Shown in pieces: positions 1 through 14,756 of a stretch of DNA of 14,756 bases. The translations under genes and the position numbers were made by a program. The notes under the pieces were generated by a model, which worked only from the letters and a program-made list of their open reading frames with translations, was not told where the DNA came from and did no database searches. Every line of letters begins with the position of its first letter. The first letter of the stretch is position 1. The stretch comes from an uncultured Candidatus Poseidoniales archaeon (lineage in GTDB: Archaea > Thermoplasmatota > Poseidoniia > Poseidoniales > Thalassarchaeaceae), in NCBI GenBank assembly GCA_964645485.1, contig CAZXZO010000015.1:29210-43965 (forward strand), written 5' to 3'.

Positions 1-662
1 GTTCCGTTTCCAGTTCCGTTGTTGCCCCCAGTTCCATTGGTATTGTTAGAAGACTGATTTGAGTTCCAATTCGACCAAAACTCAGCCAAATCAGCAACGT
101 CATCAACTTGCAAGATGATGGTATCATCAATGTTCCCGTAATTTTCAACAGGAATTTCAAGGTCAACAGTTTGATTCGGTTCAATCACAACCAATCCACT
201 GTCACCAATTTGACTGATGTCAAGTGCTGGCAAGTACAGTGGGGCTACCGATAATTGCAAAGTAACCGTTGTCGATTCATTTGCATCGTCAGCGCGTGTA
301 GCAGTCACATCAACTTGGCCATTCGCACCAAGTGGAGCCCCGGGGTCAAGTCGTACAACAAGAGTGGTTGAACTGGTTTGAGTAGGGAATATAGGACCTA
401 GGGAGGAATCTGCTAATGTGACATTCCAATTCGAAGGCAAGAAAGTAGTATCCAAGGTGAGGTCAAATGAACGGGTATTCATCACATTATCATTTGTCAC
501 ATCAACTGTAACATTGACTGCAGTGCCGGGAACTAAGTACTCATGTTGAGATGAGAGTGTGACATCAATTTCAGCACTAGCGGCGACTGGGGATGCTGCA
601 AACGGCAACAGAATTGCAGTGAACATCAACATAGCAAGTGAGAGACTTGACTTTCGATACAT
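1..662 (-). CDS. Secreted/cell-surface protein, 5' part only (runs off the left window edge); signal peptide, Ig-like beta-sandwich repeats (NEW3/CARDB-like) and an Asn-Gly-Thr linker
   Basis: Not in the ORF track. Translated by hand from ATG at 662 with no stop to position 1: MYRKSSLSLAMLMFTAILLPFAASPVAASAEIDVTLSSQHEYLVPGTAVNVTVDVTNDN...LPSNWNVTL...IEPNQTVDLEIPVENYGNIDDTIIL...WSNWNSNQSSNNTNGTGGNNGTGNG. Basic N-terminus plus hydrophobic core plus AxA cleavage-like site; the 'V.N.GN..D' pattern is typical of NEW3/CARDB-like domains. SD-like GTGAGG at 670-675. Confidence 0.85.
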   Translation of the reverse strand, partial: MYRKSSLSLAMLMFTAILLPFAASPVAASAEIDVTLSSQHEYLVPGTAVNVTVDVTNDNVMNTRSFDLTLDTTFLPSNWNVTLADSSLGPIFPTQTSSTTLVVRLDPGAPLGANGQVDVTATRADDANESTTVTLQLSVAPLYLPALDISQIGDSGLVVIEPNQTVDLEIPVENYGNIDDTIILQVDDVADLAEFWSNWNSNQSSNNTNGTGGNNGTGNG

Positions 663-696
663 GGCTTCGCCTCACATCTGCCGACATTCGCCCTCC

Positions 697-702
697 CTAT
701 AA
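697..702 (-). promoter_or_regulatory. Putative archaeal TATA box (TTATAG) for the secreted-protein gene
   Basis: TTATAG on the minus strand 35-40 nt upstream of ATG 662, followed by SD-like GTGAGG 7 nt before the ATG. Confidence 0.45.
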
Positions 703-805
703 CGGCGGCGGGAGAGAGAGCGGTTTACTGAATGTCCACTTTCACTTACAGTGAAAGGGAAATCGGCTCGACAAATAATGGAATACATCACTAAGAATGA
801 TGGTT

Positions 806-2056
806 TCAACTTTCAATTAAAGCGGATAGAATATCTTGATCTAGTAACTCCCAAGGAAATAGCCCATCTACACCAGGTGTTCGACCGAAATGACCACCTG
901 AAGCAGTTGGTGAATAAATTGGGTTCAGCAGATTCAATCTATTTATGATTGAATTAGGAGTGAAGTCAAATTGTTCCTTCACTCTTTTAGCAATCTCAGA
1001 CTCGTGCACTTTTGATGAGCCGAATGTTTCTACTCGAATGCTAACTGGTTGAGCCACTCCAATGACATAAGCCAATTGAATTTCACATGAGTCTGCAAGG
1101 CCAGCAGCCACCACATGTTTAGCCGCCCACCGTGCAGCGTAAGCACCTGAACGGTCAACTTTGCTAGGGTCTTTTCCAGAAAATGCTCCCCCCCCGTGTC
1201 TACCCATTCCTCCATAGGTGTCAACGATTACTTTCCTGCCTGTTAATCCAGCATCCGTCTGAGGCCCTCCCGGGTCTGCAAATCTTCCAGTTCCATTGAC
1301 AACGATTTTGGTATCTTCATCCAATAATGAACTTGGTAATGCATGCTCAATTACATGCTCACGGATTTCTGACTGTACGAATTTTAACTCTTCTTTCTCG
1401 TCACCACCAAACCTATCTTTTAGACGGCTATCGTGTTGAATGGCGATTATCACGGTGTGAATCCTACTTGGTTTACCACCATCATCGTACTCGATTGTAA
1501 CCTGACTTTTACCATCTGGCCTTGCCCAGGATAAATGGCCTTCAGCGTCTGCTGGTAGTTCTCTAACATTCTTGAGACGACGAGTCAATCGCTGTGATAA
1601 CGCTGCAGCAAGAGGGAAAAATCTGCCTTTTAACTCCTCATAATCTTCTGTTTCTGTGCAGGCAAAACCGAACATCAAGCCTTGGTCTCCCGCACCATCC
1701 TTGTCAACACCTTTGGCAATATCCGGTGCTTGAGTTGTTATGAATTGTTGAACTTTGCATTGAGAATTTGAGGTAGCATCTAGCCCTATTTCATGATCTC
1801 TGTAGCCAATCATTGCAGCAGTTGTTCTCGCGATAGACTCGTAATCTGGGGCGTCTCCGTTCAGACGGACTTCACCAGCCAGAACGATGTGACCCATTCC
1901 ATTAACTGATTTTACCAAAGTTTCAACTGCCACTCTGGCATTTTTGTCAACTTGCAAGCAAGCATCAACAACTGCATCAGAAATAGCATCACACAACTTG
2001 TCCGGGTGGCCACAGGTTACTGACTCGGAGGTGAATAAGAGTCCTTCTTTGCCCAT
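806..2056 (-). CDS. metK: S-adenosylmethionine synthetase (methionine adenosyltransferase), bacterial/eukaryotic type
   Basis: Hallmark motifs LFTSESVT(C)GHPDK, GAGDQGLMFG, GLTGRKVIVDTYGG, GGGAFSGKDPSKVDRSGAYAAR and GHFGR; 416 aa. Confidence 0.97.
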   Translation of the reverse strand: MGKEGLLFTSESVTCGHPDKLCDAISDAVVDACLQVDKNARVAVETLVKSVNGMGHIVLAGEVRLNGDAPDYESIARTTAAMIGYRDHEIGLDATSNSQCKVQQFITTQAPDIAKGVDKDGAGDQGLMFGFACTETEDYEELKGRFFPLAAALSQRLTRRLKNVRELPADAEGHLSWARPDGKSQVTIEYDDGGKPSRIHTVIIAIQHDSRLKDRFGGDEKEELKFVQSEIREHVIEHALPSSLLDEDTKIVVNGTGRFADPGGPQTDAGLTGRKVIVDTYGGMGRHGGGAFSGKDPSKVDRSGAYAARWAAKHVVAAGLADSCEIQLAYVIGVAQPVSIRVETFGSSKVHESEIAKRVKEQFDFTPNSIINRLNLLNPIYSPTASGGHFGRTPGVDGLFPWELLDQDILSALIES

Positions 2057-2081
2057 GTTTCCCGGGCGCTCCTTGGTTACC

Positions 2082-2087
2082 TAATAA
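2082..2087 (-). promoter_or_regulatory. Putative TATA box (TTATTA) for metK; spacing suggests a leaderless transcript
   Basis: TTATTA on the minus strand 26-31 nt upstream of ATG 2056; no SD motif in between. Confidence 0.5.
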
Positions 2088-2117
2088 CCTGACCGCTTAG
2101 GAAAGCAAAATGGCTGA

Positions 2118-3431
2118 TTATAGTGCCTCAAGGCGTTCATTACAAACCCTGATTCCAGATTCATCTCCAAGGGATTCAAATTTCTGCTGTAAATTTATCA
2201 AGATTACCATCGCTTCCGCGGCAGGTAAGATTGCTGACAATTGGAATCCGATGTGCCCAATGGTTGGCATAGGCGGCCCCAATTCCCAAGCAGATTGCAA
2301 TAATCTTGATTTTTCATCATCAGATATGACGGGATTTCTCAGTTGCGCTAACACTAATTCACCATATAGAAGCGGATGAGGTTGACTAGATTCAGCACCA
2401 ATCAGTGATAGGATTGATTCCACTTCTGATGGAATTGGCCACCCAACACCTGATTGTGCAGCTACTCGGCATTGAATTCGAGCATAACTCGCCACCCACA
2501 AATTTTGACGGAGTCTAGAAGCACCAACTAATTCCTTTGGAATATCAGTGAGAGATACTTCCTCGCCTTGGCGTAGAGCCAATTCAGCCCTTCTCAACAA
2601 AACTTCAGGGTGACCATCTGGTAACTCATCAAGAAGTTGTGAAACCGATTCGGGAGATTGGCTAAGTAGGACATCATGTAACATCAAAGCACAATCCATA
2701 CGGTCAACTGGATCCAAAATTTGGGTTATGACTGCAATCAAATCTAATGCATTATCCACGGGTGCACCAAGACTTGCTGCTGCCAATATACAACGTGCTT
2801 CCCCTACTGGGTTCCCGCGCTTACGATGAAGCCCTCCTGCTCTAGATAGATGGTCTAAAGCAGAAGTTAAATCACCTTGACTTCTCCTCAAGTCAGCCAA
2901 TTCGAGGTGTAATCCTATTGCTTCTGAAGACAAGTCATCATCGCTTGCGACTTCTTCAGCCTCTGGTGGAGATTCTAAAATTGGCAAGCCATCATGTATC
3001 TCGGCGTCGCGCAGTAAATCTGCAAGAGATAGCGCATCAGGATAGCGTTGCCCACCCCTGCGAAACCACTTGTTTACAAGGTCCTTTAATTCAACTTGAA
3101 CCAAACTACCTTCATCGCCAATTGACAACACGTCTGAGTGTTCAATTTCTGAAATTAAGTCGTGAACTTTGTCTATACCAACGTCGCTCAAAGAATATGT
3201 CATTACCCGTCTTCTTTCACCGACCACGCGTTTGCGTTTATTAGTGAGTAAATTTTCTTGTATTAGACCACTAAGCGCCCTTGAGACATGGGATTGAGCC
3301 ATGCCCAAACGATGTGCTATACCAACTTGGCTAAACCTCCTAGGCAACTCATATTGATCTTCAAAATCAGGGGCATCTGAGAGTGCAAGGAGCACTCTCT
3401 CGCGATTTGTGATACGCGGTGCTTGGCCCAT
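2118..3431 (-). CDS. Putative transcriptional regulator: N-terminal winged helix-turn-helix (MarR/ArsR-like) plus C-terminal alpha-helical (TPR-like) region
   Basis: N-terminus ERVLLAL...ELPRRFSQVGIAHRLGMAQSHVSRALSGL...VVGERRRVMTYSLSDVG fits a wHTH with wing. The rest is Ala/Leu-rich and helical (e.g. ALDHLSRAGGLHRKRGNPVGEARC). No Walker A motif seen. Confidence 0.7.
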   Translation of the reverse strand: MGQAPRITNRERVLLALSDAPDFEDQYELPRRFSQVGIAHRLGMAQSHVSRALSGLIQENLLTNKRKRVVGERRRVMTYSLSDVGIDKVHDLISEIEHSDVLSIGDEGSLVQVELKDLVNKWFRRGGQRYPDALSLADLLRDAEIHDGLPILESPPEAEEVASDDDLSSEAIGLHLELADLRRSQGDLTSALDHLSRAGGLHRKRGNPVGEARCILAAASLGAPVDNALDLIAVITQILDPVDRMDCALMLHDVLLSQSPESVSQLLDELPDGHPEVLLRRAELALRQGEEVSLTDIPKELVGASRLRQNLWVASYARIQCRVAAQSGVGWPIPSEVESILSLIGAESSQPHPLLYGELVLAQLRNPVISDDEKSRLLQSAWELGPPMPTIGHIGFQLSAILPAAEAMVILINLQQKFESLGDESGIRVCNERLEAL

Positions 3432-3691
3432 GTCAAACCTTTGAGGGGGGGGTCGGTTGATGAATGAAACGACTCACTAGAACACCACCATAACCAATAT
3501 CCTCTAGAAAATCAAACGATTTCTAATGGCACATCTAAGTTGATAGAGTCGTGAGTAAGTTCGGAGAATGCGAATATTTCCCTCCAACCCTGTCCATCTT
3601 CTGAGACTATTATTGGCCCACCTTGGGTAATGGCTAATCGGATTACTGCTAACCTAAATGATGCGTATTCAATTACTGTCACTTTTACACC

Positions 3692-5497
3692 TCAAGGCTG
3701 ATATTTACTCCAGTCATCATCACTTGCCCATGCACCCGCAGGCACATATTGTTGATGAGAAGGAACTGGTGCCTGCTCACGGCGGCTCTTGGATGAAGCA
3801 ACTCCAACCATAACAGCAGTTAGAACAACTATTCCAAGTGCCAACGGCAGTAGGCGGAAAAGTTGGCTAACTAATTTGCCGAAATTTCCATTTCCGTAGA
3901 AGATTGGATCATTGAATGATTGGGTGTCAATAGTAATGACATCTGTTGAAAATTCTGGGTCGTGGTAAACAGTTTCTCCAATTACGAAATTGTATCCACC
4001 AACTAGACGCATGCCAGACCACAAACCTTCTTCCCCATTAACATCAGAGTGAGTTACTGGGCGAGCCCCATGAACTTGGAAGAGAACTTCGGTCTCAACA
4101 CCATCAACTGTAGCATTTGATACCCAGCGGACACGACCTAAGTTCGCACCATTATCATCGAAGTGTATTGCTCCTGCACGAATTGCTTGTGGCCTTGATT
4201 CACTTGTCAAATCCATGACATCACCGCGCTGCATACATGCGGTGTCATGGTACTGCTTCATCTTCTCATGCACTACATCTCTACGCTTTTCATCATCCGT
4301 TTTTTCATCTTCGTCTGATGTATTATCAATTGGTGCCCCGGTTTCTCGCCCTTCAGTATCACCTTCAACTACATCTGAATTAACATAAGCCAAGCCACAT
4401 TCAAGTGGGTTTCCTTCAACATCATGACCTGATGGTGGTGGTGGTGGTGGTGGTGGTGCTTGGCCATCATCTAACATTGGACTATCATGGTCTGAAACCA
4501 TTGCACGTGACCCATGCCCTGCAATTGCACGAGGAGATATCATGCCACCAAACTGCTCTTTCATCCATTCACCAACTGTGTCAGACATGTGAACACCATA
4601 AGCGAGGTCAGTAAGGACTACTAATCTAGTATCATTTCTTTGCACGCCATCAACATCGGTTGCAATGTCCCAACCTCGTACAACTTGGTCATATTTCCAA
4701 GTGGTATTCAATACGTGTCCAGTAACATTGGTTGTAGCAACTAATTCAGTACTGTCAATCTGATCACCTGGCACTGCATCTCCGCGGGCGAACACTTTGT
4801 AATGAGGTGCTGCTTGAACATGAATTTCTTGCTCAACTGTAGTAACATGGAATTTGTAAGCAATACGCCCGACAGTCATACCATCAACGACTCCATCGCT
4901 AGACTGATAGGTAATATTTTCAGAACTGAGCACGAAATTAATGTCAACTTCGTTTTCATTAACACTTTGACGCCAATGAGAAAGAGTCCACGAAACATCA
5001 TTGTAATCAACCCATTTCAATAAATCTTCATGGCTAACATGAGTATCATCTAACTCTTCAATAGTACCAACAACTTTTGGACCAGTTACATCAAATAAAC
5101 CGTTTTCATTTTCATCAACATATTCACCTGCTCCAATCAATCGTTGATGGAAAATAGAATGTGTTGGGATTCCAACTCTTTCAGAGAACCCTCTTTTCCC
5201 ATCGTAAATATCAGCAATCCCCATGTATTTTGTTTGCACAGTGGTCATCCCAATTCGACCATCCCCATAATGGATAAACATGTCCGCTTCTCCTAACTTT
5301 AGAGATATTTTCCCATTCTCTAAGTCTTGTTCTACGACAATTTGTTCGCGCGTGTAATCAATATCTTCGCCAGGTGCCTTTTCCAAAGGTGCGCCTGTTC
5401 TCCCTGCTTGAGCCGCTCCAAAACCTGAACTCATCATCAATACTACAATAGAAATAGCCAAGATTGAACTAATTCTTAATTTTCTCTCGACGGCCAT
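3692..5497 (-). CDS. Secreted, C-terminally membrane-anchored surface protein of unknown function (601 aa from ATG 5497)
   Basis: N-terminal signal peptide (RKLRISSILAISIVVLMMSSGFGAAQA), long beta-rich acidic ectodomain, C-terminal TM helix (LLPLALGIVVLTAVMVGVA) and short tail. ATG 5497 is preferred over 5512/5545 because SD-like GGTGGAG (5504-5510) lies 6 nt upstream and TTATAT (5533-5538) 36-41 nt upstream. Confidence 0.85.
   Translation of the reverse strand: MAVERKLRISSILAISIVVLMMSSGFGAAQAGRTGAPLEKAPGEDIDYTREQIVVEQDLENGKISLKLGEADMFIHYGDGRIGMTTVQTKYMGIADIYDGKRGFSERVGIPTHSIFHQRLIGAGEYVDENENGLFDVTGPKVVGTIEELDDTHVSHEDLLKWVDYNDVSWTLSHWRQSVNENEVDINFVLSSENITYQSSDGVVDGMTVGRIAYKFHVTTVEQEIHVQAAPHYKVFARGDAVPGDQIDSTELVATTNVTGHVLNTTWKYDQVVRGWDIATDVDGVQRNDTRLVVLTDLAYGVHMSDTVGEWMKEQFGGMISPRAIAGHGSRAMVSDHDSPMLDDGQAPPPPPPPPSGHDVEGNPLECGLAYVNSDVVEGDTEGRETGAPIDNTSDEDEKTDDEKRRDVVHEKMKQYHDTACMQRGDVMDLTSESRPQAIRAGAIHFDDNGANLGRVRWVSNATVDGVETEVLFQVHGARPVTHSDVNGEEGLWSGMRLVGGYNFVIGETVYHDPEFSTDVITIDTQSFNDPIFYGNGNFGKLVSQLFRLLPLALGIVVLTAVMVGVASSKSRREQAPVPSHQQYVPAGAWASDDDWSKYQP
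4433..4456 (-). repeat. Perfect (CCA)8 trinucleotide microsatellite encoding Pro8
   Basis: Plus strand reads (TGG)8 at 4433-4456; protein reads GQAPPPPPPPPSGH. Confidence 0.95.
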
Positions 5498-5532
5498 TCT
5501 GTTCTCCACCATGCACTTCCGTAGTTCTACAC

Positions 5533-5538
5533 ATATAA
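5533..5538 (-). promoter_or_regulatory. Putative TATA box (TTATAT) for the 601-aa surface protein gene
   Basis: ATATAA on the plus strand at 5533-5538, at the edge of the AT-rich divergent intergenic region. Confidence 0.45.
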
Positions 5539-5710
5539 TGGACATAGGGTAATAAATACCATTTTTTTATTCACATATACCAACAATTTGCCTTCTGAAA
5601 AATTGTTTTAACGCAAAAATTTGCATTTTTTCTATTGTTAACCTAATTCTTAGGATTATGGAGAAAAAGGGCGCTTTCGTTGCCAATTTTCTTTGTTTGA
5701 TGGCGACGGC

Positions 5711-5716
5711 TTGAAG
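5711..5716 (+). promoter_or_regulatory. Putative TATA-like box (TTGAAG) for aspS; leaderless spacing
   Basis: Lies 25-30 nt upstream of ATG 5741; non-consensus, so low confidence. Confidence 0.35.
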
Positions 5717-5740
5717 AAAGAGAGGCGCCCGCCACCCTTC

Positions 5741-7162
5741 ATGACAGGTCGCGACGGCTCAGGATGGCAGCCTACTGCATATCGTACTCACACCTTAGGT
5801 GAAATCGCTGGTAACGGAGCGGATTTGGTAGATAGTGACGTCACTGTTGCGGGTTATGCAGAAGCAGTTCGCGGCCGCGGTGCCATTTGTTTTCTGATGT
5901 TGAGAGACGGCACCGGTCACCTGCAAGCATTCCTCAAAAAGGACAACATGGATGAGGATACTTTCACAGAGATTCAATCAGCCAATCGTGAAAGTGTCAT
6001 TCAAGTTACTGGAACGGTCGCTCAGAAGCGACCTCCGAAAGTAAAGGAAGGAGAGCCTACACCTCCGCCAGAATACGAAATCCAGGTCAGCAGTGCAGCA
6101 ATTCTGGCTGTCGCAGAAGCACCAATGCCAATGGGTGTTACCGACAAAGTTCACGTTGAACTACCAACACGATTGGATAACCGCCACATAGATTTGCGCC
6201 GAAGTCACATCAACGCAATGTTCCAATTACGTTCAAAAGTTCTCCAATATGGCCGCGAGCACCTAATCACTGAAGGGTTCAATGAGATGAACTCGCCAAA
6301 AATAATTGCCAGCGCATCCGAAGGAGGAACCAATCTTTTCCCTATGAAATATTTTGAGACTGATGCATATCTCAGTCAAAGTCCACAGTTATACAAGCAA
6401 CTAGCAATCCTTGGTGGATTAGAACGCGTTTTTGAGGTGGGACCTGCATTTAGAGCAGAGGAGCACGATACATATCGCCATCTAAACGAATTTATTTCCT
6501 TTGATATTGAGATGGCTTTCGCTAACGATGATGACGTGATGGCGGTACAAGAAAGAATGATTCAGCACATCTGGAAGAGTGTTGCAGAGAATGACCAAAA
6601 TCTGATTGACATGATCAATGAATGGAGAGCAGAGCAAGAACCTCCCCTATCTCCTGTGACTGTTGAAGTACCGACCCTCCCATTCCCCCGTGTAGAATAT
6701 AGTGAAGCGATTGAGATTATCCAAAATGCTGGCGTAGCGATTGAATGGGGTGACGATATTGAGGCGCAACATGCTGATATGATAGCAGCAAAATACCCCG
6801 GATTTTACTTCTTACCAAGGTGGCCAATGGCGATGAAACCATTCTACATTTACCACAATGCTGACGAAAAGGGACCTAACGGTGGCCAACTTAGCCGCGG
6901 TTTTGACTTGAATTATGGGCGTGATGAAATGACTAGTGGTGGCCAGCGTGAACATCGAGTTGACGTCTTAGTTGAGAACCTTGAAAATATGGGATTAAAT
7001 CCCGCAGATTTCACTTTTTACACCGATGGATTCCGCTTTGGAGCGCCACCTCACGCAGGTTGGGGACTAGGAGTTGCTAGACTGCTGATGGTGTTGACAG
7101 GAGCGGGCAATGTGAGAGAAGTAGTCCTCTTCCCAAGAGATCGAAGCCGAGTCACTCCCTGA
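5741..7162 (+). CDS. aspS: Aspartyl-tRNA synthetase, archaeal/eukaryal type (discriminating status not determinable by eye)
   Basis: N-terminal OB anticodon domain (VTVAG...FLMLRDGTG), RLDNRHIDLR, SQSPQLYKQ, motif 2 FRAEEHDTYRHLNEF, SGGQR, motif 3 PPHAGWGLGVARL, C-terminal LFPRD. No GAD insertion, so archaeal size. ATG 5741 preferred to TTG 5693 (473 aa). Confidence 0.96.
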   Translation: MTGRDGSGWQPTAYRTHTLGEIAGNGADLVDSDVTVAGYAEAVRGRGAICFLMLRDGTGHLQAFLKKDNMDEDTFTEIQSANRESVIQVTGTVAQKRPPKVKEGEPTPPPEYEIQVSSAAILAVAEAPMPMGVTDKVHVELPTRLDNRHIDLRRSHINAMFQLRSKVLQYGREHLITEGFNEMNSPKIIASASEGGTNLFPMKYFETDAYLSQSPQLYKQLAILGGLERVFEVGPAFRAEEHDTYRHLNEFISFDIEMAFANDDDVMAVQERMIQHIWKSVAENDQNLIDMINEWRAEQEPPLSPVTVEVPTLPFPRVEYSEAIEIIQNAGVAIEWGDDIEAQHADMIAAKYPGFYFLPRWPMAMKPFYIYHNADEKGPNGGQLSRGFDLNYGRDEMTSGGQREHRVDVLVENLENMGLNPADFTFYTDGFRFGAPPHAGWGLGVARLLMVLTGAGNVREVVLFPRDRSRVTP

Positions 7163-7184
7163 ATAATTACAGGACGGTGGCCGA

Positions 7185-7412
7185 TTGACTCCAGAGAATT
7201 CGAAAAAGGTCTGGGCTTACATTCAAGAAGCGGGAGAAAAACTAGTTGGAAAACTACCACCATCTCACCGTCACCCAAGTGGCAGAAATCCGTATGCCCA
7301 TGTTGCAATCTGTGTGAGGTCTAAGTTTGGTCAGTCTTACAAAGACCTGCCTGATGAACAAATTGACGACGTGATTGAGTACATCGATTACCTCGTTGAG
7401 AACCCTTCCTAA
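7185..7412 (+). CDS. Small hypothetical protein (75 aa)
   Basis: TTG start with SD-like AGGACGGTGG at 7171-7180. Fills the gap between aspS and the next gene on the same strand. Protein-like amphipathic helices and motif HPSGRNPYAHVA...KFGQSYKDLPD. Confidence 0.75.
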   Translation: MTPENSKKVWAYIQEAGEKLVGKLPPSHRHPSGRNPYAHVAICVRSKFGQSYKDLPDEQIDDVIEYIDYLVENPS

Positions 7413-7473
7413 TTACAAAATTCTTGGAACCGAAAATAACGGGTATCTACAGCCCCTCCGCTAATTGATAGTC

Positions 7474-8220
7474 ATGCCCGAGGGGAACAAGCCGACTTTT
7501 GCCTTTTTACTTCTAAAGGAGCATCCATATGGTCGTGAAATGCTCTACCAAATCCTTTCGGAAGGATTTGTTCCAACAATAGTCATCAGTGAAGATTCTG
7601 ATATCGCTGATGAAGAAAGAGAGAAATTCCTTGACCGAATTTCTGGTAACCCAATTGCCCCAACAATTGAGTCTCAACTAAGTGAATTACAATCTGATGG
7701 CATTGAAGTCCCCCATATCTGCGTTCCAATTCACAATTCTGAAAATGTTATGCCTCACATTTCTGATATGGATTTAGATCTAATTGTCTTTGGAGGAACT
7801 AGAATTATCCGTGGAGAAATCCTCGAACATCCCTGTGATGGGGTAATCAATTCACACCCTGGTCTCTTGCCTCACTGTCGTGGCTCTGCAAGCCCTGCAT
7901 GGTCGGTTTATCATGACATACCGATTGGCTCTTCAACTCACTTCTGTGATAATGGGATAGACACTGGAGAACTGCTACTAACCCGTGAATTACCGGTGGT
8001 CAAAGGGATGACTTACGAAGACCTGTGCTACCATACATTGGTGCTCGCAGGGGTTTTAATGAAAGAGGCTTTATTGGCTTATGAGGCTGGAAAATGGAGT
8101 GAAATTCGTCACCCGCAAGGTGAAAGCGAGCACCCTACCTTCCGTAACGCGCCAGAAGAGGTGTTGCAGGTGGTTCGTCAAAAATTGGCAGACTTAACAT
8201 ACGCCCACTATGTAGACTAA
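7474..8220 (+). CDS. Formyltransferase-family protein (Formyl_trans_N; Fmt-like, no C-terminal tRNA-binding domain)
   Basis: INSHPGLLPHCRGSASPAWSV...GSSTHFCDNGIDTG retains the Asn-x-His...Asp catalytic set (7849-7857, 7960-7962) and the Fmt-like 'LP.yRG..P..W' motif; only about 248 aa. Alternative TTG start at 7465. Confidence 0.85.
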   Translation: MPEGNKPTFAFLLLKEHPYGREMLYQILSEGFVPTIVISEDSDIADEEREKFLDRISGNPIAPTIESQLSELQSDGIEVPHICVPIHNSENVMPHISDMDLDLIVFGGTRIIRGEILEHPCDGVINSHPGLLPHCRGSASPAWSVYHDIPIGSSTHFCDNGIDTGELLLTRELPVVKGMTYEDLCYHTLVLAGVLMKEALLAYEAGKWSEIRHPQGESEHPTFRNAPEEVLQVVRQKLADLTYAHYVD

Positions 8221-8233
8221 AGGAGATGAAAAA

Positions 8234-9040
8234 ATGGAGAATATATCACCACTTGCGAATGATGCATTAGAAGGACGCCATGCAATTGTTTGTGGAGCAT
8301 CGGCTGGAATCGGCCGCTCAACAGCCATGACATTAGCCGCGGCCGGAGCCGAATTAACACTGGTTTCTCGGTCGGCAGACAAGTTGACTTCTCTTGCAAA
8401 TGAATGCCATAATGCTGGCTCCCCCAGAGTCCATGTGTTGCCGATAGATTTGGAAGATGGGCGGGCGATTGATGCTTTGATTCCAGCCCATCTGAAAAAA
8501 TTTGGAACTGCTCACATTCTCATCAATAATGCCGCCGGACCTCCGTCCGGCCCACTCTTGAATGCATCAGATGATGATTTTCTCAAACCGCTCAAGCGCC
8601 ACCTATTCGCTGCTCAGCGAATGGTCAAACATTGTTTACCTGGCATGGAGGAGAAACAACATGGCAGAATTGTGAACATCATCTCAACCTCAGTTCGTGA
8701 GCCTATTGCCAATCTTGGGGTTTCCAATACCGTGAGAGGAGCAATGGCGGGCTGGTCAAAAACACTAGCCACCGAACTTCCTTCTTGTGTTAGCATCAAC
8801 AATATCTTACCGGGCTTCACAAATACCGGTAGACTTGATTCACTCGCCCAACAAATCTCTGAGACAAAAGGGATTACTCCGGACGATGTTCGCTCTACAT
8901 GGCTTTCAGGAGTGCCCGCCGACCGCTTGATTGAGCCTGAAGAAACCGCGGCGGCGATTGCATTCCTTTGTTCTGATGCGGGTGGTGCAATCCGCGGTGT
9001 TTCACTCGCTGTTGATGGCGGCAGAATGCGCTCAATTTAA
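8234..9040 (+). CDS. SDR-family oxidoreductase, atypical FabG-like subgroup with SxxxR in place of YxxxK
   Basis: Rossmann motif CGASAGIG, NNAAG, GRIVNIISTSV, LGVSNTVR, NNILPG.T, VDGG. SD GGAG upstream, 13 nt after the previous stop. Confidence 0.9.
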   Translation: MENISPLANDALEGRHAIVCGASAGIGRSTAMTLAAAGAELTLVSRSADKLTSLANECHNAGSPRVHVLPIDLEDGRAIDALIPAHLKKFGTAHILINNAAGPPSGPLLNASDDDFLKPLKRHLFAAQRMVKHCLPGMEEKQHGRIVNIISTSVREPIANLGVSNTVRGAMAGWSKTLATELPSCVSINNILPGFTNTGRLDSLAQQISETKGITPDDVRSTWLSGVPADRLIEPEETAAAIAFLCSDAGGAIRGVSLAVDGGRMRSI

Positions 9041-9049
9041 GGTGAAAAT

Positions 9050-10288
9050 ATGCAGTTTGATGTTTTCTTTTCGATATCGCAGACGCCAGACTCTACTGGT
9101 TACTGCCCCGATGAGCAAACAATGTATTCCAACTACATTGAACAGTTGAAACTCGCAGATAATCTAGGATATGGAGTTGCTTGGATTGCTCAGGCCCACC
9201 TCTCCACCGAAGTTCAGAAACGTAACCGTAATCCAGTAATTCCTCATTGGGAAGGAGAGGTTGGTTTGTGTACTGATTTTTTCCAATTAGCAGCGCTTTC
9301 ATTTGCTGAAACTGAACACATTGAAGTGGGCTCGGCCGTACTTTCAATTCTAGCTAATGGTGGCCCAATCGCAGTTGCTGAAAGAGTAGGGAATTTTTGT
9401 GCGCTACAAGAATTAAGAGGTGACTCAAGGAAATTACACATCGGATATTCTGCTGGAAGATTCCAATTTATGGCCTCGCCTTACGGTGTAATCCCGCGTG
9501 ATGCAGTCGAGGAAAAAGCATGGCCTGCTTTACGCGGTCAAATCTTTTGGGAAGCCAGCGAAATATTCCTACGCTTGCTAAACGGTGAAGCATTCTCATC
9601 AGATTCGGTACGAAAAACAACTCTTACAATAGACAACTTCCGTAGTGATGAAGATTGGCAAGCAGTACAAGAAGCGGCAATTGATGTCAGAGGTTTGGCT
9701 GAGCCGCCTCAAGAAATTGAAATTCCTCGGCACTATCAATTTGAGGAAATAAAAAGTATCCCACAGGATTGGAATCGAGACCTTCTCTCACTAACGCTTG
9801 GAAGTCACGAACCGGCTTTACAAATTGAGGCTAACAAGTATCGCCCAGTACAGGTTTTCAATCTGTCAATTACTGCTCCTGAACTCATAGAAGCAACTCA
9901 TGAAAGAATGACTGAATCCTACCACCAAAGTGGAGGAGAATGGCAGCGAAATATGATGCCAAGAACTGTCATGGTATTCTTGAATAATGAAGAAGGGCTC
10001 ACTCGTGAAGAGCAATCAGCCGCAGCAAACAAAGAGGCAAAAGCCACACTAGATTCATACTGGAATGCGCTTGAAGGGACTATTGACCCTGCAAAAGTTT
10101 CCAAAGCGGCAAATAACGCTGTTATCGGAAACGCCAAGGAAGTTGCCGCCCAAATTGTTGAAAGATTCCACCCTGACGACCGACTAATGCTATGGTTCGA
10201 CTTCTTCCGCCATGACTCCTCTCGCGTTCAGCGTGATATGGCTGCATTCATCAATGAAGTCGCACCCTTAGTAAATGGAGATGAGTGA
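9050..10288 (+). CDS. Luciferase-like (LLM class) flavin-dependent oxidoreductase/monooxygenase
   Basis: MQFDVFF start, EQLKLADNLGYGVAWIAQAH, TEHIEVGSAV, AERV..F..L, G RLHIG-like segment (KLHIGYSAG), and C-terminal VIGNAKEVAAQI...DRLMLWF match the LLM TIM-barrel pattern. Archaeal SD GGTGA at 9041-9045. Confidence 0.85.
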   Translation: MQFDVFFSISQTPDSTGYCPDEQTMYSNYIEQLKLADNLGYGVAWIAQAHLSTEVQKRNRNPVIPHWEGEVGLCTDFFQLAALSFAETEHIEVGSAVLSILANGGPIAVAERVGNFCALQELRGDSRKLHIGYSAGRFQFMASPYGVIPRDAVEEKAWPALRGQIFWEASEIFLRLLNGEAFSSDSVRKTTLTIDNFRSDEDWQAVQEAAIDVRGLAEPPQEIEIPRHYQFEEIKSIPQDWNRDLLSLTLGSHEPALQIEANKYRPVQVFNLSITAPELIEATHERMTESYHQSGGEWQRNMMPRTVMVFLNNEEGLTREEQSAAANKEAKATLDSYWNALEGTIDPAKVSKAANNAVIGNAKEVAAQIVERFHPDDRLMLWFDFFRHDSSRVQRDMAAFINEVAPLVNGDE

Positions 10289-11456
10289 CTTGACCGAACA
10301 CAACCCATCATCTGTTTCTCCTGGCAGGCCCGGTTCTGGTGTTTATCCAACTAATCCTCTTGGTGAAATTCACGACGGTATACCAACGGGACGTGATGTG
10401 GAGTGGGAGCCACTAGTTGATTTCCGACGCAACGATGTTTCTGAAAATACAATACACGGGGCTGTTGCTTGGGCTCATGGAAACGAAGTAATCCACTCTT
10501 TTGGAGGCAATGTTCTTTGTTACGGACGCTCAATGATGAAACCCCTGATGATGAAAACATTCGTTGATGTGCTAGATGGTGAACTCACTAGCAAGCAAAA
10601 AGCAATCTCCTGTTCATCTCATAACGGTGATACCGAGCACGTTGCTGCTGCACAATCGATTCTCAATGAATCAGAATGGGGATTGATGCAGTGTCCATTA
10701 GATGTGCCTTTGATTCAATTCGGACGTCAAGTCCGTCGTCCACGGCGCTGGTTCCATACTTGTTCGGGCGAACACGCTGCTATCCTCAAAGCACTTCGCT
10801 TGAAAGGAATTAATCGGGCTGGTTACACTCTACCACAATCTGAATGGTTTCCTCTTTTCATTGATGTTCTGAGAGATTTACTTGGGCAACCGGATTGGAA
10901 TCCTCTGCGAGTGGCAAAAGATGGATGCGGATTACCAACGGTTTCCAATACTGTCAACGAATTATCGGTAATGTTTGCTGGCTTAGCGGCCACAAAAGAT
11001 GACGATTGGATATGGGAATCAATGTGTAACCATCCAGACCTTGTGGGCGGGTTCAATCGCCTTGACTCAACGATTCTAAAATGTGGGGAAGGGAAAGTAC
11101 TGGCAAAGGAAGGGGCTGACGGACTGTTAGGTCTTTCAGTGATCCATCCAGATTATCCCAAAGGCTTGGGAATTACAATAAAAATCGCGCACGGTTGGAA
11201 CGCACAAGCAACTTGGTATGTTGCCCGGGCTGTTCTTGGTGTACTAGGAATTGAGTTGAGAAACCCATATCCTTTACATCGGCAAAAAGCGTTTATCGTA
11301 CCCGGTGTTGTACCTCCAAACCTGCTCAAAAACCTCGAAACAGTGGTTACGTGGGATGAGTGGGACCCGAACAGTGACCGATGGTTCTACGACTGGCGAC
11401 AATACTCTGCAGGGTCAAATCATGAAGGGCAGACAGAGGAACAGAATCCAAACTGA
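10281..11456 (+). CDS. Class 3 (Rhizobium etli AnsA / asparaginase II-type) amidohydrolase homologue
   Basis: Ordered motifs RSMMKP (RSxxKP), SSHNG (SHxG), TCSGEH (NCSGKH), DGCGLP and AKEGADG. ATG 10281 overlaps the LLM stop as ATGAGTGA; ATG 10275 is an in-frame alternative. Confidence 0.85.
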   Translation: MSDLTEHNPSSVSPGRPGSGVYPTNPLGEIHDGIPTGRDVEWEPLVDFRRNDVSENTIHGAVAWAHGNEVIHSFGGNVLCYGRSMMKPLMMKTFVDVLDGELTSKQKAISCSSHNGDTEHVAAAQSILNESEWGLMQCPLDVPLIQFGRQVRRPRRWFHTCSGEHAAILKALRLKGINRAGYTLPQSEWFPLFIDVLRDLLGQPDWNPLRVAKDGCGLPTVSNTVNELSVMFAGLAATKDDDWIWESMCNHPDLVGGFNRLDSTILKCGEGKVLAKEGADGLLGLSVIHPDYPKGLGITIKIAHGWNAQATWYVARAVLGVLGIELRNPYPLHRQKAFIVPGVVPPNLLKNLETVVTWDEWDPNSDRWFYDWRQYSAGSNHEGQTEEQNPN

Positions 11457-11465
11457 GGTTGAACA

Positions 11466-12974
11466 ATGGATGAAGAGTGCTGTGATTCTGGATGCAAACC
11501 CTGTGTTTTGGACCCGGAAGATGGTGATATCCCTGACTTACTGAACTACATCTCAGGTGAGTTTCTCCCGGCTCAGTGTGAAGAATGGCTGAATGACCTC
11601 TCTCCAGCGACAGGTATGAGAATTGCTAGAGTCCCAAAATCAAATGCTGATGATATTAATTCGGCTGTAACCTCTGCCCGTGATGCCTTACCTGAATGGT
11701 CATCTCTAAGCCACGCTCAAAGAGCAGATTGGCTGGACAAAATTGCTGATGCCTTGGAAGAGAGATGTGAAGAAGTAGCACAACTTGAATCACTTGACAC
11801 TGGAAAACCAATTTCTTTGGCACGCAATGTTGACGCCACTCGTTCAGTTGCCAACTTCCGTTTCTTTGCTGACGAAGTGAGAAATTTCACTGCTGAAACT
11901 TTTGATATGGAAAATGCCACCAACCATGTTGTCTACAAGCCGGTTGGTGTTGCAGGTTTGATTACTCCTTGGAATCTCCCGCTCTATCTGTTGAGTTGGA
12001 AGGTTGCGCCAGCATTAGCAATGGGTAATACAGTTGTAGCCAAGCCATCTGAAATGACACCAATGACAGCAAGTTTGCTAGCCGAAATCATTGATGATGT
12101 CGGACTTCCCAAAGGTGTCTTTAATCTCGTTCATGGACATGGTGAAGAAACCGGAGCAGCCCTTACTAGCCACTCAGGTGTTGACCTCATATCCTTCACA
12201 GGTGGGACTGCTACGGGAGCCAAAGTCGCAACTGCAGCAGCATCTACTTTCAAGAAATTAAGTCTTGAATTAGGTGGCAAAAATGCCACAATTGTATGTG
12301 CTGATGCTGATATGGAAAAAACCGTTGCAGGAGTCGTAAGAGCCGGATTTCTAAATCAAGGACAGGTCTGCCTTTGTGGCTCAAGAATCCTAATTGAAGA
12401 GAGCATTTACGATGAATTTGTCAGCCAATTCCTCACTGCTGTAGAAGCGATGAAAATTGGCGACCCAGCAGACCCCGAAACAGACCTTGGCGCTCTCATT
12501 TCGGCAGACCATCTCAACAAAGTCAGTGGTTACATTTCCCTAGCCCAAGAAGAAGGCGGTGTCATCCTCTCGGGGGGAACAACACCTGCAGGAATCCCAG
12601 GCCAATTTGAGAATGGCAACTGGCTCTCTCCAACCGTAATAGATGGCCTATCACCAAACAGTAGATGTGCTACTGAGGAAATTTTCGGGCCGGTCGTAAG
12701 CCTACACGCGTTCAGTAATGAAAATGAAGCCATTGAAATCGCAAACTCAACCCAATATGGCCTAGCAGGTAGTGTGTGGACTTCTGATCTAGAAAAAGGT
12801 AGGAGAATCGCTGAGAAAATAGATACCGGAATGGTTTGGGTGAACACCTGGCTTCACCGTGACTTGCGCACCCCATTTGGAGGGGTTAAACACTCAGGTG
12901 TTGGTAGAGAAGGAGGGCGTTGGAGCCTGTCTTTTTACTCACATGCAGTTAACATTTGTTTACACCATGACTGA
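11466..12974 (+). CDS. Aldehyde dehydrogenase, ALDH8 / 2-aminomuconate (2-hydroxymuconate) 6-semialdehyde dehydrogenase-like, with a Cys-rich N-terminal extension
   Basis: ITPWNLPLYLLSWKVAPALAMGN, KPSE, FTGGT, LELGGKN, NQGQVCLCGSR (catalytic Cys), EEIFGPV, and subfamily-typical VWVNTWLHRDLRTPFGGVKHSGVGREGG. SD-like GAGG/GGTTGA upstream. Confidence 0.9.
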   Translation: MDEECCDSGCKPCVLDPEDGDIPDLLNYISGEFLPAQCEEWLNDLSPATGMRIARVPKSNADDINSAVTSARDALPEWSSLSHAQRADWLDKIADALEERCEEVAQLESLDTGKPISLARNVDATRSVANFRFFADEVRNFTAETFDMENATNHVVYKPVGVAGLITPWNLPLYLLSWKVAPALAMGNTVVAKPSEMTPMTASLLAEIIDDVGLPKGVFNLVHGHGEETGAALTSHSGVDLISFTGGTATGAKVATAAASTFKKLSLELGGKNATIVCADADMEKTVAGVVRAGFLNQGQVCLCGSRILIEESIYDEFVSQFLTAVEAMKIGDPADPETDLGALISADHLNKVSGYISLAQEEGGVILSGGTTPAGIPGQFENGNWLSPTVIDGLSPNSRCATEEIFGPVVSLHAFSNENEAIEIANSTQYGLAGSVWTSDLEKGRRIAEKIDTGMVWVNTWLHRDLRTPFGGVKHSGVGREGGRWSLSFYSHAVNICLHHD

Positions 12975-13048
12975 AATAAAGACTTCAAACAACCACACCG
13001 TATATCCTGAATGCATCTATAATCTAACTTCACAACATCATTCAGGAC

Positions 13049-13069
13049 ACAGGCTCTATAAGAGCCTGT
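13049..13069. promoter_or_regulatory. Perfect 9-bp inverted repeat centred on a TATA box upstream of the permease (candidate operator)
   Basis: ACAGGCTCT-ATA-AGAGCCTGT; contains TATAAG (13057-13062), 21-26 nt before ATG 13083. Confidence 0.55.
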
Positions 13070-13082
13070 CAGAGGCCGAGCC

Positions 13083-14756
13083 ATGACCATCACTGCTGCA
13101 CGAGAAGTCATCGACTTTGTTTATCGCAGAGTCGATGAGGTCAGTGAAACTCTAGAAAGAAAACTCGGTATGGCATCTGTTGTCATCATTTCACTTTCAG
13201 CAATGCTGGGCTCGGGCCTGTTTGTTTTACCTGCTCTAGCAATGTTAGACATGGGAGGAGGCACAACCCCTGTCGGCGGCATTTGGTTGGCTTACTTGGT
13301 GGCAGCGCTTATTGTACTGCCTGGAGCCATTTCCAAAGCAGAGTTAGCGACTGCAATGCCATCATCTGGCGGTTCTTATGTCTATATAGAACGTACATTT
13401 GGACCTTTGATTGGTACAATCTCAGGATTAGGCCTATGGGCAAACTTCATGCTCAAATCTGCATTTGCACTCATAGGATTCAAAGCCTACCTTTGGGTGT
13501 TGGAAAGTCTACTTAATATCACGATAAATATCGAATATGCTGCACTGATTTTGTTATTTTTAATTGTAATCATTAACATCTTGGGACTTAAGAGAATTAA
13601 GAAAGTACAAACGCCAATCGTTCTTACTTCAGTACTATTCCTATTCATAATTTGCATATGGGCAATTTTGACCATGGATTTAGATTGGAATGTGGTATTT
13701 TCAAAAGAGGCATATGGGGCAGGATGGAAGTCAGTTGCTCACACCTCTGCCTTTGTTTTCGTAGCCTATGCTGGTGTTACAAAAATTGCAGCAGTGGGTG
13801 GGGAAATAAAAGACCCAGGTCGGAACATTCCCTATGGCATTCTTATTTCTCTGCTCGTCAGTTGTGTGCTATATGTATCCATCTCTATTGTTATGGTAGC
13901 CGCAGTAGGGCCTATGGGGTACATGAATAATGGTGCGGCAAGAGAGGACCCCATCTATGTTTTTGCAAACGCTGTTGGTGGTGAAACTATTGGCATAATA
14001 GCTTCAATTCTAGCTGTAACCACCATGACTTCAATGGCTCTTGCTGGCATAATGGCTTCTTCTCGATTTCCATTTGCCATGGCGAGAGACAATTTGTTAC
14101 CAGAGGCTTTGGAAAATGTTCATCCAAAATATGAGACACCACACCTTGCAATCATAGGAACTGGAATCGCAATGGCTGTAGCAATCACCCTACTTCCTGT
14201 TGGAGATATTGCAAAACTGGCATCTGGTTTCAAAATAATGATTTTCATAGTTATTAACGGCTGTGTGATGGTCCTAAGGAGAGCATCAAAAACTCATTCA
14301 TGGTATGATCCAGAATGGAAATCACCTCTATATCCTATTTTCCAAATTATTGGAATCGTTGGAGGTATTGTGCTCATATATATGATGGGTGAAAAGGCCT
14401 TAATTGGTGCAGCAGCCTGTTGTTTATTTGGATTGATTACCTACTATTCCTATGGCAAGTCAAGAGCCCACCCAATGCTGACCCCATGGAGAACTGTAAG
14501 AACTGAATTTACAAATTCAGAACAGTATGAGCGAGAGAAGAGTTGGTTGGTATTCCATGCATCCTGTAGCAAGGCACAACCAGACCACCTCACACTCCAT
14601 GAGTTCATTCACGCAATGGAAGTCCTATCCCCTAAAATGGAGCATTTCCACCTAAGAAATCTATTTCATGAGATTGATGAAAATGGTGATGGAGTCATTG
14701 ATGTTAATGAATTCTTAGAATCATTTGACGCTGGAAAGATGCAAAGCGAAGAATAA
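13083..14756 (+). CDS. APC-superfamily amino acid permease with C-terminal EF-hand domain (complete; stop TAA at the window end)
   Basis: TM1 SAMLGSGLF, AELATAMPSSGGSYVYIERTFG, TM6 FVFVAYAG...GGEIKDPGRNIP, SSRFPFAMARDNLLP, HPKYETPH, PLYP; about 12 hydrophobic segments. Canonical EF loop DENGDGVIDVNE at 14676-14711. Confidence 0.93.
   Translation: MTITAAREVIDFVYRRVDEVSETLERKLGMASVVIISLSAMLGSGLFVLPALAMLDMGGGTTPVGGIWLAYLVAALIVLPGAISKAELATAMPSSGGSYVYIERTFGPLIGTISGLGLWANFMLKSAFALIGFKAYLWVLESLLNITINIEYAALILLFLIVIINILGLKRIKKVQTPIVLTSVLFLFIICIWAILTMDLDWNVVFSKEAYGAGWKSVAHTSAFVFVAYAGVTKIAAVGGEIKDPGRNIPYGILISLLVSCVLYVSISIVMVAAVGPMGYMNNGAAREDPIYVFANAVGGETIGIIASILAVTTMTSMALAGIMASSRFPFAMARDNLLPEALENVHPKYETPHLAIIGTGIAMAVAITLLPVGDIAKLASGFKIMIFIVINGCVMVLRRASKTHSWYDPEWKSPLYPIFQIIGIVGGIVLIYMMGEKALIGAAACCLFGLITYYSYGKSRAHPMLTPWRTVRTEFTNSEQYEREKSWLVFHASCSKAQPDHLTLHEFIHAMEVLSPKMEHFHLRNLFHEIDENGDGVIDVNEFLESFDAGKMQSEE

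Follow-up and report, generated by a model that had tools for sequence, protein, structure and literature searches.

A candidate kynureninase-free tryptophan catabolic operon in Poseidoniales archaea and marine bacteria

A 14,756-nucleotide stretch of DNA from an uncultured Candidatus Poseidoniales archaeon (hereafter, the window) carries five open reading frames between positions 7474 and 12974 of the forward strand, all in the same direction and tightly packed (Table 1). The first-pass annotation described them as a formyltransferase, a Tyr-less SDR, an LLM, a class 3 amidohydrolase and an ALDH8-type dehydrogenase, and the question raised by this locus is what compound such a set of enzymes degrades. 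The reading frames, gaps and profile matches all agree with a co-directional array of these families. Gaps of 13 nt, 9 nt and 9 nt separate g1 from g2, g2 from g3 and g4 from g5. g3 and g4 overlap by 14 nt if g4 starts at the ATG at 10275, and the overlap of 8 nt given earlier holds for the ATG at 10281. SD-like motifs precede g2 (AGGAG), g3 (GGTGA) and g5 (GAGGT), which bears out the claim of such motifs at three of the four junctions.

Table 1. Genes of the locus and their family assignments (positions within the window).
Gene	Position	Strand	Assignment
g1	7474..8220	+	Formyl_trans_N (PF00551), 248 aa
g2	8234..9040	+	adh_short, SDR
g3	9050..10288	+	Bac_luciferase (PF00296), LLM, 412 aa
g4	10275..11456	+	Asparaginase_II (PF06089, AsnII), class 3; alternative start 10281
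g5	11466..12974	+	Aldedh, 2-aminomuconate / 2-hydroxymuconate semialdehyde dehydrogenase clade
APC-family amino-acid permease	13083..14756	+	PF13520 + PF00324 + EF-hand models

The window was said to contain none of TDO, KynB, KynU, 3-HAO, ACMSD or RidA, and this is correct. TDO, AmnB, AmnA and a RidA-family gene are nevertheless encoded outside the window in the same genome, in which TDO (contig C1), the window and amnBA-ridA (contig C55) occupy three contigs. KynU, 3-HAO, ACMSD and KynB were not found in this genome. In genome G014, whose operon proteins are 94–97% identical, g3-g4-g5-APC is followed after 2.3 kb by AmnB-AmnA-RidA, with all genes on one strand; contig C55 matches this stretch with 89% nucleotide identity. 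In G003 and G010 (same genus), the genes are contiguous in the order thiolase<-TDO<- ->g1-g2-g3-g4-g5-AmnB-AmnA-RidA, with TDO as the divergent immediate neighbor of g1. In Poseidoniaceae genomes, AmnB and a fused AmnA::RidA gene follow the ALDH gene at a distance of 2 kb, and unrelated genes are inserted between SDR and LLM.

The arrangement g3-g4-g5 is kept in each of the three families of Poseidoniales. Fifty further loci from marine bacterial MAGs were found via g3. The complete order TDO-SDR-LLM-AsnII-ALDH-AmnB-AmnA-RidA-KynB occurs within 7.6–10.4 kb in 13 of these 50, at least eight of the nine genes occur in 22 of 50, and loci with six or more genes share the same order and strand in 25 of 26 cases. 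TDO and KynB lie within the co-directional operon in many loci of several phyla. The neighborhood search thus recovered g3-g4-g5 synteny in three archaeal families and dozens of bacterial loci, which is far beyond chance. Gene identities, family signatures, operon structure and synteny with TDO, KynB and AmnAB-RidA are established. The operon is widespread, with the five genes representing its form in Marine Group II archaea, and no description of it was found in the literature searched. The conserved order and the TDO linkage agree with the earlier proposal of one kynurenine-linked archaeal operon, as far as gene order can indicate. The unit extends beyond these five genes, since TDO and amnBA-ridA also belong to it and are dispersed in this genome.

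Of 41 Poseidoniales genomes, 39 gave a TDO match, yet no kynureninase was detected in these 41 or in 20 operon-bearing bacterial genomes (0/61 in all), so the kynurenine-consuming step is missing. No other recognizable use of kynurenine was found in the operon-bearing genomes searched. It is fairly probable that the operon degrades tryptophan without kynureninase, converting kynurenine to aspartate and 2-aminophenol, the ring of which is then opened. With similar, moderate confidence, the five genes can be regarded as the central part of a tryptophan catabolic system of nine to ten dispersed genes. The suggestion that canonical kynurenine enzymes are replaced is upheld to the extent that no kynureninase was found and the TDO-linked operon carries other families.

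g5 matches Aldedh at 573 bits, and among NCBIfam models 2-hydroxymuconic semialdehyde dehydrogenase ranks first (TIGR03216, 591 bits, below the cut-off of 693). Its best PDB matches are the 2-aminomuconate semialdehyde dehydrogenases (AMSDH) 4U3W (E=9e-149) and 4I1W (E=3e-143). R126 and R465 of g5 align with the carboxylate-binding Arg120 and Arg464 of AMSDH, and both are retained and, with E268 and C302, invariant in 51 orthologues. These matches confirm the ALDH8/AMSDH type; an N-terminal CC-x2-GC-x2-C extension is lineage-specific. Both subunits of 2-aminophenol 1,6-dioxygenase have solved counterparts (AmnAB/CnbC structures 8IHG, 3VSG and 7TXY): AmnB of this genome matches the beta subunits at E=9e-104 and its AmnA the alpha subunits at E=7e-43. 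The nearest solved enzymes to AmnB are dioxygenases of 2-aminophenol and 2-amino-5-chlorophenol. In bacteria, 2-aminomuconate deaminase is a PF01042 protein (bioRxiv 10.64898/2026.06.05.730449). No classical lower meta-cleavage genes were identified in this genome, where a single generic 214-aa gene of the FAA-hydrolase family was found. The AmnAB match and the failure to find 3-HAO and ACMSD point to 2-aminophenol as the ring-cleavage substrate, and therefore to the LLM and the hydrolase as replacements of kynureninase.

g3 is a divergent LLM with a TIM-barrel fold. PF00296 matches its N-terminal half only (residues 1–182, 36.4 bits), its sole PDB sequence match has an E-value of 0.011, and the RutA family model gives no match. 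An AlphaFold2 model (pLDDT 93) retrieved LLMs, luciferases, 3,6-diketocamphane monooxygenase and RutA in Foldseek at 13–16% identity, a level that does not assign a Baeyer–Villiger reaction over hydroxylation or another LLM reaction. Luciferase, a type II Baeyer–Villiger monooxygenase and RutA are among the structural neighbors of this model. Only 308 representatives match g3 at E<=0.001 (50% clustering, 1.84 billion proteins). Relatives with 37–40% identity on unrelated bacterial contigs are still directly followed by an Asparaginase_II gene, and a 47%-identical homologue lies beside a PrnB-like gene and trpBA, another tryptophan-related context. Flavin-peroxide attack on a carbonyl is a hallmark of LLMs. 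g3 may thus be a flavin-dependent oxygenase with kynurenine or N-formylkynurenine as its substrate, attacking the aryl-ketone carbonyl. The earlier idea of a hydroxylase replacing KMO is not favored, because the context indicates 2-aminophenol, not 3-hydroxyanthranilate, as the ring-cleavage substrate.

g4 matches PF06089 at 146 bits and the structures 8CLY and 7OS3 at E=1e-15 to 1e-12. R85-S86-x2-K89, S115-H-N-G, C163, C218 and K278 are invariant, and both Ser-Lys pairs and the Arg ahead of the nucleophile are retained, a set also seen in enzymes that free aspartate from a beta-amide. The C-S-G-K-H motif of the Rhizobium etli asparaginases is C-S-G-E-H here; Glu166 stands in place of the zinc-site Lys, and 50 of 51 orthologues have Glu at this position, in agreement with the altered metal ligand noticed before. 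Identity across the order is 72–97%; g4 is missing from the locus in five genomes, four of which encode it elsewhere. We infer a Ser-Lys beta-aspartyl aryl ester or anilide hydrolase that would release L-aspartate and 2-aminophenol. A role as deformylase or deaminase had been proposed, but the 2-aminophenol context suggests side-chain removal together with the LLM instead.

The formyl group of N-formylkynurenine may be handled by g1. This protein matches PF00551 at 44.9 bits, scores far under the PurN and Fmt cut-offs, and has the hydrolase domain of 10-formyl-THF dehydrogenase and PseJ as best PDB matches. Asn126, His128, Asp163 and an HPGLLP-x2-RG motif are invariant in nine orthologues. Orthologues occur in Thalassarchaeaceae (f1) and in a second family (f2), but none in Poseidoniaceae (f3), and none of the 50 bacterial loci has a counterpart. 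The same slot holds an alpha/beta hydrolase in 14/14 genomes of f3, 0/24 of f1 and 0/2 of f2, so that the two genes are strictly complementary across families. The Poseidoniaceae hydrolase overlaps the SDR gene by 4 nt and resembles generic carboxylesterases; its match to the kynurenine formamidase of Drosophila is weak (E=0.003). A search of the 41 Poseidoniales genomes gave no KynB. Position and complementary distribution are the basis on which g1 plausibly fills the KynB slot in f1 and f2, as a stand-alone formyltransferase-fold candidate for an N-formylkynurenine deformylase or a formyl-to-tetrahydrofolate transferase. Tetrahydrofolate is a possible acceptor because the folate-type active site is intact. 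The earlier view that g1 handles a formyl group is plausible in this light.

g2 matches adh_short at 127 bits. The usual Y-x3-K is replaced by N165-x2-R168, which is invariant in 54 orthologues, so the label "Tyr-less" is apt for this classical-fold SDR, which lacks both catalytic Tyr and Lys. R46 suggests that the enzyme is probably NADPH-dependent. Orthologues lie immediately upstream of the LLM, between TDO and LLM, in 42 of 50 bacterial loci, in line with the earlier statement that SDRs of this signature occur in bacterial kynurenine clusters. Plasmid-borne homologues of this Tyr-less, Arg-bearing subfamily lie beside FAA-hydrolase genes in three of five contexts and never beside an LLM. 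g2 may be either a reductase of the ring-fission product or a flavin reductase serving g3; a search of this 82%-complete genome gave no reductase of the Flavin_Reduct family. The downstream APC permease carries an EF-hand pair at its C-terminus (residues 502–547). Its homologues adjoin RidA or ALDH in G001, G005, G014, G021, G022 and G040, so the association noted earlier recurs across archaeal genomes. It is absent from the 50 bacterial loci and only 68% identical in G014, where flanking genes are 94–97% identical. It is thus a linked candidate importer of tryptophan or a related substrate and no core member.

We infer the substrates and reactions of g1 to g4 in the following scheme. The APC permease may take up the substrate. 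TDO would convert tryptophan to N-formylkynurenine, and g1 would transfer the formyl group to water or tetrahydrofolate. In a Baeyer–Villiger-type reaction, g3 would insert oxygen into the bond that joins the side-chain ketone of kynurenine to the aromatic ring. The product would be the aspartate beta-(2-aminophenyl) ester, which can rearrange to N4-(2-hydroxyphenyl)asparagine, and g4 would cleave either into L-aspartate and 2-aminophenol. AmnAB would open the ring to 2-aminomuconate 6-semialdehyde, g5 would oxidize this to 2-aminomuconate, and the RidA-family protein would deaminate it to 2-oxohex-3-enedioate. Finally, g2 would reduce 2-oxohex-3-enedioate towards 2-oxoadipate, or supply g3 with reduced flavin.

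Other readings of the same genes were weighed. The LLM could replace KMO and AsnII kynureninase, with AmnAB cutting 3-hydroxyanthranilate and the ALDH acting on the semialdehyde. The TDO and KynB context fits this equally, 3-hydroxyanthranilate has the 2-aminophenol structure with a further substituent, and since 3-HAO was not found, another enzyme would have to take its place. However, a Ser-Lys amidohydrolase would have to break a C–C bond, which kynureninase breaks with PLP. ACMS would require a decarboxylase, yet no ACMSD-type amidohydrolase was found in the genome or among the compared operon genes; AmnB is nearest to the dioxygenases of 2-aminophenol and 2-amino-5-chlorophenol, and the AMSDH arginines of g5 suit a monocarboxylate semialdehyde. 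This reading is unlikely. Equally doubtful is a route in which AsnII yields anthranilate and alanine and the LLM decarboxylates anthranilate oxidatively to 2-aminophenol. It agrees with AmnAB, ALDH and RidA, and an analogous reaction, from salicylate to catechol, is catalyzed by flavin monooxygenases of a different class. To our knowledge, neither C–C hydrolysis by the family of g4 nor decarboxylative hydroxylation by LLMs has a precedent, and the Ser-Lys pairs and Arg of g4 fit a beta-aspartyl substrate better. A different imported substrate for SDR-LLM-AsnII-ALDH, for instance a conjugate of aminophenol or some other N-aryl or N-acyl amino compound, with a regulatory or coincidental TDO link, is quite improbable. 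The archaeal permease linkage, the separate TDO contig of this genome and the LLM homologue beside PrnB-like and trpBA genes would fit. Against it stand the many bacterial loci, from several phyla, in which TDO and KynB are part of one co-directional operon with these genes, TDO directly adjoining in G003 and G010, and the lack of another recognizable kynurenine use in operon-bearing genomes. Mere adjacency of five genes without a single function, for which the absence of g1 from Poseidoniaceae and bacteria and the foreign genes between SDR and LLM in Poseidoniaceae could speak, is very improbable given the short gaps, the overlap and an order kept across three archaeal families and several bacterial phyla.

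The proposed kynureninase-free pathway shares parts with several known systems. The canonical kynurenine pathway comprises kynA/TDO, kynB, kynU, KMO, 3-HAO, ACMSD, AMSDH and 2-aminomuconate deaminase, and a cluster for it is mentioned in Burkholderia cenocepacia (bioRxiv 10.64898/2026.06.05.730449). As in the canonical pathway, TDO stands first, an AMSDH-type ALDH and a PF01042-type deaminase stand last, and KynB is present in the bacterial versions. Unlike it, this genome yielded no kynureninase, KynB, 3-HAO or ACMSD, and the ring would be opened by a LigB-type dioxygenase instead of the cupin 3-HAO. The 2-aminophenol meta-cleavage clusters have the two-subunit LigB-type 2-aminophenol 1,6-dioxygenase, AMSDH (g5) and RidA-family deaminase in the same relative order. 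Such clusters are amnBACFEDHG of Pseudomonas sp. AP-3, cnb of Comamonas sp. CNB-1 and nbz/nba. In contrast to them, TDO (plus KynB or g1) and three enzymes without a characterized relative (SDR, LLM and AsnII) would supply the module here, in place of nitrobenzene or aminophenol taken up from outside, and decarboxylase, hydratase and aldolase genes lie outside the operon, none being identified in this genome. Aryl-ketone Baeyer–Villiger routes follow the logic proposed here, with oxygen inserted between ring and carbonyl, hydrolysis, a phenol and ring cleavage. 4-Hydroxyacetophenone monooxygenase (HAPMO), a single-component FAD enzyme, forms hydroquinone with a partner esterase; it has another fold than g3, and its esterase belongs to another family than g4. 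The type II LLM 3,6-diketocamphane monooxygenase (PDB 4UWM) shares the LLM fold with g3 at only 13% identity, and a Baeyer–Villiger reaction of g3 is a prediction. The Rut pyrimidine pathway combines the LLM oxygenase RutA, the amidohydrolase RutB and the RidA-family RutC. Its sequence of LLM flavin-peroxide attack on a carbonyl, an amidohydrolase and a RidA-family protein acting on an enamine or imine resembles that proposed here, but its substrate differs and its amidohydrolase has an isochorismatase fold, whereas g4 is an asparaginase II. The Rhizobium etli class 3 L-asparaginases ReAV and ReAIV (7OS3, 8CLY) share PF06089, both Ser-Lys pairs and both zinc-site Cys with g4. They differ from it in the zinc-binding Lys, which is Glu in nearly all g4 orthologues, and share little sequence identity with it (E about 1e-14). 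Judged by its context, g4 would act on an N4-aryl-asparagine or a beta-aspartyl aryl ester, in place of free asparagine.

The five tightly spaced, co-directional genes described in the first-pass annotation proved right as written in their extent, junctions and families. They encode a formyltransferase-like protein (g1), a Tyr-less SDR (g2), an LLM (g3), an Asparaginase_II protein (g4) and an AMSDH-type ALDH (g5). All five lie on one strand, and the junctions from g1 to g5 are 13 nt, 9 nt, an overlap and 9 nt. The g3/g4 overlap is 14 nt, or 8 nt if g4 starts at its second ATG, and AGGAG, GGTGA and GAGGT precede g2, g3 and g5, respectively. The 5' side of g1 holds metK, an HTH protein, a 617-aa ORF, an aspS of the non-discriminating type and a 75-aa ORF; the window is C15:29210-43965 of a Poseidoniales (Marine Group II) genome, and its end is also that of the contig. 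Querying with the 5.5-kb operon gave no data set recorded as RNA, and g3 by itself matched four runs with small shares. Two true RNA runs gave contigs of 151–269 nt on g3 at about 90–95% identity, and only one contig crosses a junction (g3/g4); its run is probably of DNA.

Features of the window (positions are those of the window)
Feature	Positions	Strand	Description
ORF, 220 aa	3-662		without Pfam domain
metK	806-2056		S-adenosylmethionine synthetase; PF00438, PF02772, PF02773
ORF, 617 aa	3692-5545		without Pfam domain
ORF, 75 aa	7185-7412		between aspS and g1; without Pfam match
g1	7474-8220	+	formyltransferase fold, 248 aa
g2	8234-9040	+	SDR
g3	9050-10288	+	LLM
g4	10275-11456	+	class 3 asparaginase family
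g5	11466-12974	+	ALDH
APC permease	13083-14756	+	begins 108 nt past g5; EF-hand pair at residues 502-547

The metK in the window is of the bacterial/eukaryotic three-domain type and is conserved beside aspS in several Poseidoniales; an archaeal-type S-adenosylmethionine synthetase would be expected in an archaeon. The 617-aa ORF has 58–73% identity in same-genus genomes, and the 220-aa ORF about 31–33% in genomes of the other two families. The 75-aa ORF may be a real small protein and has 95% protein identity at the same position in a relative (G005). The EF-hand pair at the C-terminus of the APC permease seems to be an unusual fusion.

g5 has an ALDH fold (PF00171, 573 bits). Its E268 and C302 align with Glu268 and Cys302 of AMSDH, and R126 and R465 align with Arg120 and Arg464 of 4I1W; these residues are invariant in 51 orthologues. 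We take Arg120 and Arg464 of the Pseudomonas fluorescens enzyme to be the residues that bind the substrate carboxylate. Solved 2-aminomuconate 6-semialdehyde dehydrogenases are the closest structures (E=9e-149), and the earlier ALDH8-type assignment is upheld by this best PDB match, the catalytic residues and both arginines. The best family is TIGR03216 (HMSADH equivalog) at 590.9 bits, below its cut-off of 693.25. Judged from these matches, g5 is a member of the AMSDH/HMSADH clade and not a curated equivalog. An N-terminal extension (11466–11540) with a CC-x2-GC-x2-C motif is limited to a few of the 51 aligned orthologues, and it matches PF09791 (Oxidoreductase-like, N-terminal) at E=8e-4 and 19.5 bits, below the 24-bit cut-off.

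In all three Poseidoniales families sampled, g3, g4 and g5 are collinear, and g2 adjoins them or lies at most 2 kb away. Tryptophan 2,3-dioxygenase (TDO) is present in 39 of 41 Poseidoniales genomes and AmnB, of the 2-aminophenol 1,6-dioxygenase AmnAB, in 37 of 41. In two genomes of the same genus (G003 and G010), TDO and a thiolase gene point away from g1-g2-g3-g4-g5-AmnB-AmnA-RidA, which is followed by purP. In the source genome, TDO lies between the same thiolase and purP on another contig, C1 (G000:C1:115076-118627, L029). Because these neighbours are the same, this locus corresponds to the flanks in G003 and G010 (L127, L128) without the operon, and the shared flanking genes indicate that, among members of a single genus, the operon has switched between a position beside TDO and one beside aspS. 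The thiolase, conserved 3' of TDO, may act late in the pathway. Of the genes that the first-pass annotation had proposed to seek elsewhere in the genome, this TDO and a RidA-family gene were found. The latter, with AmnB (E=9e-104 against 8IHG_A) and AmnA (E=7e-43 against 3VSG_A), fills a 2.7-kb contig, C55. In the relative G014, whose operon genes have 94–97% protein identity to those of the window, AmnB-AmnA-RidA begins 2.3 kb beyond g3-g4-g5-APC and has the same orientation. C55 matches this stretch with 89% nucleotide identity and therefore very probably lies just past the end of the window. The APC permease of G014 is 68% identical, against 94–97% for the adjoining operon genes, and in G013 a Na+/H+ exchanger and a weak PAP2-like match occupy its position; the stretch 3' of the ALDH thus appears to be a variable cassette site.

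In Poseidoniaceae, the ALDH is followed at a distance of 2 kb by AmnB and an AmnA::RidA fusion. In G026 (L013:1669-3099), this fusion is a single 476-aa ORF (LigB and Ribonuc_L-PSP), and its parts are separate genes in the source genome. An apparent loss of g1, g3 and g4 in G022 (96% complete) was rejected; the contig stops 555 bp upstream of AmnB, so the absence is most likely an assembly break, and this genome was left out as a profile test.

Across the GTDB species genomes, a g3 profile matched at least 591 loci. Those outside Poseidoniales are mostly from marine MAGs labelled Planctomycetota, Myxococcota, 'Deltaproteobacteria' and others, at 56–62% identity. Fifty bacterial loci were read by tblastn, as greedy ORF calls are unreliable at 75% GC, and many of them are cut by contig ends. 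Among the 50, g2 was found in 42, g4 in 39, g5 in 38, AmnB in 27, AmnA in 26, RidA in 24, TDO in 24, and a PF04199 cyclase-family gene (KynB, kynurenine formamidase) in 23. The complete set of nine fits within 7.6–10.4 kb in 13 loci, and 22 loci have at least eight; of the 26 loci with six or more genes, 25 share one order and strand. Where a bacterial locus lacked g4, the gene was found elsewhere in the genome in four of five cases. The neighbourhood search suggested for the operon thus returned conserved synteny in three archaeal families and in bacterial MAGs. In five of the 50 loci, a cysteine-dioxygenase-type cupin (PF05995) lies directly upstream of TDO (for example, L089:7444-8037 and L092:7409-7978).

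Kynureninase (TIGR01814) was found in none of the 41 Poseidoniales genomes, 17 of which are at least 90% complete, and in none of 20 bacterial genomes with a near-complete operon. A search of the source genome (82% complete) found no 3-HAO, ACMSD-type (Amidohydro_2), KynB or kynureninase gene over the cut-off, leaving TDO alone of the canonical kynurenine pathway set. For the lower aminophenol pathway (4-oxalocrotonate decarboxylase, hydratase, aldolase, acetaldehyde dehydrogenase), the genes sought yielded a single generic 214-aa member of the FAA-hydrolase family, whose surroundings are unrelated, a weak result at 82% completeness. Operon carriers are thus predicted to make N-formylkynurenine and to own a 2-aminophenol module, without the textbook enzymes between them. 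The conserved SDR, LLM and Asparaginase_II proteins stand exactly in this gap between TDO and the 2-aminophenol module. TDO in 39 of 41 genomes without kynureninase or KynB has been an unexplained gap, and the operon would fill it. It is very likely that tryptophan is degraded here without kynureninase, via a 2-aminophenol-type intermediate.

g3 is a divergent LLM. It matches PF00296 at 36.4 bits (cut-off, 27.9) in its N-terminal half only, and a PDB sequence search gave one marginal match (E=0.011). Only 308 representatives of 1.84 billion proteins clustered at 50% match it at E<=0.001. An AlphaFold2 model from 36 sequences (pLDDT 93) has the LLM TIM barrel, and Foldseek returned 152 PDB matches at E<=0.001, led by LLM-fold enzymes. 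Its structural neighbours are LLM oxygenases, luciferases, 3,6-diketocamphane monooxygenase and RutA, all at 13–16% identity; the diketocamphane enzyme (4UWM) ranks 18th at 13%, and luciferases and sulfonate monooxygenases are at least as close. Two LLM homologues with 37–40% identity to g3 have an Asparaginase_II gene directly after them on unrelated bacterial contigs. The contexts of three distant homologues (P0133, P0123 and P0163) were uninformative. A 1501-aa protein (P0124) joins a g3-like LLM (46% identity) to GATase and ApbE flavin-transferase domains, a fusion that hints at a flavin cofactor. In GCA_053747735.1 (L023:8001-10397), a g3 homologue with 47% identity has a LysE exporter on one side and a PrnB-like gene on the other and adjoins trpA/trpB, with TDO 7.7 kb off and no asparaginase-like gene in the locus; this may be a different tryptophan-derived pathway with the same LLM clade.

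g4 scores 146.3 bits against PF06089 (Rhizobium etli type), over the cut-off of 25. S86-x2-K89, S115 and K278 are invariant, as is the Arg before the nucleophile. At the zinc site, C163 and C218 are invariant, and the Lys is replaced by Glu166 in 50 of 51 orthologues. Compared with class 3 L-asparaginase, g4 has both Ser-Lys pairs but not the Cys-Lys-Cys zinc site.

To turn kynurenine into 2-aminophenol, a C–O bond would have to take the place of the one that joins the side-chain carbonyl to the ring. LLMs work through a flavin peroxide that attacks a carbonyl; luciferase, RutA and the type II Baeyer-Villiger monooxygenases are examples. g3 may thus carry out a Baeyer-Villiger oxygenation of the aryl ketone, in which aryl migration would give the beta-(2-aminophenyl) ester of aspartate. 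Through the aromatic amine next to it, this ester could become N4-(2-hydroxyphenyl)asparagine, and g4 would hydrolyse either beta-aspartyl form to L-aspartate and 2-aminophenol. Either product would suit g4, since a beta-aspartyl derivative is the expected substrate of an asparaginase homologue. The main rivals place other intermediates at this point: in one, the LLM is an analogue of KMO and the route runs via 3-hydroxyanthranilate; in the other, anthranilate undergoes decarboxylative hydroxylation. Both need C–C hydrolysis by a Ser-Lys amidohydrolase. For the Baeyer-Villiger oxygenation and hydrolysis as specified, we put the chances at about even. AmnAB, g5 and a RidA-type deaminase would then run the known aminophenol route to 2-oxohex-3-enedioate; the 2-aminomuconate deaminase family and this product have been described (bioRxiv 10.64898/2026.06.05.730449).

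g2 has an SDR Rossmann fold (PF00106, 127 bits) with a conserved G21-x-S-x-G-I-G motif. The catalytic Tyr-x3-Lys is replaced by N165-x2-R168, which is invariant in 54 orthologues, and Arg46 suggests, at the level of sequence, the use of NADPH. The closest structures are the uncharacterised Burkholderia SDRs 5VA8 and 5IDX, with the same S-N-x2-R signature. Homologues of its Tyr-less, Arg-bearing subfamily lie on plasmids at 36–39% identity, with S-N-T-L-R in Shinella and S-A-A-V-R in Caballeronia. They adjoin FAA-hydrolase-family genes in three of the five contexts examined, one of them within a VOC dioxygenase-amidohydrolase-SDR-FAH cluster, and an LLM was found beside them in none of the five. 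These neighbours favour a substrate-level role, in which g2 would reduce a ring-fission dicarboxylate, for example 2-oxohex-3-enedioate to 2-oxoadipate; such a role would explain an operon without decarboxylase, hydratase or aldolase genes, and we hold this assignment at slightly under even odds. g2 may instead be a flavin reductase serving g3, which it adjoins; the catalytic acid would be dispensable for this, and no gene of the Flavin_Reduct family was found in the source genome, a weak point at 82% completeness. This role is the less probable of the two.

g1 keeps N126, H128 and D163 and the folate motif HPGLLP-x2-RG, which are invariant in nine orthologues. It falls below the cut-offs for PurN (TIGR00639, 37.9 against 150) and Fmt (TIGR00460, 33.7 against 201.5), and the Fmt C-terminal domain is absent; among solved sequences, PseJ and the hydrolase domain of 10-formyl-THF dehydrogenase come closest. 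Orthologues occur in Thalassarchaeaceae and the second family, always adjoining the SDR, and none was found in Poseidoniaceae or in the bacterial loci examined. In Poseidoniaceae, an alpha/beta hydrolase fills this slot, with a 4-nt overlap with the SDR start. It is present in 14 of 14 Poseidoniaceae genomes and in none of the 24 Thalassarchaeaceae or two second-family genomes, and it is absent from the source genome. It was not recognisable as a kynurenine formamidase (a weak 4E11 match, E=0.003, among generic esterases), and its assignment to the formyl step is positional. KynB was found in none of the 41 Poseidoniales genomes, though bacterial operons carry it. This strictly complementary distribution in one slot suggests that KynB, the formyltransferase-like g1 and the alpha/beta hydrolase are three non-homologous means of removing the formyl group from N-formylkynurenine, or from a formylated intermediate further along; this makes them a clear-cut candidate for non-orthologous displacement. 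On balance, g1 is predicted to be a deformylating enzyme. Transfer of the formyl group to tetrahydrofolate, rather than hydrolysis, is conceivable from the folate motif and the catalytic triad but is the less probable mode; the exchange should be near isoenergetic, because N10 of tetrahydrofolate is an aryl amine.

Taken together, the full proposal is that two enzymes replace kynureninase, an LLM acting as kynurenine Baeyer-Villiger monooxygenase and a beta-aspartyl-aminophenol hydrolase with the asparaginase fold, and that in Thalassarchaeaceae a stand-alone formyltransferase hands the formyl group of N-formylkynurenine on to tetrahydrofolate, where it would otherwise be lost as formate. This combination is held at clearly less than even odds, as is its corollary that tryptophan breakdown in Marine Group II archaea and many marine bacteria proceeds in this way by two activities for which no description was found in the literature searched. 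The route itself was likewise not described in the full texts searched, which came from outside subscription journals. Poseidoniales rank with the most abundant archaea of the plankton, and their use of amino acids shapes the turnover of marine dissolved organic nitrogen. If true, the proposal would give functions to the narrow LLM clade, the Glu-variant class 3 asparaginases and the Asn/Arg SDRs, large groups in which we know of no characterised member.

The route would also be a third exit from kynurenine, beside kynureninase and transamination, and would yield aspartate directly. It would tie tryptophan catabolism to aminophenol ring-cleavage enzymes, which to our knowledge have so far come from nitroaromatic degraders. 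The amn-type set is present in the source genome as AmnB, AmnA, a semialdehyde dehydrogenase and a deaminase, and it is contiguous with g5 in G003 and G010. In the system as proposed, enzymes without a characterised relative connect the head of the kynurenine pathway to a tail of amn type, and the reactions assigned to g1–g4 are predictions.

What the first reader, a model, noticed from the sequence alone, without database searches (positions are those of the whole stretch)
10527..10931. Class 3 asparaginase homologue with substituted zinc ligand (NCSGKH changed to TCSGEH)
Seen: RSMMK (10527-10541), TCSGEH (10758-10775) and DGCG (10920-10931). Knowledge: in R. etli ReAV the Ser48-x-x-Lys51 pair is catalytic and Zn is bound by Cys135, Lys138 and Cys189, within NCSGKH and DGCG. 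Here the nucleophile pair and both Cys are kept, but Asn134 maps to Thr and the Lys138 ligand maps to Glu, reversing charge at the metal/substrate site. Inference: an active hydrolase with a different amide substrate, not an L-asparaginase. A formamidase or deaminase role would fit the operon.
Basis: partly seen in the sequence, partly recalled or inferred. Interest (0 to 1): 0.7.

Follow-up and report, generated by a model that had tools for sequence, protein, structure and literature searches.

The report
Asparaginase-like hydrolase in archaeal tryptophan breakdown
This gene is a real relative of the rhizobial (class 3) asparaginases with one zinc-binding lysine changed to glutamate, but its fixed place in a tryptophan-degradation gene cluster suggests it releases aspartate and 2-aminophenol from an oxidised kynurenine, and the lysine-to-glutamate change is probably not what set that job.

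Summary
ORF 10275-11456 (+) is a PF06089 protein with RSMMK, TCSGEH and DGCG at the stated coordinates. ReAV Lys138 aligns to Glu166, and every other ReAV catalytic or substrate-anchoring residue is kept.

The Glu form is not scattered. All 121 close homologues have it, as do 157 genome loci from Poseidoniales, other Thermoplasmatota and several bacterial phyla. It nearly always comes with loss of Gln54 (here Met92).

The gene sits next to a divergent luciferase-like monooxygenase (LLM) in 153 of 157 loci. The wider cluster holds tryptophan 2,3-dioxygenase, a formamidase, an SDR, 2-aminomuconate-semialdehyde dehydrogenase, 2-aminophenol 1,6-dioxygenase (AmnBA) and a RidA deaminase. Of 57 canonical NCSGKH loci, none has LLM, AmnBA or TDO nearby.

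Lys/Gln-type orthologues in Bdellovibrionota sit in the same cluster, so Lys-to-Glu is not the specificity switch. In ReAV the zinc holds the substrate's alpha-amino-acid end, so the acyl group is probably still beta-aspartyl.

Best reading: the LLM oxidises kynurenine Baeyer-Villiger-style, and this enzyme hydrolyses the product to L-aspartate plus 2-aminophenol. Formamidase and deaminase roles are taken by other genes. This scan reached the same pathway idea before on other DNA. I found no paper describing it.

The parts
10275..11456 (+). Class 3 asparaginase-fold gene (P0001, 393 aa). Residues 1-44 and about 360-393 are low-confidence extensions; the core is residues 45-345.
   Evidence: PF06089 at 146 bits. 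ReAIV and ReAV are the best PDB sequence hits. AF2 model has pLDDT 88.3 and pTM 0.85. Foldseek top hits are ReAV/ReAIV, E about 1e-19, TM 0.72-0.78.
10527..10541 (+). R85-S86-M-M-K89. Corresponds to ReAV Arg47 (alpha-carboxylate anchor), Ser48 (nucleophile) and Lys51 (base).
   Evidence: Residue roles are from PMC12292245 and PMC12951835.
10548..10550 (+). M92, the position of ReAV Gln54, which is the partner of Lys138.
   Evidence: Alignment. All 34 Lys138-type sequences have Gln here; 48 of 50 sequences without Lys do not.
10617..10619 (+). S115, the position of ReAV Ser80 (second Ser-Lys tandem).
10758..10775 (+). T162-C163-S-G-E166-H167. The metal-ligand motif with Lys138 replaced by Glu and Asn134 replaced by Thr.
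10920..10931 (+). D216-G-C218-G. Corresponds to ReAV Asp187 and the metal ligand Cys189.
11106..11120 (+). K278-E-G-A281-D282. Corresponds to ReAV Lys263, Ala266 (oxyanion hole) and Asp267.
   Evidence: PMC12951835.
9050..10288 (+). Divergent luciferase-like monooxygenase (LLM). It is the obligate neighbour and overlaps the start of the asparaginase-like gene.
   Evidence: PF00296 at 36 bits. No PDB sequence hit. AF2 pLDDT 84, and Foldseek hits are LLM-fold flavin or F420 enzymes. Adjacent in 153 of 157 Glu-type loci and 7 of 7 Lys-type loci.
11466..12974 (+). 2-aminomuconate-6-semialdehyde dehydrogenase-type ALDH.
   Evidence: PDB 4u3w at E 8.9e-149 and 4i1w at 2.7e-143. Pfam and NCBIfam hits.
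8234..9040 (+). SDR of the cluster, with SxxxR where the catalytic YxxxK normally sits.
7465..8220 (+). Formyltransferase-fold protein (N-terminal domain only). It fills the cluster's formamidase slot in MGIIb.
   Evidence: PF00551 at 45 bits. Mutually exclusive with the alpha/beta hydrolase and the cyclase across loci.
13083..14756 (+). APC-family amino-acid permease with a C-terminal EF-hand. Candidate uptake component; it runs off the window.
   Evidence: It follows the cluster in many MGII loci.

Best explanation
The gene encodes an active serine hydrolase of the class 3 asparaginase fold. Together with the LLM encoded just upstream, it forms a two-enzyme module of a kynureninase-free tryptophan catabolic pathway.

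Proposed route:
1. Tryptophan 2,3-dioxygenase plus a formamidase make kynurenine. In this lineage the formamidase is probably the formyltransferase-fold protein.
2. The LLM inserts oxygen between the aromatic ring and the ketone of kynurenine (Baeyer-Villiger). The product is the 2-aminophenyl beta-ester of aspartate. It could rearrange by O-to-N acyl shift to N4-(2-hydroxyphenyl)-asparagine.
3. This enzyme hydrolyses that beta-aspartyl compound, as an asparaginase hydrolyses asparagine. It holds the alpha-amino-acid end on its metal and Arg85 and attacks with Ser86. The products are L-aspartate and 2-aminophenol.
4. AmnBA, the ALDH and RidA then degrade 2-aminophenol.

Glu166 replaces Lys as the third metal ligand, giving a Cys2-Glu site. 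This is a variation within the pathway enzyme, coupled to loss of Gln54. It is not the change that created the new specificity.

Shown here: homology, the conserved catalytic set, the clade, the gene neighbourhood and the identity of the downstream enzymes.
Inferred: the Baeyer-Villiger step, the substrate, and metal binding by Glu.
For: - Family, fold and the catalytic and anchor residues are all present except Lys138 and Gln54.
- FT-SDR-LLM-ASNase3-ALDH is syntenic in all 80 Thalassarchaeaceae loci.
- In Poseidoniaceae, other Thermoplasmatota and bacteria the same core is joined to TDO, two LigB genes, RidA and a cyclase.
- The window's own genome has TDO on contig C1. It has AmnB (8ihg_A, 9e-104), AmnA (3vsg_A, 7e-43) and RidA on contig C55.
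- The ALDH is a 2-aminomuconate-semialdehyde dehydrogenase type.
- No kynureninase above cut-off and no 3-HAO were found in the 82%-complete genome.
- None of 57 canonical NCSGKH loci has LLM, LigB or TDO nearby.
- LLM-ASNase3 also occurs as a minimal pair, once with a KynB-type cyclase.
- The formamidase slot is filled by three unrelated proteins, mutually exclusively. The deaminase slot is filled by RidA.
- In ReAV the metal and Arg47 bind the alpha-amino and alpha-carboxylate groups of the substrate (PMC12951835, PMC12292245), and these residues are conserved here.
- The gene is single-copy in 60 of 61 Poseidoniales genomes.
Against: - There is no biochemical evidence for any step.
- The LLM is very divergent. 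Foldseek places it only in the general LLM fold, and type II Baeyer-Villiger enzymes rank about 40th.
- The SDR has no assigned role.
- I could not read model coordinates, so neither metal binding by Glu166 nor a pocket for an aryl leaving group was checked.
- TDO and AmnBA lie on other contigs in this genome.
- Earlier reports of this scan reached the same idea, but they are not independent evidence.
Confidence: 0.55

Rival explanations
1. It is a dedicated hydrolase of the tryptophan/2-aminophenol cluster but acts on a different intermediate from the one proposed. Examples are another LLM product, a lactam or amide formed from kynurenine, or the N-formyl form of the ester. The LLM chemistry would then not be a Baeyer-Villiger insertion on free kynurenine.
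For: The same neighbourhood evidence as the main explanation applies. The LLM chemistry is unresolved. The Tyr-less SDR has no role in the main scheme.
Against: The alpha-amino-acid anchor (Arg85, Cys163, Cys218, Asp216) is conserved, which points to a beta-aspartyl-type acyl group. The downstream enzymes need a 2-aminophenol, and few other routes from kynurenine give one without kynureninase.
Confidence: 0.25
2. It is an ordinary L-asparaginase whose Lys-to-Glu change merely retunes zinc binding. Its position in the operon would have no functional meaning.
For: The full catalytic set is conserved. ReAV K138A still has about 1% of kcat and a normal KM (PMC11024299). It is the only PF06089 gene in the genome.
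Against: Adjacency to the LLM holds in 153 of 157 loci across two domains, against none of 57 canonical members. The start overlaps the LLM stop. There are 16 clade-specific conserved differences from canonical enzymes.
Confidence: 0.08
3. It is the N-formylkynurenine formamidase, or a 2-aminomuconate deaminase, of the pathway.
For: It is an amidohydrolase in a kynurenine-type cluster. Some loci show no recognised formamidase within the flank examined: 4 archaeal and 18 bacterial.
Against: Bacterial clusters carry a KynB-type cyclase as well as this gene. MGIIa loci carry an alpha/beta hydrolase, and MGIIb an FT-like protein, in the same slot. These are never combined. RidA/AmnD-type deaminases are present. 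The conserved amino-acid anchor would have no use for a formamide.
Confidence: 0.07

Closest known systems
[quoted passage not shown]
   Same: - Same Pfam family and fold: Foldseek E about 1e-19, TM 0.72-0.78.
- Both Ser-Lys tandems are kept (Ser48/Lys51 and Ser80/Lys263).
- Arg47, Cys135, His139, Tyr156, Asp187, Cys189, Ala266 and Asp267 are all conserved.
   Different: - Only 21-26% identity.
- The metal ligand Lys138 is Glu, Gln54 is Met and Asn134 is Thr.
- There are N- and C-terminal extensions.
- It is always encoded next to an LLM inside a tryptophan/2-aminophenol cluster, which canonical members are not.
- The predicted leaving group is an aminophenol rather than ammonia.
2-Aminophenol meta-cleavage pathway (AmnBA/CnbCaCb dioxygenase, AmnC dehydrogenase, AmnD deaminase) of nitrobenzene and aminophenol degraders
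   Same: The genome and the related clusters encode close homologues of AmnB (9e-104), AmnA, the 2-aminomuconate-semialdehyde dehydrogenase (9e-149) and a RidA-type deaminase.
   Different: Here the module is joined to tryptophan 2,3-dioxygenase, a formamidase, an LLM and this hydrolase. This suggests that 2-aminophenol comes from tryptophan, not from xenobiotics.
Canonical kynurenine pathway (TDO, KynB, KMO, kynureninase, 3-HAO, ACMSD, AMSDH)
   Same: The entry steps (TDO, formamidase) and the exit step (AMSDH) are the same.
   Different: No kynureninase above cut-off and no 3-HAO were found in this genome. LLM plus the asparaginase-like hydrolase plus AmnBA would replace KMO, kynureninase, 3-HAO and ACMSD. 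The amino-acid product would be aspartate rather than alanine.
Aryl-ketone catabolism by a Baeyer-Villiger monooxygenase plus an esterase, for example 4-hydroxyacetophenone monooxygenase with 4-hydroxyphenyl acetate esterase in Pseudomonas fluorescens ACB (from my own knowledge, not tested here)
   Same: The logic is the same: aryl ketone to aryl ester to phenol plus acid, followed by ring cleavage.
   Different: The oxygenase here would be of the LLM type, not an FAD/NADPH type I enzyme. The hydrolase is an asparaginase/beta-lactamase-fold enzyme, not an alpha/beta esterase.

Membership tests
Class 3 L-asparaginase (PF06089; ReAV/ReAIV) | Sequence match to PF06089 above the gathering score | tested here: met
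   146.3 bits against a cut-off of 25, E 1.4e-42.
Class 3 L-asparaginase (PF06089; ReAV/ReAIV) | ReAV-type two-domain fold | tested here: met
   AF2 pLDDT 88.3. The Foldseek top 38 hits are all ReAV or ReAIV, E about 1e-19 and TM 0.68-0.78. The next tier (beta-lactamases, glutaminases) has E above 1e-3.
Class 3 L-asparaginase (PF06089; ReAV/ReAIV) | [quoted passage not shown] | tested here: met
   S86/K89, S115/K278, R85, H167, Y184 and D216.
Class 3 L-asparaginase (PF06089; ReAV/ReAIV) | Zn site of Cys135, Lys138 and Cys189 | tested here: not met
   C163 and C218 are kept, but Lys138 is Glu166. Whether Glu binds the metal was not testable.
Class 3 L-asparaginase (PF06089; ReAV/ReAIV) | L-asparagine hydrolysis as the physiological activity | not testable with these tools
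   Needs an enzyme assay. The genomic context argues against it.
LLM-linked PF06089 clade of the tryptophan/2-aminophenol cluster (defined here; noted by earlier reports of this scan) | Placement in the supported clade that is separate from canonical NCSGKH enzymes | tested here: met
   The window protein lies in a 41-representative clade with 99% SH-aLRT support on a quick tree.
LLM-linked PF06089 clade of the tryptophan/2-aminophenol cluster (defined here; noted by earlier reports of this scan) | The divergent LLM lies immediately upstream and the AMSDH-type ALDH immediately downstream | tested here: met
   Window genes 9050-10288 and 11466-12974. The same order holds in all 80 Thalassarchaeaceae loci.
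LLM-linked PF06089 clade of the tryptophan/2-aminophenol cluster (defined here; noted by earlier reports of this scan) | TDO, AmnBA and RidA present in the same genome | tested here: met
   TDO is on C1. AmnB, AmnA and RidA are on C55. They are on other contigs, not in the window.
Kynurenine formamidase | KynB cyclase fold (PF04199) or alpha/beta-hydrolase arylformamidase fold | tested here: not met
   The protein has the PF06089 fold. Separate cyclase, alpha/beta-hydrolase or FT-like genes fill that slot.

The most novel reading that the evidence does not exclude
A class 3 asparaginase-fold enzyme with a Cys2-Glu metal site is a beta-aspartyl aryl-ester or N4-aryl-asparagine hydrolase. Paired with a divergent LLM acting as a kynurenine Baeyer-Villiger oxygenase, it splits kynurenine into L-aspartate and 2-aminophenol. 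This would define a kynureninase-free tryptophan catabolic route that is a core trait of Marine Group II archaea and is also present in several bacterial phyla.
Probability: 0.5. Interest if true: 0.85.

Novelty: new variant of a known kind. Interest (0 to 1): 0.68.

Why it matters
Class 3 asparaginases are studied almost only as L-asparaginases, mainly as antileukaemic candidates. Their metal site is described as nearly invariant.

This work shows a large natural clade in which the Lys ligand is Glu. That clade, together with some Lys-type relatives, is tied to a tryptophan/2-aminophenol gene cluster rather than to asparagine metabolism.

If the proposed chemistry holds, three things follow:
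- A new enzyme activity is added to the fold.
- The 2-aminophenol ring-cleavage genes known from pollutant degraders gain a natural source for their substrate.
- An amino-acid catabolic route becomes known in Poseidoniales, among the most abundant planktonic archaea; the gene was found in 60 of 61 genomes searched.

It also warns against annotating these genes as "asparaginase".

Tried and rejected
The contexts of the metagenome-only representatives (P0122, P0125, P0128-P0130 and others) could not be seen. I used genome-contig loci instead.
- **RNA evidence.** No RNA holder was listed for the operon.
- **Canonical-family scan.** A 6-sequence one worked.
- **Literature.** Searches for a kynurenine Baeyer-Villiger route, 2-aminophenol from tryptophan, or an LLM in kynurenine metabolism found nothing relevant.
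- **Glu-to-Lys reversal in Bdellovibrionota.** The free tree nests the Lys pair inside the Glu clade. An AU test does not reject all Glu rows forming one clade (p 0.82). I therefore dropped this claim.
- **Lys138/Gln54 coupling.** It is striking in counts but rests on too few independent events for a test: 2 starred pairs.
- **LLM.** There was no PDB sequence hit. The fold search gives only the general LLM fold.
- **Model coordinates** are not readable in the script box. I did no metal-site geometry, pocket analysis or docking.
- **Genome G005** lacks both LLM and this gene but keeps TDO and AmnBA. With one genome, an assembly gap cannot be told from co-loss.

Full report
**Observation**

The window comes from a Thalassarchaeaceae (Marine Group II b, Poseidoniales) genome bin, judged from the closest loci. 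ORF 10275-11456 (+) encodes a 393-aa protein, P0001.
- RSMMK at 10527-10541
- TCSGEH at 10758-10775
- DGCG at 10920-10931

The protein matches Pfam PF06089 (Asparaginase_II) at 146 bits, E 1.4e-42. No NCBIfam model matches it. Its best solved relatives are the Rhizobium etli enzymes ReAIV (8cly, 7.7e-15) and ReAV (7os3, 8.7e-13). The alignments have no gaps around the motifs.

By those alignments the residues correspond as follows:

| P0001 | ReAV |
|---|---|
| R85, S86, K89 | Arg47, Ser48, Lys51 |
| S115 | Ser80 |
| C163, E166, H167 | Cys135, Lys138, His139 |
| Y184 | Tyr156 |
| D216, C218 | Asp187, Cys189 |
| K278, A281, D282 | Lys263, Ala266, Asp267 |

An AlphaFold2 model built on a 54-sequence alignment is confident (pLDDT 88.3, pTM 0.85). 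Its Foldseek hits are ReAV and ReAIV (E about 1e-19, TM 0.68-0.78). Beta-lactamases and glutaminases follow only at E above 1e-3.

**How the Glu variant is distributed**

- All 121 close homologues from a 5.8-billion-protein search carry TCSGEH.
- Among cluster representatives at 50% identity, the closest full-length relatives are a mix of Glu, Lys, Asn, Gln and His at this position. More distant ones are uniformly N/PCSGKH.
- In an 84-sequence alignment, all 34 Lys-type sequences have Gln at the Gln54 position. Of the 50 sequences without Lys, 48 do not. The ReAV papers describe Gln54 as a hydrogen-bond partner of Lys138 (PMC11024299, PMC12292245), so the pair looks coupled. Too few independent changes exist to test this: only 2 pairs on supported branches.
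- A small sister group has lost both cysteines (NSSG[N/H]H with DGD).

**Neighbourhood**

The block formyltransferase-like, SDR, LLM, asparaginase-like, ALDH is syntenic in all 80 Thalassarchaeaceae loci fetched.

A second scan used non-MGIIb Glu variants as the query. It retrieved Poseidoniaceae, other Thermoplasmatota and bacteria: Planctomycetota, Acidobacteriota, Alphaproteobacteria, Bdellovibrionota, Myxococcota and others. There the same LLM, hydrolase, ALDH core is flanked by:
- tryptophan 2,3-dioxygenase (PF03301)
- two LigB-family genes
- a RidA/L-PSP gene
- a PF04199 cyclase, the kynurenine-formamidase family

The window's own genome has these genes on other contigs:
- TDO on contig C1
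- two LigB genes plus RidA on the 2.7-kb contig C55

The two LigB proteins are close to the solved beta and alpha subunits of 2-aminophenol 1,6-dioxygenase (8ihg_A at 9e-104, 3vsg_A at 7e-43). The window's ALDH is closest to 2-aminomuconate-6-semialdehyde dehydrogenases (4u3w, 8.9e-149).

No cyclase, no kynureninase above cut-off and no 3-hydroxyanthranilate dioxygenase were found. The genome is only 82% complete.

**Controls**

I counted loci with at least 2.5 kb on both sides of the gene:

| Group | n | LLM | ALDH | LigB | TDO |
|---|---|---|---|---|---|
| Glu-type | 157 | 153 | 152 | 107 | 25 |
| Lys/Gln-type of the near clade | 7 | 7 | 6 | 6 | 0 |
| Canonical NCSGKH scan | 57 | 0 | 5 | 0 | 0 |

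The neighbourhood link is therefore real and specific. It belongs to the clade, not to the Glu residue. Bdellovibrionales and Oligoflexus orthologues with PCSGKH/SCSGKH and Gln54 sit in the same SDR-LLM-hydrolase-ALDH-AmnBA-RidA cluster.

In a tree rooted on canonical enzymes, the window protein lies in a 99%-supported clade of 41 representatives, 39 with Glu and 2 with Lys. More basal Lys/Gln lineages already have the LLM immediately upstream:
- Alteromonas sp. a30, a cultured strain
- a Zetaproteobacterium, which also has a cyclase

Whether the Bdellovibrionota Lys form is a reversal or a sister lineage is open. An AU test does not reject all Glu rows forming one clade (p 0.82).

The gene is found as a single copy in 60 of 61 Poseidoniales genomes searched.

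**What the enzyme most likely does**

The literature on ReAV establishes several points:
- Ser48 is the nucleophile.
- The oxyanion hole is formed by the NH groups of Ser48 and Ala266.
- Arg47 binds the substrate's alpha-carboxylate.
- The zinc is not catalytic. It anchors L-Asn through its alpha-amino and alpha-carboxylate groups (PMC12951835, PMC12292245).
- K138A keeps about 1% of kcat with an unchanged KM (PMC11024299).

All of these elements are conserved here except the Lys ligand. The enzyme therefore probably still binds an L-alpha-amino acid with a beta-carbonyl, which means a beta-aspartyl compound.

The cluster supplies kynurenine at one end (TDO plus a formamidase). It consumes a 2-aminophenol at the other (AmnBA, then AMSDH, then RidA). 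It has no kynureninase, KMO, 3-HAO or ACMSD.

The simplest chemistry to connect the two ends has two steps:
1. A Baeyer-Villiger insertion by the LLM into the aryl ketone of kynurenine, or of N-formylkynurenine. This gives the 2-aminophenyl beta-ester of aspartate, which could rearrange to N4-(2-hydroxyphenyl)-asparagine.
2. Hydrolysis by this enzyme to L-aspartate plus 2-aminophenol.

This is inference. I wrote it down before seeing that earlier reports of this scan had reached the same idea on other genomes. Those reports are not independent evidence.

The LLM is confirmed only as an LLM-fold protein. It has no PDB sequence hit, and by fold it is nearest to assorted flavin and F420 enzymes. 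Type II Baeyer-Villiger enzymes rank about 40th.

**The Glu ligand**

Carboxylates are common zinc ligands and lysine is a rare one, so a Cys2-Glu site should still bind metal. This is my own knowledge, not tested here.

A Glu ligand does not need deprotonation. It may suit neutral pH better than the Lys of ReAV, which works best near pH 9 (PMC12292245). That is speculation.

Lys-type and Glu-type proteins share the same cluster. I therefore read the swap as tuning of the amino-acid anchor within one function.

Candidate specificity positions separate the LLM-linked clade from canonical enzymes. They include I60 (canonical His), W66 (Val), G78 (Asp), P141 (Gly), H161 (Asn) and H306 (Asp). I could not map them on a structure.

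**Why not a formamidase or deaminase**

Among archaeal loci with long flanks, the slot upstream of the SDR or at the cluster end holds one of the following:

| Slot occupant | Archaeal loci |
|---|---|
| Formyltransferase-fold protein | 32 |
| Alpha/beta hydrolase | 27 |
| Cyclase | 2 |
| None found | 4 |

No locus has two of them. Bacterial loci have the cyclase (17) or none within the flank (18).

This pattern of non-homologous replacement fits a formamidase role for those proteins. It makes a second formamidase unnecessary. RidA-type proteins, sometimes fused to AmnA as at L095:13562-15010, cover the deaminase step.

**Novelty**

The ReAV literature reports Lys138 as 97% conserved among bacterial orthologues. 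It treats the metal sphere as essentially invariant (PMC11024299, PMC9500103). I found no discussion of a Glu clade or of any link to tryptophan catabolism.

Six searches found no paper on a kynurenine-to-2-aminophenol route. The library does not cover most subscription journals.

The scan itself has reported the pathway hypothesis several times on other DNA. This report adds four things:
- the analysis of the metal-ligand variant and its coupling to Gln54
- the demonstration that Lys-type orthologues share the cluster
- the canonical-family control
- the argument from the ReAV substrate complexes that the acyl group remains beta-aspartyl

**Verdict**

The gene is best described as a new functional variant of the class 3 asparaginase fold. 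It is very probably (about 0.85) a dedicated hydrolase of a tryptophan/2-aminophenol catabolic cluster. With moderate confidence (about 0.55) it is the enzyme that releases L-aspartate and 2-aminophenol.

Noticed in passing
window 7465-8220 (+); L095:2985-3788; L148:12718-13338: Three unrelated proteins occupy the cluster's presumed N-formylkynurenine formamidase slot: a formyltransferase-fold protein, an alpha/beta hydrolase and a PF04199 cyclase. In 61 archaeal loci with long flanks that have one (32, 27 and 2), none has two. The FT-like protein may be a new kind of deformylase.
   Followed up: partly
window 8234-9040 (+), residues S164 and R168: The cluster's SDR has SxxxR where classical SDRs have the catalytic YxxxK. 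This is conserved in archaeal and bacterial orthologues (4 aligned). Its role is unknown. It might be a flavin reductase for the LLM.
   Followed up: partly
proteins P0126, P0149, P0155 (metagenome representatives): A sister group of PF06089 proteins has lost both metal cysteines (NSSG[N/H]H and DGD) while keeping both Ser-Lys tandems. This implies a different metal site or none.
   Followed up: no
L180 (Alteromonas sp. a30, 6437-8936) and L168 (Zetaproteobacteria, 6524-9401): A minimal LLM plus Lys/Gln-type asparaginase-like pair occurs without AmnBA or the ALDH nearby. In L168 it is followed by a cyclase. Alteromonas sp. a30 is a cultured strain and so offers an experimental handle.
   Followed up: partly
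G000 contig C55 (L164: 16-573, 645-1604, 1565-2509, all minus strand): The genome's AmnB, AmnA and RidA genes lie on a 2.7-kb contig. In the closest relatives (L003, L006) these three genes follow a few kb downstream of the ALDH. C55 therefore probably belongs just beyond the window.
   Followed up: partly
L095:13562-15010 (+): In Poseidoniaceae the AmnA-like LigB subunit is fused to the RidA domain (482 aa, PF02900 plus PF01042).
   Followed up: no
window 11466-11513 (+): The ALDH begins with a Cys-rich stretch (CCDSGCKPC) ahead of the usual ALDH start.
   Followed up: no
window 13083-14756 (+): An APC-family amino-acid permease has a C-terminal EF-hand (PF00036, E 3.9e-6). It follows the cluster here and in many MGII loci and may import the substrate.
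   Followed up: no
genome G005 (same family as the window's genome): This is the only one of 61 Poseidoniales genomes without a PF06089 hit. It also lacks the LLM but keeps TDO and AmnBA. This could be co-loss or a single assembly gap.
   Followed up: partly
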